64,000 nt of DNA. Origin: Candidatus Binataceae bacterium. Its GTDB lineage: Bacteria; Desulfobacterota; Binatia; Binatales; Binataceae. The number at the start of each line of letters is the position of its first letter. Positions within the stretch are counted from its first letter, which is position 1. Both the position numbers and the translations under genes were made by a program. The stretch is taken from contig CAWBLQ010000004.1 in assembly GCA_963789715.1 (NCBI GenBank), forward strand, positions 286,367-350,366, in the 5' to 3' direction. This document shows, piece by piece, positions 1 through 64,000 of the stretch. The notes under the pieces are model-generated. The model saw nothing but the letters and a program-made list of their open reading frames with translations, was not told where the DNA came from and searched no databases.

Positions 1-1
1 A

Positions 2-400
2 ACTTCCGATTGGGGAAAGCAGGCCGCACAAAAGGCGAGCGTCGCCGATCCGCAAGCCGATGGCGCGATGTGCCTGAACTGTCATGCCACGGGCGCCGGC
101 GGCAACAATCCGCCGGATCCGAGCGAGGGAGTGTCATGCGAGGCGTGTCACGGGGCTGCGGCCGATTACGCGCCGAGAGACAAACACGGCGAGATTGGTA
201 ATGACCCGGCGAAGATGCAGGCGGCGGTGGCGCTGGGTCTGATCGACATGCGCAAGATGGACGTTCGCGAGCAGAATTGCCGCGGCTGTCACGTCGTGGA
301 TACCTCCAAGCGACCCTGCTATCGCGCGAGCGAGAAGCCCTTCGACGTCCACAACGATCAGAAGTTCAAACATTGGAGGGACAACATCCCGCCCATCTGA
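2..400 (+). CDS. Multiheme cytochrome c (c554-like), 5'-truncated by the window edge
   Basis: Frame is open from base 2 (TSDWGKQAAQKASVADPQADGAMCLNCH...). Three CxxCH motifs: CLNCH, CEACH (in EGVSCEACHG, typical of c554-like domains) and CRGCH. Stop TGA at 398-400. Confidence 0.8.
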   Translation, partial: TSDWGKQAAQKASVADPQADGAMCLNCHATGAGGNNPPDPSEGVSCEACHGAAADYAPRDKHGEIGNDPAKMQAAVALGLIDMRKMDVREQNCRGCHVVDTSKRPCYRASEKPFDVHNDQKFKHWRDNIPPI

Positions 401-474
401 TTCGTCAACTGAGGCGGGACTTGACCCTCTTGTTTGCCGAAATGTTCCTGGCATGGTTGCCGACAGAAAGGTGA

Positions 475-3033
475 TCAGAAACCCTTTCGAGTCATGCGAA
501 TCCCCATCGACTTCATGAACGCTGTCGGCAACTCAAAGCCAATCATTACGAACACGAAGTCGTTCTCGATCTCAATCGGCTCCGTCAACTTTACTACGCC
601 GGGATCGGGTGCCTGGCCGGCCGAAGGGGGTGTCTCAGCCGCGCGCTCCTCGCGCGTGCGGCGTCTAAACAATGCGGTCAGCCGGGTGAAGAAGCCACGC
701 CGTGCGGGTGGTTGAGCCCGCTGGTCTGTCGTTTGCTGCTTGCGCGGCGTTCCTGCTCTCGGAGCCAGGACGACTTTGCCGGGCTTGATCTCCTTCACCT
801 CGCTCAACGGGTACAGAGTGATTTGGCCTCGCTGCTGCAGATCGCTGACCTTTACGGCGTTCTCAGGGGATGTCGGCGGACCGAGAGCCGCGTCGCGGAA
901 AGAGTAGGAGACGGTGTTGCGCAGCACGGGATTCGCAAGCAATTGCGTTGTTTCAGCGCCATTGTTTCCTCCACCAACGACAAGGATCCGCTTATCTTTG
1001 AACTCCTCGGGCTCGGACAGACTGTAAAAAACGCGATCGGCCGTTGCCCCCGGAACCGCCAGCTTGCGTGGCGTGCCACGCACGCCGATTGCCAAGACTA
1101 CGTAACGCGCTTTGAACCGTTTGCCCGACTGCGTTGCGATTTCAAACACTTCGCCCGTTCGAACTATGGCAGCAACCTCCTCACGCTCGTTGATCTCAAG
1201 CTCCATCTTACGGAGCATCTCCTCCCAATGTTCGACCAACGCTTCTTTCGTATTGTCGCCCTGCATGTAGAACGAGCCGTATTCATCCAGCTCGATCGGA
1301 GTGGCCTGAACAAACTTGCCGCGCGGATAGGTTCGTATCGTGCTCGCCGCCGTAGTCTTCTCCAGCGCCAAATATTTCAGCTCATTTGACTTTGCGGTCC
1401 ATGCCGCGCCGATTCCCGTCGGACCGCATCCAACTATCGCAACGTCGTAAACCCCCGGCTCAACCGCGGTCTTCTCATGGCGAATCGCATTGGCAATCGC
1501 CGTAATCACCTGACACCCCGAGCGCATGACAAAATTGATCGAGGACGTTCTTCCACTAGCTTCGCCGGCAACATAAACGCGGGATAGGTTGCTCTCGTAA
1601 GTGTCGTCGAGCGCGGGTATCTCCGGGGTTCGTTGCGGACCGGAATTCGAAACCACCTCGCGATGCGTTTCCACCGGCAGATAACGGAAATAACCTATTC
1701 CGATCAACGTCATCGTCGCGAGTGCGAGAATCGCGACCAACCACGGACGAAGAGTTACTCTTCGCAGCGCCAGGCTCAGCGATCCGTCGCGCAAGCCGTG
1801 CACCGAGATCGTGTAAGCCGCAAGTTGCAGAGCGGGGGGTTGATGAGGTCGAATCGTCGGCGCCTTGGACGGGAAGTCTTTGATCAGACTGCCACCTCGA
1901 TAGTACGAGTGGAACGCGTGGCAATCAGCACATGCGTTAAGAGTTTTCTCTCTCGGTAGCTCCAGCACCTCGACCTCAGCCGCCTCGGCGCGACTCGAGT
2001 TCATAACGCCATCGCGGTCTATTGACATCGCGACCTGCCCAGCAGACGTGCCCGGCTCGTGCGCGTGACAGCCAAAGCACTTCGCGATCTCATTGGTGTG
2101 CGAATCGCGCGGCTTTTCGCTTTCCTCGATATGCAGATGGCATCCGGCACACTCGGCGCGGAGATGGCCCGCGGAATGAGGCACAAAAATCGCGTTGATG
2201 GGACGGAAAATAACCGACTGAACAAACGGGATGGTTGCCGGCTCGGGAGGAGGGCTGACAGATTGGCTCGGCGCAACCGGCTGCACACTCGCGAGCTTCA
2301 AGTCTTCGTCCTGCCAACTCGAATGGCAGGTGCTGACCGTGCATCCAGCGGTTACTATCGCAAATTCTTCCGGCGTTTCATTCGATGGCGCGCTTACCAG
2401 ATGGCACGAACGGCAATTGAGATGTTGTCCCGAGCGATCGAGCACGCTGGCCAACTCCTCAGCCGACTTCACGGCAGCCTGCTTGCGTGCGCGAGATCGC
2501 ATCTTTTGCGCACTCTCCCTTGCTTCCCGCAAGTGTTTGAGTGCGTCTTCGAGATGTTCCTTGTGATTGAAGTCCTTGAGAAAATTCTGGAGCGGTTTCC
2601 AGCGAACCCGCAAGCTATGACCGTGCGAGCTGACGTCCTTTATCGAGTCATGCGCGTGACACCAGGCGCAATTTGTCCCGGACGTGGCAGCCAAATCCAC
2701 GTTGCGCCCCTGGTGATCGGTATGACAGGAAAGACACGCCAAGCGATCGTTGAGTCCGGCTATATGCTCGGCGGCGACGAGGCCGAAATCCTTGTCGTCA
2801 AGCTTGGCGTCGAAGTGTTCGTTTCGATCGATGTTCCCGTGACAATCGATGCATCCAGCGCTGGCCAATTGAACGCCCCGCCAAGGCTGATGGCAGGCGG
2901 CGCAATTGGCGCCGAACGGCTGATGACCTTCAAGGAGAGGGCCGGGCGAATAACTTCGATGAAACGAGAGCAGCGCCGCCAGAAGGGCGAGAGTGAATAT
3001 CCCGGCGACTATCAGTCGGGTCCGGCGATTCAT
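475..3033 (-). CDS. Multiheme cytochrome c fused via a transmembrane helix to a permuted FAD/NAD(P)H pyridine nucleotide-disulfide oxidoreductase (TrxB/YpdA-like), 852 aa
   Basis: Start moved from 3120 to the ATG at 3033, which forms an ATGA overlap with the upstream stop. N-terminal hydrophobic anchor (LIVAGIFTLALLAALLSF), 8 CxxCH plus 1 CxxxxCH, second TM (WLVAILALATMTLIGIGYF), then VYVAGE, YDVAIVGCGPTG (FAD), VVLAIG and ILVVGGGNNG (NAD(P)H). Confidence 0.85.
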   Translation of the reverse strand: MNRRTRLIVAGIFTLALLAALLSFHRSYSPGPLLEGHQPFGANCAACHQPWRGVQLASAGCIDCHGNIDRNEHFDAKLDDKDFGLVAAEHIAGLNDRLACLSCHTDHQGRNVDLAATSGTNCAWCHAHDSIKDVSSHGHSLRVRWKPLQNFLKDFNHKEHLEDALKHLREARESAQKMRSRARKQAAVKSAEELASVLDRSGQHLNCRSCHLVSAPSNETPEEFAIVTAGCTVSTCHSSWQDEDLKLASVQPVAPSQSVSPPPEPATIPFVQSVIFRPINAIFVPHSAGHLRAECAGCHLHIEESEKPRDSHTNEIAKCFGCHAHEPGTSAGQVAMSIDRDGVMNSSRAEAAEVEVLELPREKTLNACADCHAFHSYYRGGSLIKDFPSKAPTIRPHQPPALQLAAYTISVHGLRDGSLSLALRRVTLRPWLVAILALATMTLIGIGYFRYLPVETHREVVSNSGPQRTPEIPALDDTYESNLSRVYVAGEASGRTSSINFVMRSGCQVITAIANAIRHEKTAVEPGVYDVAIVGCGPTGIGAAWTAKSNELKYLALEKTTAASTIRTYPRGKFVQATPIELDEYGSFYMQGDNTKEALVEHWEEMLRKMELEINEREEVAAIVRTGEVFEIATQSGKRFKARYVVLAIGVRGTPRKLAVPGATADRVFYSLSEPEEFKDKRILVVGGGNNGAETTQLLANPVLRNTVSYSFRDAALGPPTSPENAVKVSDLQQRGQITLYPLSEVKEIKPGKVVLAPRAGTPRKQQTTDQRAQPPARRGFFTRLTALFRRRTREERAAETPPSAGQAPDPGVVKLTEPIEIENDFVFVMIGFELPTAFMKSMGIRMTRKGF

Positions 3034-3965
3034 ACTCCGCCGAAATACAGAACCCCTGCGACGTGAAATATCAGAAGCGCGAATGTCAGCACGGATAAGA
3101 GTATGTGAAGATCCAGCCAACCCGTGCTGAGATGGATATTGAAAGAGTTATGATCGAGATTCACCTTGCGGGCCGCCAATGCCAGCAGTTCGCGATAGGT
3201 TTTCTCGTCACCCGATTCGGCGGTCTTTTCTGCCGCCGCGGCGCAGGCTTGCTGACCGGCGTCGATTCCCTTTACCGTCGCCATCAACAGCGTCAACCGC
3301 GACGCCGATCGATCGCTGAGAAGTATAGGCTTGATGTAACTGATGTATGCTTTGATAAGTCTGTCGTCGTGCCCAAGGATTTTCTCCTCCGCCTCGCGGT
3401 ACACCGCACTTACCCTGGACTCGACGTCCTCCAGCCGAACCTCGTGCTCGGCGAGTCGCGTCATTGAGTGTGGAAGTTTGTCCTGCAGTATCGCGCCAAA
3501 GATTCCGCTGACAAAAAGCAACACCACCAGCGTTGCGAGCACTACCTCAAGCGGGCTCATCGCGGCAGTGCTTACGTGCCACGACAACGGAAGCAACGCG
3601 AGCATGCCGAGCGTCAAATGAAACGCCCGCCATGTTTCGAGCCGATCCAGAATGACCAGCCGGCGCTGAATCGCGGCGGGAAAGATCTTTCCGGTGAACT
3701 GCAACACGCGGACGGAGAACCAGATGTTGCGCTTGCGGACGCTATACCAGGCGATCGCGATGAAGCTGGCCAGCGCAATCGAGCCCGACCAATATTCTCC
3801 AATCTCACGTCCAAACGTCGACGTAGCTGCGTTAAGGCCGGCAGCCGCGAGCAAGCAGATGGTCAGCCACAGCCAGGTACGGACGGGCAGCGCGCGCCCT
3901 CGGCGAGCGCGAACAGCCAAGGTTGGCCGGTTTGCGAGGTCGGCTCGAGCCTCTTGAGTAGCCAT
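3030..3965 (-). CDS. Membrane protein, ferric-reductase-like / di-heme cytochrome b type
   Basis: Several hydrophobic segments. Two helices each carry H-x13-H (FHLTLGMLALLPLSWH and LHILLSVLTFALLIFH). Sits 3 nt after the upstream stop and overlaps the downstream start (ATGA). Confidence 0.7.
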   Translation of the reverse strand: MATQEARADLANRPTLAVRARRGRALPVRTWLWLTICLLAAAGLNAATSTFGREIGEYWSGSIALASFIAIAWYSVRKRNIWFSVRVLQFTGKIFPAAIQRRLVILDRLETWRAFHLTLGMLALLPLSWHVSTAAMSPLEVVLATLVVLLFVSGIFGAILQDKLPHSMTRLAEHEVRLEDVESRVSAVYREAEEKILGHDDRLIKAYISYIKPILLSDRSASRLTLLMATVKGIDAGQQACAAAAEKTAESGDEKTYRELLALAARKVNLDHNSFNIHLSTGWLDLHILLSVLTFALLIFHVAGVLYFGGV

Positions 3966-3968
3966 CGG

Positions 3969-5639
3969 CTAGTCGTTCGAACCAATGACTTTTCTAACGC
4001 GATCGTGTCCGGAGATTGCGGCTAGCGTCGCACCCGGGAACAAATCGGAAGGCCTGATTCTCATCGCGGAGCCTGTCGGGCAAGCGTGAACGCATCCCAT
4101 GAACGGGAGCCCGTCGCAGAGATCGCACTTTATGGGATAAGCGGTGGGAATGTGCGTTGCGGCTTTTGGTCCGGATTCGGCGGTTGATTCGGACTGCTGC
4201 TCCGACGCTTGATTACGGCCGAGGATGCGCTGCCAAAGACTGGGCGCGAGCCGTTCGTGGCCGCCCTGCTCGTGACTGGCGAAGATCCGGCTCCATAGAT
4301 TGTGCTCGACGGCGTGCGAAGGAACCGGGTAAGGCCGGAAGAATTCTCGACCTAGAGTTTCGGCCTTTCGATCCTGCGCTGCGTCGAACTTGCCGGTCTC
4401 GATCATCGCGATGTTGTCGTAGGGACATGCGATTGCGCAATTACCGCATCCGATGCACATGTCATACTGGAAGTAGATCTCGCCTTCCGGTCTGCGTTTG
4501 ATCGCACCCGTCGGACAGCTATTCATGCACTTGGGATCGTCGCAATGGCGGCAGGCAGCCGGGATCAGATATTTTCCGAGCTGGATTCCGGTCCTGATGA
4601 GGCGGCTGGTGCCGTGAAGGGACTCGCATGCCGTCACGCAGTTGTCGCATTTGACGCACAGGTCCAGGTCCATCACCAACAACGCGTCGGCTTGAATCAC
4701 TCCGAACTGGCCGCTGTCCTTCAGAATCGCCGAAAGCTCCGGCGTGAGCTGTTTCTCGGCCTCGAGGCGGCGTTCGATCGTCGCGTGCACCTGCGCTTCG
4801 GCTTCGGGAAACTGTCGGATGAGCGCCGCGACGTCTTCGCCGCGAATCCTGACCACTTCGCACTTGCCCGCGGTCAAAACACTGGCGTTGCGGACGTGGC
4901 CGCTGTCCACCAGCGACATCTCGCCGAAATATTCGCCCGCGCGCCGATACGCCAGCACGCGCCGCGTGCCGTCCTCGCGTTCGCGGACGACCTGGACGTA
5001 GCCGTCGCGGACAACGTAGAGACTGTCGCCGGCCTCGCCCTGCTTGAGCAGCACAATCCCGCGCTGGTCGTAGTGTTTGATCTCGCAATTCGCAATCAGG
5101 CGATCGATGAACTCGCCCTGGACGCCCTTGAACAGCTCGAGCTCGCTTACCATTACCCGGATGGCGCGCTCGCGAAATCGCGCGGAGAGAATCGCGCGCG
5201 CCTCATCGTTGGTCTCGATGAATTTGAGGCAATGGCGGGGAAGATAGAAAATCTCGGTGTCCTCGGCAGCAACGATATCCAGCGTGCGCGGCAGTCCGCC
5301 CAGGGCGCCCATTTCACCGTAGAACTCGCCCGCTCCGCGCGCTCCGACCTTGGTCCTGACTGGGCCGTTGATTTCGAACAGGTCGACGCTACCCTTCAGG
5401 ATGAAGCAGAGATCGAGTTCATATTCGCCCTTGGCGCAGATGAGCTCGCCGCGAGGAAACCGTGCGACGCGCATCGCAGCCTCGGAGTCATAGGCCCTCA
5501 GGAACGCGTCGTGTTCCTCGGCGGAGAAGCGGCTGAAGAGACCGAATGCGGAAAGCTCGGACCACAATTCGATACCTGATCGTCGGATCGGTATTCCAAG
5601 AGAGTCCACAAGGCCACCGCGTATCGTGCCAACCCCCAT
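3969..5639 (-). CDS. Tandem cyclic-nucleotide-binding domains fused to an NrfC/DmsB-like 4x[4Fe-4S] ferredoxin
   Basis: Two CAP/cNMP folds with phosphate-binding cassettes GEFYGEMGALGGLPRT and GEYFGEMSLVDSGHVRNA. Cys motifs CVKCDNCVTAC, CRHCDDPKCMNSCP, CIGCGNCAIACP and CDLCDGLPFMGCVHACP. Confidence 0.88.
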   Translation of the reverse strand: MGVGTIRGGLVDSLGIPIRRSGIELWSELSAFGLFSRFSAEEHDAFLRAYDSEAAMRVARFPRGELICAKGEYELDLCFILKGSVDLFEINGPVRTKVGARGAGEFYGEMGALGGLPRTLDIVAAEDTEIFYLPRHCLKFIETNDEARAILSARFRERAIRVMVSELELFKGVQGEFIDRLIANCEIKHYDQRGIVLLKQGEAGDSLYVVRDGYVQVVREREDGTRRVLAYRRAGEYFGEMSLVDSGHVRNASVLTAGKCEVVRIRGEDVAALIRQFPEAEAQVHATIERRLEAEKQLTPELSAILKDSGQFGVIQADALLVMDLDLCVKCDNCVTACESLHGTSRLIRTGIQLGKYLIPAACRHCDDPKCMNSCPTGAIKRRPEGEIYFQYDMCIGCGNCAIACPYDNIAMIETGKFDAAQDRKAETLGREFFRPYPVPSHAVEHNLWSRIFASHEQGGHERLAPSLWQRILGRNQASEQQSESTAESGPKAATHIPTAYPIKCDLCDGLPFMGCVHACPTGSAMRIRPSDLFPGATLAAISGHDRVRKVIGSND

Positions 5640-5747
5640 GTGTCAATAGTCGTCGACAAAAGCGCAGCGCGGAGCCGCTCAACTGGCTTCTGAGTGGCGC
5701 GTAGCTGGAGTAGGCTCGGGGACGCCCGTTGGCCGAGGGTGCGACTC

Positions 5748-7301
5748 ATGGCGCGACAACCGGAACAGCAGTCAGCAGGCACGCCGCCGCCGAAATTCGC
5801 CGATACCGTCGTCATCGGTGGCGGCACCGCGGGAGCGGCGGTCGCGGCTCTTCTAGCGGAACATTCGGGGCAGCATGTGCTGCTGCTGGAAGCCGGTCCG
5901 GACTACGGTTCGTTCGCCGCCGGACGATGGCCGGCAGAACTCACCGATGCGGGCGCGATACCGACCACGCACGACTGGGGCTACGACAGCGGGAAGCAGT
6001 ACGCGCCGCGGGTAGTCACTTACGAGCGCGCTCGTGTAATCGGCGGATGCTCGTCGCATAACGGATGCGCCGCGATTTGGGGCAGCCGCCTCGATTACGA
6101 CGGATGGGCCGCGCTCGGAAATCCGGGATGGTCCACGGACGGACTGCGCCCGCTGTTCCGCGCTGCCTCCGAGCGTCTGCGGGTTAGAATTCCGGAGCCG
6201 GAGGAGATCACTCCTTTCCAGCACGCCTCGTTAGACGCCGCGGCCGAAGCCGGAATCCCGCGTGTCGCTGATCTTAACAATCTCGATGAGAACCTGGGCA
6301 TGGCGCCGAGTCCTGTGAATATCGCCAACGGCGTCCGCTGGAACACCGCCTTCGCCTATCTCGATCCGGTCCGCGGGCGATCGAACCTGACGATCGTTGG
6401 CGACTCCGTGTGCGACCGCCTCGAAATCAGGTCAGGACGAGTGAACGCGGTCGTCGTAGCCGGACGCGAGGGTCCGGTCCGCCTCGAAGTGGGCCGCATT
6501 ATCGTGGCTGCTGGCACCTACGGCTCTCCCGCGATTCTTCTTCGCTCCGGGATTGGCGATCCCTCCGAACTTCGCTCGGCCGCAATCACACCTGAGCACG
6601 ACCTGCCCGGAGTCGGCCACAACCTGCACGACCATCCGCGGGTCTCGCTCAGCTACGAGGGCACGCGCGAACTCGAAGAGATGATGGCCGCATTCGCGCG
6701 CGACCACTGGATGCCGGAGGAGCAGACGATCGCCAAGGCGCGGTCCTCGCGATGTACGCGGGGATTTGATCTGCACATCTATCCGGTTGGCGGACCCGAC
6801 CGCACGACTGAAACCGGTTGGCGATGGACACTCGAAGTGGCGTGCATGACGCCGCGCTCGCGGGGTGCGCTAAGCCTGACGAGCGGGAGCAGCGCCGTGC
6901 CGCCCATCATCGACCATAGTTACTTATCCGATTCCGAGGACGAAGATTTGCGCGTGCTTGCCGACGGCGTCGCGATCGCCCGGGAGATAGCCTCGAAACC
7001 TGCGCTGTCCCGACTTGTGGGCACGGAGCTTTCACCGGGGAGCGCGATCGCGACCCGCGCCGGCGTCGAGGCGTTCATCAGGTCCAATTGCCTCCACTAC
7101 TACCATCCGGTGGGGACATGCAGGATGGGCCCGGCCAGCGATCGGTCCGCGGTGGTCGACTCGCGCGGAAGAATTCACGGGCTCGACAACGCTTACGTCG
7201 CCGACGCGTCGATCATGCCCGTGATACCGCGCGCCAACACCAACCTCCCGGCGCTGGTCGTCGGTGAACGAATCGCACGCTGGCTGCTTGAACTTGGCTA
7301 G
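5748..7301 (+). CDS. GMC family oxidoreductase (choline dehydrogenase-like)
   Basis: VVIGGGTAG, LLLEAG, RARVIGGCSSHNG, AAGTYGSPAILLRSGIG, GVGHNLHDH, YYHPVGTCRMG, ADASIMP and ANTNLP. Start placed at the ATG at 5748. Confidence 0.92.
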   Translation: MARQPEQQSAGTPPPKFADTVVIGGGTAGAAVAALLAEHSGQHVLLLEAGPDYGSFAAGRWPAELTDAGAIPTTHDWGYDSGKQYAPRVVTYERARVIGGCSSHNGCAAIWGSRLDYDGWAALGNPGWSTDGLRPLFRAASERLRVRIPEPEEITPFQHASLDAAAEAGIPRVADLNNLDENLGMAPSPVNIANGVRWNTAFAYLDPVRGRSNLTIVGDSVCDRLEIRSGRVNAVVVAGREGPVRLEVGRIIVAAGTYGSPAILLRSGIGDPSELRSAAITPEHDLPGVGHNLHDHPRVSLSYEGTRELEEMMAAFARDHWMPEEQTIAKARSSRCTRGFDLHIYPVGGPDRTTETGWRWTLEVACMTPRSRGALSLTSGSSAVPPIIDHSYLSDSEDEDLRVLADGVAIAREIASKPALSRLVGTELSPGSAIATRAGVEAFIRSNCLHYYHPVGTCRMGPASDRSAVVDSRGRIHGLDNAYVADASIMPVIPRANTNLPALVVGERIARWLLELG

Positions 7302-7583
7302 TCTGCGCCGAAAAATCGGCGTCATGGTGGGATTGCGCCGCCGAGCAGAGGGCATTTTTCGGAAGCAATTTATGCACTGGAGGTTTTTCGCCACGCCTTC
7401 GCCGCAAAACCACAGATCGTGACGGCTCCGATCATGCCACTCAGATACACTTGTGCCGCCAATTTTCACGCCTTATCTGATGTGACTCTGCTGGAGACTC
7501 AGGCGGGACCTTTTGTAAATGCCATCTGGGAATGAGTACGGATGTAATTTGCCTAGCTGTATGCCGCGGGAGGTACTTCTCGG

Positions 7584-8231
7584 ATGAGCGACATTGTCGA
7601 CCCAAAGCTGAACGGAAGCACGCCAGGGGCGATCTCAAGGCGCGACTTTATCAAGGGGGTCATCGTCGGCGGCGCGGCCGTCTCTTCTGCAGGATATCTA
7701 TTCCGCGCGTCCACGCTGCTGGCTCAATCCGGTGTCGGTGTCGCAGGTGCACGGCTGCTTACGATCAACGTCAATGGGCAGAATCGGCGCGCGGACGTTA
7801 TGAAGCAGGAGACGCTCGCATGGACGCTGCGGCATAAGCTGGGCCTCACGGGCACGAAACTGGGCTGCGACCGGGCCGAGTGCGGCTCATGCACGGTGCT
7901 GATTGACGACGTGCCCCACTACGCATGCTCCGTGCTCACGCACACGGTGCGCGACCGCAAGGTTCTGACTATCGAAGGGTTGGCGAATGCAGACGGAACT
8001 CTGCATCCGATACAGCAGGGGGTCGTCGACGAACAGGGGTTCCAATGCGCGTTCTGCATGCCCGGTTTCATCATGGCGTCGGTGGGATTCCTGAAATCGA
8101 ATCCCAACCCCACCCGGACCGAGATGGCGCAGGGCGTCTCTGGAAACCTGTGCCGCTGCCAGGACTATGACAAGATCCTCACCGCGCTGATGCGCGGGGC
8201 AGAAAATATGAGGAAGGTCAGCCATGTCTGA
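7584..8231 (+). CDS. (2Fe-2S)-binding small subunit of a xanthine dehydrogenase family enzyme, with Tat signal (PaoA/YagT-like)
   Basis: Twin-arginine motif SRRDFIKG followed by a hydrophobic stretch. GTKLGCDRAECGSCTV, QCAFCMPG and GNLCRC. Confidence 0.92.
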   Translation: MSDIVDPKLNGSTPGAISRRDFIKGVIVGGAAVSSAGYLFRASTLLAQSGVGVAGARLLTINVNGQNRRADVMKQETLAWTLRHKLGLTGTKLGCDRAECGSCTVLIDDVPHYACSVLTHTVRDRKVLTIEGLANADGTLHPIQQGVVDEQGFQCAFCMPGFIMASVGFLKSNPNPTRTEMAQGVSGNLCRCQDYDKILTALMRGAENMRKVSHV

Positions 8232-10761
8232 TAGCAAAGATGTGAATCCTGCAACGGCGCCCGAGCGCGTATACGGCGTTGGGCGCAGGCTGATCGGCAA
8301 GGATTACGCAACTCCTGACCTGTATGCGAAGGTCACGGGACAAGCGAAATATGCCGAGGACTATCACGCAGACGGCATGCTGTTTTGCAAGTTGCTTCTG
8401 AGCCCGATGCCGCATGCGCGCGTACGGGACATCGACGCCCGCGAGGCACTTGCGATGCCCGGCGTCAGAGCAATTCTTACGGCGGACGACCTCCCGCCAC
8501 CGGCCGACACTGTCACCGACAACGGCACAGTGATCAAAGCCAATCCGAAAAGCGAACGCGGGCTCACGATGGAGCCGGTGTACCAGGGCGAGCCGATCCT
8601 CGCCGTCGCCGCGGTTGACGAACTCACCGCCGCGGACGCAATCGAGAAGATTCACATCGATCTCGAGCCGCTGCCGTTCGTGATCGATCCGCTCGAGACT
8701 CTGCGGCCGGGCGGGCCGAATCCAAGAACGGACGGAAACATCTGGGTCATGCCGCGAGGATCCACGCCCGGAGTGCCACCAACTGAGCCGCCTTCCATCG
8801 GCGAGCTCAAGTGGACTGACGAGGATTTCGCGAACGCAAAGGACGGTCAATTGCCGATGGGCAAGACGCCCGACCAATGGACGTACGGCGACCTCGAAGC
8901 GGGCTTCAGGAATGCCACGCTCATCCTGGACGAAACGTTCGTGACACCGGACACCAGCCACCAGACGCTCGAAACGCGCAGCGCGATGGCCTACTGGCAG
9001 AATGGCAAGGTCTTCGTTTACACGGGCACCCAGAGCACCGCGCAAACCGTGCCTGCGATCGCACGATGGCTGAATATCGACCGCGGCAAAGTCGTGCTGA
9101 TCAGCGAATACACCGGCGGCGGCTTCGGCAGCAAAGTCACGGCCGGTGTGTCTTTGATCATCCCTGCGCTGCTGTCAAAGAAGGCGAACGCGCCGGTGAT
9201 GATGCGCATCAGTCGCGAGGAGGAGACTTTCATCGGCCGCGCGCGGCCCAGTCTCATGGGTCGGATGAAAGCCGGTTTCTCCAGGGAGGGACGGATCGTA
9301 GCCCTCGATATGTTCGTTATTTCCAACAACGGCCCCTACGACGCGCAAGGCGATGTCCCCACATCCGGCCGAATCGTTTCACTGTTGTATCAGCCGGAGG
9401 CGATGCGCTGGCGCGGAGCGACAATCCTTACGAACACTCCGCCCCGCAGCGCGCAGAGTTCACCAGGCGGCTTGCAGGGCATCATGATTATCGAACCGAT
9501 TATCGCAAAGGCCGCGCGCAAGCTCGGGCTCGACCAGGTGGCGATCAGGCGCATCAACTGTCCTGAAGGCAAGGCGCCATTCGGCGCACCGATCAATGGA
9601 ACGCGACTGCATGCGACCAGCGCGTTTCTGAAGGACGCCCTGGATCGTGGCGCGGAGCAATTCAAATGGCAGGAGCGGGTGGCGCGCACTCCGAAACGGA
9701 TCGGCTCGAAGGTGCGCGGTGTTGGCGTCTCGCTCAGCTGTTTCGTCGGCGGCACGATCGGCTTCGATGGGCTGCTTATCATCAAGCCCGATGGCCGCGT
9801 CACTTTTCAGTCGGGAATCGGCAACCTGGGAACTGAGTCGGTGATCGACGTCCACCGCGCCGGTGCGGAAGTTCTTGGTGTGCCATGGGAAAAGTGCGAC
9901 GTCGTCTGGGGCAACACTGCCAGCAACCTTCCGTTCACCTGCGTATCCGGCGGCAGCCAGACGACGCACGCGATGACGCGCGCCGCGTACGCTACCGCAA
10001 TGGATGCGAGGAAGAAGCTGCAGGAGATCGCGGCGAAGAGCCTCGGCGGCGGACCAGAGGAATACGAAGTCGCCAACGAGCGCGTCTTCCGCAGGGGCGA
10101 TGGCCGCGGCATGACATTGGCGCAGGCGGCTCAACGCGCTATTCAACTCGGCGGCATCTACGACGGCCACGAAGCGGCGCCTGAGCTGCACAAATTGACG
10201 AAAGCCTCCGTCGCGGCGGTCGCGGGCCATGGGCTGGTGGCGGCGGCCAAAGATAACTATCCGCGCGACGGCCAGACGTTTTCCTATGTAGCGAGCTTCG
10301 CCGAAGTCGAGGTTGATGTCGAGACAGGCAAGTATGACATCGTGGACTTCCTCGCATATGCCGACGTTGGCTCGGTGATTCATCCGCGCCCGCTCGGCGG
10401 CGAGGTGCTCGGCCGCTCAGTTCTGGGTATGGGCCATGCGATCGGCCAGAAGTGGGTCTACGACCCCCACTACGGCGCGATGCTTTCGACGCGATTTTAC
10501 CAGAACAAGCCTCCGACGATTCTGGATGTGCCGGTAAATATGCAATGGGCGGCGCTCGATATTCCCGATCCGGAAACGCCGGTGGGCGCGCGAGGCGTGG
10601 GTGAGCCGCCGGTTGGCGGCGGATGCGCCTCTATCCTGAATGCGCTGTCGGATGCGCTCGGAGACGAAATCTTTCGGCGCGCACCGGTCAACCTGGACAC
10701 CATCCTGACCTCGCTCGAAGCCGGACGTCCGATGCAACATCCGCTGATGGCTTACATTTAA
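8224..10761 (+). CDS. Xanthine dehydrogenase family molybdopterin-binding subunit
   Basis: AKVTGQAKYAED, GGGFGSK, VSGGSQTT, SFAEVEVDVETG and catalytic GARGVGEP. Overlaps the upstream gene by 8 nt. Confidence 0.92.
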   Translation: MSDSKDVNPATAPERVYGVGRRLIGKDYATPDLYAKVTGQAKYAEDYHADGMLFCKLLLSPMPHARVRDIDAREALAMPGVRAILTADDLPPPADTVTDNGTVIKANPKSERGLTMEPVYQGEPILAVAAVDELTAADAIEKIHIDLEPLPFVIDPLETLRPGGPNPRTDGNIWVMPRGSTPGVPPTEPPSIGELKWTDEDFANAKDGQLPMGKTPDQWTYGDLEAGFRNATLILDETFVTPDTSHQTLETRSAMAYWQNGKVFVYTGTQSTAQTVPAIARWLNIDRGKVVLISEYTGGGFGSKVTAGVSLIIPALLSKKANAPVMMRISREEETFIGRARPSLMGRMKAGFSREGRIVALDMFVISNNGPYDAQGDVPTSGRIVSLLYQPEAMRWRGATILTNTPPRSAQSSPGGLQGIMIIEPIIAKAARKLGLDQVAIRRINCPEGKAPFGAPINGTRLHATSAFLKDALDRGAEQFKWQERVARTPKRIGSKVRGVGVSLSCFVGGTIGFDGLLIIKPDGRVTFQSGIGNLGTESVIDVHRAGAEVLGVPWEKCDVVWGNTASNLPFTCVSGGSQTTHAMTRAAYATAMDARKKLQEIAAKSLGGGPEEYEVANERVFRRGDGRGMTLAQAAQRAIQLGGIYDGHEAAPELHKLTKASVAAVAGHGLVAAAKDNYPRDGQTFSYVASFAEVEVDVETGKYDIVDFLAYADVGSVIHPRPLGGEVLGRSVLGMGHAIGQKWVYDPHYGAMLSTRFYQNKPPTILDVPVNMQWAALDIPDPETPVGARGVGEPPVGGGCASILNALSDALGDEIFRRAPVNLDTILTSLEAGRPMQHPLMAYI

Positions 10762-10773
10762 TTGGAGAGAGTT

Positions 10774-11785
10774 ATGGCTGTAATCCGGGATGTCATGCCG
10801 TCATTCGAGCTGCTTCAGCCAAACTCCATCGCCGAAGCGCAGCGGCTGCTCGAACAGAACGGAAGCGACGGCTGGGCGCTCGCTGGAGGCCTCGACAGAC
10901 TGGCTCAAAGATCGCATCAAGAGACCGAAAACGGTTATCGACTTGAGCGGGGTCGAGGAACTCAAAGGAATACGCGCCACCAGCGATGGCGTCGAGATTG
11001 GCGCGATGACCACTCTGACCGAAATCGTGCAGCATCCCGTGATTCGAGAGAAGTACGGTCTGCTGGTGGCTAGCGCGGAGTTAGTGGCCTCACCGCAAAT
11101 CCGGAACCAGGGCACCATCGGCGGCAACCTATCGCAGGACGCTCGATGCTGGTACTACCGCGCCGGTTGGCCCTGCTATCGCGCGGGAGGAAACATCTGT
11201 TATGCCGACACACCTGAGGGCCGCAATCGCGAGCACGCGATTCTGCACGCGGATCGTTGCGTCGCGGTTAATCCTTCGGACACTGCCCCAGCACTAATCG
11301 CGCTCGACGCCAAATTCGCGATCAGCACACGCAAAGGTGACCGCGTCGTGGATGCGGAAGATTATTTTATCGGTCCGGACATCGATATTACGCGGCTGCA
11401 CATCTTGCAGCCCGGCGATCTGCTGACGGCAATTCGAATTCCGTCCACCTGGGCTGGTGCGAAATTTTATTTTGAGAAGGTACGGGACCGGAACGTGTGG
11501 GACTTCCCGCTGCTGAACGTCGCGTCGGCTATGACTCTATCCGGCGGCAGGATTCAGGGAATCCGCATTGCGGTGAACGCTGCCGCCGCTCGTCCGCTTC
11601 GGTTGAAGGCTGTCGAAAGCGCAGTGTACGGCATGCCGCCGAACGCTGACACCGGGGAGATAGCGGGGAAGCTGGCGGTCGAAGGCGCGATCCCGCTGCA
11701 ATTCAACGCCTACAAGATTCCGCTGATGAGAAACCTGGTGAAGCGCGCTATCTGCGGAGTGGAGCAAGCGACATGGGTTTCCTAG
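10774..11785 (+). pseudogene. FAD-binding subunit of the xanthine dehydrogenase family (PaoB/YagS-like), interrupted by a frameshift at about 10894-10900 (mutation or assembly error)
   Basis: RBS GGAG then ATG at 10774 gives MAVIRDVMPSFELLQP...ALAGGLD in frame 1. The continuation DWLKDRIKRPKTVIDLS...SPQIRNQGTIGGNLSQDARCWYYR...CYRAGGNIC...C is in frame 2. The sequence at the join is CTC GAC AG AC TGG. Confidence 0.85.
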
Positions 11786-12630
11786 AGTGGGCAATAGATC
11801 CTTGGGGGCTGAACGTTCCCATTCACATCGCGTGGTTCCTGATATGGGTAGCGGTGATTGCAGGGCTCGCCTTCTTCGTAGTTCACGCGACCTATCTGAG
11901 GTACTTCGCCAAGCCGCGGCAGTTTGCGCCGGAAATTCCGCATCAAGACCCGTCCGCGATACCAGCACGCGTGCCGCGGCACTCGCACGTCGCGCGCGTG
12001 TTCCACTGGATAATGGCGGCCGCTATGTTGACGCTGCTGTTTACGGCCTTCCTTCCCAAGGTGGGCGTCCAGTTTAACTGGGTGACTTACCATTGGATTG
12101 CAGGCACGGTGCTGACCTTGTCGATTCTCTTTCACATCTTCCACGCGTCGTTCTGGCTGGACTTCTGGTCGATCTGGCCCGACAGAATCGACATGACGGA
12201 CGCCTACCACAGAGTTATCCGGTTTGTAGGACAGCCGGCTCCCCCGCCCAGGAAGTTCGCAAAGTATCCGCTGGAGAACAAACTCTATCATGGCGCAATC
12301 ATCGTGGCCGGCCTGTCCGCAATCGTCACCGGCGTCTTCATGATGTTTCGCGTGCGCACGATCTTCTTTGTCCGCAATCCATATCTATTCAGCGATATGA
12401 CCTGGGGCATGATCTACGTGCTGCACGGTCTGGCGGGTGTAGGACTGATCGCGTTGATCATGGTGCATGTCTATTTCGGGATTCGCCCCGAGAAACGCCA
12501 GATCACCAAGTCGATGATCTTCGGCTGGATGAGTCGCGAGTTTTATCTGGAAGAGCACGATCCCGGGCGATGGGTTGTTGGTCCCTCGAATGCGGCGCAG
12601 CCGGTCGTTGGTTCCAAGGGTGAGGACTGA
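11773..12630 (+). CDS. Cytochrome b/b6-domain membrane protein (FdnI-like)
   Basis: About 5 TM segments with His in helices: ARVFHW, YHWIAG, LFHIFH, KLYHG, VLHGLAG, IMVHVY. Overlaps the FAD-subunit stop. Confidence 0.82.
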   Translation: MGFLEWAIDPWGLNVPIHIAWFLIWVAVIAGLAFFVVHATYLRYFAKPRQFAPEIPHQDPSAIPARVPRHSHVARVFHWIMAAAMLTLLFTAFLPKVGVQFNWVTYHWIAGTVLTLSILFHIFHASFWLDFWSIWPDRIDMTDAYHRVIRFVGQPAPPPRKFAKYPLENKLYHGAIIVAGLSAIVTGVFMMFRVRTIFFVRNPYLFSDMTWGMIYVLHGLAGVGLIALIMVHVYFGIRPEKRQITKSMIFGWMSREFYLEEHDPGRWVVGPSNAAQPVVGSKGED

Positions 12631-12633
12631 GCG

Positions 12634-13047
12634 ATGCCGGCGGAAATCTGGGAGCATTGCAACACCGTTGAAGAGTGCTACGAATTCATGCTGGCCTACG
12701 CCGCGCAGGGACATCCGAGCGATGAAGGCAGCAAGCCGGGCGCAAGGATTCGCGAATTTCTGCGGCGCGCCGCGACAGCTATCGCAGGGCTGGTTGAGGA
12801 GTGTTCGAAGGTTGTCAAAGAGCAACGCCTTGAGCCGGCCGAAAAATATCAGACCTTCCTTGCTGTGCTCGACCGCGATGCGCGAGATTCGCTGGCAGTT
12901 ATAGATTTGGTGCTGGCCCAGCCTTCAATCAGCTCTCAACTGGTCGACAATCTCAATGCGTCGATCCATCTTCGCGCGCTGCTCACAGATCTGTTCCTCG
13001 TGAGTGACATACTCAGGTCGCGGCTCGCCTCCCGGCAAATTCGCTGA
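12634..13047 (+). CDS. Hypothetical helical protein, last gene of the Mo-enzyme operon
   Basis: Starts 3 nt after the cytochrome b stop, same strand, plausible protein composition, no recognisable motif. Confidence 0.65.
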   Translation: MPAEIWEHCNTVEECYEFMLAYAAQGHPSDEGSKPGARIREFLRRAATAIAGLVEECSKVVKEQRLEPAEKYQTFLAVLDRDARDSLAVIDLVLAQPSISSQLVDNLNASIHLRALLTDLFLVSDILRSRLASRQIR

Positions 13048-13203
13048 GAGTCGGTAAACCGCCATTGGATTTTTTCGCCAGCTTCAGCACCGTTCGTAAC
13101 CCCCGCAATCGACGACCTGATTTTCCCGCGCAGTTTGCTCCGCAACGTGATAAGAGTGCGGAACCGCGTCGTACCATCAGGCGCGCGAGGGGAGGGACTG
13201 CAA

Positions 13204-14751
13204 ATGCATCGATCGATAACCGGGGTGCTGCGCGCAATTGCGCCGGCGATCGGACTTGTCGCGAGCCTGCTGGTGACGCGAGCCAGCGCCGACGAAGCTG
13301 ATCGTTTTCCGACCGCCACACCAATAAAGCACCTGGTGATTATCTTCCAGGAAAACGAGACCTTCGATCATTACTTCGGAACCTATCCTAACGCCACCAA
13401 CCCTCCAGACGAGCCTGAGTTCGTTCCCGGTCGAGACACTCCGTCCGTTAACGGACTGACCCCCGCGCTGCTGAACTTCAATCCCAATGGCGTCAATCCG
13501 TTCCGCTACGATCGCTCGCAAGCCTTTACCTGCGACGGCGACAACGGCTATATGGCCGAGCAGCAGCAGTTCGACATGGGCTTGATGGACCAATTCCCTA
13601 CCTTTACCGAGCTGCCTCCTGGTTGCCCGGATTACGGTCATGGCAGCGCGTTCGTTATGGGCTATTTCGACGGCAACACGGTGACTGCGTTGTGGAACTA
13701 CGCGCAGCATTTTGCGATGAGCGATAATTCTTACGGGACTACTTTCGGCAGTACCCTGCTGGGGCATATCAATCTGGTTTCGGGCCAGACCAACGGCGCT
13801 ATCGCGACTCCGCCCAACCCGCTGATCGTCCTGGAAGGCACTCTCGTCGCCAATGCGCAGCCGACCGGCGACGTTTGCTTCACGAGCGCCAGTCAAACGG
13901 TTCAAATGTCCGGAACGAACCTTGGCGATCTGCTGAATGCGAACAGGATAAGCTGGGGTTCCTTCGAGGGCGGCTTCAATCTGCAGACGGTCAATCCCAA
14001 CGGCACGACAGGATGTAACCGCAGCCATCTCAATCCGGTAACCGGTTTGCTCGTTAAAGATTACAACGGCCAATACACGCCGTTTCAGTATTATCCGCAG
14101 ACCAGCAACTTGGCGCATACTCGTCCCGCCAATGTTTCCGAGATAGGGCATTCCGGCCCGGCGAACCACGAGTACGACCTGGCCGATCTTCTCGTCGCCG
14201 CAAAGGCCGACAACCTGCCCGCGGTCAGCTATGTCAAGGCGGAGCGCTATCAGACCGGGCACGCGGGAGGGATCTCGGATCCGCTGGACGAGCAGGTGTT
14301 CCTGGTCCAGACGATCAACGCACTCGAGAAGACGCGGCAGTGGAAAAGCATGGCGATCATAATCGCCTTCGACGACAGCGACGGCGACTATGATCATCAG
14401 ATGAGCCCGATCTTCAACGGCTCCACGTCGGTGCTCGACGCTCTCAACGGGACCGGCATTTGCGGGTCGGGTGACCCGTCGCTTGGCGATGCGGAGCTGC
14501 GATGCGGTTACGGGCCGCGACTGCCGTTGCTGGTCATCTCACCCTACTCGAGGCGCAATTTCGTTGACCATACTATCACCGACCTGACTTCGATAACGCG
14601 CTTCGTCGAAGACAACTGGTCACTCGGCAGGATAGGCGGAGGCTCCTACGACGCAATCGCTGGCCCGCTCAGCAACCTGTTCGACTTCACCGGGGGACAT
14701 CGCACGGGGCGTCTCTTTCTCGACCCTGACACCGGTGAACGCGCACATTAA
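13204..14751 (+). CDS. Secreted phosphoesterase / phospholipase C (AcpA-like) family protein
   Basis: Signal peptide ending ASA. KHLVIIFQENETFDHYFG, YFDGNTVTALWNYAQHFAMSDN, LPAVSYVK, FDDSDG and CGYGPRLPLLVISPY. RBS GGAGGG before the ATG at 13204. Confidence 0.88.
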   Translation: MHRSITGVLRAIAPAIGLVASLLVTRASADEADRFPTATPIKHLVIIFQENETFDHYFGTYPNATNPPDEPEFVPGRDTPSVNGLTPALLNFNPNGVNPFRYDRSQAFTCDGDNGYMAEQQQFDMGLMDQFPTFTELPPGCPDYGHGSAFVMGYFDGNTVTALWNYAQHFAMSDNSYGTTFGSTLLGHINLVSGQTNGAIATPPNPLIVLEGTLVANAQPTGDVCFTSASQTVQMSGTNLGDLLNANRISWGSFEGGFNLQTVNPNGTTGCNRSHLNPVTGLLVKDYNGQYTPFQYYPQTSNLAHTRPANVSEIGHSGPANHEYDLADLLVAAKADNLPAVSYVKAERYQTGHAGGISDPLDEQVFLVQTINALEKTRQWKSMAIIIAFDDSDGDYDHQMSPIFNGSTSVLDALNGTGICGSGDPSLGDAELRCGYGPRLPLLVISPYSRRNFVDHTITDLTSITRFVEDNWSLGRIGGGSYDAIAGPLSNLFDFTGGHRTGRLFLDPDTGERAH

Positions 14752-14803
14752 ACTCGGCTTGGATGCTGAGAGTCAGTCCGGTTCCCGAAACTACGGTGAG
14801 GTG

Positions 14804-16006
14804 ATGGCTAAGGCATGGAAATACCTCTGCATCGCTCTTGGCACAGCAGGGTGCGTACTCTCTGTCGGGTTCACGACGCTCTTGTGGGATAAGCCTTGGC
14901 CGCATCCGATCCTGACGATTGATGGCCAGAGCTATCTGGAGGGGGCGGCCGGCGCAAGGTGGGCCACCTTGTTCAAGTTACGTGATCTCTACCATTCGCC
15001 TGGCTACCAAATCTATCTCAGGTGTCTCTTCGCGGCCCTCGGCTCACTTAATGCCGTGACTCATGCTTCAAAGATTCTGTCCCTAATAATGTTCTTCGCA
15101 TCGGCGGTGCTGCTATACCGGCTTGGACGCCGCTGGTTTCAGCCTGCCGTGGCACAAATCGCGGTCGCCCTGTTCTTGTTGTCCGAGTCCTGGAGATATT
15201 ACTGCAATATGATCCAGTACGAAGTGCTGACAGGTTTTTTGATGTTGCTGTTTCTTTCGATGTTGATGTGGGCTCAGTCCAGCTCGCCAAAGATGTCGCG
15301 GTTCTACGGCATTGGAATGGGCTCTGTGCTGGCTTTCATTTCTCTGATTCAGATGCGATACCTGGCGTTGCTTCTGATTCCGTTTAGTTACTCCCTGATT
15401 CGGAGAAAGAGCCAGTCGCTTGGGGACTTGCGCCGAAACGGGATTATCCTTTTGACATCAATCGTGCTGCTTGCAGGATGGTCGTTAGCGCAATCTTTAG
15501 ACCAGGGTCGTCCCGTATTTTTGATGGAAGGGAGCGCTTTTCGATTTCAGGTGGCAAACAACCCGAACGCAGTTGGATACAGCTTTCCATATCCTGATAT
15601 CGTCGAACCGAGTGGTTGGCAGTTCGTGCTATGGATGCCTGGGCAGTGGCTCTGGCTGATCGGGCAGCGGGCTTTATACTTGTTTGGGATCAAACGCGAC
15701 ATTTGGGCGCTTCCTCCGGAAGGCTTCAGGAGCGGTCCAATCGGCTCGTACTCCGTGCTGGATCTGATCAGCGTGACAGTTTTTGCCACTGGTCTGATAA
15801 CAGCTATGACTCGCATCCGCCGCAGCGAGCTCAGCGACGAGCCTGAAGCCGGCGTACTCTTGCTTGCATGCGTGATCTTGCCGGCGCTCTTCATCTTTGG
15901 AAGCAAACGCTTCATTGTCCCGGTGATTCCATTGTTTGCGCTTTTTCAGGGATATGCGATTGTCACTGCTGCTCGAGGTCTTTTGGGCGATCGCAGGATT
16001 GAGTGA
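14804..16006 (+). CDS. Polytopic membrane glycosyltransferase (GT-C, ArnT/PMT/GT39-like)
   Basis: Many TM segments, an early loop IDGQSY, HSPGY and a late KRFIVPVIP motif. Noticeably AT-richer than its flanks. Confidence 0.65.
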   Translation: MAKAWKYLCIALGTAGCVLSVGFTTLLWDKPWPHPILTIDGQSYLEGAAGARWATLFKLRDLYHSPGYQIYLRCLFAALGSLNAVTHASKILSLIMFFASAVLLYRLGRRWFQPAVAQIAVALFLLSESWRYYCNMIQYEVLTGFLMLLFLSMLMWAQSSSPKMSRFYGIGMGSVLAFISLIQMRYLALLLIPFSYSLIRRKSQSLGDLRRNGIILLTSIVLLAGWSLAQSLDQGRPVFLMEGSAFRFQVANNPNAVGYSFPYPDIVEPSGWQFVLWMPGQWLWLIGQRALYLFGIKRDIWALPPEGFRSGPIGSYSVLDLISVTVFATGLITAMTRIRRSELSDEPEAGVLLLACVILPALFIFGSKRFIVPVIPLFALFQGYAIVTAARGLLGDRRIE

Positions 16007-16140
16007 GTTTTCGCCGAGGGGCGCGGAAATGGAGAAAAACGTTGTAGCCTTCTGGTTGACGAGATTCAGCCGGAGAACCGGCAGGAAGGAGGCGACCGCA
16101 ATCGATTGATCTTGGTTGAGTGCGCGGTTTATTAGTGCCC

Positions 16141-17205
16141 ATGGAATCCAGCCCGATGACAGCCGCTGGCATAGCTGAATCTGCAAGTGAGAGCACATCC
16201 GCTGAACCCCTGCGGAGCCTTACACAGGCGAGCTTCGACATCTATGGTACGGGCCTCACCCTGATGAGTGGGGTTCCCCGTTTAATCGACAGCCTGACCA
16301 GGGATTTCGCATATTTTCTCGCCCCCGCTCAGAGCGGAGCGATTAAGATTGTTGCCCACGACGATGACCCGCCCTGGAACCGCATTCCCGACCGAATCGC
16401 CAGCGGGATCACGCCCAACGCGCTGAGCTACGACGATCACGAGGTTCGCTACAACGACTACCACGGACAGGCGCTTGGGAAATACGACTTCGCCAACGAG
16501 CAGGGCGAGCTCTGGAGCCGCGATTCCGACCTTCTTTACGAGCTGACCTATCTGATGGCTTTGTCGCGGGTGGGCGAGGTCCACGATCGAAGAGGAATTC
16601 ACCGGGTTCACGCGCTCGGAATTGCCATCGCCGATCGAGGTGCGCTGGTGCTACTCCCTGAAGCAGGTGGTAAAACCACGCTGGCATTGGAACTGCTCAA
16701 GCGGCCCGTTGTCAAGATTCTTTCTGACGATACGCCGCTGCTCGCGAAAGGGCAGTTGCTCGCGTTCCCTACCAGGATGGGAGTTCGCGGCAAAGTTGAA
16801 GGGATAGGTCCCGAACATCTGCGGACCTTCAATCGCCGCAATCACGGTCCCAAAACCCTGATCGATCTGAGCTACTTCCGCGACCGCGTGATCGATCGAG
16901 CATCGCCAAAGGTAGTCATCGTGGGCGCTCGCAGCAGCGGCGCCGAGTCGAGCATCGCGCCGATGAGCCGGGCCCAGGCGCTTCCGGCGTTGGCCGCAAA
17001 CCTGGTTTTCGGGCTAGGTCTGCCGCAGGTGCTGGAATATTTCCTGCGCGGTGGAGTCAGTGACATTTTTCGGAAAGGATCGATCGCCTCATCGCGGTTG
17101 CTGGCGGCTTTGCGCTTGTTGAGCCGAACCGATTGCTATCGGTTGGTTGTGGGTCGGGACTTGGCCGGCGCCGCGGATTCGGTCGAGTCCGTGCTGGCAC
17201 CCTGA
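16141..17205 (+). CDS. HprK-related P-loop kinase-like protein
   Basis: RVHALGIAIADRGALVLLPEAGGKTTLAL (Walker A-like GGKT) followed by ILSDDTPLL, the HPr-kinase-like signature. The start is uncertain (16120, 16141 or 16156). Confidence 0.6.
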   Translation: MESSPMTAAGIAESASESTSAEPLRSLTQASFDIYGTGLTLMSGVPRLIDSLTRDFAYFLAPAQSGAIKIVAHDDDPPWNRIPDRIASGITPNALSYDDHEVRYNDYHGQALGKYDFANEQGELWSRDSDLLYELTYLMALSRVGEVHDRRGIHRVHALGIAIADRGALVLLPEAGGKTTLALELLKRPVVKILSDDTPLLAKGQLLAFPTRMGVRGKVEGIGPEHLRTFNRRNHGPKTLIDLSYFRDRVIDRASPKVVIVGARSSGAESSIAPMSRAQALPALAANLVFGLGLPQVLEYFLRGGVSDIFRKGSIASSRLLAALRLLSRTDCYRLVVGRDLAGAADSVESVLAP

Positions 17206-17233
17206 ACTGCGAGCGGGTTTCGTGAGTTCGCTT

Positions 17234-18556
17234 TCAGCACGCGTTAGCAAGATACATCCGATCGGACAGATCATCACAGTTCCACAGCTCGCCTGCATGC
17301 TGTAAGTACTCAAGCAGGTGTTTGAAGTGTTTGATCCAGTACTTCGAATAGCAGTCATGCAATCCGACCGACACAAACTGCCTGGTCTCTACCTCGCGGC
17401 GCAAGCGATGCATCCAATTCTCATAGCTCTCTCCTTTAACCAGATCATAGTCGTCGAGATGGGCCGGAATCCTGACCACCCCTCTATCAAGCGCGGGCTC
17501 CTCAAGGCCGAGGCTTCTGGCCGAAGACATCAGCCACTCGAAGTTATGGTAGGACAGTTGGTAGGAGCTGAGCTCAGGCGTGATAATTGAGCGCGCAGGG
17601 CGGTACCCTTTGACCTGCAGATCTACCTTACGAGCCTTGCCGAGCTGTTCTGGGTCATCGAGATTGTGATCGTAAGTGTGAAGCCCAAGCGCGTGAGAGC
17701 CAACCGCCAGGATGGAGGGAGCAATCTCACGGTAGATGGTTCCGAGCACGTTGTAAGTCGCGCGAACCCCTCGCGCTTGTTCGACTTCCAGCATCTGCGT
17801 TAGCGCAGCCGCGCATTCCGACTTGGACACTTCGGTATCCACGTCCTGCTCGATGTCGTGATACAGGCATATGATCCGGGTTGGTTGCAACGCGCGCTCC
17901 GGCTTGGTGGCCAATCGAGCGATGCGGTTCCGATTGGCTTGCAGCTCGAGGCGCCAATACTCCGCCGCGCCTTCCGAGCGCCGCGCGCACACGTAAGAGC
18001 TGGCCACGAAATCGTATATCTGCTCGAACAAATCGGGCACCACCCGCTTGGGAGTGGCCGCGACGATATGCGCGGCAGTGGGGGATTGGACCGCGTGAAG
18101 TCCAAGATCTTCGGCATAATCCAGGACCGCGTTCAGCAGCATCTTGTACCAATAGCGAAAGCGGTTGTTGAGTTTGGATCCGCACTGCAGATTCAGTTTC
18201 GGGTCGCGGTATATCTGCTGACAAAGATCGGACTGAAGCAGCGTCAGATATCCCTGGTCACCCTCAACGAACATGCCCGCGGATGCGACCAGCCCGTCCC
18301 GTCCCAGTTGCTGAAGATGCCAGTTAACGGCGCGATCGCGAAACAGTTGGACCGGGAAGTCCTCGATTTGCGTCGCATACAAGTTGACCTGGTAACAGGC
18401 GCCGGCCGCCACCCTTTCCGGCCGGACTCCACGTATAGCAAGCTTCTGAAGCGTGTTTGGGTATTGCTTGGGAACGCGAACTACTTCGTGCGGGAAAAAC
18501 TCTCGCGCACGAAAGCCCTTCTCACCGAAGAGAGTTAGATCGTATCCAGCCTTCAT
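17234..18556 (-). CDS. Polysaccharide deacetylase-like C-terminal domain plus an unassigned N-terminal domain
   Basis: C-terminal YHDIE...VRATYNVLG...LGLHTYDH...GYRP...VGLHD resembles NodB-type motifs. The N-terminal about 230 aa were not recognised. Confidence 0.62.
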   Translation of the reverse strand: MKAGYDLTLFGEKGFRAREFFPHEVVRVPKQYPNTLQKLAIRGVRPERVAAGACYQVNLYATQIEDFPVQLFRDRAVNWHLQQLGRDGLVASAGMFVEGDQGYLTLLQSDLCQQIYRDPKLNLQCGSKLNNRFRYWYKMLLNAVLDYAEDLGLHAVQSPTAAHIVAATPKRVVPDLFEQIYDFVASSYVCARRSEGAAEYWRLELQANRNRIARLATKPERALQPTRIICLYHDIEQDVDTEVSKSECAAALTQMLEVEQARGVRATYNVLGTIYREIAPSILAVGSHALGLHTYDHNLDDPEQLGKARKVDLQVKGYRPARSIITPELSSYQLSYHNFEWLMSSARSLGLEEPALDRGVVRIPAHLDDYDLVKGESYENWMHRLRREVETRQFVSVGLHDCYSKYWIKHFKHLLEYLQHAGELWNCDDLSDRMYLANAC

Positions 18557-18572
18557 CGTGTCGTGCGGCTAA

Positions 18573-19385
18573 TCAGCCGCGGGCCTTAAGCCGATCGTGG
18601 ACGCGATGAATTGGTTCTCCATACCAGCGCGAGTGCGCCGCGACGATGCGCGCGCGGTCAGCCGGCGTGACCCGATGCTTGCTCAAGATTCGCTCGAGCC
18701 CGGCCAATGAATCCTCTCGCCTTCTGAGGGTAAGCCGCTCGTCGGAATGGTCGCGGTAATTGTACAGGCTTCGCTCGACGATACTCACCGTCGCTCCGTG
18801 CTCGAGCAGAGTCCAGATCATTTCGAAGTCATCGATTCCAGCGCCCGCAATATCCCCGAGGTCCTCATCGGCTCCTCCGATTTCCTGCAACTTGTGCTTG
18901 CGAAAGAGAAAGAAGTGGCTGAGGTAACTCGCCTTTCGCTCGAGGCTTGGGAGATCTTCGAAGGTGCGCCAACAAGGAACCCTGCTGATCTCCTCAAACA
19001 CGGTCGCGCCGTCGGCGGCGTAGGAGGTCTGCCCGGTACTGACGATGTCGCCCGGGTGACCGAGGCACTGCTCGACCGCGTCGCGCTCTAACCAGTCGTC
19101 GGACAACAGCAGGCCGATTCGGTCCGCGCTGGCCAGCGCAATCCCGGCGTTGATCGCACCGGAAAATCCACGCCCGGGCTTCTCCGGCGTTAATACCAAA
19201 TTGTCAAACTCGTGCATCAGGCCCGCGAGCAGATAGAGATTGGACTGCCGGACCCGGGGCGAATGCGCGACGATCACTTCGCAGCGCGCGCTTTGTTCGA
19301 GTGCGGATCGCAGGCTTTGTTCTAGCCATTCGTCGCGCTGGTCCAGCAGCGGCACCACGATGCTCGCCTGAAAACTACGCCGCAT
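18573..19385 (-). CDS. Glycosyltransferase family 2
   Basis: ASIVVPLLDQ, GFSGAINAGI, LLLSDDWL and DDFEMIW. Start placed at the ATG at 19385. Confidence 0.82.
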   Translation of the reverse strand: MRRSFQASIVVPLLDQRDEWLEQSLRSALEQSARCEVIVAHSPRVRQSNLYLLAGLMHEFDNLVLTPEKPGRGFSGAINAGIALASADRIGLLLSDDWLERDAVEQCLGHPGDIVSTGQTSYAADGATVFEEISRVPCWRTFEDLPSLERKASYLSHFFLFRKHKLQEIGGADEDLGDIAGAGIDDFEMIWTLLEHGATVSIVERSLYNYRDHSDERLTLRRREDSLAGLERILSKHRVTPADRARIVAAHSRWYGEPIHRVHDRLKARG

Positions 19386-19575
19386 CGCCGCAGCCAGCCA
19401 AGGTGCGCCGGATTTTTTTCGCGTATTTCGCTTGCTATGCATCAACAGCAGCAGCATAATCTGGCGCGATTCGCGAGGGAGGTAAAGACTTTGCTAGGGG
19501 GCGAGTGGCAGACGGGGGACGCAAAGTCTCGTCACGCGACACATCGCGCCTTTCGCTTCAGGAAGAGAAAGCGCA

Positions 19576-20382
19576 ATGGCGGCTGAGCTGAGGTGGAAAG
19601 ACTTCTGGTCCGCTCGCTATGCTGCGCTGGCCGGGCGACGGGACCTGCTAAGGAACCTGGTGGGGGCCGAGCTTACCGCACGCTACAAGACCACTATTCT
19701 CGGAGTCATCTGGTTCGTGCTCAACCCGGTACTGAGTATGGTCATCATGGTGGTAGTGTTTCGACTCTTCATGCGGGTCGACGTCCCGCACTATCCGGTG
19801 TTCGTGCTTTCGGCCCTGCTGCCGTGGACGTTTTTTCAGATGGGCCTCAGCAACGCGACTGGATCCATCCCGCGCTCCTCCGGAATGGTGAAGAAGGTTC
19901 TAATTCCCCGGGCACTGATCCCGCTTTCGGCGATCATTGCGAGTTGGATCCATTTCCTGATTTCGCTGACCGTCCTGTTCGTGCTGATGGCGGCGACCTC
20001 GGTGCGCTTCACCGCGTACATCTTGTATTTGCCTGCAGTGATGGTGTTGCAGGCGGTCTTTCTCACCGGCGCTGGATTGTTGACCTCGAGCTTAAACGTC
20101 TTCTACCGAGACATCGAATACCTGATGGACCCTTTGCTGCGCGCGATGTTTTATCTGACCCCGAGCTTTTATCCGCTCAGTTGGGTTCCCAAGCGATTTC
20201 TCAGTCTTTACCTGCTCAATCCGATGGCTGGAATAATCGAGATCTACCGGGAGACGCTGATCCAGGGGACCTTTCCGCGTTTCACGCTGGTGGGCATTAC
20301 CTCTCTCGCGTCATTGCTGACGCTGGTGCTGGGAGTGATGACGTTCGCGCGGTCGGAGCCGCACTTCGATGACTACATTTAA
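19576..20382 (+). CDS. wzm: ABC-2 type polysaccharide export permease (Wzm-like)
   Basis: ELTARYKTTILGVIWFVLNP, LLPWTFF, FYRDIEY, FYLTPSFYP and LNPMAGIIE are typical Wzm motifs. Confidence 0.88.
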   Translation: MAAELRWKDFWSARYAALAGRRDLLRNLVGAELTARYKTTILGVIWFVLNPVLSMVIMVVVFRLFMRVDVPHYPVFVLSALLPWTFFQMGLSNATGSIPRSSGMVKKVLIPRALIPLSAIIASWIHFLISLTVLFVLMAATSVRFTAYILYLPAVMVLQAVFLTGAGLLTSSLNVFYRDIEYLMDPLLRAMFYLTPSFYPLSWVPKRFLSLYLLNPMAGIIEIYRETLIQGTFPRFTLVGITSLASLLTLVLGVMTFARSEPHFDDYI

Positions 20383-21517
20383 CCAGAGCTCGAGCCACTC
20401 CCGCGCATCGAGCACCGGAATTCGGATCGCCTGCGTCTACAGGAATAATCAGCGGGACGAATTTAAGCTCGCGAATATGGCCGATATCCGCTTCTACCGC
20501 ATGGCGGAGGCCCTGGCCCGCCGCGGGCACGACGTCGATATCATCATCAATCTGCGCTCGGCGCCGACAGTACGTGAGGCCGGGCTCCGCGAGATTCCAT
20601 TCAGCTGCGTTCGGTGGCACGAGTACGACCTGATCAAGACGTTCTTTCATCGCGGGTTCGAATCGCTGGCAGCCGAGCACGGCAGCGATCATCCGTTTAT
20701 CGTGAGTAAGCTCGGTTCGGTGGTGGGACCCACGGATGCTGAGGGGGTATACTTTTTTGGCGAGATCCGCGAACGGCTGTTCCGCACTCAGCAGGCGCTC
20801 GCACGCCGCAGCCGGGTCGTGACCGTGCTCACCAATCGCAGTGCCGCGCTGTGGCTGCGAGAGCACGGCGCGGACAACAATTTGTACATGGTCCCGACCG
20901 GCGTGGATGCGGAGATACCGCCGCCGCGAAGTAATCCCTACCTGGCCCGTGGCATTACCGAGCCGGTCGCGCTGTTCACCGGCAATCTCTACTTGAGACA
21001 GGATCAGCCTGAGATCAATCTTCTCTGGCAGGATCGGCTCAACCGGCTGGGCAGAGCGCTTGGAACCCGCGGAATCAGACTTGTCGCGATGGGCACCGGA
21101 GAGACCGACTATCTCGATCCTGCGGCGGTGCTTCATTTCGGTGCGGTCGACGCCGCCGAGATCTGGGATTGGCAGCGGTTCGCGAAAGTGGGTCTCGTGC
21201 TGGCGCAGGGCCAGGTGCAGGACAATGAGAGCAGCAAAATTTACTACTATCTACGAACCGGTTTGCCGGTGGTCTGCGAGCGGCCGGTCCCCAACCGCTG
21301 GCTGATCGAGCAAACCGGTCTGGGCGCGCTGGTTGACTACCAGAACGATGAGGCGTTGGTCGATGCAGCGCTCTCGATGGCCTTTGAACCGCCGCATAAC
21401 CATGGCGTCGAGCAGTATATGGTTGAAAACCACTCCTGGGATGCGCGCGCTGCGCTCTACGAGCCAGTCGTCGAACTTGCTGCGGCGGAAGCCGGACGGA
21501 TTCAAAAGTGGGCGTGA
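20369..21517 (+). CDS. Glycosyltransferase, GT-B fold (GT4-like)
   Basis: RMAEALARRGHDV, VPTGVD, NESSKIYYYLRTGLPVV and NHSWDARA. Confidence 0.75.
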   Translation: MTTFNQSSSHSRASSTGIRIACVYRNNQRDEFKLANMADIRFYRMAEALARRGHDVDIIINLRSAPTVREAGLREIPFSCVRWHEYDLIKTFFHRGFESLAAEHGSDHPFIVSKLGSVVGPTDAEGVYFFGEIRERLFRTQQALARRSRVVTVLTNRSAALWLREHGADNNLYMVPTGVDAEIPPPRSNPYLARGITEPVALFTGNLYLRQDQPEINLLWQDRLNRLGRALGTRGIRLVAMGTGETDYLDPAAVLHFGAVDAAEIWDWQRFAKVGLVLAQGQVQDNESSKIYYYLRTGLPVVCERPVPNRWLIEQTGLGALVDYQNDEALVDAALSMAFEPPHNHGVEQYMVENHSWDARAALYEPVVELAAAEAGRIQKWA

Positions 21518-21627
21518 GCGCTATCGGCACCCGCCTCGATTGCCTTGGCCGCGATCAAGAACTCGCGCGCAAGCCAGCCGCGGAAGCACCCGCGACCGCC
21601 AATCCTGTTTGCGGTTGTGCACCATGA
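21514..21627 (+). CDS. Candidate 37-aa small protein bridging two glycosyltransferase genes
   Basis: The GTG overlaps the upstream TGA (GTGA) and its own TGA overlaps the downstream ATG (ATGA). Translation: MSAIGTRLDCLGRDQELARKPAAEAPATANPVCGCAP. Confidence 0.35.
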   Translation: MSAIGTRLDCLGRDQELARKPAAEAPATANPVCGCAP

Positions 21628-22673
21628 CGCCGCCTCGACTTACATCTCCCGGGTCCTTGTCCATAAGTATCGTCATCATAACCTATCGGCGACTCAGCGA
21701 GCTCTCGCAATGCCTGACGAGCGTTCTGGGAGCGGATTTGCCAAGTGACGCGGAGATCGTCGTAGTCTGCAACGGCCGCGAACCGGCGACCAGCGAGCTG
21801 CTCGAGTCCTTCGCTGCGCGGGATGCGAGGCTCAACATCGTCGAAATCCAGCGGACCTCGCCCGCGGCGGCCCGCAACAGTGCGCTCGCACGAGCGACCG
21901 GTGAGATAGTCTATTTTCTCGACGACGACGTAACCGTGGTTCCGGACCTTTTCTCGCGCGCTCTGATGACATTTGCGACGCGGCCAGACGCGATGGTGGT
22001 CGGCGGCCCCAACCTCACGCCGCCGGACAGTGCTACGTTCCAGCATTGCGTGGGAGAGGTGTTCAGCTCTTGGTTTGGTGCGGCGACGGTTCGCGATCGA
22101 TTCTGCCGGCGCGGGGGCATGCGCCCGGCCGACGACAGCGCGCTGATTCTCTGCAATCTGGCGTTGCGCCGCCCGCTAGTCTCCGAGCTGCCGGAGCCGT
22201 TCAAGGAACATCTGGTCTGTAACGAAGAGAACGTGCTGCTCGGGGAACTCGGCGCGAGTGGGGCCCGGATGCTGCACGATCCCGACCTGATCGTATATCA
22301 CCGCCGTCGCTCGAACCTGAGAGAATTCGCTGCCCAGGTGTTCCGTTATGGGCGCGGGCGCTGGCAGAACACGCTGGTCGCCCCGTCCTCGCTCTCGCTG
22401 GCGTATATCACCCCCGCAATCTTCCTCCTCTATCTGGTTTCGATGCTGTTGGTGCACAATCAAATCTATCATGGACCGCTGCTCGTCTATCTCGGGCTCC
22501 TGCTTGGCGCCTCGGCGTGGGCGGCGCTGCACTTGCGCCAGCCGCGTACGTTTTTTCTGTTCCTCGTCCTGTTCCCGCTCTGTCATGTTTCCTATGGCGG
22601 CGGATTTCTGTTTCAAATGATCAGCTCCGTTCCACTCAACTCCAGCGGGCGGCGTGTGGTATCGCGCACCTGA
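21624..22673 (+). CDS. Glycosyltransferase family 2 with C-terminal TM helices
   Basis: SISIVIITYRR, ARNSAL, VYFLDDD, EENVLL, VYHRRR and hydrophobic C-terminus. The ATG at 21624 is preferred over 21333. Confidence 0.88.
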   Translation: MTPPRLTSPGSLSISIVIITYRRLSELSQCLTSVLGADLPSDAEIVVVCNGREPATSELLESFAARDARLNIVEIQRTSPAAARNSALARATGEIVYFLDDDVTVVPDLFSRALMTFATRPDAMVVGGPNLTPPDSATFQHCVGEVFSSWFGAATVRDRFCRRGGMRPADDSALILCNLALRRPLVSELPEPFKEHLVCNEENVLLGELGASGARMLHDPDLIVYHRRRSNLREFAAQVFRYGRGRWQNTLVAPSSLSLAYITPAIFLLYLVSMLLVHNQIYHGPLLVYLGLLLGASAWAALHLRQPRTFFLFLVLFPLCHVSYGGGFLFQMISSVPLNSSGRRVVSRT

Positions 22674-22703
22674 TCGACTCGACGGAAGCGAGCCACGTCC
22701 GGA

Positions 22704-23663
22704 CTATGGTTGATCGATGATTGGCAGTCCGTTGGGCGTGCGACCGTCTTCTCTGCGCAATCCGAAATAGCGGATCATGAACTCATGCATTTCCGGCTTG
22801 TCGCTATTCCAGCGCCACACGCCATTCGAATCGAGGGCTATATCTCTGTAGGGATCAAATTCGAACCGGCGGAGATTCAGGTGGCGCTGATCGAATTGGC
22901 GATCTCGCAAATGCCCATGCCATAAATGAAAAATGCGGCCTTCGACACAGCCGAGCTTGCCGCCAGCGTCCGTAAAGAATGGATATGCCCAGGTGCGGTA
23001 ATGCTCGCGCTGGTGGGAGTTCATGTTTCCCGACTGTTCCGCGTATTCAAATTTGCCAATCGCCGCGCAAGCAATCGCCTTGTCACCGCTCCCAATGATG
23101 CGGGCGTCGTAGAATCCGTGCTTTTGGAGCAGGCTTCTTGATGACGCCCAGGCCAGTCCGTTGGTAGAGAGCCCGAGAAGGAGAGAACCGGCCCTGCACA
23201 AATCTTCGGGCCGCAACGTCCCAGTCGCAAACTTGCAGGCCATCCCGGGCACCTTCATTTCGACGGACGACGGCCCAGCCGAGTCGTTAACGGCGCCCGC
23301 TATAAGATTGAGGCGCTCACTAAAGAGCTGGACAATGGAGGAAGTCTTCAGCGCGCGACGCGCACGCTCGGGCCAATCGTCCAACGCGAAGATTACATCA
23401 CAATCGAGCCACGCTACGCTGTCGCATTCGGTTGGCAGCGCGCCCAGAGCAACGTTCAGCAGCCGTTCCTTCTGCCACATGACGTCCCCGCCCGAGATTT
23501 GAAGCAATATCTCGGCGTCGGTCTCGCGCAGTTCAAATTTGCCGGTAAACGACAACTCGACCGCCACGAGCGGAACGCTCAGGCGGGACCGAAACAGCCT
23601 ATAGTTGGCGAGGCGGCTCTTATAGCCGGCCGGATTGAAAAAACTGGTGATCCCCCACAGCAC
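22704..23663 (-). CDS. Putative GT-A-like DxD protein, paralogue 1
   Basis: ITSFFNP, VAVELSF, WQKERLLN, VAWLDCD, GSGD and HLWHG. Near-identical to the adjacent copy. Confidence 0.65.
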   Translation of the reverse strand: MLWGITSFFNPAGYKSRLANYRLFRSRLSVPLVAVELSFTGKFELRETDAEILLQISGGDVMWQKERLLNVALGALPTECDSVAWLDCDVIFALDDWPERARRALKTSSIVQLFSERLNLIAGAVNDSAGPSSVEMKVPGMACKFATGTLRPEDLCRAGSLLLGLSTNGLAWASSRSLLQKHGFYDARIIGSGDKAIACAAIGKFEYAEQSGNMNSHQREHYRTWAYPFFTDAGGKLGCVEGRIFHLWHGHLRDRQFDQRHLNLRRFEFDPYRDIALDSNGVWRWNSDKPEMHEFMIRYFGLRREDGRTPNGLPIIDQP

Positions 23664-23685
23664 GAATTTCGTTACAGCTTCGAAC

Positions 23686-24618
23686 TCAGTTGGGCATGCG
23701 ACCGTCTTCTCTGCGCGATCCGAAATAGCTGATCATGAACTCATGCATTTCCGGCTTATCGCTATTCCAGCGCCACACGCGATTCGAATCGATAGCTATA
23801 TCCTGGTTGGGATCAAACTCGAACCGCTCAAGATTCAGGTGGCGCTGATCGTATTGACGATCTCGGGAATCTCCATGCCACAAGTGAAAGATGCGACCTT
23901 CGACGAAGCCGAGCGTGCCGCTGTCCGCGAAGAAGGGATCGGCCCAGGCGCGGTAATGCTCGCGCTGGCGTGAATTCATCTCGCGCCCCTGTTCAGCGTC
24001 TTCAAATTTGCCAATCGCGGCGCAAGCAATCGCCCTGTCACCGCTCCCGATGATGCGGGCGTCGTAGAATCCGTGCTTTTGAAGCAGCCTTCTTGATGCC
24101 GCCCAAGCCAGTCCGGTTGTTCCGGACCTGAGATAGAGAGCGCCCGGCGTGCAAGAATCCTCCGGCCGCAAGGGGCGTTCCGTCACGAAGTTGTAGGCCA
24201 TCCCGCGCACCTTCTTTTCCACCGACGGCAACCCCAACGAGTCGAAGGCGCCCGCGGCCATATCGTGGCGCTCACTGAAAAGCTGAACGACTGGAGAAGT
24301 TTTCAGCGCGAGTCGCGCTCGCTCGGGCCAATCGTTCGACGCGAAAACGACGTCGCAATCGAGCCACGCCACGATGTCGCACTCGGCTGGCAGCGCGCCC
24401 AGGGCGATGTTCAGCAGGCGCTCCTTCTGCCACATGACGTCTGCACCGGAGATTTGAATCAAGATCTCGGCGTCGGAGTCCCGCAGTTCAAATCTGCCGG
24501 TAAACGACAACTCGACCGCCACGAGCGGAACGTTCAGGCGGGACCGAAACCTGTGGTAGTTGCTGAGACGGTTCTTGTAACCCGCCGGATTGAAGAAACT
24601 GGTTATTGCCCACAGCAC
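23686..24618 (-). CDS. Putative GT-A-like DxD protein, paralogue 2
   Basis: Same motifs as paralogue 1. RBS GGAGG precedes the GTG start. Confidence 0.65.
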   Translation of the reverse strand: MLWAITSFFNPAGYKNRLSNYHRFRSRLNVPLVAVELSFTGRFELRDSDAEILIQISGADVMWQKERLLNIALGALPAECDIVAWLDCDVVFASNDWPERARLALKTSPVVQLFSERHDMAAGAFDSLGLPSVEKKVRGMAYNFVTERPLRPEDSCTPGALYLRSGTTGLAWAASRRLLQKHGFYDARIIGSGDRAIACAAIGKFEDAEQGREMNSRQREHYRAWADPFFADSGTLGFVEGRIFHLWHGDSRDRQYDQRHLNLERFEFDPNQDIAIDSNRVWRWNSDKPEMHEFMISYFGSRREDGRMPN

Positions 24619-24642
24619 GGATTTCTCCTCCCGCTTCGAATT

Positions 24643-25737
24643 TCAAATTCTGACGCACCGCGACCACATATCCAGCATTCGATCCATTTGCCGGGGCAGC
24701 GAGAACTTCTCTTCGATTCTTCGGCGCGCCGCGGTACCCATTCTCCGCCGAAGGTCCCGATCAGATAACAAACGCTGGGCGCAGTTGGCAAATGACTCCG
24801 CATCCCCGGGCGGTGTCAGCAAGCCCGTCACTTCGTGCTCGATCAATTCGGGGACTCCGCCGACGCTGGTTGCGACCACCGGCACTTCGCATGCGCCCGA
24901 CTCCATCAGGCTCACGGGCATCCCTTCGCGATCGCTGGTAAGAACCGAGATGGTTGCGCGCTGCAGGAATCCTATCACCTGATTTTGTTCCGCGGCGCCT
25001 GCCAGCTCGACGACCTTATCGAGCCCCAGCTCCATTCGTACGCTCTCGATTGCTTCCCGCTCGCTGCCTTCGCCGATCATTACGCAGCGGAAATCCACGC
25101 CTCGATCTTTGAGAATCGAGCATGCGCGCAGAAGAAGGACGAGATTCTTTACCGGATGGTACCTGGCGACGCATACGATCAGCGGAGACACTGCGACGCC
25201 GTTCGCATTGAACGATTCAGGGAAGTCATCGCCAACGCGCCGGGGACGAAATCGCGACGTATCTACACCTGGAGCGATGATATCGATCCGGTCGAGTGGT
25301 ACATCGAAATTGTTCGAGATGTATCGCGCGTTTGCCTGTGACACCGTGACCAGGCCCGCAGAGGCGCATACGCGATCCCTGAAATCCGACGGCGGTTTGC
25401 TATAGATGTCGTAGCCATGCGCGGTGAACGTGAACGGCACCGCGAATCTCGCGGCCAATCGGCGTGCTTCCGTGGTTGCTTCGGTCGCGAAATGGGCGTG
25501 TATCAGGTCCGGCCTGAACTTCTCGAGAACGTCGTCGAATTTTTCGACGTAAGTGGTCGCGCGATCCAGTCCGGCATCAGTGATGAAACTGTGGCGTAGC
25601 TGAGCCTCCGGCTTGTGAAGAGCGAGGATGCGGACTTCAATCTCGCGCCGCTGCAACTCAACCAATTCGGACGCGATAAAGGTCTCGGAAAATTTTGCGA
25701 AGTACTTGACGACATACACAACACGTCGCGGAATCAT
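24643..25737 (-). CDS. Glycosyltransferase family 4
   Basis: FSETFI, HAHFA, FTAHGYDIY, PGVD and EGMPVSLMESGACEVPVVATSVGGVPE. Confidence 0.9.
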   Translation of the reverse strand: MIPRRVVYVVKYFAKFSETFIASELVELQRREIEVRILALHKPEAQLRHSFITDAGLDRATTYVEKFDDVLEKFRPDLIHAHFATEATTEARRLAARFAVPFTFTAHGYDIYSKPPSDFRDRVCASAGLVTVSQANARYISNNFDVPLDRIDIIAPGVDTSRFRPRRVGDDFPESFNANGVAVSPLIVCVARYHPVKNLVLLLRACSILKDRGVDFRCVMIGEGSEREAIESVRMELGLDKVVELAGAAEQNQVIGFLQRATISVLTSDREGMPVSLMESGACEVPVVATSVGGVPELIEHEVTGLLTPPGDAESFANCAQRLLSDRDLRRRMGTAARRRIEEKFSLPRQMDRMLDMWSRCVRI

Positions 25738-25821
25738 AAGGCCCGGCCTCGCGACGCCATCTCGATGGTTCTTGTGAAGTTGCCATTCATGGTGACCAAA
25801 TCGATCCGGCTGAGATGCGCT

Positions 25822-26826
25822 CTACTTCGGAGCCGCCGCGCTGAAGTTCAAATTCGTTGCCGGGCCGTCAGCAGGACCGTCCTCTTCTCGGGAAAAGAAG
25901 TAGTCGCGGACAAATTGATGCATTTGGGGCTTTGGGCTGCTCCATCTCCATGCACCGCCGCGACCTTGAGTTAGATCTCTGAACGGATCGAATTCGAATC
26001 GCGCGAAATCAGAATTTCGAAGCCGGTATCTTCGATTTTCCAGATCGCCATGCCACAGATGCAACACGCGGCCGTCGATTGCACCGACCTTTCCGCGCAC
26101 TTCCGCAGAAAAGGGTTCGCTCCACGAACGGTAATGTTCGACTCGGCGGGTATTCATCTGCAGCTTGATGATACAACGATCGTGGTCGCGCGTGGCCGCC
26201 GACAGCATCGCCCTGTCGCCGCCGCCCACTATGCACGCATCGTAGAATGCGTGCTTTTGCATCAGATCCCGAGGCGCCGCCCAAGCTCCGCCGATCACGT
26301 AACCGCGCCTTAGACCGGTTGGGTCGTCCGGATAATCCTCAATCGACTTGCCGGTGGCAATTCTCCCGGCAATAGATTCGTCGATTCGATACAACGCGGT
26401 CCTGTTAGAACGAAAACCTGGGTAACCTGGCGCCAAGTGTCCCCACTCGCGGAATAGCTGGACCAGGGAAACCTTGCTCAACTCGCGCCTCACCCGGTCC
26501 GGCCAGTCGTGTAGTTCAAACACAACGTCGCAATCCAGCCAGGCGACAAAATCGCACTCGTCGGGGAGACTGCGAAGGCCAACATCGAGCAGCCGTTCTT
26601 TCTGCCAGAGCATGTCGCCGTCGCTCAGCTGAATCAGAATATCGGCATCCGCCGGGCTCAGCTCGAACGGGTGACCGAAGGACAACTCGACCGCGACCAG
26701 TGGAACTTCCAGGTTTTTTCGAAATGTCAGGAAGTTGGCGAGGCGCCGTTGATAGCGGCACGGATTGAAATAGGACGTGATCGCCCAGAAATCGGAGTTC
26801 GTGTTGCGCACACAGGCTCCTTTCAC
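25822..26826 (-). CDS. Putative GT-A-like DxD protein, paralogue 3 (more diverged)
   Basis: ITSYFNP, WQKERLLD, VAWLDCD, GGGD and HLWHG. GTGA overlap with the upstream GT4 stop. Confidence 0.65.
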   Translation of the reverse strand: MKGACVRNTNSDFWAITSYFNPCRYQRRLANFLTFRKNLEVPLVAVELSFGHPFELSPADADILIQLSDGDMLWQKERLLDVGLRSLPDECDFVAWLDCDVVFELHDWPDRVRRELSKVSLVQLFREWGHLAPGYPGFRSNRTALYRIDESIAGRIATGKSIEDYPDDPTGLRRGYVIGGAWAAPRDLMQKHAFYDACIVGGGDRAMLSAATRDHDRCIIKLQMNTRRVEHYRSWSEPFSAEVRGKVGAIDGRVLHLWHGDLENRRYRLRNSDFARFEFDPFRDLTQGRGGAWRWSSPKPQMHQFVRDYFFSREEDGPADGPATNLNFSAAAPK

Positions 26827-28061
26827 AGCGCGCGACTTTTTTGGACGACCGCACGGACGGCGCGGTCATAGGCGGCGACGAAATGCTCGAGGTCATGCAC
26901 CTTGACCCGCGCGCGTGCAGTGCGCCCGATTCGCTCGCGCAGCGCCGGGTCATCCGCCGCCAACAGAATTTTCCTCGTCAGGTCGGCGGCGTCGCCCATT
27001 CTAAACAGCAGCCCGGTTTCCCCGTCAGTAACCGCCTCGCGCGCGCCCGGGATATCGCTCGCGATCAGCAGCCGCCCGCAAGCCTGGGTTTCAAGATAGA
27101 CGAGGGCCACTCCCTCAGTCTCCGAAGGCATCACGACCGCGTCCGCAAGGTTTATGTAATCGGCAACCCTTTCATGATCGAGCCACCCGACGAAACGGAA
27201 GCGATCGAAAATGCCGAACCTGCGGCACTCGGCCTCCATCTGTGCACGGCAATCGCCGTCACCTACAACGACATAGGTTGCGCGCGGTTCGCGCCGGACA
27301 ACTTCGCGAGCCGACTCCACGATATCGGACGTGCGCTTGAGCCTCTTAAAGTTGGAAATATGGGCGATGATGAAGTGATCCGCGCGGAGCCCGAGACCCG
27401 TCATCAGATCTGCGTCCTTGGGCGCGGGGAAGAATCTTGAAAGGTCTACCGGATTGTCGATAGCCGTGGCGCGGGGCAATCCGAGTTCGCGCATCGGGCC
27501 TTCCATATGCCTGGCGACCGCCACTATCAGGTCGACTTTTCCGAACTGTTCGGCCAGGCGATCGCGATCCTCAGATGAAAACGAATGCGCCATCCCGAAC
27601 AAGCCGGTTCCTTGCACCAGGAGCATCGATGGAATGTTCCTACTTTTGGCGAGATCGGGCAGGTGCCAGGCGAAAGTTTCGCGACCGATGATCAAGAGGT
27701 CTGGACGCCGTTGCGAAATCGCGGCCGCAAAGGCTCCGGCAATCGCCGAAGTCTCGGCGCTTTGGTAATCCCGCGTCATCGGCTGGTCAGGAGAATTGTT
27801 GAAAAAAGGAACCAGGTACCGGCTGATCCTGATCTCCGGATGGCAGCCGGAGAATCTGTCGCCCGCGGCCAGAGTTTCGGATGTGATCGGCGCGATCGCT
27901 CGGATGCTATGGCCCGCGCGAGCCAATCCCACCAAGAGCTGGTAGCCGACGATGGCCGAGCCCCCGGCGTGTGGCGGTAGCGTGCCTATATATAGGATGT
28001 CCAGATGATCAGAGGTGTCGGAGACTGCGAAGCTCGATTTTCTCTTGGCCGGGATTTCCAT
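26823..28061 (-). CDS. Glycosyltransferase family 4
   Basis: HAGGSA, NPVD, KRTSDIV and PSETEGVALVYLETQACG. Start moved to the ATG at 28061 so that it does not overlap the extended upstream gene. Confidence 0.88.
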   Translation of the reverse strand: MEIPAKRKSSFAVSDTSDHLDILYIGTLPPHAGGSAIVGYQLLVGLARAGHSIRAIAPITSETLAAGDRFSGCHPEIRISRYLVPFFNNSPDQPMTRDYQSAETSAIAGAFAAAISQRRPDLLIIGRETFAWHLPDLAKSRNIPSMLLVQGTGLFGMAHSFSSEDRDRLAEQFGKVDLIVAVARHMEGPMRELGLPRATAIDNPVDLSRFFPAPKDADLMTGLGLRADHFIIAHISNFKRLKRTSDIVESAREVVRREPRATYVVVGDGDCRAQMEAECRRFGIFDRFRFVGWLDHERVADYINLADAVVMPSETEGVALVYLETQACGRLLIASDIPGAREAVTDGETGLLFRMGDAADLTRKILLAADDPALRERIGRTARARVKVHDLEHFVAAYDRAVRAVVQKSRAL

Positions 28062-28099
28062 TTCGAATTCCGATTCGGACTTGCGCGAACACCGGTCCC

Positions 28100-28748
28100 T
28101 TAGCGGCGGCGGAGGAGTCCGTTTCGCTGCATGCGCCATCGCAGCAGATCGAAGCGGTCCTGCCCGAAAAACGGCTCGCCGTTGAAGACCATCAGCGGGA
28201 CGCCCCAGTGCCCGGCCCGTTTCTGCGCGGATTCATTGTCAGCGATCGCGGCTTCATAACGCTCCGGCTCGCGTTCAATTTCCAGGTCGAGTTTCGCAAG
28301 CTCCAGCCCGGCACTGCGCCGCGCGGGCGAGATTGTCGCCGAGGTGCCAGTCTCTCACACCGCCGAAGATCACCGCGCTCACCTCCGCGAGCAGCGGCAG
28401 TCCCTTGCCCGCAGCGGCGGCGGCGATGCCTAACCTCGTCAGCCTATGGATATACGGTTGCTCTTTTGCCACCTCGCCAGTGCTCATGTCCATGACGATC
28501 GGATCGGGGCTGGGCCAGGCGAACGGCAGGCCCAGCATCTCCGCGATCCGCGAGCAATCGCGAAACAGGTAGGGCGGCCACATAGGATTCACCTGTTTGA
28601 AGAAACCTGGAATCCGAACCGCGATCGGATAAACCGGCCGAACGTTGGCCTTCACATCGTACTCGCGCTCGAATTCAATCAGGCGCGGTGTAACAAGATA
28701 CGAATACGGCGAGCGAAAGGACCAGAACAGATCGTACTCGAGTGTCAT
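28100..28748 (-). pseudogene. 2-hydroxychromene-2-carboxylate isomerase / DsbA (GST-kappa) family, frameshifted at about 28313
   Basis: The N-terminal part has FWSFRSPYSYL. After GCG GCG CAG T the homology continues one base out of frame as AGLELAKLDLEIEREPERYEAAIADNESAQKRAGHWGVPLMVFNGEPFFGQDRFDLLRWRMQRNGLLRRR, with TAA at 28102-28100. Confidence 0.82.
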
Positions 28749-28806
28749 CTATGCTTTGTCTGACGGATCTTTGCGCTTGTGGCTTCCCGGAAACGGGTCG
28801 GCGACC

Positions 28807-29691
28807 TCATTCATGGTTCGTTAGTTGTCCGCCTTCGCCGAGCCCGTACACCATCGCTGTCTTGGTGGCGCCGAGCTTGATCCATTCCGCGCAATCGAGC
28901 TGCACCTTGCGGTAGAACTTTTCCGAGAGCGCGAGCGCCTCCTCGCTCACCTCATCGATCCGATCGAACTTGCATTGAAAGGCGAACTCTCCTGATAGAG
29001 ATTTTTCCAGCGCCCGGCTGCGCCAAATCGCGATGGTGGTCTTACCCTTGAAGTGATGCCCGAAGTGGATCATGCCCATGGTATTCTGCACTTCCTCGAC
29101 GGCTACATTATTGACCAGCATCATTTTGGTCCGGGGCCGGATGTCGATCCGCTTGAGGGTCGGAAAAGCGCGAGCTATATCCTCGATGCCGCGCTCGACC
29201 TCGATGTTGGGCGACGTGAGCACGCATCCGTGAGAATAGACGCTGCGCATCCCGCCCAGGCGGTCGCGCTCGAGCAGCAACTCCTCTTTGAACTTTATCT
29301 GGTCGTGTCCTCCCAGTTGCGGACGCACGTCAACGGCTGCGGCGGCCCTAAGTTCAGGGGCGCGAAACTTGAAGGTCAGCTCGTGTTCAGCGCGCGGCCA
29401 TCCCTGGTCGTAGAAGGTGCGCTTTCGCAAAATGAAATGGTTGTTGTAGAGGTCAAACTGCGGGGTGTCATAGAAGAGCACTTCCCGAACCTGGCTGTCG
29501 AATGCGTGCTCGTCGACATCTACTCTAAGATCGAGTTTCTTGAGAGTCTTGGACGCGGTTTCCCAAAATTCAAGGAACCCGTGCTTACTTGTAAAGCGAT
29601 CGGGTTGCAGCAGAATTTTGTACTCGCGGTAATGAACCACATCGCTGGCGAGATGCTTGGTTTCGGGATGCTTGCTTATGTGCTTGTTCAT
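28807..29691 (-). CDS. Hypothetical protein, CYTH/VTC-like triphosphate tunnel fold suspected
   Basis: YREYK near the N-terminus, FYDTPQFDLYNNHFILRKR and ELTFKFR resemble the CYTH ExExK and YxDT..L..LRxR pattern. Confidence 0.5.
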   Translation of the reverse strand: MNKHISKHPETKHLASDVVHYREYKILLQPDRFTSKHGFLEFWETASKTLKKLDLRVDVDEHAFDSQVREVLFYDTPQFDLYNNHFILRKRTFYDQGWPRAEHELTFKFRAPELRAAAAVDVRPQLGGHDQIKFKEELLLERDRLGGMRSVYSHGCVLTSPNIEVERGIEDIARAFPTLKRIDIRPRTKMMLVNNVAVEEVQNTMGMIHFGHHFKGKTTIAIWRSRALEKSLSGEFAFQCKFDRIDEVSEEALALSEKFYRKVQLDCAEWIKLGATKTAMVYGLGEGGQLTNHE

Positions 29692-29831
29692 GCGTCAGTT
29701 GCCCCACATTGCGTTGAGTTTGGCAAAAACGACGCTCGCACGCCATCCATTCAGCAGCGAATGGCGCCGGCCGTGGTCCCGCGCGTCGAGATACCGCTTT
29801 GCAAAGTCGACGGAATGAAGCTGACGCTCCT

Positions 29832-31802
29832 TTATGCCGCCTGCCGGCGTCGAAGGACTCCTGACAGTCTCCGCGCGCCGTCTGGCGGGCGATGAGGCTC
29901 AGGCGCACGGCCGGCGGTCTCACGCCGAGGCAACAGCCGCGCCGAATTCATAATGAAGGTCAGCTCCGACGCAACGTGGATGAACGCCGCGAGCGGAGGA
30001 CTCAGCAATCCGATTGCGGCAAGTGCGATTCCGACCGAATCGACGGCGATCGTGCCGACGAAATTCTGGACAACAATCCTCCGGGTCCATCGCGCGATCG
30101 CCAAAGTCTCGCCAAACTTCTCGAGATCGTTGCCGAGCAGCAGCACGTCGGCACTCTCGCGAGCGACATCCGTGCCCGAACCCATCGCGACGCCAACGCT
30201 GGCTTCGGCCAACGCCGGCGCATCGTTGATCCCGTCGCCGACCATCGCGACCACGCGCCCGCTTGCCACCAGGCTCTTGATCCGCGCAAGCTTCATCTCG
30301 GGCAGCAGGCTGGCCTCGACCGCGCCGATACCGAGCGCCTCCGCAACGCTGCGCGCCACCGGTTCGGCGTCGCCGGTCAAAAGAACCGTGCTGATTCCCA
30401 TACGGTCGAATGTTTCGACCGCGTGCTTCGCCTCGGGCCGGATCGCATCGGCGACGACGATCGTGCCAAGGAACCGCCCTGTGCGCGCGACGAAGACTGC
30501 GGACGTCGTCTCGAGGTCCGCGGCGCTGGACACGTTCACGCCCCGCTCGGCCATCAGTGCGCGAGTTCCGACCACGATCGTCGCGCCATTCACAACAGCG
30601 GTGATACCCCGTCCGGGCTGGTAGTCGAACCGATCAGGCTCCTGAACGATTCGACCCTCCGCCAGCGCGTGCGTGACAATCGCTTTGCCCAAAGGATGCT
30701 CAGAGCGTACTTCTGCGGACGCGGCCGCATCGATCACCTCCGTCACCGACGCGCCGTCGGCCGGAATCACCCTGGTGACCTCGGGTCGGCCAAAGGTGAG
30801 CGTGCCGGTCTTATCGAGCACAACCGTGTCCACCCGGCCCAGCGTCTCGAGATAGAGACCACCCTTGATGATCGCGCCCAGGCGCGCGCAGCGACCGATG
30901 CCGCCAAGAATCGCCAGCGGAGTTCCAGCCGCGATTCCGCAAGCGCCGGCTACGATAATGACCGCGATGGTCGAGCGCGTGTCGCGCGTGATCGCGAACG
31001 TCAGTACGGCAGCCGTCAATGCGAAGTACACCAGGTAACCGGCCAACCGATCGGCGAGGCGTTGCACCGGGGCCTGCGAGCGTTGCGCGTGCTCGACCGC
31101 CTCGATGATTTTCCCGTAGCTGGTGTCGCGCCCAATTCGATCCGCGCGTATTTCCAGCGCGCCCGATTGGTTGATCGTGCCGGCGTAGGCGATCGATCCT
31201 GGAAGCTTCTCGGCCGCCATCCATTCACCGCTGATTCGAGATTCATCGACGAATGAATGGCCGCCGATCACCACGCCATCCACGGGCACCTGTGCGCCCG
31301 GGTTGACGAGCACTGAATCGCCAACTCTCAGCTCGTCGGCCGAAATCTCGCGTCCTCCATCGGCGCGGCGCACGGTCACGGTGCGCGGAATGAAATCCAG
31401 CAAATCACGGATCGCGCGTCGGCCGCGGGAAACCGTCATTCCCTCCAGCACCTCGGCCACCAGCACGAACAGCGTGATGATGAGCGCGGTGAAGTACTCG
31501 GAGATCGCGGCGGCGGCGACGATCGCGATTGCCATCGACAATTCCATCGTCATCCGGCGCGCGGCCACATGCTCGAACGCCTCTTTGAAGATTGGCCAGC
31601 CTCCGACCAAGACGCCCGCAATGCCGATGACGCTGACGCCCGGCAACGGCTCCCAGACGTGAAGCCGCACGGCGACGGCTGCCAGCGCAACCGCGACAAT
31701 TCGAACCACTTCGATCCGCCGGAAACTCGACGCGCCCTCGTGCTCGTCAGTCCCGATGGAGTCAGCTTGCTCTGCGCGTTCGCTCGGTTCCATTCGCGAC
31801 AC
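29832..31802 (-). CDS. Heavy-metal-translocating P1B-type ATPase with non-canonical intramembrane ACG motif
   Basis: DKTGTLT phosphorylation site, SEHP, MLTGD-like LLTGD and MVGDGINDAPAL. SGE replaces TGE, IIVAGACG replaces CPC, and there is no N-terminal metal-binding domain. Confidence 0.92.
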   Translation of the reverse strand: MSRMEPSERAEQADSIGTDEHEGASSFRRIEVVRIVAVALAAVAVRLHVWEPLPGVSVIGIAGVLVGGWPIFKEAFEHVAARRMTMELSMAIAIVAAAAISEYFTALIITLFVLVAEVLEGMTVSRGRRAIRDLLDFIPRTVTVRRADGGREISADELRVGDSVLVNPGAQVPVDGVVIGGHSFVDESRISGEWMAAEKLPGSIAYAGTINQSGALEIRADRIGRDTSYGKIIEAVEHAQRSQAPVQRLADRLAGYLVYFALTAAVLTFAITRDTRSTIAVIIVAGACGIAAGTPLAILGGIGRCARLGAIIKGGLYLETLGRVDTVVLDKTGTLTFGRPEVTRVIPADGASVTEVIDAAASAEVRSEHPLGKAIVTHALAEGRIVQEPDRFDYQPGRGITAVVNGATIVVGTRALMAERGVNVSSAADLETTSAVFVARTGRFLGTIVVADAIRPEAKHAVETFDRMGISTVLLTGDAEPVARSVAEALGIGAVEASLLPEMKLARIKSLVASGRVVAMVGDGINDAPALAEASVGVAMGSGTDVARESADVLLLGNDLEKFGETLAIARWTRRIVVQNFVGTIAVDSVGIALAAIGLLSPPLAAFIHVASELTFIMNSARLLPRRETAGRAPEPHRPPDGARRLSGVLRRRQAA

Positions 31803-31803
31803 C

Positions 31804-32082
31804 CTATTTCAGGTAGGCCTGCACGACGTCGATCAATTCCTGGGCGCCCTGGGCGCGGCTCCGATCGCGGTCGTGGTTGGGATCGACGACGTGGGTTCGG
31901 ATGTGCCCCTCGATAATCTCAGCCATCAGGCTGTTCATCGCGCCGCGCGCCGCGACCACCAGATGCAACACGCTGGCGCATCCCTTCTCGTCTTCCAACG
32001 CCCGCTCGACTGCTTCGATTTGACCCCGGACGCGCCGCACGCGGTGGAGCAGCCTGACTTTTTCCTGAATCGTATGACTCAT
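31804..32082 (-). CDS. rcnR: CsoR/RcnR family metal-sensing repressor, RcnR-type
   Basis: RVRRVRGQIEAVERAL. His3, Cys35, His60 and His64 match the E. coli RcnR Ni/Co ligand numbering exactly. Confidence 0.85.
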   Translation of the reverse strand: MSHTIQEKVRLLHRVRRVRGQIEAVERALEDEKGCASVLHLVVAARGAMNSLMAEIIEGHIRTHVVDPNHDRDRSRAQGAQELIDVVQAYLK

Positions 32083-32101
32083 TGATGAGACCTCAACTGA
32101 C

Positions 32102-32119
32102 TATACCGTAGGGGGTATA
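32102..32119. promoter_or_regulatory. Probable CsoR/RcnR operator
   Basis: TATACC-GTAGGG-GGTATA is an inverted repeat around a G-tract, 20 bp upstream of the repressor start. It overlaps a -10-like TATTAT on the minus strand. This matches the AT-flanked G/C-tract architecture of family operators. Confidence 0.75.
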
Positions 32120-32161
32120 ATATAGACCGGCCGCGGCCCGGATTGCCAGATCGCTTAAACG

Positions 32162-32554
32162 TCAGCTTTCAGCGATTACGTGGGCTATGGCCTGGGCGGC
32201 GGTGTGCGTGATGCTGAGGTGAAAGCGCGTGATCTGTTTGCGCTGCGCGAAGGCGGCGGCCTTGCCCGATAGGGCGATGGTCGGCGCTTTGCCGCGCTCG
32301 CGCACGACTTCTATCTCGCTCCATCCGACGTTGCGGTTCCATCCGGTGCCAAGCGCCTTCATCGTCGCTTCCTTGGCGGCGAAGCGAGCGGCGTAGCTCT
32401 GGTAGCGGGGACGGCCGCGCGACTCACAGTACTTGACCTCGCCCGAAGTGAAAACGCGGGCGCGAAAACGCTCGCCGGTGGCGGGCCGCGTGAGAGCGCG
32501 CTCGATGCGTTCGACCTCGATGACGTCGAGCCCGGTGCCTGCGATTTGACTCAT
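32162..32554 (-). CDS. acpS: Holo-[acyl-carrier-protein] synthase
   Basis: GTGLDVIEVERI, AARFAAKEATMKALGTG and LSITH. Confidence 0.95.
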   Translation of the reverse strand: MSQIAGTGLDVIEVERIERALTRPATGERFRARVFTSGEVKYCESRGRPRYQSYAARFAAKEATMKALGTGWNRNVGWSEIEVVRERGKAPTIALSGKAAAFAQRKQITRFHLSITHTAAQAIAHVIAES

Positions 32555-32686
32555 CGCGAATGAGTATCAGCCGCGCCGCGGGCGGATTCAATTGCGGGCG
32601 CGCGCAGCGCACGGTGTCGGAACATCCAAATGCTTGCGGCGCGCCGAGTGCCGATTCTATTGTTCATCTACGACCTGGAGGCAGCA

Positions 32687-32917
32687 ATGGCGAAGCTTTC
32701 GATCACAGTAAACAAGATCCGTTGCATCGGCAGCGGCGACTGCGTCGAAACGGCGCCCGCCGTGTTTCAACTCGACGCGGAGGGCAAGTCCGAAGTCGTC
32801 AATGCGGCGGGCGCCGGCGACTCGATAATCATCTCGGCGGCGCGTTCGTGTCCGGTCAAGGCGATCACGGTGGTGGACGAAGCCGGCGTGCAACTCTTCC
32901 CGCCGCCGAAAAAGTAG
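32687..32917 (+). CDS. Single-cluster ferredoxin, probably [3Fe-4S]
   Basis: CIGSGDC...AP..F...AARSCPVKAI. RBS GGAGG precedes the ATG at 32687. Confidence 0.88.
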   Translation: MAKLSITVNKIRCIGSGDCVETAPAVFQLDAEGKSEVVNAAGAGDSIIISAARSCPVKAITVVDEAGVQLFPPPKK

Positions 32918-32932
32918 CGACCGGATCGCGGC

Positions 32933-33424
32933 ATGGCGATACGCAAGCATCGCGCAGGCGAACTGGTAATCGAGCAGACGCGCGACCTCGCGCTGGTCCG
33001 CGAGATGCTCACGCGGGCCGGCACGATGACGGACGGAATCCAATGGCCGGCCGCTTGCTATCTCGTTGCGTACCTCGGCGATGAGGCGGCCGGAGTGATT
33101 GGCGTCGAGTCGAAGATCGATGCGGCGCTGATACGCTCGCTGTATGTGAATGAATCGATGCGCCGGCGCGGAATCGGCGGCGCGTTGGTTGCGGCGGCGC
33201 GCAAGGCCGCGCACACGCGCGGCGCGCGACATCTGTACTTGTTCAGCACTGAAGCCGGCGGTTTCTTCAAGCGGCACGGTTTCACGACGGTCGCGGTTGC
33301 GGAAGTGATCGCGGCGATCCCGGGCGTGCCGCAGGTCGACTATTATCGCGCGCGGCCCGACGAGCTTGCGCGCGAGGTCGCGTATCATCTGGATATTTCT
33401 GGCGACGGAGTGATCGAGAGATAG
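32933..33424 (+). CDS. GNAT family N-acetyltransferase (ArgA-like)
   Basis: LIRSLYVNESMRRRGIGGALV (acetyl-CoA motif A) and LYLFSTEAGGFFKRHGF. Confidence 0.85.
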   Translation: MAIRKHRAGELVIEQTRDLALVREMLTRAGTMTDGIQWPAACYLVAYLGDEAAGVIGVESKIDAALIRSLYVNESMRRRGIGGALVAAARKAAHTRGARHLYLFSTEAGGFFKRHGFTTVAVAEVIAAIPGVPQVDYYRARPDELAREVAYHLDISGDGVIER

Positions 33425-33445
33425 CAGAGCAGCGATACGACCCGA

Positions 33446-34156
33446 TCAGGTTGGAAGGTAGCGAGCGATGTATCCGCCGAGCGCGGTGGTCACCAGCACG
33501 TACGGATGCGAGGTCAAGAGTTTCGCGGCCAGGCGCGGGGTCATGTCGGGGCGAATTGTTTGCGGAGCGGGATTCATCGCGGCTAGTGCGCGCGGCGCGG
33601 AGCCGGATTGTTCGAACGAGCCAAGCAGGACTCCGCCCGGAGTGAGCACGACGGCGCGCGGGGTTGGCGAACCGGGCGAGGCCGGCGGGACCGGGTCTTC
33701 GGGGGCGAGGCGGGCGAGGTCGTCGCGCGTGAACTCGGAGACGCGCACGCGGTCCGAATAGCGAATCCAGAATGCACGCAGGCCGGGCGCCAGGTTGTTA
33801 ACGAAATAGCGAAGCGCGCGGACCCGCTCTGAGAGTGGTGCGGGAGGATCGGTCGGCAATCCGCGGACGATCCAATCGGCCTTGCCGCGAAAGTAATGAC
33901 GGACTTCGGTGAACCCCAGTAGCTCGAGCTGCGCCGCAGCCCGCGCACTGAGGTCTCACAAGGAATCGCGGCAATAGACGACGACTGGACGTTCGCGGTC
34001 GAGCGACGCGGGCGCGTCGCGCAGGATGCGGCCGAGCGGAACGTGAAGAGCATCGCGGATGTGGGCGGCGTTGTACTCGTGAGCCGGAAGGACGTCGACG
34101 ATTTGCGCGCCGAGCGCGCGCAACTTTGCAAGCTCTCGATGCTGAATCTCGCGCAC
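33446..34156 (-). CDS. Predicted selenoprotein: rhodanese domain with C-x4-U loop plus degenerate CBS-like C-terminal domain, 236 aa, Sec67
   Basis: GTG start 4 nt after the upstream stop. IVDVLPAHEYNAAHIRDALHVPL...VVVYCRDSL[TGA]DLSARAAAQLELLGFTEVRHYFRGKADW stays in frame to TGA at 33448-33446. The rhodanese fold needs the sequence after the TGA. A SECIS-like hairpin follows the TGA directly. Confidence 0.8.
33911..33955 (-). promoter_or_regulatory. Candidate bacterial SECIS element
   Basis: Immediately 3' of the UGA: GACCUCAGU pairs with ACUGGGGUU, and GGGCUGC pairs with GCAGCUC, closing a 3-nt GGC apical loop that begins 20 nt after the UGA. Confidence 0.72.
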
Positions 34157-34160
34157 CCGA

Positions 34161-35525
34161 CTACGAGCGCATCGCGGCGAGCGCGGCCAGCGCGGTCTTG
34201 ACCATCGTCTCGCCGCTGCCGGCCGCAATTCGCGCGGTATCGACTTCATAACCACCCTCGGCGTAGGCGGCGCGGGTGGGAATGTAACCGATCAGATCGT
34301 TGCAGTAGCCGGCGACATAAGTATGCGCGAAGTGCGCGGTTGCCTTCAGCGCGAGACCGAGCTCGACGAAGAGTTCGCCGGGGATGCCAACGATAGCAAG
34401 ATTGCCGACAGTGACGAGGGTCATCGCGGTGGCGAGATCGCGGCGCGTCAGATCAACGCGGCGGTCGCGGCGATTTTGCTCCTCGAGGGCTTCCAGAGCG
34501 CTCAGCGCCGCGCGGGACTGTGTGTGGTGGTCGCGCAGGCGCTTCAACTGGTAGCCGCCGCCGCCGCGATGGTTGTCGAGCGAGGCCTGGGTCTGGGCGG
34601 CGCAATCGCGCGCGATGGCGAGGTCGGCGCTCAGATCTTTGAGTTCGAGGTTTAGCGCGATCCTGCGCACGGCGATCCTGGCGTCGGCGACAGAGGGCGC
34701 GCGCGCGAGCGCGTCGAAGGCGCTGCGGCCCATCGCGCGCCCGTATTGCTCCGCGACTTCGAAGTTACCGCGGCTGCGGGGATCGATGTTGCCGGTCGCG
34801 CCTTGGAGGAAAATCGAGATTGGGCGCGAGCCCGCCGCGGAGCTGGCCGCGGTTTCGATTTCGTCCATCGCGAAGCCGGGCCAGTCGCGCGAGTAGAGCA
34901 GGTTGTCTTCGCACAGCACGACGCCGTGGCATGGATAATTCATGATGAACGCGAGCGGACTTCCGTCCGGGCGGTACGCGCCGAGCGCCTGGACTTCAGC
35001 GTCGGCCGGGCCCAGCCGGTTAGCGGCAAGTTGGATCTGCCGGTTCGGGCGCATCAGGCGGCGATTGATTCCCAGCGTGAATGGAGCGGTGGCGGCGCGA
35101 AGCGTCGCGGGTTCGAGATTCTCGTGCGCCTGGATAATCGCGGCGGCGATTTTTTCGGGCAGCGCGCGCTCCCATTCGAGGTCGCGGCCGTCGGCGGGTT
35201 TCGCATCGGCGCGCGGAGTCGCGAAGATGTTGAAGGCGGGCGCAGAATGGGTGTGAGTGGCGCAAATCAGAATCGAATCGGCGGGGATGCCGGCGACGGC
35301 GGAGGCGCGCTCGCGGATGTCGTCGGCGATGCGACTCCCGAGCGCGAGCAGATCGACGCCGGCGATGGCGACCTTCGCGTCGCCGTCGCCGAGCACGAGC
35401 GCTTGCGCGGCGAGGTCGTCGTGCACGCCCTGGTTGCGGCCGACACGGCCGCCGTACCCGAGCATCACGAGGCCCGCGGGCGGATCGAGCTTGACGCGCG
35501 CGGCGCCGGCGTAGAGTGGACTCAT
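34161..35525 (-). CDS. Neutral/alkaline ceramidase-like amidohydrolase
   Basis: MLGYGGR, VHDDLAAQAL, ICATHTHSAP, NYPCHG, YSRDWPG, FLQGATGNI, IPGELF and GYCNDLIGYIPT. ATGA overlap with the upstream gene. Confidence 0.75.
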   Translation of the reverse strand: MSPLYAGAARVKLDPPAGLVMLGYGGRVGRNQGVHDDLAAQALVLGDGDAKVAIAGVDLLALGSRIADDIRERASAVAGIPADSILICATHTHSAPAFNIFATPRADAKPADGRDLEWERALPEKIAAAIIQAHENLEPATLRAATAPFTLGINRRLMRPNRQIQLAANRLGPADAEVQALGAYRPDGSPLAFIMNYPCHGVVLCEDNLLYSRDWPGFAMDEIETAASSAAGSRPISIFLQGATGNIDPRSRGNFEVAEQYGRAMGRSAFDALARAPSVADARIAVRRIALNLELKDLSADLAIARDCAAQTQASLDNHRGGGGYQLKRLRDHHTQSRAALSALEALEEQNRRDRRVDLTRRDLATAMTLVTVGNLAIVGIPGELFVELGLALKATAHFAHTYVAGYCNDLIGYIPTRAAYAEGGYEVDTARIAAGSGETMVKTALAALAAMRS

Positions 35526-36772
35526 GTCAGTTTGGTTCCGGCGAGATCGGCGGCTCTGGAAGCCACTTTGGCGGCTGCGGCGGCGATGTCGTCGAGGTCG
35601 CGGTCGTCGCCGAGCAGGCATTCGTGCGGGATCGAGACGAGCGCGTGCTCGAACAGGCGTTCAGCGACCGGGCAATCGATCGCGACAGTATCGGGGTTTG
35701 CGCCGGCGAGTTCGCATGCTTTGCGATAAGCCGCCGACTCGCGCGGGAAGAGCGCGGATCGATAGACGGGATCGTTGGCGACGCCGCATGGGATGCCTTC
35801 GGCGCGAAGGGCGCGGACGAACCGGTTGCGCGAAAGGCCGAGCGCGGATTCGTCGACGAGAAAGACAAATGCGTAGATGACTTCGCGCGTGACGCGCGGA
35901 TCGCGCGCGACGGGCGTCAGCCCCTTGATGGCGCCGAGTTCTGCGCGCAGGCGCGCGGCGGCGCGGCTCTTGCGCTCGATCTGTTCGGGCAGGCGCGCGA
36001 GTTGCGCGAGCAGAATTCCGCATTGCCATTCCGTCATCCGGTAGTTCGCGCCCATCAGCGGGCCTTCGAAGTTGTCGCCGGGGCGGCGGCGTCCGCAATT
36101 GATGAGCGACTGGCATCGCTGCTCGAGGTCGGGGTCGTCGGTCGTGATCATGCCACCTTCGCCCGCCGTCATCGGCTTGGAAGATTGAAAACTGAAGCAG
36201 CCGAGAGCGCCGTGAGTACCGACGCCGCGATCGCGGAATCGAGCACCCGGGACGTGGGCGCAATCCTCGACCAGCGCAATCGAATGCGCGCGCGAAATGT
36301 CGGCGAGTGCGTCGAGGTCGGCGAGCGAGGCGCCGTAGTGGACGGGGATGATGGCTTTGGTGCGGCGGGTGATCAGGCGCTTGACGGATTCGGGATCGAT
36401 GCACGCGTCGGCGGCGCTGACGTCGGCAAAGACGGGACGCGCCATGCATGCGACGGCGGCATAGGGAGTCGCGGCGAAAGTGATCGCGGGAACGATGACC
36501 TCGTCGCCGGCGCCGATGCCGAGTGCTTTGAGTGCGACCTCGAGCGCGCTGGTGCCGGAAGTCGTCGGGATGGCGAAGCGAGCGCCGTGATACGCGGCGA
36601 ATGCGGCGGCGAACTCGGCGGCCTTGCGATTAGGGCTGGGATAGCCGCCCCAGCTGGCCGAGGTGAGGACGTCGTCGAGTTGCGTGCGCTCGCGGTCGTC
36701 GAAGACGGGCCACGTGGGGAAGGGGCGGGTGCGAAGGGGCTCGCCGCCGAGGATTGCGAGTGAGGAGGGCAT
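35522..36772 (-). CDS. DegT/DnrJ/EryC1/StrS PLP aminotransferase (aminocyclitol/AHBA-synthase-like N-terminus)
   Basis: LAILGGEP, TSGTSAL, EDCAH, FSFQSSKPMTAGEGG (PLP lysine) and NYRMTEWQ. Confidence 0.92.
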   Translation of the reverse strand: MPSSLAILGGEPLRTRPFPTWPVFDDRERTQLDDVLTSASWGGYPSPNRKAAEFAAAFAAYHGARFAIPTTSGTSALEVALKALGIGAGDEVIVPAITFAATPYAAVACMARPVFADVSAADACIDPESVKRLITRRTKAIIPVHYGASLADLDALADISRAHSIALVEDCAHVPGARFRDRGVGTHGALGCFSFQSSKPMTAGEGGMITTDDPDLEQRCQSLINCGRRRPGDNFEGPLMGANYRMTEWQCGILLAQLARLPEQIERKSRAAARLRAELGAIKGLTPVARDPRVTREVIYAFVFLVDESALGLSRNRFVRALRAEGIPCGVANDPVYRSALFPRESAAYRKACELAGANPDTVAIDCPVAERLFEHALVSIPHECLLGDDRDLDDIAAAAAKVASRAADLAGTKLT

Positions 36773-37049
36773 TGAGATTAATCTAATTTATTACTTTAAG
36801 TATGAGGAAAGCCAGGATAACGCGGAACGAGCTGTTCCCTACCACTGGTTGTGGTTTGGCGACGGATCCACCCTAACGGTAGTTTCGTTCCGTCAAAAAC
36901 TATTTCTGACGGACGCGAGCGTCGGCGGATTTCGGGCGAGGCCGGCGAGTATGGAGCGTGATGACGCTGGTCCATACCGCATGTTTAGCACAGGGAATCC
37001 GCCGGCGTCAGGCTGAACTAGGACATCCCCAACCGCCCTCGCGGCGATT

Positions 37050-37349
37050 CTATTTGCGCGCGACTTCGGTCAGGAACGTCAACTCGGGGCGGCCAGCGAG
37101 GATGCCGCCGATTTTGCCGCCGAATGCTTTCATGTGATCGGTCTTGCCGTGCGCGTCGAAGGCGGCCTGATCCTGGTAAACCTCGTAGTAAAGGAACTCG
37201 GTCGGGTCTTTAGCGTTCTGGTGAAGGACGTAGGCGAGAGTGCCGGGCTCGGCGGCTTTCACCGTCGCGATCATTTCCTTGGCCGCAGCCGTGAACTCGG
37301 CTTCCTTGCCGGACTGCACCTTAAGTTTCGCAATCAGGTTAATCGACAT
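37050..37349 (-). CDS. Antibiotic biosynthesis monooxygenase (ABM) family protein
   Basis: LIAKLKVQSGKEAEF, EPGTLAY and YEVYQDQAAFDAH. RBS AAGGAG precedes the ATG at 37349. Confidence 0.88.
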   Translation of the reverse strand: MSINLIAKLKVQSGKEAEFTAAAKEMIATVKAAEPGTLAYVLHQNAKDPTEFLYYEVYQDQAAFDAHGKTDHMKAFGGKIGGILAGRPELTFLTEVARK

Positions 37350-37529
37350 CGTGGCTCTCCTTGAGGAATCAGATTCAACTACCGTCGTATTCGGACGCGC
37401 GCGGTTTTTCAAGGCGAATCGACGCGCGGGGCGGCGGCTCTTTCAATCCGGCGCGGGGTCGACTAACGGTGAAAAGCCGATCGCGGCAACGCGACGCCCG
37501 GACACGGCTGCGAGCGAGGAGAAATCAAG

Positions 37530-38672
<1,143 letters not shown>

Positions 38673-38686
38673 GGAACTTGATTGTA

Positions 38687-38751
38687 GTGAAACCCATCCT
38701 TGGGTTTCACGCTTCCTTGGGCAGGGGTGACCCCTGCACCCGGTACCCGGA
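38687..38751 (+). repeat. REP-like double-hairpin element, copy 1
   Basis: GTGAAACCC-atcctt-GGGTTTCAC, then GCAGGGG-tga-CCCCTGC. Lies between convergent genes. An inverted copy is at 43098-43161. Confidence 0.85.
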
Positions 38752-38757
38752 GAAGCG

Positions 38758-39060
38758 TCAGTTCTCCGGGGGCGCTACTGGATGTGGGACCGGTGGGTCT
38801 TCGTTGGCGGGTTCGTTGCCGGTGACAGAACCGACGTAGCCGCCCTGGTGGTACACGTCGACCTGGCCGGTGGTCGGATCGGGTAGCAGGTTCCATTCGT
38901 CGGGCGGCGGCGTATCGGTCGAGGGCGGCATGTACACGATGGGTTCAGGCGGAGGAGGAGCAGGTGGCGGCGTCGCGGCGCAGGCGGCTATTGCGAGCGA
39001 CACCGCGAGCGCGAATCCGGTTCGCCAAATGGTGCAGACCTGTCCTGTACTTCGATTCAT
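38758..39060 (-). CDS. Small proline-rich putative lipoprotein
   Basis: MNRSTGQVCTIWRTGFALAVSLAIAAC (lipobox-like), then ATPPPAPPPPEP. The ATG at 39060 avoids overlap with the upstream gene. Confidence 0.6.
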   Translation of the reverse strand: MNRSTGQVCTIWRTGFALAVSLAIAACAATPPPAPPPPEPIVYMPPSTDTPPPDEWNLLPDPTTGQVDVYHQGGYVGSVTGNEPANEDPPVPHPVAPPEN

Positions 39061-39157
39061 GGTGCGGCGCAGATTCGCGCGCGGACTCAGACTCAGGATT
39101 ATCTTGTCGGCTGATCGCACTAATCGCAAGTCGGCGCGGCGCGCGGGAGTGCGCGCG

Positions 39158-40099
39158 CTATTTGCGCGGGATGCCGAGGACTTCGCGGAAGTGGTGGATG
39201 GTTTTTTCCAGGCCGGCGCGAAGCGCGATGTGCGGTTGCCAGCCGAGGACTTTTTTCGCGATCTCGATGCTTGGTTTACGGCGGATAGGATCGTCGGGAC
39301 GCGGCGGCTTGATGACAACCTTCGAGGAGCTGCCCGCGAGTTCGATGGCAAGTTTGGCGAGTTCAGCGATTGTGAATTCGTCGGGGTTGCCGACGTTGAC
39401 CGGGCCGATATGCGTGTCCTGATTCATCATGCGCACCAGCGCGTCGATGATGTCGTCGACGTAGGCGAACGAGCGGGTCGAAGTGCCGTCGCCGTAGATC
39501 TCGAGATCCTCGCCGCGCAGCGCAGCGACGCAGAAGTTGGAGACCACGCGACCGTCGTTGATCGCCATCCGCGGGCCGTAGGTGTTGAAGATGCGCACGA
39601 TGCGGGTGTCGACGTTGTTCTGCCGGTGATAGTCCATCATGAGGCATTCGGCGACGCGCTTGCCCTCGTCGTAGCAGGAGCGCACGCCGATCGGATTGAC
39701 GTGGCCCCAGTACGATTCGGTCTGCGGATGCTCCTCGGGGTCGCCGTAAACCTCGCTGGTGGAGGTCAACAGGATGCGCGCGCGCACCCGCTTGGCCAGC
39801 CCGAGCATGTTGATGGTGCCCATCACGGAGGTCTTGATGGTCTTTACCGGGTTGTACTGGTAATGCACGGGCGACGCGGGGCAGGCGAGGCTGAAGATGC
39901 GATCGACCTCGAGCAGGATTGGCTCGACAACGTCGTGGCGGATGAATTCGAAATTGCGGTTGCCGAGCAGGTGCATGATGTTGGCGCGCTTGCCGCTGAA
40001 GAAGTTGTCGAGGCAGATGACCTCGTGGCCGTCAGCGAGCAGGCGCTCGCATAGATGGGAGCCGAGGAATCCCGCGCCGCCGGTTACCAGTGTGCGCAC
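39158..40099 (-). CDS. UDP-glucuronate decarboxylase (UDP-xylose synthase) family SDR
   Basis: [40 protein letters not shown] and [10 protein letters not shown]. Confidence 0.93.
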
Positions 40100-40114
40100 A
40101 GTGGTTCTCCCGGG

Positions 40115-41296
40115 TCAGCGGCGGTTTTCGCGCGCGATGGCAAGAACGGTTTCGATCACGTAGGCGACGTCGTCGTCAGTCATCGCGGCGTAGACGGGCA
40201 GCGACAGGCAGCGGCTGAAGATATCCTCGGCGACCGGAAAATCGCCGTCGCGGTAGCCGTAGCTGCGCTGATAGTAATGCATCGTGTGCAGCGGGATGCA
40301 GTGCACCGAGCATCCGACCCCGCGCTCGCGCAGAAGCTCGACGAACTGATTGCGGCCGAGCTTGAGCCGCTCGGGGCGGATGCGCAGTACGTAGAGATGC
40401 CAGGCGTGATCGACGCCGGGTTCGCAGTAGGCAGGCTGGAGGGCGTCGTCGGCGCGGAAGGCCTCGTTGTAGGCGCGGGCGATTTCGCCGCGGCGGCGCA
40501 TGAAGTCGTCGGCGCGCTTGATTTGCGCCAGCCCGATGGCGGCGTGCACGTCGGACAGGTTGTACTTGAAGCCCATGTCGTGGATTTCGTAATACCACGA
40601 GCCGCTCTTGTCGTAGCGCTTCCACGCGTCCTTGTTCATCCCGTGCAGGCTCGCGACGGCGATTTTTTCCGCCAGCGCGTCGTCGGCGGTGGTGATCATG
40701 CCGCCCTCGGCGGTGGTGAAATTTTTTGTGGCATAGAAGCTGAAACAGGTGAGGTCGCCGATGGTGCCGATCTTCGCCATCCCGCGTCCGTCCATGTGGC
40801 GCGCGGCGCCGGCGGCGTGCGCGGCGTCCTCGACAACCTTCAAATTGTAGTTGCGCGCGATGTTGAGAATCCGGTCCATGTCGCAAGCGTGGCCGGCGAA
40901 GTGCACCGGCAGGATCGCGCGGACGCGCCGGTGGGCGCCGCTCTCGAGCGCCTCCTCGATGCGGGCGGGGTTGATGTTGAAGGTGCCGGGATCGACATCG
41001 ACAAACACCGGCCGCGCGCCGAGGTAGCCGAGAATCTCGGCGGTCGCGGTGAAGGTGAACGGCGTGGTGATGACTTCGTCGCCGGGGCCGACGCCAAGCG
41101 CCCATAGCGACAGATGGAGCGCGCCGGTGCAATGCGCAAGCGCAAGCGCGTGTTTCGCGCCGACATAGGCGGCGAATTCGCTCTCGAAGCGCTTGGCCTT
41201 CGGGCCGGTGGTGATCCATCCGGAGCGCAGCGTGTCGAGCACCTCGCGCTCCTCGTCGGGTCCGATGGACGGACGATGAAATGCCACTTGTCGCAT
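40115..41296 (-). CDS. DegT/DnrJ/EryC1/StrS sugar aminotransferase
   Basis: [29 protein letters not shown] and GFKYNLSD. Confidence 0.94.
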
Positions 41297-41391
41297 CGTG
41301 TGTGATTCGGTTGAAATCGGCGCAATCCCGTCGGGCCGGGCTGGTTTCGGAGTATAAGGGATAGGTCAAAAGCGGAGCAAGGCGGAAGGCG

Positions 41392-43056
41392 ATGAGGCGC
41401 GCAGGATGGGCCGCGGCAGCGGCGGTGGTCGGATGGTACGTCTTCGCGCTTTTGATTTTGCATCCGCTGACCGACGCGCCGGTGGTGGATAGCTGGCTGT
41501 ACGGCTCGGCAGTGCGGCGCTTTCTGCGCACCGGCGAGATCAGATTTGCCGGCTACTCGCAGGCGATGCCGATAGCGCAGGTGGTGTACGGCGCGGCGTG
41601 GGCACACGCGTTCGGCGGCGACTCGGTGTCGCTGGAAATCTCGGTCGTGATGCTGGCGGTGCTGTGCGGATTGATGTTCCACGCGCTCGCGCTCAGATGC
41701 GGGGCGCCGCGATGGCAGGCGCTGGCGGCGACCGGGCTGCTGATCTGCAATCCCTGCTTCACCTTCCTGAGCTTTTCATTCATGACCGAAATTCCGTTCC
41801 TGACAACGATGGTCGCCGCGCACCTGGCGTTTGCCCGGGCGGAAGGACGGCGCGCGCAGTTGTGGCTGTGGGTAGCGGCCGCGATGGCGGTGATCGCTTT
41901 CCTGGTGCGGCCGTTCGGCGCAATGGTGATAGCAGGTTGCGTCGGCGCGATGCTGCTCGACGGAAGGGGGATCCGCGCAGCGCGTCGATGGGATCGCGCG
42001 GATTGGATCAGGATGATGGCGCCGTTCTGCGTAGCGCTGACGGTATGCACGGGGCTGTGGATCTGGCTGACGGTGCTGGGACCGAAGCCGTGGGAAATGC
42101 AGTGGGGCGAAAATCACTTCCGCTACATTTTTCTCGTGCCGATTGCGAACTATCTCCGCGCGGGCGTGCTCGGTCCGGCGCTGTACCTGGGCACGGTGTT
42201 GTCGCCGCTTGCGATTCTGCAGCTCACGACGCCGCGATGGCGGCGCATCGCGATGGGCGCCGCGGCAATTTTCGCGGCCGCGCTGGTCCTGATGTGGATG
42301 GACGATCGGTTGCCGGTGACGCCCGAATACAGTTGCTTCGGCGGATGGCACAACGTGCTGATACTGCGCGGGCAGGCGAATCGTTTTTCATGGGAGGGAG
42401 ACTGGCAATATGCGTTCCTCTTGCTGGCGAGCTTGGGCGCGGCGGGATTTATCGCAGCGTTCGCGGAAATCTACAGGACGCTCGATCGCGGGGCCGCCGC
42501 AATCGTGATAGCGGCCGTGATTTATTGGGCGGCGACGATACCGCTGTGGTTTTACAACGACCGCTACTATCTGGTGCTGGTCCCGGCCGGCGCGATCGTG
42601 CTTGCGCTCGCGCCGCTGCCTCGAAGCAGGCTGGTACAGGCGGCGGGATTTGCGATGACGCTCGCGATGGGCCTGATGTCGCTCGGCGGGACCTACGCGT
42701 ACCAGCGTGGGATGGGGGTGATCGTCGCGACGCGCAACGAACTGGAACGCGAGGGAGTTCCGCGCTCAGCGATCGACGCCGGCTACGCGCTCAACGGCGA
42801 GGACCTTTATCGCTACCCCAAGCATGGAATCGAAACGATGCAGCTCGAAGCCGGAATCCCGATGATCACGTCGCAGCAGATGGATGAATACACGATCGCG
42901 AGCGAACCCATCCCCGGCATGGAGGTCGTGCGGCAGCTCGAGTGGCCGGGCCTGTTCGGGCTAGGCCATCGCTACTTCTACCTGGTGAAAAAACAGCCCG
43001 CGCCCGCCGTCGCCAATCCGCCGAATCCAGCGGCAACCAAAAGCCAGGGCAATTAG
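41392..43056 (+). CDS. Polytopic membrane glycosyltransferase (GT-C/GT39-like)
   Basis: Early loop VVDSWLY, FMTEIPF, more than 10 TM segments and YNDRYYLVLVP. Confidence 0.68.
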   Translation: MRRAGWAAAAAVVGWYVFALLILHPLTDAPVVDSWLYGSAVRRFLRTGEIRFAGYSQAMPIAQVVYGAAWAHAFGGDSVSLEISVVMLAVLCGLMFHALALRCGAPRWQALAATGLLICNPCFTFLSFSFMTEIPFLTTMVAAHLAFARAEGRRAQLWLWVAAAMAVIAFLVRPFGAMVIAGCVGAMLLDGRGIRAARRWDRADWIRMMAPFCVALTVCTGLWIWLTVLGPKPWEMQWGENHFRYIFLVPIANYLRAGVLGPALYLGTVLSPLAILQLTTPRWRRIAMGAAAIFAAALVLMWMDDRLPVTPEYSCFGGWHNVLILRGQANRFSWEGDWQYAFLLLASLGAAGFIAAFAEIYRTLDRGAAAIVIAAVIYWAATIPLWFYNDRYYLVLVPAGAIVLALAPLPRSRLVQAAGFAMTLAMGLMSLGGTYAYQRGMGVIVATRNELEREGVPRSAIDAGYALNGEDLYRYPKHGIETMQLEAGIPMITSQQMDEYTIASEPIPGMEVVRQLEWPGLFGLGHRYFYLVKKQPAPAVANPPNPAATKSQGN

Positions 43057-43097
43057 CTTTACAAACCCATTCGAACAGGGACGAAGTCCCGCATCTT

Positions 43098-43161
43098 TCC
43101 GGGTACTGGGTGCAGGGGTCACCCCTGCCCAAGGAAGTGTGAAACCCACGGCGGGTTTCAC
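43098..43161 (-). repeat. REP-like double-hairpin element, copy 2 (inverted)
   Basis: The reverse complement matches copy 1 at 57 of 59 positions outside the first loop. That loop differs (gccgt versus atcctt) while both stems are retained. Confidence 0.85.
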
Positions 43162-43215
43162 ATTAAATAAAGTGATTTCCGCTTCCCCCGGGGACACGCC
43201 GATGACGTCGGACAC

Positions 43216-44157
43216 TCACTTTTCCTTGCTGCGGCGATCGTACGAGATGGAGTAAGCGGCTGACCGCGCCAACAGGATCGGATCGTCCGAGAGACCGATA
43301 CCGTCGGTCACGTTGGTCGGGTCGAACACGAAACGGCGCTCATCGGCCGCGCTGGTCGGGGAGATTCGGGTCACCTCCAGCCGTCCCAGCTCGACCAGGG
43401 GCCGGTCCGCTGGCCACAAGGCAGTGGCGTCGTTGGTGGGATCGCTTTCGTTAGCCAATTGCAGGAGGAGGCGGAACGCGACAGGGCCGTTTCGCAGGCG
43501 GCTCTCCAATTCCTCGCGCAGAAAATTCGCGCTGCGCTTGATCGCATCGTCGGGCGATAGATAGACCTCTCCCGCCTCAGGCGTCCAGCGATAGCGGCCG
43601 AATCGGCTGCTGCCATCTGCGGCGGTGAACCGAAATGCATGCTCCGAGTAATAGCAGGCCTGCCCATAGCTGGCCGGAATCGGTTTCTTAGTCAGACGTT
43701 CGATGAAGGCGCGTGTAGCAGGATGACTCTCCAGAAAGCGCGGGACCGCGTCGGGTGCAGGCTTGCCGGTAGCGGGGTCGGGGAGTTGCGCACGCAGAAA
43801 AGCTAGAAACTCCTCTGGTGTCCGCGCGGGAAACCCTTCGATGTGGAGCGCCAGGATGTCGGCGTTCTTGCCGTCGGGTAACTGGAATTTCACCGCCAGC
43901 GCGCGAGCGCTGGAGATGCCATCGTGTATGTCAGGATCTCCGTTCGAATTGGAGAAACGCAATACGGTTGGGACCGCTTGCCCTTGCAGATGCGGCGCGC
44001 GGCTCACCCCCCGCGCGGCAGGTGCGGCGCGAAACGTTCCCGAGCAGACGATTCCTTTGGCGTGAACGGGGCGGAACCCCGAATGTGGGCCGGCTAGCGC
44101 CCGCATAGTCTCCACGAGTTGAGCGACAACGGTTGCTGATGCGGGAGATTCTGACAT
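43216..44157 (-). CDS. Catalase-related peroxidase (short catalase domain)
   Basis: RPVHAKG (distal His), RFSNSNG, ALAVKF and LLARSAAYSISY (proximal Tyr). RBS GAAGGAGG precedes the ATG at 44157. Confidence 0.9.
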   Translation of the reverse strand: MSESPASATVVAQLVETMRALAGPHSGFRPVHAKGIVCSGTFRAAPAARGVSRAPHLQGQAVPTVLRFSNSNGDPDIHDGISSARALAVKFQLPDGKNADILALHIEGFPARTPEEFLAFLRAQLPDPATGKPAPDAVPRFLESHPATRAFIERLTKKPIPASYGQACYYSEHAFRFTAADGSSRFGRYRWTPEAGEVYLSPDDAIKRSANFLREELESRLRNGPVAFRLLLQLANESDPTNDATALWPADRPLVELGRLEVTRISPTSAADERRFVFDPTNVTDGIGLSDDPILLARSAAYSISYDRRSKEK

Positions 44158-44192
44158 GGTGAGCCTCCTTCGACGCGCGACGAATCCGCGAA

Positions 44193-45242
44193 CTAGCTGG
44201 CGCTGCCGGGGGCTGGGCCCGGCATCACGTAGGTCGGGACGCCGGTCTTCTCTTCGACAGCCTTCTCGAGCTTCTGCATATCGATCTGGTCGATGATTCC
44301 CTGCCGTTCGGCTTCCTTCTCCGCGTAGGCCCACAGGCCAACGTATTTGCCATAGAGATCGTCGTGGACTTCGACGTAGAGCGAGTCGCCGCGCCATCCG
44401 AACTTCACCGGCTGATAGACGAACATGCCGGGCGTGCCGATTTTCACCTTGTTGAAGAGGCGCTCGATGTCCTCGGGATACAGCCGGATGCATCCGTGGC
44501 TGACTTCCATGCCGACCCCCCACGGTACGTTGGTGCCGTGCAGGGCGTACTCGGGCAGGGTCAGCTCGATGCGGTAGTGGCCGAGCGGATTGTCGGGATC
44601 GTCGCCGGAGACCACGTGCTCGGCTTCGCCGTCGCGCTCGAGATGTTCCTCGTAAATGTCCTCGGGCACCACCCAGGTCGGATTGCGCGTCTTGCCGCGG
44701 ACCCTGAAATCACCGACCGGAGTTTTCCAGTCGAAACGCCCGAGGCCAACCGGGAACGAGTACACCACCGACGGCGTGACTCCGCCCGAGTGCCTTTTTG
44801 GCACGAACTTGGCCGGTGTCACCTTGCCCTTGCTGGGCATCGGTCCGGTCGGCGAGGGAAAATAATAGTAGAGCCGCATCTCCGGGATGTTCAGCACGAT
44901 TCCAACGCGGGGAGCGTCGGGCAGGATGTGCTCGTCGGGCAGAATGATCACGCGGCCGGCCGGCGGCGCCCACCAGTCGAGTCCGCCGTTGGCGTTGGAG
45001 ATTTCTTTCGCCGTCACGCCGAACCATCGCCCGACGTCGAGCAGCGTGTCGCCCTTCTGGATCTGGTAGGTGATCAGATTGCCGATGATGTCGTCCTTGC
45101 CGTGGGGCAGCGGGTAGGCATAGAGCGGACGTCTCTCGAATTCGTCCTCGGTCCACGCGCCCTGTGCGGCGGGAATCGCGACCAACGCGATGAGGAGCAG
45201 GGCAGGGAAGAATCGAATCGCGAAATCAGTGAAGCGTTTCAT
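44193..45242 (-). CDS. L,D-transpeptidase (LysM + YkuD, ErfK-like)
   Basis: Signal peptide, YQIQKGDTLLDV, LNIPEMRLYY and YALHGTN...SHGCIRLY. Confidence 0.93.
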   Translation of the reverse strand: MKRFTDFAIRFFPALLLIALVAIPAAQGAWTEDEFERRPLYAYPLPHGKDDIIGNLITYQIQKGDTLLDVGRWFGVTAKEISNANGGLDWWAPPAGRVIILPDEHILPDAPRVGIVLNIPEMRLYYYFPSPTGPMPSKGKVTPAKFVPKRHSGGVTPSVVYSFPVGLGRFDWKTPVGDFRVRGKTRNPTWVVPEDIYEEHLERDGEAEHVVSGDDPDNPLGHYRIELTLPEYALHGTNVPWGVGMEVSHGCIRLYPEDIERLFNKVKIGTPGMFVYQPVKFGWRGDSLYVEVHDDLYGKYVGLWAYAEKEAERQGIIDQIDMQKLEKAVEEKTGVPTYVMPGPAPGSAS

Positions 45243-45326
45243 GAACTTCCAGGTACTTCGGTGACAGATTCGCGCAAACTATCGGCGCCGAGCATAATCG
45301 CCTTCGGAGAAATGATAGCGGCGCGA

Positions 45327-47546
45327 TCAGTCCGCAATCAACCTCAAGTTTGCGAACTTGAGCACCAGCAGCTTGATACCGCCGCGCTCGAAGCTGACCC
45401 ACGCTTTGGCTCCGTCGCCGCGCCCCTCGCGCTTGCGAACGACTCCGCGGCCGAAGGTCGGATGAATGACACGGGCGCCGATCGATAAGCCGTCGCCGCC
45501 GGGACCCGGCTCGTCGTCGGGCAACTGGCTGTCGGCGAAATCGATGTAGGGCTCGCGCGGCGACAGCGGGCGTATCGGCGCGGTCTCGCGCGCGGGCGCG
45601 ATACGGCGAATCAGGGCGGGGTCGATCTCGCGCAGGAATCGCGATTGGCGCGACTCCTGGCGCACGCCGTAGATTTCGCGCGAGAGCGTGTTGGTCAGGT
45701 AGAGCAACTGGCGCGCGCGCGTCATGCCGACGTAGCACAGGCGGCGCTCCTCCTCGACTTCCCCGTCGAGGTCGGCGGAGCGGCTATGCGGAAACAGGCC
45801 TTCCTCCATGCCGGCGATGAACACGATTGGGTATTCGAGACCCTTGGAGGTGTGGAGCGTCATCAGCGCGGCGCGTCCGCCGCTGGAATCGATCTGCTCG
45901 CTGTCACTGACCAGCGCGACGCGTTCGAGGAACTCGGGCAAACCGCCGCCGGACTTCTCGGCGTCGAAGGCGCTGGCTGCGGAAAGCATCTCGGCGAGAT
46001 TTTGCTTGCGCGCGGGCGCGTCGTCGAGCGTGTCGAGGTAGGGCTCGAAGCCGCTGTGCGCCACGACTTCCTCGACAATTGCGCGGACGCTGATCTCCGG
46101 CGCGCGCGCGGCGAGATCGTGCATCCACGCATAGAGCATCCCGGCCTGCTTGGCGATTCTGAGCGCGACCTTGGAGTCAGTCTCGAGCCGGCCCATCGCC
46201 TCGAACACCGTGACGCGCTCGCGCGCAGCCAGTTCGGTGATCGCCTCGAAGGACCTCGCGCCAATCCCGCGCGGCGGCGTGCCGACCATCCGTTCGAGGC
46301 TGACGGCGTCGGCCGGATTGGCGATCACGCGCAGGTAGGCGAGCAGATCCTTGACGTCGCGCTGTTCGTAAAAGCGCACGCCGCCGACGACGTAGTAGGG
46401 GATTCGCCGGCGCACGAGGGCTTCTTCGATCGCGCGCGACTGAGCGTTGACGCGGTAGAAAACGACGACCTCGGCCGGTCTGAAGCCGCCCGCGCCGGTC
46501 AGCCGCGCAATCTCGAGCGCGATGAAATCGGCCTCGTCGCGTTCGGTGACGCCGGTGAAGTATGTGACCGGTTCGCCGGCGGCGTTTTCGGTCCACAGGT
46601 TTTTAATCTTGCGTTCGGTGTTGTTGCGGATGACGGCGCCGGCGGCCGCGAGGATGGTCTTGGTCGAGCGGTAGTTCTGCTCGAGCTTGAAAATCCGCGC
46701 GGCCGGATAGTCGCGCTCGAAATCGAGGATGTTGCGAATGTCGGCGCCGCGCCAGCGGTAGATCGATTGGTCCTCGTCGCCGACCACGCACAGATTTCCC
46801 GATCGGGCGGCGAGCGCCTTCACGATCAGGTACTGGACGCGATTGGTGTCCTGGTACTCGTCGACCAGCAGATGCGCCGCGCGCCGCTGCCAGCGCTCGA
46901 GGACTTCAGGAAAGCGCTCGAACAGCAGCCAGGTCTGCAATTGCAAATCGCTGAAGTCCATCGCGTTCATCGCGCGCATCCGCTCCTGGTAGAGCCGGTA
47001 AATCTGCGCGATCGAAGCCTCGCGCCCGGGCGGAGCGCTCGCGAGCATGTCATCGGGCGCGATCGCCTCATTTTTGGCCTGCTCGATTCGCGCGCGCGCA
47101 AGTTCGAGCGGGGGCGAGTCGGCCAGCGCGGCGTCGTCGAGCACGCGGCGAATGGTGGTCAGCGAATCGCCTTCGTCGAGGATCGAGAAATTGCGATCGT
47201 AGCCAAGCGCGTGACCCTCCTGGCGCAGGATTCGCGCGCACGCGGAGTGGAAGGTGCTCACCCACGGCTGTCGCGCATCGTCGCCGACGAGAGCCGCGAC
47301 GCGCTCGCGCATCTCGTTGGCGGCCTTGTTGGTGAAGGTGACCGCGAGCATCTCGGCGGGCGCCGCCTTGCGCTCGGCCAGGATGTGGGCGATACGGTAG
47401 GTCAGCACGCGGGTCTTGCCCGAGCCGGCGCCGGCGAGGATGAGGATCGGGCCGTCGGGCGCCAGCACAGCGGCGCGCTGTTCAGGATTCAAATCGTCGA
47501 GCTTCACGGTGACCTTCGCGGCGTCAAAACTTCCGGGCGGGAGCAT
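45327..47546 (-). CDS. pcrA: UvrD/PcrA superfamily 1 DNA helicase
   Basis: LAGAGSGKTRVL, TFTNKAA, LVDEYQD, VGDEDQSIYRWRGA, LEQNYRST, HTSKGLE and EERRLCYVGMTRA. Confidence 0.96.
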   Translation of the reverse strand: MLPPGSFDAAKVTVKLDDLNPEQRAAVLAPDGPILILAGAGSGKTRVLTYRIAHILAERKAAPAEMLAVTFTNKAANEMRERVAALVGDDARQPWVSTFHSACARILRQEGHALGYDRNFSILDEGDSLTTIRRVLDDAALADSPPLELARARIEQAKNEAIAPDDMLASAPPGREASIAQIYRLYQERMRAMNAMDFSDLQLQTWLLFERFPEVLERWQRRAAHLLVDEYQDTNRVQYLIVKALAARSGNLCVVGDEDQSIYRWRGADIRNILDFERDYPAARIFKLEQNYRSTKTILAAAGAVIRNNTERKIKNLWTENAAGEPVTYFTGVTERDEADFIALEIARLTGAGGFRPAEVVVFYRVNAQSRAIEEALVRRRIPYYVVGGVRFYEQRDVKDLLAYLRVIANPADAVSLERMVGTPPRGIGARSFEAITELAARERVTVFEAMGRLETDSKVALRIAKQAGMLYAWMHDLAARAPEISVRAIVEEVVAHSGFEPYLDTLDDAPARKQNLAEMLSAASAFDAEKSGGGLPEFLERVALVSDSEQIDSSGGRAALMTLHTSKGLEYPIVFIAGMEEGLFPHSRSADLDGEVEEERRLCYVGMTRARQLLYLTNTLSREIYGVRQESRQSRFLREIDPALIRRIAPARETAPIRPLSPREPYIDFADSQLPDDEPGPGGDGLSIGARVIHPTFGRGVVRKREGRGDGAKAWVSFERGGIKLLVLKFANLRLIAD

Positions 47547-47604
47547 TCAGGATAGCGGCTCCGGCGCGTGCGGCAAAGCGAGCGAGCGTCGAGGCGCGTG
47601 ATCG

Positions 47605-48198
47605 GTGGCGACTTACGAACCACGCGACAGATTTTACCGCAAGGCGCGAGCGATGGGGTTGCCGTCGCGCGCGGCCTTCAAGATCGAGGAGATAGTCGCG
47701 CGCAACCGGCTGGTGAGCCCGGGTGCGCGAATCGTCGATCTCGGATGCGCGCCCGGCGGATGGCTGGCCATACTGGCGGTGGCGTCCGGCGCGAGCGGAC
47801 GCGTGGTCGGGGTCGATCTCGCGCAGGTGAAGAATCCGCCGGCGGGCGCGATCGCGATCGTCGGTGACATCCTGGATCCAGCGGTCGCCGCGCGCGTTCA
47901 GCGGGAGCTCGGTGGACGGGCCGACCTGGTGACGAGCGACCTCGCGCCGAAACTGACGGGCGTCGCCGCGCGCGACGAGGCGCGGTCGCGGGAGCTCGTC
48001 GATTGCGCGTTGGGATTCGCGACCACGATGCTGAAACCGGGCGCCGCGATGGTCGCGAAGGTTTTCATGGGCGCGCAATTCAAGGACATCGTCGATTCAT
48101 TCAAGCGGCATTTCGAAAGGGTCGAGGTGACGCGCACCAAGGCCAGCCGGCCGGGTTCTTCGGAACTGTATGTCGTCGCGCGCGGGTTCCGCGGCTGA
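47605..48198 (+). CDS. rlmE: 23S rRNA Um2552 2'-O-methyltransferase (RrmJ/FtsJ)
   Basis: SRAAFKIEEI, VDLGCAPGGW, VTSDLAP, VAKVF and KASRPGSSELY. Confidence 0.93.
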   Translation: MATYEPRDRFYRKARAMGLPSRAAFKIEEIVARNRLVSPGARIVDLGCAPGGWLAILAVASGASGRVVGVDLAQVKNPPAGAIAIVGDILDPAVAARVQRELGGRADLVTSDLAPKLTGVAARDEARSRELVDCALGFATTMLKPGAAMVAKVFMGAQFKDIVDSFKRHFERVEVTRTKASRPGSSELYVVARGFRG

Positions 48199-48242
48199 CG
48201 CGAACCTTGGCATCAGGCGCACCACGCGCGTAAGGTTTGAGC

Positions 48243-49064
48243 ATGAAGGCTGTCGGCGGAAGGCATCTCTGCCTGCTGCTTCTGGCGGCCGTCGTGGCGG
48301 CCTGCTCATGCGGCCGTTCGCCCTCCAACCCTGCTGCGGGCGTTTCACCCGACGACGTCAGAGTCAAGGTTGCGCGCGTCGGCTTTGACGACCAGACGGG
48401 CACGAACTACGTGCTGCTGCTCGACGCGACCGAGTCGCGCACCTTGCCAATCATGATCGGTGAGAGTGAGGCGCAAGCGATCATGCTTGCGTTGCACGGA
48501 ATCAAGCCCGAACGGCCGTTCACGCATGATTTGATTCGATCGATCATCGGGCAGACCGGGAACCGCGTCGACCGAATCGTGATCGGCGACCTGCGCGACG
48601 AGATCTATTACGCGACGATTTACATGGACGGCGGCCGTTACTCGATCGACAGCCGGCCCAGCGACGCGATCGCGTTGGCGATGGGCATGAACGCACCGAT
48701 TTACGTGAACAACAAGCTTTTCGAGTCGGCGCCCACGCTCGGACTTGGCGCCAGCGGCAAGATTCCCGACACCGCGAGGGCGCTGGGACTCACCGTGGAG
48801 CAACTGACTCCCGACCTGGCGAGCGCGTTCGGCCAGCCCGGCGGGCGCGGCGTGCTGGTCTCGGAGGTCGATTCGTCGGCGAAGAGGGCGGGCGTCGCGC
48901 GCGGCGATATCGTAGTCAAGGTGGGAGATCGCGACGTCAACGCGCTCGACGATTTCAGCCGCCAAACCGCGGGCGTCAAGAGCGGCAGCGCCGTGACCTT
49001 GACGCTGAGCCGCGACGGCGCAAGCCGGATGGTCACGCTGGCCGCGGACGGCGGCGCACGCTAG
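48243..49064 (+). CDS. Bifunctional nuclease (DUF151) domain fused to PDZ, with lipoprotein-like signal
   Basis: LCLLLLAAVVAACSC. LPIMIGESEAQAI, RPFTHDL, IDSRPSDAIALA and PIYV mark the BFN domain. LGLTVEQL...GVLVSEV...AKRAGVARGDIVVKV marks the PDZ domain. Confidence 0.8.
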   Translation: MKAVGGRHLCLLLLAAVVAACSCGRSPSNPAAGVSPDDVRVKVARVGFDDQTGTNYVLLLDATESRTLPIMIGESEAQAIMLALHGIKPERPFTHDLIRSIIGQTGNRVDRIVIGDLRDEIYYATIYMDGGRYSIDSRPSDAIALAMGMNAPIYVNNKLFESAPTLGLGASGKIPDTARALGLTVEQLTPDLASAFGQPGGRGVLVSEVDSSAKRAGVARGDIVVKVGDRDVNALDDFSRQTAGVKSGSAVTLTLSRDGASRMVTLAADGGAR

Positions 49065-49369
49065 ACGGGATTCGCCACGCGCGCCAGCTTTATCGCATGC
49101 TCGGGGCACACGCTCACGCACAGGCCGCATGCGTGGCAATCATCGGCGCGAACCGCGAACGCCTGGCGATTGCCCTGAACCCACGCCTTCAATCGCGACA
49201 TTAACGGCAACGCCCGCTTGTCGTCGTCGCCGAGCTTGCGCACCTCGAAGACGTCGTAAGGGCAGGCCTCGACGCAGTCCTCTTTAGCTTCGCATCGCGT
49301 GCGGTCGATCACGGGCGCAAACAGACCCGCGTCCTGCTTGCATTCGGCCTTCGATGACTCGCTTGCCAC
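49061..49369 (-). CDS. Dicluster ferredoxin
   Basis: CEAKEDCVEACP (second Cys replaced) and CHACGLCVSVCP. Confidence 0.88.
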   Translation of the reverse strand: MASESSKAECKQDAGLFAPVIDRTRCEAKEDCVEACPYDVFEVRKLGDDDKRALPLMSRLKAWVQGNRQAFAVRADDCHACGLCVSVCPEHAIKLARVANPV

Positions 49370-49378
49370 CTGGACCTC

Positions 49379-51088
49379 TTAACCGATTCGCACCAGCACG
49401 CTTTCGATAAAGCGCGGATCGATTTCGCGTTCGCCGCCCAGGTGGGCGAACTCCTCTTCGAGGAGGTTCAGGCAGGAGTTCAGGAAGTCGGCGGTGCGGC
49501 GCAGTGCCGCGTCGTCGAGCCGCGCGGCCAGCGCATGATGCACCTTGGCGCGAAACTCGTCGCTGAGAGTACCCGGTTGACCGGTCATGATCGCCGCGCG
49601 CATCGCGGTCAGCCGGCTGCCTTCGATCGGATCGATCGCGAGGCGGTCGTCCAGCGCCAGGCGCGCGATCCCGGTCAGCACCAGTTGGCTGAGGCGAATT
49701 TCGCGCGCGGCCATTTGCGCGCGGAAGTTGGGCGAGGCGATATCGATCGCGAACATCGCGCGGAACAATTCGGCGGCCGAATCGATCTGATCGAGAATCG
49801 CGTAGCTGAGATGCAGATCGCGCATGCTGCTGAAGTCGCGCATCTCGACAGCCCCGCTGCCGTCCAGCCCGCTGTAGAAGCGCGGCTGGCGCGCCATGAA
49901 GCCGGCCAGCGCCTCGCGGTAAGGCGAGTCGAGGTACGAAATCTCGCGCACCTTGACGCTCGAGAGGCCGAGTTTCTTAAGCGTCTGCTCGGTGCTCGAC
50001 CGCAGATCGATCGTCAGGCTGACGCCAAGGCGAAAGAGCAGTTTCAGCGGAGTATCGCGCAGGTGCTCGATCGCACTTTGCAGGTCGCCGCCGGCCAGAT
50101 GCTCGAGCGCCAGGTTCAAGTAGTGGTGCGTCATCTCGACCGCGACCCGCACCGCTTCAAGGTCGCCGAAATCCACCGCGCGCGCGACCAGCACCTGGTT
50201 GCTGACCATCGCCATCTCGCTGCGGAGCTGGCGTTTGCCTTGCGCGGCGAATCCCGCGGTGAGCGCGGTGTTGAACAGCGACACATCGCCGTCCGCAATC
50301 GCGGGCGCCATCTCGGGCGCGATCACTTCCGTGTCGTCGGGCAGATCGGCGCGGCTCGGCGGCTCGTACTCCGCGCGAATTTTCAGAAACTGCTCGGGCT
50401 TGAGGTAGGCGAACACGCTCTGCGCTTCGAAGAAGTCGGGAAAGCCGCGGTCGCTCAGGCGCGCGCGCCGGAACTGGTAGGCCTCTTCCTCGAGCTCGGC
50501 CTCGACGCCCCAATAGATTTCCTCCATCAGGCCGGCGAAGTAGTTGTAGTCGCGCTCGAACGCCTCTTCGATGAAATCCGAGATGTGCTGGGAAATTGCG
50601 TCGTGGCGGATGAATTCGATCAGGTAATTCTCGTCGTACTGCGCGAAGCGATTGGCGGTCGCGTCCGGCGAGGACGCCGCGTCGTCGATTCGATGCACTT
50701 TGATGTAGCCGCGCAGCAGGATCGACATCATCTCCATGTCGAGCCCCATCAGCGCGTCGGCGAGTTTGCGCCGTCCGCCATCGGCCATCGCCTCGATCCA
50801 TTCGCGCATGCGATGCACGTTGGGACGATCGCGGTTCCAGCAATCGAGATCGAACAGCGACTTGACCTGCTCGGGCATCGCGAGGCTGAGCAGGTCGCCG
50901 GCGTCGGCGCTGCCGATTTCCTTGAGCGTGTAGAAAAGCGTCTCGGGCGAGAACGATTGCACCAGGCGCTCGGCCTCGGGCGCGGAGAGGATCAGGTCGC
51001 GCTTCTGGCGCGCGGGCAGGCCGTAGAGGAACTCCAGCTTTTCCTGAAAGGGAAGGTTGAGAAATTCCGATTCGCCTCTTACCGCCAT
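49379..51088 (-). CDS. Conserved hypothetical acidic helical protein (possibly DUF6178)
   Basis: Long ORF with typical host codon use. LFDLDCW and RARLSDRGFP motifs recalled from this family but not verified. Confidence 0.55.
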   Translation of the reverse strand: MAVRGESEFLNLPFQEKLEFLYGLPARQKRDLILSAPEAERLVQSFSPETLFYTLKEIGSADAGDLLSLAMPEQVKSLFDLDCWNRDRPNVHRMREWIEAMADGGRRKLADALMGLDMEMMSILLRGYIKVHRIDDAASSPDATANRFAQYDENYLIEFIRHDAISQHISDFIEEAFERDYNYFAGLMEEIYWGVEAELEEEAYQFRRARLSDRGFPDFFEAQSVFAYLKPEQFLKIRAEYEPPSRADLPDDTEVIAPEMAPAIADGDVSLFNTALTAGFAAQGKRQLRSEMAMVSNQVLVARAVDFGDLEAVRVAVEMTHHYLNLALEHLAGGDLQSAIEHLRDTPLKLLFRLGVSLTIDLRSSTEQTLKKLGLSSVKVREISYLDSPYREALAGFMARQPRFYSGLDGSGAVEMRDFSSMRDLHLSYAILDQIDSAAELFRAMFAIDIASPNFRAQMAAREIRLSQLVLTGIARLALDDRLAIDPIEGSRLTAMRAAIMTGQPGTLSDEFRAKVHHALAARLDDAALRRTADFLNSCLNLLEEEFAHLGGEREIDPRFIESVLVRIG

Positions 51089-51218
51089 AGGCCTCGCCGC
51101 AATGGTCCAATCTCAAGCGCAAAGTATCGCGCGGTTCCCCAACGGATCAACTAAGCGTGGATCTTTCGCTCGGCCGGGTTGTTAGATAAGATCTTTACAA
51201 CGCATCAGCGCCAATTTC

Positions 51219-52025
51219 TTGGCCTCTCCCAATTCGAAACATCTCGTAGCATTGACCATTGCGGGCAGCGATCCTGGCGGCGGCGCCGGGCTCCAGGCGG
51301 ACGTGAAAACTTTCGCCGCGCTGGGTGTGTACGGCTACTCGGTCATCACGCAGGTGATTGCGCAGAACAGCCGGGTGGTTGCCGAGGTCGAACCCGTATC
51401 GCCCGAGATGGTCGAGGCGCAGCTCGATACGCTGGCGCTGGAATTCGCGCCGCGCGCCGTGAAGACGGGAGCGCTGGCCAACGCGGCGATCGTGAAAGCG
51501 GTGGCGCGCGCGATCGAACGCCTCAAATTGCCGGCGCCGGTGGTCGATCCCGTGATCGTATCGAGCAGCGGCGCGCTGCTGATTGGCCCCAAAGGCGAGC
51601 GCGCGATTCGAAAGCGGCTGATTCCCATCGCGCGCATCGTCACGCCCAATATTCCCGAGGCTGAGGTGCTGACGCGCGTTCGAATCGATTCGGACGCGGC
51701 GATTCGCGAAGCCGCGGTCAAGATCATCAAGCTCGGCGCACGCGCGGTGGTCATCAAGGGCGGGCATCGCAAGGACGACGCGTACGCGACGGATTTGTTT
51801 CACGACGGCCGCCGCTTCATTGAGCTCAAGAGCCGGCGAATAGCAGGCGGCGGCGCGCACGGGACGGGATGCGCTTTCTCGGCGGCGCTCGCGGCGCATC
51901 TTGCGCGCGGGCTCAGCCTAGAGGAGGCGGTGCGCGGCGCGAAACGCTACGTCACCGCGGCGCTCAAGCACAGCTTCAAACTGGGCAAGGGGCGGGCGCT
52001 GCTCGATCACTTCGCGCGCGGCTGA
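51219..52025 (+). CDS. thiD: Hydroxymethylpyrimidine/phosphomethylpyrimidine kinase
   Basis: LTIAGSDPGGGAGLQADVKTF, VVDPV, TPNIPEA, IKGGH and HGTGCAFSAA. Confidence 0.95.
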   Translation: MASPNSKHLVALTIAGSDPGGGAGLQADVKTFAALGVYGYSVITQVIAQNSRVVAEVEPVSPEMVEAQLDTLALEFAPRAVKTGALANAAIVKAVARAIERLKLPAPVVDPVIVSSSGALLIGPKGERAIRKRLIPIARIVTPNIPEAEVLTRVRIDSDAAIREAAVKIIKLGARAVVIKGGHRKDDAYATDLFHDGRRFIELKSRRIAGGGAHGTGCAFSAALAAHLARGLSLEEAVRGAKRYVTAALKHSFKLGKGRALLDHFARG

Positions 52026-52492
52026 TCGCTCTGCGCGATCGCCGGCACGGCGAATTCTTTCAGCGCGGCGGGCAGATTGTGGCTCGGCACCTCTGCGTCG
52101 CCCATCTTCGCCAGCGCGAATCGTTCGTCGCCGTCCAGCCGCGACCAGACCGCAGCGCTCAGATCGAAGCCCGCCGCGCGCGCGTGCGCCACTGCTCGAG
52201 CCGGCGGCGACGCGGGCGGCTCCGCCGCGGCTCGTTGCGCATCGGTGAGGCTCTTCGGCTCGACGCCGAAGCGGCGCTTCATCGCCTCGCGGATGAACAC
52301 TCCGAGCCCGTCGCATTCCTCGGCGGAATCGACGGGGAGATGACAGATCGCGAGCCGCTCGCCGCGGTCGAGCGATTTCCATTGCTCGAGCCCGATTTTC
52401 AGGCCGACCCGATCGAGCTTGCGCCGCACCGCCATAGGGACGCACTGCAGACTTTCGTGCATCTCGTCTTCAAACTTGAATTTGCGAATCAT
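52007..52492 (-). CDS. Nitrate-reductase-associated protein family (Nitr_red_assoc-like)
   Basis: FKFEDEMHESLQCVPMAVRRKLDRVGLKIGLEQW and WSRLDGDERFALAK...SHNLPAALKEF. Confidence 0.78.
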   Translation of the reverse strand: MIRKFKFEDEMHESLQCVPMAVRRKLDRVGLKIGLEQWKSLDRGERLAICHLPVDSAEECDGLGVFIREAMKRRFGVEPKSLTDAQRAAAEPPASPPARAVAHARAAGFDLSAAVWSRLDGDERFALAKMGDAEVPSHNLPAALKEFAVPAIAQSDQPRAK

Positions 52493-52629
52493 TTGAACCT
52501 CCGGCCCGCGCGCAACTGTCAGGTTGCAATATGCAACCGGGCGGATCAAGATCGCCGGCCACGCGGCGCCGGCGATGGGTCCGTGTTTGCCAGCATCAAT
52601 CGTGGTATAGCGATTCCATAGTGTCTGCG

Positions 52630-53136
52630 ATGGACGCAAGCAATTCCAGAAATGGCGGCGCCGCCTGGGACGCGCGGGTGATTGACGAAATCGTCGCCGG
52701 CCTGGCCGACAAGCCCGGTGCGCTGATGCCGGTGCTGCACGCGGTGCAGGAGCGCATCGGTTACATACCGCCGGACGCGGTGCCGGCGATTGCGCGAGCG
52801 CTGAATCTTTCGCGCGCCGAGGTCCACGGAGTCATCAGCTTCTATCACGATTTCCACAGCGAGCGGCGTGGGCGAAAAATCATTCGCGTCTGCCGCGCCG
52901 AGTCGTGCCAGGCGATGGGCGCGGATGCGCTCGCGGCGCATATTCAAGCGCGCCTTGGAATTGATTTCGGGCAGACCAGCGGCAACGGCGACTTCACGCT
53001 CGAGCCGGTCTATTGTCTCGGCAACTGCGCGTGCTCGCCGGCGATCGTGGTCGGCGACGATCTGCACGGCCGCGTCACACCCGCGCGCTTCGACGAAATC
53101 CTGTCGGGGGTCGCCTCGACGAGGCAGCCGCGATGA
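52630..53136 (+). CDS. fdsG: NAD-dependent formate dehydrogenase gamma subunit (NuoE-like, 2Fe-2S)
   Basis: LMPVLHAVQE, SRAEVHGVISFYHDF, CRAESCQAMG and VYCLGNCACSP. Confidence 0.92.
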   Translation: MDASNSRNGGAAWDARVIDEIVAGLADKPGALMPVLHAVQERIGYIPPDAVPAIARALNLSRAEVHGVISFYHDFHSERRGRKIIRVCRAESCQAMGADALAAHIQARLGIDFGQTSGNGDFTLEPVYCLGNCACSPAIVVGDDLHGRVTPARFDEILSGVASTRQPR

Positions 53137-54749
53137 CTGCCGTCGTGTACGTTCCCCGCGATTCGAGCGCGGTGTCGCTCGGGGCGGACGTGGTGGCCGA
53201 GGCGATTCGAAGTGAAGCGGCGGCGCGCAGGCTGGACCTAAAGATCGTGCGCAACGGTTCGCGCGGGATGTTCTCGCATGAGCCGATGGTCGAGGTCGCG
53301 TCCGGCGCCGGGCGGATCGCGTACGGGCCGGTCGCGGCTGGCGACGTAGCATCGCTGTTCGATTCGAACTTTCTCGACGGCCGCGAGCATCGCCTGCGGC
53401 TCGGCGTCGCCGGGGAGATCCCCTGGCTCAAGTCGCAGACTCGCCTCACGTTCGCGCGCATGGGCGTGATCGATCCCGTCTCGCTCGACGACTTCGTCGC
53501 GCACGGCGGATATCGCGGGCTGACGCGCGCGATCGAGCTCGGTGCCGACGCGATTGTTGCCGAGGTCACGCAGTCCGGTCTTCGCGGGCGTGGCGGCGCG
53601 GGATTTCCGACCGGCATCAAGTGGAAGGCCGCGTTGGATGCGCCGGCGATGCCGAAGTATGTCGTCTGCAACGCCGACGAAGGCGATTCCGGCACCTTTT
53701 CCGACCGCATGATCATGGAGGGAGATCCCTTCGAGCTGATCGAAGGGATGACTATCGCGGCGCTCGCCGTTGGCGCGACGCAAGGCTACATCTACCTTCG
53801 ATCTGAGTATCCGCACGCGCGTCGCGCACTCAGCGAAGCGATCGCGACTGCCTATTCGAATGGCTATTTGGGCGCGAACGTTGTTGGTACCGGCAAATCG
53901 TTCGAGCTTGAGATTCGGCTTGGCGCGGGCGCGTACATCTGCGGCGAAGAGACTGCGATGCTCGAAAGCATCGAGGGCCGCCGCGGGATGGTTCGCTTCA
54001 AGCCGCCGATTCCCGCGCTGGAAGGGCTGTTCGGCAAGCCGACGGTGATCAACAACGTGGTCTCGTTCGCGACCGTTCCGATCGTCATCGAGCGCGGTGC
54101 GGAATTTTTCCGCGACTACGGCGCCGGCAACTCGCGCGGCACGATACCGTTCCAGCTCGCCGGCAACGCCAAACGCCCGGGGCTGATCGAAACGTCGATG
54201 GGCGTGACGCTTCGCGAAATCGTCCACGACTACGGCGCCGGCACCGCCAGCGGCAAGCCGCTTCGCGCCGTGCAGGTGGGCGGACCACTGGGCGCGTATT
54301 TCCCCGAATCGATGCTCGACGTGGCGCTGGACTTTGAATCGATCGCGGCGCGGGGCGGAATCCTGGGCCACGGCGGAATCGTCGTCTTCGACGAGACGGT
54401 CGACATGGCGCGGATGGCGCGCTACGCGATGGAATTTTGCGCGATCGAATCGTGCGGAAAGTGCACGCCGTGCCGAATCGGATCGATTCGCGGCGCCGAG
54501 CTGATCGACGATATTGTCAATCGGCGCCGACCGCGCGAGAATCTCGAGGTGCTTCGCGATCTGTGCGACACGATGAAGTTCGGCTCGCTGTGCGCGCTCG
54601 GGGGTCTGACGCCGTTGCCGGTTTTGAGTGCGCTCAAATATTTTCCCGGGGACTTCGGTCTAACGCCGCGCGACGTTGACTTCATCGGCGCGGACTTGCC
54701 GCTCTCGCCGCCAGGAGCCGGCTCCAGCCATGCGATCGCGGAGCGATAA
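53133..54749 (+). CDS. fdsB: NAD-dependent formate dehydrogenase beta subunit (NuoF-like, FMN/4Fe-4S)
   Basis: RNGSRG, GLRGRGGAGFPTGIKW, CNADEGDSG, GAYICGEETA and ESCGKCTPCRIG...SLCALG. ATGA overlap with fdsG. Confidence 0.93.
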   Translation: MTAVVYVPRDSSAVSLGADVVAEAIRSEAAARRLDLKIVRNGSRGMFSHEPMVEVASGAGRIAYGPVAAGDVASLFDSNFLDGREHRLRLGVAGEIPWLKSQTRLTFARMGVIDPVSLDDFVAHGGYRGLTRAIELGADAIVAEVTQSGLRGRGGAGFPTGIKWKAALDAPAMPKYVVCNADEGDSGTFSDRMIMEGDPFELIEGMTIAALAVGATQGYIYLRSEYPHARRALSEAIATAYSNGYLGANVVGTGKSFELEIRLGAGAYICGEETAMLESIEGRRGMVRFKPPIPALEGLFGKPTVINNVVSFATVPIVIERGAEFFRDYGAGNSRGTIPFQLAGNAKRPGLIETSMGVTLREIVHDYGAGTASGKPLRAVQVGGPLGAYFPESMLDVALDFESIAARGGILGHGGIVVFDETVDMARMARYAMEFCAIESCGKCTPCRIGSIRGAELIDDIVNRRRPRENLEVLRDLCDTMKFGSLCALGGLTPLPVLSALKYFPGDFGLTPRDVDFIGADLPLSPPGAGSSHAIAER

Positions 54750-57700
54750 CGATCTTGCCACACCGCTGCGCCGCGGCGCGCAAGCCGTCGCGCTGGAGAT
54801 CGACGGACGCGTCGTAGCCGTGCCCGAAGGGACCTCGGTGATTCGCGCGGCCGCCGAGGCCGGCATCCACGTTCCGAAATTGTGCGCGACGGATTCGCTG
54901 GAACCGTTCGGGTCGTGCCGTTTGTGCCTGGTCGAGATAGACGGCCAGCGCGGCTACCCGGCGTCATGCACCACTCCGGTGCGGGCCGGGATGAAGGTGC
55001 GCACCGAGAGTCCCGCGCTCGCGCGGCTACGGCGCGGCGTGATGGAGCTGTACATTTCCGATCACCCGCTGGACTGCCTGACCTGTCCCGCCAACGGAAA
55101 TTGCGAGCTCCAGGACATGGCGGGCGCGGTGGGCCTGCGCGAAGTGCGCTACCGGAGCGGCGGCGCCAACCATCTGCACGCGGAGAAGGATCAATCGAAT
55201 CCGTATTTCACTTTCGATCCTTCGAAATGCATCGTGTGCTCGCGATGCGTCCGCGCGTGCGAAGAAGTCCAGGGCACTTTCGCACTGACGATCGACGGGC
55301 GCGGATTTTCATCGGTGATTTCGCCGGGACAAAACGGCCGGTTCTCGGCGTCCGAGTGCGTTTCGTGCGGCGCCTGCGTGCAGGCGTGTCCCACGGCGAC
55401 GCTGATGGAAAAATCGGTCGTCGAACTCGGCCAGCCCGATCACAGCGTCGTCACGACCTGCGGCTACTGCGGCGTCGGATGCTCGTTCAGGGCCGAGATG
55501 AAGGGCGACCTGGTCGCGCGAATGGTTCCGAATCCGGACGGGCACGCCAATCACGGCCACTCGTGCGTCAAGGGCCGCTTCGCGTGGGGCTACACGACGC
55601 ATCCGGATCGCGTCACGCGCCCGCTGATTCGCAAGTCGATCGACCAGCCGTGGCGCGAGGTCTCGTGGCGCGACGCGATCGAATACGCCGCGTCGGAGCT
55701 CAAGCGCATCCAGCAACAGCATGGGCGCGGCGCGGTCGGCGCGATTACGTCCTCGCGATGCACCAACGAGGAAACTTTTCTCGTGCAGAAACTGGTGCGC
55801 GCCGCGTTCGGCAACAACAACGTCGACACCTGCGCGCGCGTCTGTCATTCGCCCACCGGCTACGGACTGAAGACCGCGTTCGGCACCTCGGCGACGACCC
55901 AGGATTTCGATTCGGTGATGCAGGCCGACGTGATCATGGTGATCGGCGCCAACGTCACCGAGGGGCATCCGGTGTTCGCGGCGCAGATGAAGCGTCGAAT
56001 CCGGGACGGCGCCAAACTTATCGTCGTCGATCCCCGCGTCACTGAAATCGTGCGGCTGCCGCATGTGCAGGCGTCGTATCACTTGCAGCTCCGGCCCGGC
56101 ACCAACGTCGCGCTGATCAACGCGCTCGCGCACGTGATCGTGACGGAAGGACTCACCGACGAGGCTTTCGCGGCCGCGCGATGCGATCCGCATGAATACG
56201 AGGCGTGGAAGAAGTTCGTCGCGGAGCCGCGCAATTCTCCGGAGTCGACGGAGACGACAACCGGTGTGCCCGCCGACCAGGTTCGCGCGGCGGCGCGCCT
56301 GTATGCCACCGCGCCCAACGGCGCGATCTACTATGGCCTGGGAGTCACCGAGCACAGCCAGGGCAGCACGATGGTGCTGGGCATCGCGAATCTCGCGATG
56401 GCGACCGGCAACATCGGCCGGTCGGGAGTCGGCGTCAATCCTCTGCGCGGCCAGAACAACGTGCAAGGCTCGTGCGACATGGGTTCGTTCCCGCACGAGT
56501 TCAGCGGCTATCGCCACATTTCCGATACTGAGGTGCGCGCGAGTTTCGATGCCGCGTGGGGCGTGCATATCGATCCCGAACCGGGCCTGCGGATTCCCAA
56601 CATGTTCGATGCGGCGCTGGACGGCAGCTTCAAGGGTCTCTACGTACAGGGCGAAGACGTCGCGCAATCCGAGCCGAACGGTCATCACGTCGCGGCGGCG
56701 CTGTGCGCGATGGAATGCGTGGTGGTGCAGGACTTGTTTTTCAACGAGACTGTGAAGTACGCGCACGTCTTTCTGCCCGGCTCGTCGTTCCTCGAAAAAA
56801 ACGGCACCTTCACCAACAGCGAGCGGCGAATCTCGATGGTGCGCAAGGTCGCGGCGCCGCTCGCTGGCAAGGAAGACTGGCAAATTACCTGCGAGCTTGC
56901 GACCGCGCTCGGCTATCCGATGAAGTATTCGCATCCGTCGGAGATCATGGACGAGATAGCGCTGCTGACTCCCACTTTTTCCGGCGTCAGCTACCGGACG
57001 CTCGAGCGGCTCGGCTCCGTCCAATGGCCGTGCAACGACGGCGCGCCCGCCGGCACTCCGACCATGCATGCCGATCACTTCGTGCGCGGCAAAGGCAGGT
57101 TCACGATTACCGAGTATGTACCTACTGAGGAACGCACCAATTCCGAGTATCCTCTGATACTGACTACTGGCCGAATACTTAGTCAATATAATGTTGGTAC
57201 CCAGACGCGGCGCACGCTGAATGCCGCGATGCACGCCGAGGATCGCCTCGAGATACATCCGAGCGACGCCGAACTGCGCGGCATCCGCGACGGCGACTGG
57301 CTCCGGGTGCAGGCGCGCCGTGGCGAGACGCGCTTGCGCGCGCTGCTGACCGAACGCGTCCAGCCCGGGGTCGTGTACACCACGTTCCATCATCCGGAGT
57401 CGCGCACCAACGATTTGATGACCGAGCACTCCGATTGGGCGACCAACTGTCCCGAGTTCAAGGTCACCGCCGTGCAGGTCGCGCCGGAGCGCGGCGGCAA
57501 CGGACGCTCGGAAACATATGCGAAGACTCTGGAAGCTGTTCAAGCTGCTGACGCTATCGATATTCATCATCTCGTCATGATGGCTAACGATATCGGCGCG
57601 TACTTCGCCGGTTATCCGGATCAGGACGAAGCCGTCGAGGGTGTCGCGAACCATCTGCGCAATTTCTGGGAAGCTCGGATGCGCCGCGAGATTGTTGACT

Positions 57701-57804
57701 ACGTGGCCAAGGGCGGCGATGAGCTGAGTCCGCTGGTGCGCGAAGCGGTTGTCTTCATTGCGACCGAGTCCGTCCCCGATTCGGAAGAAGTTGGCGAGGG
57801 ATGA
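54730..57804 (+). CDS. fdsA: NAD-dependent formate dehydrogenase alpha subunit (Cys-ligated Mo) with C-terminally fused delta subunit (FdsD)
   Basis: IPKLC...GSCRLC, HPLDCLTC, CIVCSRCVRAC, CGYCGVGC, HSCVKG, CARVCH and RGQNNVQG. The C-terminal LVMMANDIGAYF...AVEGVANHLRNFWEARMR is FdsD-like. Confidence 0.92.
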   Translation: MRSRSDNDLATPLRRGAQAVALEIDGRVVAVPEGTSVIRAAAEAGIHVPKLCATDSLEPFGSCRLCLVEIDGQRGYPASCTTPVRAGMKVRTESPALARLRRGVMELYISDHPLDCLTCPANGNCELQDMAGAVGLREVRYRSGGANHLHAEKDQSNPYFTFDPSKCIVCSRCVRACEEVQGTFALTIDGRGFSSVISPGQNGRFSASECVSCGACVQACPTATLMEKSVVELGQPDHSVVTTCGYCGVGCSFRAEMKGDLVARMVPNPDGHANHGHSCVKGRFAWGYTTHPDRVTRPLIRKSIDQPWREVSWRDAIEYAASELKRIQQQHGRGAVGAITSSRCTNEETFLVQKLVRAAFGNNNVDTCARVCHSPTGYGLKTAFGTSATTQDFDSVMQADVIMVIGANVTEGHPVFAAQMKRRIRDGAKLIVVDPRVTEIVRLPHVQASYHLQLRPGTNVALINALAHVIVTEGLTDEAFAAARCDPHEYEAWKKFVAEPRNSPESTETTTGVPADQVRAAARLYATAPNGAIYYGLGVTEHSQGSTMVLGIANLAMATGNIGRSGVGVNPLRGQNNVQGSCDMGSFPHEFSGYRHISDTEVRASFDAAWGVHIDPEPGLRIPNMFDAALDGSFKGLYVQGEDVAQSEPNGHHVAAALCAMECVVVQDLFFNETVKYAHVFLPGSSFLEKNGTFTNSERRISMVRKVAAPLAGKEDWQITCELATALGYPMKYSHPSEIMDEIALLTPTFSGVSYRTLERLGSVQWPCNDGAPAGTPTMHADHFVRGKGRFTITEYVPTEERTNSEYPLILTTGRILSQYNVGTQTRRTLNAAMHAEDRLEIHPSDAELRGIRDGDWLRVQARRGETRLRALLTERVQPGVVYTTFHHPESRTNDLMTEHSDWATNCPEFKVTAVQVAPERGGNGRSETYAKTLEAVQAADAIDIHHLVMMANDIGAYFAGYPDQDEAVEGVANHLRNFWEARMRREIVDYVAKGGDELSPLVREAVVFIATESVPDSEEVGEG

Positions 57805-58664
57805 AAACCGATTCCGCACACATCCGGACTGGTGACGATCCGGCCGCGGTCTCTGCCGGCGAAATCCGCGAGCATCGCGCGCTCAGATGGCACGGTGGCA
57901 GGACTTCCGAGCGCATCGAAAAGCTCGCGGTCGAAGAGCCGCTCGAGATTCGGCTCGCCGGCCGCCGTTTCACGCTCACGATGCGCACCCCCGGACACGA
58001 CGAGGAACTGGCCGCCGGCTTTCTGTTTGCCGAGGGTTTCATAGATGACGCGAGCGAGCTCGACGAGATTCGGCGCGTGCGCGGGCGCAAGGGTGCGTTC
58101 GAACCGAACGCCATCGACGTCATTCTGAACGTGCCCGCCGACGGACTGCGAAGCCGCCTCAAGCGCAACTTCGTGATGAGCTCGAGCTGCGGCGTATGCG
58201 GCAAAACCAGCATCGACTCGATTCGGCGCCGCGTCGCACCCGCCTCGGATTCCGCACGCGTCGCGCCGGCCACTCTGCTCGCGCTGTCGGAGCGGCTCCG
58301 CGCCGGCCAACGCGTCTTTGCGGCGACGGGCGGACTCCACGGCGCCGCGATTTTCAGGCTCGACGGTGCGATGCTCGCGATACGCGAGGATGTCGGGCGT
58401 CACAACGCGGTCGACAAAGTGATCGGATACGCGCTGACGAATGCGATGGTCCCGCTGGCGCATCATCTGATGATGGTCAGCGGGCGGCTCAGCTTCGAGA
58501 TCGTGCAGAAGGCCGCGGCAGCCGGCGTGCCGATTCTCGCCGCCGTGTCGGCGCCGTCGTCGCTGGCGGTGGAGCTGGCCGCGGAGCTCGGCACGACGCT
58601 CGTCGGCTTCCTGCGCGACGGCAGCTTCAACATCTACACGCGCCCCGACCGCATCGCGCCGTGA
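57801..58664 (+). CDS. fdhD: Formate dehydrogenase accessory sulfurtransferase (FdhD/FdsC)
   Basis: VEEPLEI, MRTPG, SSSCGVCGK, TGGLHGAA, EDVGRHNAVDK and SGRLSFEIVQKA. Confidence 0.95.
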   Translation: MKTDSAHIRTGDDPAAVSAGEIREHRALRWHGGRTSERIEKLAVEEPLEIRLAGRRFTLTMRTPGHDEELAAGFLFAEGFIDDASELDEIRRVRGRKGAFEPNAIDVILNVPADGLRSRLKRNFVMSSSCGVCGKTSIDSIRRRVAPASDSARVAPATLLALSERLRAGQRVFAATGGLHGAAIFRLDGAMLAIREDVGRHNAVDKVIGYALTNAMVPLAHHLMMVSGRLSFEIVQKAAAAGVPILAAVSAPSSLAVELAAELGTTLVGFLRDGSFNIYTRPDRIAP

Positions 58665-59488
58665 CGCCTTCCCGCCCAGTGAGCGAAACCGCCAAGTACG
58701 ACCTGACTCTTTACGAAGGGACCGCGTGGTACTACTCGCGGTGTCGTCCAGTGTATCCGCCGTCGCTCGTCCGAATTCTTCGCGAGCGATTTCGACTCGA
58801 CGGCACAGGCAGGCTGCTCGATCTTGGCTGCGGCCCCGGTCCCGTCGCGCTTGCGCTCGCGCATCTCTTCGACCAAGTCGTCGCGATGGATCCCGATGAT
58901 GCGATGCGTGCCGAGGGCGAGCGCATTGCACGCGAACGCGGCGTCAGCAACATCGAGTGGCGCTTCGGCGGCTCGAAAGACCTGTCGCCCGCGCTCGGAC
59001 AGTTCCGCCTCGTCACGATGGGCAACTCGTTCCATTGGATGGATCGAGCGCGCACGCTCGAAGCGCTCTACGATCTCGTGACGGACGGCGGCGGCATCGC
59101 GGTGGTGGGCGAGGGCGCCCCAATTCCTCCTCCGCCCATGACGCCGTGGCGCGCCGCGATCAACACGGTGCTCAAACGCTACCTCGGCCATCGGCTGCTG
59201 CCCTGGGAGCGCCAGGGTCCGTCGCCCGAGGACCTCCACGAGGCACACATCGCCCGTTCGCGTTTCAGAGATCTCGCGAGCTACCAGGAATCCTTCGACA
59301 TCGAATGGACCATCGACTCGATGATCGGAAATCTCTACTCGACGTCCTTCTGCAGCCGCCGCGTGCTCGGTGACCGCGTCGATGCCTTCGAGCGCGACCT
59401 GCGCGCCGCGATTCTGGCCGTGGAGCCCTCAGGCATTCTAAGAGGAGAACCGCCCGAATTTTTCGCGTATATGGCGTGGAAGCGCTGA
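58661..59488 (+). CDS. Class I SAM-dependent methyltransferase
   Basis: GTGA overlap with the fdhD stop. LLDLGCGPG, VVAMDP and FRLVTMGNSFHWMDR. Confidence 0.88.
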   Translation: MTPSRPVSETAKYDLTLYEGTAWYYSRCRPVYPPSLVRILRERFRLDGTGRLLDLGCGPGPVALALAHLFDQVVAMDPDDAMRAEGERIARERGVSNIEWRFGGSKDLSPALGQFRLVTMGNSFHWMDRARTLEALYDLVTDGGGIAVVGEGAPIPPPPMTPWRAAINTVLKRYLGHRLLPWERQGPSPEDLHEAHIARSRFRDLASYQESFDIEWTIDSMIGNLYSTSFCSRRVLGDRVDAFERDLRAAILAVEPSGILRGEPPEFFAYMAWKR

Positions 59489-59566
59489 ATACCAGCGCCT
59501 TCGCCGCTCCTCTTGAGCGCGCTATCCACCGGGCGATACTCTGTATGATCATGTCGGAGCTGGCGA

Positions 59567-61324
59567 ATGTATCCGCGTAAGCGCGCGCTCGAGCGTATCG
59601 CGCGCGAGAAAGTGCTCTACCCGCGCCAGCCTGGCGGCGACATTTCGGTCTGCGTCATCTATCCAAACACCTACCGGCTCGGGATGGCCAACTTGGGCTT
59701 CCAGGCCGTGTTCCACATCTTCGAATCCGATCGATCGGTCGCCGCCGATCGCGCATTCCTGCCCGACGCCGACGAACGCGACACCTTCCGCGCCGGCGCC
59801 GAGCGCCTGGTCTCGTTCGAGCGCGGCCGCCCGCTCTCCGACTTCGACATCCTCGCTTTTTCGATTTCCTTCGAGACCGACTATCTGAACGTCTTGGGCG
59901 TTTTGCGGATGGCCGGGATTCCGGCTCGCCGCGCCGACCGCGCCGGCCGCAATTTTCCGTTGATCATCGCCGGCGGCTCCGCCGTGTTTCTCAATCCCGA
60001 ACCAATCGCCGATTTCATCGATCTGTTTCTGATTGGCGAAGGCGAGGAGATGGTTCCGGAGTTCATCGCGCGCTGGGATGAGACCCGCGGATCGCCCAAT
60101 CAACTGCGCGAGCTCGCCGCCGTCCAGGGCGCTTATCTGCCCGACTTTTACAGCCCGGTTTACGACGACAGCGGCCGCCTCGCCGCGGTGAACTACAGCG
60201 GCCCCGGCGCCGCGCAGGTGAATCGCCGCCTGATTCGCGATCTCAACCGCTTCACGACCTCGTCGCTGATTCTCACCGAGGAATCGGTCTTCGGCGACAT
60301 GTTCCTGGTCGAGGCGAGTCGCGGATGCCAATGGGGATGCCGCTTCTGCGCGGCCGGTTTCATGTATCGCCCGATTCGTTACCGCGCGCCCGAAACTCTG
60401 ATCGCCGAGGCCGAGCGCGGGCTGGGCGAGCGTAAGGTGATTGGGCTGGTCGGCGCCGAGATGGCGAGCGTGCCTGGCGTCGCCGGCATCGCGTCGGCGG
60501 TCGCGGATCGCGGCGGTCGGCTGTCGCCGTCGTCGCTGAAGGCCGATTGCATTTCGCCCGCGCTCGCGTCCGCGCTGGCGCGGGGCGGAAATCAGAGCGT
60601 GACCGTCGCTCCCGAGGCCGGCAGCGAGCGGATGCGCAAAGTCATCAACAAAAATCTTACCGAGGCCGAGATTCTCGGCGCGGCCGAGATGATGCTGGGC
60701 GAAGGCGTCGGCAACCTGAAATTTTACTTCATGATCGGCTTGCCCGAGGAGCGCGACGAAGACGTGCTCGCGATCGCGGAGCTGGTCGCCAAGGTGCTCG
60801 AGCGCGCCCGCGCGCGCCGCACCCGCATCGGCTCGGTGACGGTGTCGCTCAATCCGTTTGTGCCCAAGCCGTGGACGCCGTTTCAATGGGATCCGATGCA
60901 GGACGCGCGATCGATCAAGCGCAAGGTGGCGATGCTGCGCCAGCGCCTGACGCGCCTGGGGCAGGTCGAACTCGACGCGGAGTCGCCGCGCGAAGCGTAT
61001 TTCCAGACGATGGTCTCGCGAGGCGATCGCCGAATTGGCGGCATCCTGGAACGGCTGGAAGCGGCGGGCTGTGAAACTTCGGGACCCATCTGGCACGAGT
61101 TGTCGAAGATTCATCGCGAAGTCCATGCCGGCGAATCGCCATCTTTGCCCGACCCCGATTTTTTCGTCACCCGTCATTACGTCCACGACGAGCTGCTGCC
61201 GTGGGACTTTATCGATCATCACATACACAAATGGTTTCTGATCGCCGAACGGAAGAAGGCGCATCATGAGCATCAGAGCCCGCCGTGCGACGTCGAGCGA
61301 TGCACCGTGTGCGGAGCCTGCTAG
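59567..61324 (+). CDS. Radical SAM protein (uncharacterised, TIGR03960-like N-terminus)
   Basis: YPNTYRLGMANLG, EASRGCQWGCRFC (CxxxCxxC), APEAGSERMR, KFYFMIGLP, FVPKPWTPFQW and C-terminal CDVERCTVCGAC. Confidence 0.88.
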   Translation: MYPRKRALERIAREKVLYPRQPGGDISVCVIYPNTYRLGMANLGFQAVFHIFESDRSVAADRAFLPDADERDTFRAGAERLVSFERGRPLSDFDILAFSISFETDYLNVLGVLRMAGIPARRADRAGRNFPLIIAGGSAVFLNPEPIADFIDLFLIGEGEEMVPEFIARWDETRGSPNQLRELAAVQGAYLPDFYSPVYDDSGRLAAVNYSGPGAAQVNRRLIRDLNRFTTSSLILTEESVFGDMFLVEASRGCQWGCRFCAAGFMYRPIRYRAPETLIAEAERGLGERKVIGLVGAEMASVPGVAGIASAVADRGGRLSPSSLKADCISPALASALARGGNQSVTVAPEAGSERMRKVINKNLTEAEILGAAEMMLGEGVGNLKFYFMIGLPEERDEDVLAIAELVAKVLERARARRTRIGSVTVSLNPFVPKPWTPFQWDPMQDARSIKRKVAMLRQRLTRLGQVELDAESPREAYFQTMVSRGDRRIGGILERLEAAGCETSGPIWHELSKIHREVHAGESPSLPDPDFFVTRHYVHDELLPWDFIDHHIHKWFLIAERKKAHHEHQSPPCDVERCTVCGAC

Positions 61325-61360
61325 AATAGCTGCGTGAGCAGAGGAGGGGAGGAAGGGAAG

Positions 61361-62041
61361 ATGCTTCATCGTAGTTTTCGTTCAGTGCGGGCAGCGGTTC
61401 TGATCGCCGCGGCGGTCGCGATGCTCGCGTGGTCGGCGCCGGTGTTCGCGGCGGGAGCCGGCGACGAAGACGTGCCCTCGACTTCGATCGTCCCCGCGGA
61501 AGGCTCGAGCGGCGGCGCGCCTGTCGGTTCTCCATCCTCAGCGATGCCTCCGCCGGCGCCGGCTGAATCCGGGGTGCTGATCCCTGCCGCGCCGAAAGCA
61601 AAGACCACTTCGCATCATGCGTCGAGAATGAACAGCGTCCGCGAACCGGAAATCGAACCAGCGCAGGCCAGGCTGAAGGTGCTGCAGGCCGCGCCGGTTT
61701 ATTCCGCGCCCGCGAAAAGCAGCAAGCATATCGAGCAGCTGTCGCCGGAGAAATTCGTGATCGTGACGGGCTCCACTCACTACTATCTGCAGGTGAAGCT
61801 CAAAAGCGGACAGATCGGTTACATCGATCCGTCGGCAGTCGAGCTGGTCAGACCGACCGACAAAGTCTTCGTGCTCACGCACGACGCCGGTGTGCTGGAA
61901 AAACCAAATCGATGGTCCAAGAAGCTCGCCGAAGTTCACCAGGGCCACAATGTTCATATCGTCGGCATCGCGCTGGAGTATATGCAAATCCGCATGAAGA
62001 GCGGGCTCGAAGGCTTCATCCCCACTTCCGCGCTCGAATAA
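61361..62041 (+). CDS. Secreted protein with tandem SH3b-like domains
   Basis: Signal peptide (WSAPVFA), Pro/Ser linker, then two repeats ending VKLKSGQIGYI and IRMKSGLEGFI. Confidence 0.75.
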   Translation: MLHRSFRSVRAAVLIAAAVAMLAWSAPVFAAGAGDEDVPSTSIVPAEGSSGGAPVGSPSSAMPPPAPAESGVLIPAAPKAKTTSHHASRMNSVREPEIEPAQARLKVLQAAPVYSAPAKSSKHIEQLSPEKFVIVTGSTHYYLQVKLKSGQIGYIDPSAVELVRPTDKVFVLTHDAGVLEKPNRWSKKLAEVHQGHNVHIVGIALEYMQIRMKSGLEGFIPTSALE

Positions 62042-62134
62042 TCGCCGACACCGCCGGCCGCGCGAGGCGCCGGAGTTTTTCGCGCTCGACGATCCGCCGT
62101 CGTATCGCTATAAGTCTCAGCGAGGGAGCACGTG

Positions 62135-63376
62135 ATGACGCAGCGGGAACGACAGGGTTGGATCATTGTCGCGAGCCTGTTCGTGGTGCTGGTGTTCGTT
62201 TTCGGATCCGGGTACAACACCGGCGGCCTGTTCTTTCCGCATCTGCTGAAATACTTCGGATGGACGCGCACCCAGCTCTCCACCCTGCAGGGCGCCGCGC
62301 TGCCGCTGTCGGCCGGGCTTAGCGCTCCGCTAATCGGCTGGCTGCTCGACCGCGTCGAGGCGCGGGTGGTGATGGTTGCCGGCACCGTGATGACCGGCGT
62401 CTCCTTTCTCATCGCCAGCCGCGTCGATTCATTCGGGCCGCTGTTCGGCGCGTACATACTGCTTGGCGTCGGCATCGGCGCGTCGACGCTGCTGCCGTGC
62501 TCGCTGGTGATCGCCAACTGGTTCGGCGCGCGGCGCGGACTGGCGATGGGCCTGGCGTTCGCGGGAACCTCGCTTGGCGGCGCGGCGATGACGATGGTTG
62601 GGAACTTCGCGATCCAACGCGGCGGCTGGCGCGCCGGATACGTCGCGCTCGCGATCCCGATGTTCGTCATCGTCGTCCCGCTGATCATTTTCGTCGTGAG
62701 GACGCGGCCGCCGCAGGCCGAGGGCGTTAGCGTCGCGCAGGCCAGCGACGCGCTGCCCGGATTCGAACTGCGCGAAGCGTTCCGCTGCCGTTCATTCTGG
62801 ATGATTTCCGCGGCGCAGTTCTTCTTTGCGGCGGTGGCGGCGGGCGCGGGGTTGCACCTGATCAAATATCTCACCGAACTCGGCTACACGGCGTCATTCG
62901 CGGCCGGCATGATGAGCCTGGTGTACGTGTTCGCGGCTTTCGGCAAGCTCGGGATGGGCCTGTTTGCCGATCGCGTGAGCGCAAGAATCGCGCTGACGTT
63001 TAACTTCCTGGCCGCCTGCGTGGGGATGATCCTGATCTTCGGCGTGGCGCGAACCGCCCTGCTGATTCCGTTCGTGCTGATATTTGGACTGTCGCTCGGC
63101 GCGCCGCTGGTGCTGGTTCCGATGCTGGTGGCGGAGTCGCTCGGGCTCAAGCGCTTCGGCTCAATCGGCGGTATCGCGGGCGTCTTCAACACGATCGGCG
63201 CGTTCGTCGGGCCGGTCGGCGCAGGCAAGATTTACGATCTGAGCGGAAGCTACGCGCTCGCCTTCGAAATCTTCGTCGTGATGTGCATCCTCGGCGCTGC
63301 GGTAACACTTTCGTGCCGCTCGCTGGAGACAGAGCAAGCCCGCCAAACCACCGCCCCGATACCCGCCACCGCATAG
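62135..63376 (+). CDS. MFS transporter
   Basis: About 12 TM segments. MFS motif A in both halves: GWLLDRVEAR and GLFADRVSAR. Confidence 0.9.
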   Translation: MTQRERQGWIIVASLFVVLVFVFGSGYNTGGLFFPHLLKYFGWTRTQLSTLQGAALPLSAGLSAPLIGWLLDRVEARVVMVAGTVMTGVSFLIASRVDSFGPLFGAYILLGVGIGASTLLPCSLVIANWFGARRGLAMGLAFAGTSLGGAAMTMVGNFAIQRGGWRAGYVALAIPMFVIVVPLIIFVVRTRPPQAEGVSVAQASDALPGFELREAFRCRSFWMISAAQFFFAAVAAGAGLHLIKYLTELGYTASFAAGMMSLVYVFAAFGKLGMGLFADRVSARIALTFNFLAACVGMILIFGVARTALLIPFVLIFGLSLGAPLVLVPMLVAESLGLKRFGSIGGIAGVFNTIGAFVGPVGAGKIYDLSGSYALAFEIFVVMCILGAAVTLSCRSLETEQARQTTAPIPATA

Positions 63377-63381
63377 CCAGC

Positions 63382-63999
63382 TCATTGGCGCGCGAATGCG
63401 AGGAGCGCGCGGACTTTGGCGCCGATGTCGGGCGCGTTCACTACGTCGGTGATGATTGCGACGGCGTCGGCGCCGGCGGCGAGAACTTCCGGCACGCGAG
63501 CTTCGGTGATCCCGCCGATCGCGACGATGGGAATCCTTACCGCCGCGCGTATCGCGCGAAGGTTGTCGAGCCCCAACCCTGCGGCGTTGTTCCTCAGGCC
63601 GCCGGGATATATCGGTCCGTAGCCGATGTAGTCCGCGCCGCCATCTTCAGCCGCGCGTGCTTGCTCAACGTTGTGGGTCGAGATTCCGATTATTTTGCTT
63701 TCGGTGGGACCGGCGATTCGCCGCGCGGCTTCGAGCGGAAGATCGGTCTGCCCAAGATGCGCTCCGCGCGCGTCGGCAAGAATCGCGATATCGACTCGAT
63801 CGTTGACGATTAGAATCGCACCGTGCTTGCGGCACAGCTTCGCGATCGCGCGGGCGGCGGCCAGAAAATCGCGCCCGGATGCGTCCTGCAGCCGCAGCTG
63901 CATGAGCCGCGCGCCGGCGTCGAGGATGGTCTGGGCCAGCGCGACGGGATCGTGCCCGCCGACGGGATCGACGATCGCGTAGAAATGCGAGGGGAGCCG
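63382..63999 (-). CDS. thiE: Thiamine phosphate synthase, 5'-truncated by the window edge
   Basis: QLRLQ, LIVNDRVDIA, HLGQTD, IGISTHN, DYIGYGPIY and IVAIGGI. The frame stays open to the window end. Confidence 0.94.
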   Translation of the reverse strand, partial: RLPSHFYAIVDPVGGHDPVALAQTILDAGARLMQLRLQDASGRDFLAAARAIAKLCRKHGAILIVNDRVDIAILADARGAHLGQTDLPLEAARRIAGPTESKIIGISTHNVEQARAAEDGGADYIGYGPIYPGGLRNNAAGLGLDNLRAIRAAVRIPIVAIGGITEARVPEVLAAGADAVAIITDVVNAPDIGAKVRALLAFARQ

Positions 64000-64000
64000 C

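Follow-up and report, generated by a model that had tools for sequence, protein, structure and literature searches.

A single gene in the stretch of Candidatus Binataceae DNA analysed here (64 kb, hereafter the window) joins a nine-heme cytochrome c to a circularly permuted flavoprotein of the thioredoxin reductase (TrxR)/YpdA type. Along the chain, an N-terminal transmembrane (TM) helix is followed by nine c-type heme motifs, a second TM helix (TM2) and the flavoprotein (Table 1). We propose that the C-terminal 390 residues make up a working flavoprotein of the TrxR/YpdA fold that lies in the cytoplasm and binds FAD and NAD(P)H. In this domain the canonical last ~50 residues (strand, GD motif and C-terminal helix) come first, and the chain ends at the loop preceding that piece in TrxB (column 260). 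TM2 would tether this flavoprotein to the nine-heme periplasmic domain.

The open reading frame (ORF) spans 475..3120 on the minus strand, and homologues start at its M30. The real start is the ATG at 3033-3031, which with the stop at 475-477 yields an 852-aa product identical (100%) to the public gene call (P0002). This ATG shares an ATGA overlap with the stop of the upstream gene, which encodes a 311-aa membrane protein. Residue numbers refer to the ORF translation (P0001), in which the start is M30, unless 852-numbering is stated. More than 200 homologues from many samples (41-80% identity) have the full heme-TM-flavoprotein architecture, and public annotation describes family members only as "thioredoxin reductase" or "NAD(P)-binding domain-containing protein". 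The insert at residues 787-841 is found only in homologues with ~60% or more full-length identity, while another amphipathic insert occupies the same loop in two distant homologues.

Table 1 Features of the fusion gene and its two partner genes (positions in the window).
Feature	Residues	Positions	Strand	Basis
Whole gene: multiheme cytochrome c / TM / permuted flavoprotein fusion		475..3033	minus	ORF, public gene call, homologue starts
TM1 / signal anchor, short Arg-rich tail (MNRRTR) ahead	36-54	2959..3015	minus	hydropathy 2.3; AF2 helix 2-23 (852-numbering)
Nine-heme domain, probably periplasmic	73-401	1918..2904	minus	8 CxxCH + one CxxxxCH
TM2, link between heme domain and flavoprotein	455-480	1681..1758	minus	hydropathy 1.8-2.0; AF2 helix 431-451 (852-numbering)
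Permuted segment: strand, GD-like VYVAGE, long helix	501-549	1474..1620 (VYVAGE 1561-1578)	minus	hhalign, PDB alignments, pLDDT, conservation
Short linker joining canonical C and N termini	550-557	1450..1473	minus	model (helix 39-59, then strand 68-74); alignment
Flavoprotein core = TrxB 1-260 / YpdA 1-269	552-881	478..1467	minus	profile and structure matches
Core motif, FAD GxGxxG		1414-1431	minus	
Core motif, AIGVRG		1075-1092	minus	
Core motif, NAD(P)H GGGNNG		958-975	minus	
Core motif, YSFRD		892-906	minus	
Core motif, VFVMIG		538-555	minus	
Clade-specific low-confidence insert, basic amphipathic stretch RRGFFTRLTALFRRR	787-841	598..762	minus	pLDDT < 50
311-aa 5-TM membrane protein, probable di-heme b "IMP"		3030..3965	minus	motif match, conservation, fusions
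556-aa protein: two cNMP-binding domains + DmsB/NrfC-type four-motif Fe-S domain		3969..5639	minus	domain matches

The first-pass annotation had proposed a circular permutation relative to TrxB and YpdA, and both sequence profiles and a structure model bear this out. As it had noticed, a GD-type motif lies ahead of the first GxGxxG, with VYVAGE (515-520) 44 residues before GCGPTG (564-569), and the chain ends shortly past VFVMIG (856-861), where 20 residues remain. When a 26-sequence family profile is compared with 27 canonical TrxB sequences (hhalign, profile-profile), the core (552-881) aligns to canonical columns 1-260 (E 4.2e-36) and the segment (501-549) to 260-310 (E 3.4e-5), the two matches abutting at the same column (260). 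Searches of the PDB with phmmer and hmmsearch place the segment on YpdA and ferredoxin-NADP+ reductase (FNR) residues ~273-327, right after the residues matched by the C terminus of the chain; these placements have database-wide E values of 58 to 2200, and significance is taken from the pairwise hhalign. An AF2 model and structure searches give the same picture. Foldseek best matches for the AF2 domain model are YpdA structures (TM-score 0.70-0.74, target-length normalised), and VIA-align superimposes model residues 66-392 on residues 1-269 of the 323 in YpdA (Z 22.0, rmsd 2.6, 266 aligned; over the YpdA matches, Z 22.0-22.2, rmsd 2.3-2.6 and 263-266 aligned). The moved segment is modelled at a pLDDT of ~88-94, with one dip to ~62 around model residues 31-40, and its P of IPALD, G-E of the GD-like motif and I/N/M/S/G are (near-)invariant in 26-52 homologues. 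The pLDDT and the alignments suggest that it packs on the FAD.

Permutation is the rule across a large, widespread family and is not peculiar to the window gene. Of the 150 best representatives at 50% identity, 137 have the segment ahead of the core and none has the canonical order, while TrxB controls in the same survey are canonical. The permuted domain is found in many architectures, including TM+Fer4, cNMP+Fe-S+membrane domain and FHA+TM+hemes+TM+Fer4. Within the literature library searched, we found no paper describing circular permutation in the TrxR/YpdA branch and nothing specific on a multiheme-TrxR fusion; to our knowledge, few circular permutations have arisen naturally among the two-dinucleotide-binding flavoproteins. 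What is new is that the permuted flavoprotein is fused directly to a multiheme domain of the periplasm.

The heme domain has the hallmarks of a multiheme cytochrome c: nine motifs, an N-terminal anchor and maturation genes (CcmF/CcmC-like) in the genome. All nine motifs (eight CxxCH and CTVSTCH) lie within residues 73-401, bracketed, as previously noticed, by hydrophobic segments at 36-54 and 455-480. Across 52 homologues the eight CxxCH are invariant, as are several extra histidines, and the CxxxxCH is at least 90% conserved. Pfam Cytochrom_c3_2 matches above its cut-off, and a weaker MtrC-like match falls just under its own. A NapC/NirT identity was considered for the N-terminal TM and heme part and rejected, with no PF03264 match down to E 0.1; a weak NrfH-like match covers residues 322-402 (E 0.0019, 18 bits vs a cut-off of 134). 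Elsewhere in the 64 kb, at least two CxxCH occur in a single further ORF, a convergent tetraheme gene ending at position 400, which was set aside as a conserved partner since just 2 of 37 related loci have it.

The fusion gene forms a three-gene unit with the genes for the 311-aa and 556-aa proteins, whose order is kept in all eight Binataceae loci examined; in one (L016) the Fe-S and IMP genes are fused. The 311-aa protein fits the definition of the PCC3/PCC4 IMP (~300 aa, 5 TM, SGxxG in TM4, WX3HX13H in TM3 and TM5), with W112-x3-H116-x13-H130 in TM3, S153-G-x2-G157 in TM4 and W283-x3-H287-x13-H301 in TM5. In 49 sequences, W112/H116/H130, S153/G154/G157 and W283/H287/H301 are at least 92% conserved, and the four TM histidines are invariant in 47-49 of them. 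The cysteine motifs of the 556-aa protein lie at residues 328-338, 363-375, 395-405 and 505-520. Two relatives, P0229 and P0236, carry an IMP-type membrane domain in the same chain, C-terminal to the flavoprotein, and others join the permuted domain directly to 2x[4Fe-4S] domains. In fusions of ~970 aa, the flavoprotein is nested between Fe-S motifs III and IV, and both flanks match the Fe-S domain of the 556-aa protein.

Because flavoprotein, Fe-S and IMP domains are repeatedly fused in single chains, we argue for one continuous electron path. Electrons from NAD(P)H would enter the FAD of the fusion chain on the inside, pass along the cNMP-binding subunit with its four Fe-S clusters and then the 5-TM IMP-type subunit with its two b hemes, and would finally leave through the nine c hemes of the fusion chain on the outside to a periplasmic acceptor. 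The path would bypass the quinone pool, and a cyclic nucleotide may act as a gate. The outward direction is proposed on thermodynamic grounds only. Taken whole, a permuted cytoplasmic NAD(P)H flavoprotein on a nine-heme periplasmic wire, with an electron path that avoids quinones, is in our judgement a fairly probable explanation.

The conduit might instead be linked to quinones, with the flavoprotein a side input or sensor and not the main entry. A quinone-active cytochrome b role has been proposed for the IMP (He et al. 2017, PMC5566968), and on that view no NAD(P)H route would be needed. A NapC/CymA-like quinone link has been proposed for a comparable nonaheme cytochrome of Ferrigenium (bioRxiv 10.64898/2026.01.22.701106). 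The weak NrfH-like match points the same way. Against this stand the lack of any NapC/NirT Pfam match down to E 0.1 and the repeated single-chain fusion of flavoprotein, Fe-S and IMP domains, and we regard a quinone-linked conduit as unlikely, at roughly one chance in a handful.

Less likely again is a wire that runs in reverse, carrying electrons inward from periplasmic donors such as Fe(II), reduced humics or other cytochromes to reduce NAD(P)+. TrxR-type FNRs are reversible. PCC3/PCC4 clusters are known from Fe(II) oxidisers (PMC5566968), but inward flow to a -320 mV couple would have to work against the redox gradient and also against the membrane potential, and the operon has no energy-coupling module. 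Moreover, the Binataceae metagenome-assembled genomes considered here come from soils, which are not known niches of Fe(II) oxidisers.

The cofactor sites of the flavoprotein are strongly conserved, with both GxGxxG motifs, the E ending β2, the G-R of AIGVRG and the G-E of the GD-like motif (near-)invariant in 52 homologues. It has the two-Rossmann FAD/NAD(P)H fold of TrxB (GCGPTG and GGGNNG), with Z scores of 17-19 to many TrxR structures, and lacks the canonical order of TrxB, the segment preceding the core. Its TIGR01292 (TrxB) score of 56.3 bits is below the curated cut-off of 343, and a separate true TrxB is encoded in the genome (395 bits). The first-pass annotation had compared it with YpdA-type enzymes, and YpdA is indeed its nearest solved relative, ~3 Z units above TrxRs in VIA-align. 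The same annotation had suggested NADPH as the substrate, and a preference for NADPH is plausible from sequence: the Arg of YSFRD falls opposite the second Arg in TrxB HRRD, on a strand without a terminal acidic residue.

These relationships could point to a membrane-tethered YpdA/TrxR-like reductase of low-molecular-weight thiols or protein disulfides, and the nearest solved structures are those of YpdA/Bdr, as is the top NCBIfam match (TIGR04018). That match reaches 124.3 bits, below the cut-off of 339.9. The redox CxxC is absent, as had been observed, the sole cysteines within residues 481-881 being C536 and C565; YSL-SEPE sits opposite the CATCD of TrxB (hhalign). The position of YpdA Cys14, whose role in YpdA is disputed, is Thr here (GCGPTG vs GGGPCG), and in the wider family the only nearby Cys position is occupied by A, S, G or C. 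Fe-S fusions and neighbours are pervasive and there is no CxxC, as might be expected if the domain worked with an Fe-S protein partner in the way of TrxR-type FNRs. The C-terminal extension of those FNRs, with its flavin-stacking aromatic, is missing; the helix equivalent to the canonical C-terminal one runs into the 8-residue linker to β1. A disulfide reductase therefore appears very improbable, and we propose that, having no redox-active cysteines, the flavoprotein acts as an NAD(P)H dehydrogenase or electron-transferase, much as TrxR-type FNRs do.

Hemes and flavin domain had been placed on opposite sides of the membrane, and this arrangement, with hemes outside and flavin inside, is probable and well supported by indirect evidence. 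The heme domain is probably exported, since attachment of c-type hemes requires export and the genome carries Ccm genes. Every one of the 52 homologues has a strongly hydrophobic TM2, and relatives repeat a TM-hemes-TM layout with cytoplasmic FHA in front and Fe-S and flavoprotein behind. The positive-inside rule is informative before TM1 (mean 2.0 K+R and 0.06 D+E in the 52 homologues) and neutral at TM2, where K+R are equal on both flanks, so that charge bias is no help there. A full-length AF2 model is poor (mean pLDDT 64.7, pTM 0.40, heme domain < 50) and delivers the two TM helices, with neither a usable relative placement of the parts nor sidedness.

Were TM2 not to span the membrane, the flavin domain would share the periplasm with the hemes, as in the Fcc3-like flavocytochrome c of Shewanella. 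Single-chain periplasmic heme-flavin proteins do exist, and the neutral charge bias of TM2 would allow it. The strictly conserved NAD(P)H-binding motif speaks against this, as do a TM2 hydropathy of ~1.8-2.0 in all homologues and the relatives in which the domain is joined directly to Fe-S, cNMP and FHA modules. Modules that bind cNMP or NAD(P)H or carry Fe-S clusters are cytoplasmic by nature, and we give a periplasmic flavin domain slightly less credence even than the disulfide reductase. Finally, frameshifts split some related loci (L001, L046), but the idea of a truncated or decaying flavoprotein, or of a chimeric ORF created by mis-assembly, is already refuted by the breadth of same-architecture homologues with invariant cofactor motifs; the AF2 domain model is also confident.

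Comparison with known systems shows which elements are shared. YpdA/Bdr, a putative bacillithiol-disulfide reductase (PDB 7A76, 7A7B, 7APR), is closest both by sequence (24% identity over 266 residues) and by fold (Z 22) and shares the two-Rossmann FAD/NADPH architecture without CxxC. The window protein differs in being permuted, far under the family cut-off, without the Firmicute Cys14, membrane-tethered and multiheme-fused, and in having Fe-S and heme proteins rather than thiols as partners. Low-Mr TrxB and the TrxR-type ferredoxin/flavodoxin-NADP+ reductases (e.g. PDB 3LZW, 2ZBW, 3AB1) belong to the same superfamily and have the same cofactor motifs; like the FNR branch, the window protein has no redox disulfide and would presumably pass single electrons to an Fe-S partner. 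Unlike both, it is permuted at TrxB column 260, and it has no flavin-covering C-terminal extension because the old C terminus is joined to the old N terminus. Proteins of ~440 aa with TM, 2x[4Fe-4S] and permuted flavoprotein (e.g. P0158) belong to the same permuted family, with 32-35% identity throughout the domain, moved segment included. In the window, however, the Fe-S domain is on a separate cNMP-binding protein and the N terminus of the flavoprotein is joined via TM2 to the nine-heme periplasmic domain.

The partner genes resemble those of PCC3/PCC4 clusters (He, Barco, Emerson, Roden 2017, PMC5566968): the 311-aa protein shares the 5 TM helices, SGxxG and WX3HX13H of the IMP, and as in PCC4 subgroup II a PF13247 Fe-S gene lies just upstream of the IMP gene and a multiheme cytochrome is in the cluster. 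In contrast, the 64-kb window contains no giant multiheme cytochromes, as judged by CxxCH count, and apparently no porin, and here the cytochrome itself bears the NAD(P)H flavoprotein. That paper leaves the flavoprotein unmentioned and proposes a quinone link for the IMP. By description, the NHC cluster of Ferrigenium straubiae (bioRxiv 10.64898/2026.01.22.701106) also combines a membrane-anchored nonaheme cytochrome bearing a same-chain cytosolic domain with an adjoining 5-TM protein and [4Fe-4S] protein; there the cytosolic domain is FHA, one TM helix is reported and no flavoprotein is described. NOX/FRE enzymes (FRD di-heme b and FNR-like dehydrogenase) carry electrons from cytoplasmic NAD(P)H through flavin and two stacked b hemes on HX13H helices to an acceptor on the opposite side, but the dehydrogenase proposed here has an unrelated, TrxR-like fold, and the system, with its three subunits, also includes an Fe-S relay and c hemes.

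More tentatively, and with somewhat less than even confidence, we suggest that the permuted TrxR-like flavoprotein is the cytoplasmic entry of widespread quinone-independent conduits (NAD(P)H, FAD, Fe-S, di-heme b IMP, multiheme c) regulated by cyclic nucleotides or FHA-phosphorylation. The permutation may have arisen or been kept for its adjacent termini, which would allow the domain to be nested in a four-cluster ferredoxin or hung from a TM helix with its FAD by the first cluster, and the Binataceae fusion of entry and exit would be Rosetta-stone evidence for such conduits. In the fusion, an NAD(P)H flavoprotein and a multiheme wire of the periplasm are parts of one molecule. This suggests that pyridine nucleotides, and not quinones, are the pool that the IMP-type modules of PCC3/PCC4-like clusters draw on or supply, which bears on how IMP modules connect to metabolism, a question standing since 2017. 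The compact three-gene system of the Binataceae, abundant soil bacteria, makes this link testable.

The flavoprotein region of the fusion protein is circularly permuted: a TrxB-like C-terminal piece (the moved segment, residues 501–549 of the 881-aa translation P0001) lies ahead of the GxGxxG core (residues 552–881), as the first-pass annotation had proposed. The Pfam Pyr_redox_3 match begins at residue 562 and covers only profile positions 2–242 of 305. YpdA is the best NCBIfam model for the region (124 bits, cut-off 340), and TrxB scores 56 bits (cut-off 343). In a phmmer comparison with S. aureus YpdA (7A7B), residues 561–739 fall on chain positions 7–186 and residues 850–878 on 238–266, and the earlier-lying residues 506–531 (DTYESNLSRVYVAGE...) fall on 278–304. 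A 26-member family profile searched against the PDB places the segment (profile positions 110–153) on residues ~273–327 both in YpdA and in two TrxR-like FNR/TrxR chains. Every time, this stretch directly follows the residues matched by the profile's end; these second matches are weak on a database-wide scale. In an hhalign comparison with canonical TrxB, represented by 27 genes from same-phylum genomes, the core (domain residues 63–392) covers TrxB columns 1–260 (E 4.2e-36), where the query stops, and the N-terminal segment by itself covers columns 260–310 (E 3.4e-5). The only other suboptimal match of the segment, at E 0.31, is noise. The core and segment alignments share a single TrxB column as their boundary, which is the mark of a circular permutation.

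An AF2 model of residues 490–881 (mean pLDDT 78, core mostly >85) agrees with this arrangement. The moved segment folds as strand, strand and long helix, at pLDDT ~88–94 apart from one dip to ~62 near model residues 31–40, and several of its residues rank among the protein's most conserved (P of IPALD, G-E of VYVAGE, and I, N, M, S and G). YpdA structures are the best Foldseek matches. VIA-align superposes model residues 66–392 on YpdA 1–269 of 323 (Z 22.0, rmsd 2.6, 266 residues), leaving the last 50 YpdA residues without a sequential partner and the first 65 model residues unpaired. Within a β-hairpin loop of the FAD domain, a low-confidence insert of ~55 residues (window 598–762) includes a stretch that is basic and amphipathic (RRGFFTRLTALFRRR). 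The insert is kept only in homologues at about 60% full-length identity or above; the distant homologues P0130 and P0144 have different amphipathic inserts in the same loop. This insert may contact the membrane surface or a partner.

Permutation is a trait of the whole family. An exhaustive HMMER search with residues 490–881 against 1.84 billion representatives returned 2470 matches at E<=1e-3, 262 of them at E<=1e-30. Separate HMMs for segment and core, run on the 150 best matches, placed the segment first in 137 and found the canonical order in none, and TrxB controls were canonical by the same test; the remaining 13 resemble fragments, mostly N-truncated. Members, found in Deltaproteobacteria-labelled MAGs and in Methylomirabilota, Armatimonadota and Binataceae, carry annotations no more specific than "NAD(P)-binding domain-containing protein", "thioredoxin reductase", "FHA domain-containing protein" or "hypothetical". 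Their architectures include a TM helix with 2x[4Fe-4S] and the flavoprotein (~440 aa), the flavoprotein with a polytopic membrane Fe-S domain (~680 aa), cNMP, Fe-S, flavoprotein and membrane domains (~970 aa), and two to three FHA domains, TM, 7–10 hemes, TM, Fe-S and flavoprotein (1000–1400 aa). In P0141, P0142, P0168 and P0216, one of them from Methylomirabilota, chains of 1000–1400 aa join two to three FHA domains, TM, 6–11 CxxCH motifs, TM, 2x[4Fe-4S] and the permuted flavoprotein, which would put the entry and exit of a putative conduit and a phospho-Thr reader on a single polypeptide.

Its motifs suggest that the domain is a working FAD/NAD(P)H enzyme: across 52 homologues, little or no variation is seen in either GxGxxG motif, in the Glu at the end of β2, in the G-R of AIGVRG or in the G-E motif. 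The flavoprotein region lacks CxxC, its only cysteines being C536 and C565, and hhalign sets YSL-SEPE opposite the CATCD of TrxB; this agrees with the earlier reading, which saw no CxxC redox disulfide. Thr occupies the position of Firmicute YpdA Cys14, the role of which is disputed. A preference for NADPH is plausible: in the alignment, YSFRD places its Arg on the second Arg of TrxB HRRD, and the strand has no closing acidic residue.

Features of the fusion gene, its partners and the convergent cytochrome gene
Feature	Position	Strand	Detail
Fusion ORF	window 475..3120	minus	881 aa counted from TTG
Arg-rich tail	P0001, N-terminal, ahead of first hydrophobic helix	minus	
Hydrophobic helix 1 (TM1)	P0001 36–54	minus	
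Heme motifs	P0001 73–401	minus	eight CxxCH, one CxxxxCH
Hydrophobic helix 2 (TM2)	P0001 455–480	minus	
Flavoprotein region	P0001, after TM2	minus	400 residues
Membrane protein TM3	W112-x3-H116-x13-H130		
Membrane protein TM4	S153-G-x2-G157		
Membrane protein TM5	W283-x3-H287-x13-H301		
Fe-S protein Cys motifs I–IV	residues 328–338, 363–375, 395–405, 505–520		DmsB/NrfC-type
Tetraheme cytochrome c	window 1–400; full gene at related locus L049:335–973	plus	convergent, exported, 212 aa, c554-like

The fusion gene starts at Met30 (ATG, window 3033–3031; 852 aa), as in homologues and the public gene call, and not at TTG 3120. Its ATG shares bases with the TGA that ends the upstream membrane-protein gene (ATGA, window 3030–3033), and the membrane-protein gene starts 3 nt past the stop of the Fe-S gene (window 3963–3971), so the three genes form a tight operon and look translationally coupled. 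The order cNMP/Fe-S, ~300-aa membrane protein, fusion gene recurs in the eight loci examined. The tetraheme gene ends 75 nt from the fusion-gene stop and was rejected as a conserved partner, since just 2 of 37 related loci (L002, L005) have a comparable gene. A divergent 535-aa ORF (window 5694–7301, plus strand) resembles a GMC-type FAD oxidoreductase and has a dinucleotide-binding motif, GGGTAG, near its N-terminus.

The membrane protein matches the C-terminal membrane domains of the homologues P0229 and P0236, and its four His are invariant in 47–49 of 49 sequences. It has exactly the signature (WX3HX13H/SGxxG) by which He et al. recognise "IMP", a conserved protein of PCC3/PCC4 clusters that they interpret as a di-heme b protein; in PCC4 subgroup II they place a PF13247 Fe-S gene immediately upstream of IMP, and they do not mention a flavoprotein (PMC5566968). 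If the Arg-rich N-terminus is cytoplasmic, TM3 and TM5 would both run from inside to outside, placing each His pair at a single membrane depth. In Ferrigenium, a cytochrome with nine hemes and a cytosolic FHA domain is reported beside a 5-TM and a [4Fe-4S] protein, its function given as unknown (bioRxiv 10.64898/2026.01.22.701106).

The Fe-S protein carries two cNMP-binding domains. At L016, a Binataceae MAG locus, the cNMP/Fe-S and membrane genes are fused in one 817-aa ORF (L016:4357–6810), and a comparable Fe-S/IMP fusion exists in an Oceanospirillum PCC4 cluster (PMC5566968). In the ~970-aa fusions (P0143, P0183, P0223 and others), motifs I–III precede the permuted flavoprotein and motif IV follows it, so that the flavoprotein is nested within the ferredoxin domain. 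A low-complexity 100-residue spacer between motifs III and IV of the window's Fe-S protein (residues 406–504, window 4128–4424) coincides with the site of that nested flavoprotein, and looks like a domain-excision scar or a docking loop.

As first annotated, two hydrophobic helices bracket the heme region. We infer that the hemes lie outside the membrane and the flavin inside, because c-heme attachment requires export and CcmF/CcmC-like genes are present in the genome, the TM1 tail is positive in homologues (mean 2.0 K+R vs 0.06 D+E), TM2 is strongly hydrophobic in all of them, NAD(P)H and the cNMP, FHA and Fe-S domains joined to the flavoprotein in relatives are cytoplasmic, and the TM-hemes-TM plan is seen again in unrelated architectures. 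The charges flanking TM2 are balanced and hence uninformative on sidedness, and the full-length AF2 model is poor and gives no help on topology.

The complete heme-flavoprotein architecture is common to >200 proteins of 740–900 aa. All 47 recovered GTDB loci of the heme-fused form come from Binataceae-type MAGs. At E<=1e-50 it is patchy, occurring in 6 of 15 sampled genomes of the window's own family (including just 2 of 7 in its genus) and in 0 of 106 from other families of the class. In two long-read MAGs an apparent frameshift divides the orthologous gene into two ORFs (L001:6550–9173, L046:6537–9061), probably through assembly error and not decay. New in the window is a permuted flavoprotein joined directly to a periplasmic multiheme domain, its Fe-S part having moved to a cNMP-binding subunit. 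The fold is known; this variant of it is new and, in the literature searched, unpublished, and its arrangement is new as well.

A conduit running through these subunits is a well-motivated hypothesis. NAD(P)H would reduce the FAD of the tethered cytoplasmic domain, from which electrons would pass first to the cNMP-binding subunit, with its four clusters, then to the IMP subunit, with its two b hemes, and on to the nine c hemes across the membrane, carried on the same chain as the flavoprotein. Redox span and membrane potential would favour outward flow, and binding of cyclic nucleotides may act as a gate. Permutation yields adjacent N- and C-termini and puts the point of connection beside the strand of the GD motif. 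The loop past this strand (residues 295–301) gates NADPH binding in YpdA. We speculate that this may account for the retention of the permuted order in all nested or tethered forms of the domain.

Follow-up and report, generated by a model that had tools for sequence, protein, structure and literature searches.

The first report of rhodanese-like selenoproteins came from the Sargasso Sea metagenome (PMC1088965), and a 2026 inventory lists five forms with the selenocysteine (Sec, U) motifs UxxS (form 1), UxxG (form 2), CxU (form 3, NF041203 rhodanese_LYCAU), UxxG (form 4) and UxxxxU (form 5, TsoB, NF045694) (PMC13188914). The putative selenoprotein described here is encoded in a 64,000-nucleotide stretch of DNA from a Candidatus Binataceae bacterium (hereafter the window). 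It shares with the known forms the rhodanese fold and a Sec in or beside the active-site loop, but it keeps the catalytic Cys, with its predicted Sec in second place (C-x4-U), and has a CBS-like C-terminal domain fused to it. Retention of the catalytic Cys also separates it from the UxxG forms, while TsoB has the same five-residue spacing (U-x4-U versus C-x4-U) and a DsbD part that the window protein lacks. Neither curated model recovered it at its cut-off: NF041203 (form 3) scored 21.1 bits against a cut-off of 115, the window motif being VYCRDSLU, and NF045694 (form 5) scored 23.2 bits against 805. The residues U-D-L-S fit the UxxS of form 1 (exemplar WP_010941598.1), a form compared by motif only. 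The best match in both sequence and structure was BH2092 of Bacillus halodurans (PDB 3O3W, 3NHV), which has the same enlarged loop and a second Cys at the Sec position (C-x4-C; YCWGPAC versus YCRDSLU) but carries Cys rather than Sec, has no CBS domain and is likewise uncharacterised in function.

In Escherichia coli fdhF, the essential bases of the SECIS loop are G23 and U24. The hairpin studied here resembles SECIS elements of the fdhF/fdnG type in being a coding-region stem-loop directly after the UGA, with a small loop that starts with G followed by G or U; its loop occupies positions 24-26 (U of UGA = 1), close to the fdhF bases. It differs in having a stem without a bulged U, in the GGC triloop found in Binataceae, and in a 19-nt core that is almost invariant across a family-level clade because a conserved peptide is also encoded there. 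More generally, the bacterial SECIS consensus (that of bSECISearch, by Zhang and Gladyshev) has a loop of 3-9 nt, an upper stem of 4-16 bp, a UGA-to-loop distance of 16-37 nt, a G at loop position 1 or 2 (mostly G, then G or U) and an MFE <= -7.5 (PMC13188914). The initial annotation of this DNA had cited an apical-loop G at 16-37 nt from the UGA as the consensus, in agreement with that review, and the hairpin fits it.

Our data make it very probable that the hairpin is a functional bacterial SECIS of a rhodanese-CBS selenoprotein gene, at which SelB and Sec-tRNA(Sec) would decode UGA67; SelB binding and Sec insertion are what we infer from the comparisons below. Literature searches returned no paper linking selenoproteins with Binatota or with Candidatus Binatus/Binataceae, an uncultured lineage, and none combining rhodanese, CBS, selenoprotein and Actinobacteria; rhodanese goes unmentioned in the deep-Sep and BSepDB papers.

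A rhodanese-CBS gene with an in-frame UGA

On the minus strand, the codons leading into the site are TAT TGC CGC GAT TCC TTG, followed by TGA and then by GAC CTC AGT GCG CGG GCT GCG GCG CAG CTC GAG CTA CTG GGG TTC (Table 1). The frame stays open before and after the TGA, giving a read-through product of 236 residues, and homologues begin at the same residues (VREIQ/MREIR). A Pfam Rhodanese match (PF00581) spans the TGA, covering residues 40-126 of the read-through product at 50 bits against a cut-off of 22.2, and the C-terminal half is CBS-like according to precomputed PF00571 matches in relatives. In alignments with rhodaneses of solved structure, Cys62 falls on the active-site Cys, and codon 67 lies at the end of the enlarged rhodanese active-site loop; the AlphaFold model (pLDDT 79) of a Cys homologue with 81% identity has structural matches in the rhodaneses 3HIX and 3NHV. 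The upstream ceramidase-like gene and the putative selenoprotein gene are probably co-transcribed.

Table 1. Features of the rhodanese-CBS locus, in window coordinates
Feature	Position	Strand	Details and basis
Putative rhodanese + CBS-like selenoprotein gene	34156..33446	minus	236 codons, GTG start at 34156, predicted Sec = codon 67; read-through translation
In-frame UGA, putatively read as selenocysteine (U67)	33958-33956	minus	inside the rhodanese domain; TGA/TGC at the same codon in orthologues
Cys62 codon, canonical rhodanese catalytic cysteine	33971..33973	minus	five residues before the predicted Sec (C-R-D-S-L-U)
Full hairpin, including 9-bp lower stem	33955..33911	minus	starts directly after the UGA, lower stem lineage-specific; folding
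Conserved core of the putative SECIS	33943..33925	minus	8-bp stem (33943-33936 with 33932-33925), GGC apical loop (33935-33933); also encodes R-A-A-A-Q-L
Neutral-ceramidase-like gene	34161..35621	minus	upstream, ends 4 nt before the GTG start; Pfam Ceramidase_alk

Of 33 genes in the window, 18 end in UGA, more than in any other stop codon, and the genetic code is thus standard. No further in-frame TGA with convincing flanking coding sequence was found in the window, the others being gene ends or lying in antisense frames. SelA, SelB and SelD motif scans and ARAGORN found no selA, selB, selD or tRNA-Sec in the 64-kb window or the fetched flanks (133 loci), and NCBIfam annotation of about 50 window ORFs returned no sel gene; one 'GCG*K' motif match, in locus L035, was noise, being antisense to a dehydrogenase gene. 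The neighbouring genes in the window are housekeeping-like, and a P-type ATPase gene (29832-31802) lies 1.6 kb downstream.

Elsewhere in the window, an NAD-linked formate dehydrogenase operon (52531-58664, plus strand) comprises gamma, NuoF-like beta, 1042-residue alpha and FdhD genes; the alpha subunit was considered as a second selenoprotein and ruled out, as it has no in-frame TGA. ARAGORN called a 93-nt tRNA-Ser(GCU) at 52186-52278 (plus strand) with 77% G+C, a weak D arm and mismatches in the acceptor and anticodon stems, while Rfam found no tRNA there even at E <= 1; the call is probably a false positive. On the plus strand, 7584-12630 holds a cluster encoding the small, large and FAD subunits of a molybdenum enzyme of the xanthine-dehydrogenase/4-hydroxybenzoyl-CoA-reductase type and, after them, a cytochrome-b-like gene.

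Protein searches in Candidatus Binatus and related genomes returned two populations: full-length proteins of about 236 residues carrying Cys at the Sec position (YCRDCLCDLSARAAAQLE), and numerous fragments, roughly 158 residues long and bearing the label 'hypothetical' or 'CBS domain-containing', that start just past the hairpin. At the nucleotide level, codon 67 is TGA in 43 of 53 loci from species-representative Binataceae genomes and TGC in the other 10; adding the window gives 44 TGA sequences among 54. The TGA is retained across 41-82% protein identity with the same gene neighbours, and among 80 metagenome loci 65 carry TGA and 14 TGC, with one more (L074) also TGC. In a neighbour-joining tree, the TGC sequences form at least three lineages that sit among those with TGA. 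Gene order is conserved as DegT aminotransferase, ceramidase-like, rhodanese-CBS gene, a convergent GNAT and then ACPS, with the ceramidase-like gene directly upstream in 42 of the 53 Binataceae loci.

The TGA/TGC call is consistent across short-read assemblies. At seven loci (L021, L028, L031, L032, L046, L049 and L053; long-read MAG), the ceramidase-like or DegT neighbours align only piecewise, which suggests frameshift errors in those assemblies. The two kinds of sequence also tend to differ at codon 65 (window 33962-33964): Sec forms mostly have Ser two residues before Sec (YCRDSLU at 88 loci versus YCRDCLU at 10), whereas in most Cys forms this residue is a third Cys (YCRDCLC at 15 versus YCRDSLC at 8). 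This difference may reflect functional compensation.

Stability and conservation of the hairpin

The initial annotation had placed a SECIS-like hairpin directly after the UGA on the minus strand, and its letters and coordinates proved correct (Table 1). The RNAfold structure has a lower stem that leads through a small internal loop into an upper stem capped by a GGC triloop, reproducing the 3-nt loop that had been located 20 nt after the UGA; the upper stem, also present as described, is 8 bp long rather than the 7 bp first counted. The MFE of 57 nt is -33.5 kcal/mol, compared with -20.8 +/- 3.2 in dinucleotide shuffles (z -4.0, 0/200). For the 54 nt from the TGA, it is -30.5 kcal/mol against -17.2 +/- 3.0 in synonymous-codon resamples (z -4.4), in which amino acids were held fixed and codons drawn from the window's codon usage; none of 5000 resamples was as stable, so the comparison with synonymous codons that had been put forward as a check came out in favour of the hairpin. 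The 24-nt core alone (-12.9 kcal/mol) was equalled in 81 of 5000 such resamples. The hairpin motif is single-copy within the 64-kb window, which rules out a repeat element; no terminator or promoter was predicted at the site, and those readings were also set aside. Rfam gave no match at gathering thresholds in the window, with only chance-level matches around the site.

Measured against the consensus, the loop is 3 nt (GGC) and the stem 8 bp, with 3- or 5-nt loops and stems of 7-8 bp in distant relatives. The loop reads GGC in the window and in 43 of the 44 Binataceae TGA sequences, the exception (L023) being GAC. UGA-to-loop spacing is 20 nt (positions 4-23), in an identical register in 53 of 53 aligned TGA loci, and the energies of the 24-nt core and of the 54 nt both lie below the consensus limit. 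The gene itself has an in-frame UGA aligned with Cys in homologues and coding conservation on either side, as expected for a selenoprotein gene.

Folding energy of the whole region is alike in TGA and TGC orthologues (synonymous-resampling z -1.68 versus -1.69), so the stability test is not decisive by itself; it is conservation at the nucleotide level that discriminates. The upper stem and loop (C16-G34) hardly vary among the 44 TGA sequences, and RNAalifold retains only that helix. Codons of the stem and loop are fixed in TGA sequences as GCT (43/44), GCG (43/43), GCG (43/43), CAG (44/44) and CTC (43/44), with a codon entropy of about 0, compared with 1.2-1.9 bits at other conserved Ala columns of the gene; across the genes of the window, only 6% of Ala codons are GCT. 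The Arg codon at the stem entry is CGA or CGG, both of which pair with U32 (one sequence has AGA); CGC, which predominates among Arg codons in the rest of the rhodanese-CBS gene, never occurs there. The amino acids R-A-A-x-x-L are themselves conserved, and the sequence conservation is therefore partly protein-level.

This constraint follows the TGA. Among genome loci, 8 of 10 TGC sequences depart from the core, compared with 6 of 44 TGA sequences, which carry single changes, two of them G-U wobbles; among metagenome loci, the core is exact in 62 of 65 with TGA versus 2 of 14 with TGC. By parsimony on a tree built from flanking coding sequence, core changes number 7 over a branch length of 7.38 with TGA and 8 over 0.93 with TGC, a rate about ninefold higher, and by our binomial estimate the chance of so uneven a split is about 7e-5.

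The lower stem fared differently. The 9 bp originally described are present in the window fold, but they are not conserved: with the core fixed and only the flanks resampled, z is -3.3 for the window but has a mean of -0.1 among the 44 TGA sequences. These 9 bp are peculiar to the window's lineage. Its pairs show no covariation beyond shuffled controls; one apparent covarying column (15/48; C-G 9, G-C 8, 23 unpaired) was rejected when shuffles gave the same values. Compensatory changes within Binataceae are absent because the conserved stem is nearly invariant. Covariation among orthologues, to which the initial annotation had looked for support, is thus lacking in the family, and one compensatory pair appears once distant relatives are added.

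Relatives beyond Binataceae

The part of the protein after the TGA was searched against 1.84 billion cluster representatives. Close relatives were few; distant proteins of about 160 residues begin 1-2 residues past the Sec position, and full-length distant Cys forms carry YC..x.CDLSARAAWRLE. A profile of the fragments matched 4623 database proteins, and the best 120 of these are almost all labelled 'CBS domain-containing protein', are 150-180 residues long and in some cases are labelled Actinomycetota or Mycobacteriales. None of the retrieved database homologues contains U, and in NCBI and JGI records the pieces appear as separate genes.

Among distinct distant split loci, which come from other phyla (L134-L145), nine of nine consist of a 54-79 residue rhodanese ORF ending in TGA, one codon, and then a CBS ORF. 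Judged by this arrangement, the TGA of the nine distant loci is predicted to be the same Sec codon. Hairpins at these loci lie in the same register (CG[A/G]GCCG(C)...(G)CGGCUCG), with loops of GUG, GGC or CGUGC and stems of 7-8 bp. Pair 21-29 is C-G in all nine distant loci versus U-A in Binataceae, a compensatory double change. Pairing holds in 97.8% of stem cells across 51 sequences, and 0 of 500 shuffles reached the observed pairing or covariation score. The change at pair 21-29 is probably one evolutionary event between two clades and is therefore supporting, not strong, covariation evidence. Core decay, with mismatches and loops that do not begin with G, is seen in three distant Cys forms that are independent of one another, one from Nonomuraea and two from metagenome lineages.

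The second codon after the TGA is ATG (U-D-M-S) in eight of the nine distant TGA loci (L134-L138, L142, L143 and L145), while this codon encodes Leu in the Cys forms examined (C-D-L-S) and is CTC in the window (33950-33952) and most Binataceae. The ATG could relate to UGA context, to hairpin flanks or to a fail-safe for reinitiation. Some full-length homologues predicted by JGI have Trp at the Sec position (P0120, P0216, P0218, P0219, P0230, P0232, P0256, P0271 and P0277), one of which (P0216, YCHDYQWDMS) matches TGA locus L134; the Trp probably arises from a gene caller translating TGA under another genetic code. Outside Binataceae, neighbouring genes (L135, L136, L138-L140, L142 and L143) encode MerR/ArsR regulators, thioredoxin-like and HMA-domain proteins, heavy-metal P-type ATPases or cation-efflux proteins, a neighbourhood that hints at a role in metal or redox stress.

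The Sec rhodanese-CBS architecture appears to reach far beyond Binataceae, and the fragments (P0298-P0450 among them) would represent systematic mis-annotation.

Proposed decoding of UGA67, alternatives and significance

In the proposed mechanism, the stem-loop 12 nt downstream of UGA67 would presumably be bound by SelB carrying Sec-tRNA(Sec), its 8-bp stem presenting the apical loop G24-G25-C26, and Sec would be brought into the A site against competition from release factor 2. Thereafter the hairpin would be melted and translated as R-A-A-A-Q-L, so that 19 nt may carry two codes at once. In the protein, Sec67 would be the probable partner of Cys62: five residues past the catalytic Cys, it appears well placed for persulfide resolution, for a selenenylsulfide or for binding a soft metal together with Cys62.

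On one rival reading, the gene is decaying and its TGA arose by nonsense mutation or sequencing error, with the hairpin a chance G+C-rich palindrome arising from an Ala-rich peptide. The genome is indeed 62% G+C, the RAAAQL peptide is conserved in Cys forms too, and total MFE is alike in TGA and TGC loci. However, more than 100 independent assemblies, obtained from different species and on different sequencing platforms, share this TGA, conservation of frame and protein extends past it in both directions, synonymous sites are constrained down to a rare codon, and none of the 5000 synonymous resamples was as stable as the window hairpin, so that this explanation is scarcely credible. The initial annotation had favoured recoding over a nonsense mutation, a view borne out by a UGA conserved in 44 of 54 Binataceae sequences and aligned with Cys in the remaining 10, and by synonymous constraint tied to the TGA. 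Alternatively, UGA67 may be a real stop that separates a 66-residue rhodanese fragment from an independently initiated CBS protein, with the hairpin serving translational coupling or regulation. Public gene callers annotate precisely such a split, and an ATG stands two codons past the TGA in eight of nine distant TGA loci, but a stop here would cut the rhodanese fold in its active-site loop, and Cys orthologues are single continuous proteins. Moreover, the codon two past the TGA in the window and most Binataceae is CTC, which is no start, the first in-frame start in the window being a TTG at 33859, 32 codons past the TGA; decay of the hairpin upon change from TGA to TGC would also go unexplained. 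We regard termination at UGA67 as very improbable.

Slightly less improbable, but still highly unlikely, is that the hairpin helps to recode UGA67 as an amino acid other than Sec, for example as Cys by a tRNA-Sec-like tRNA(Cys) and a SelB-like factor, or as Trp or Cys by near-cognate read-through that the structure stimulates. Systems with a tRNA-Sec-like tRNA(Cys) are known in some bacteria, Sec machinery is absent from the window and the fetched flanks, and the Cys orthologues indicate that Cys is functionally acceptable at the site. Against this, the hairpin fits a SelB-type SECIS in its loop, its spacing and its G-G/U loop bases, and TGA has been kept over large divergence with TGC one step away, which suggests that UGA offers something that Cys does not.

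Insertion of Sec at UGA67 is thus the reading we prefer, and the hairpin is most likely an ordinary SECIS in a probably uncurated form of rhodanese selenoprotein. More tentatively, and with slightly more doubt than conviction, we propose that the protein may belong to an undescribed, widespread selenoprotein family. This would be a sixth rhodanese form combining rhodanese and CBS domains with a C-x4-U motif in which Sec partners the retained catalytic Cys, occurring in Binataceae and many Actinomycetota-like genomes, often beside MerR/ArsR regulators, thioredoxins and heavy-metal ATPases. In public databases its members would be split systematically into a rhodanese fragment of 54-79 residues and a 'CBS domain-containing protein', and its SECIS would be near-invariant since a conserved helix is also encoded there.

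With the in-frame TGA read as a recoded codon and not as the mark of a broken gene, the 67- and approximately 160-residue public gene calls should be merged as one selenoprotein, and the finding points to many mis-annotated relatives (4623 profile matches). The same 19 nt, frozen with UGA and decaying with UGC, amount to a natural experiment and thus offer a useful benchmark for SECIS and selenoprotein predictors. The C-x4-U loop and the metal and redox neighbourhood of relatives suggest a role in sulfur, selenium or metal stress chemistry.
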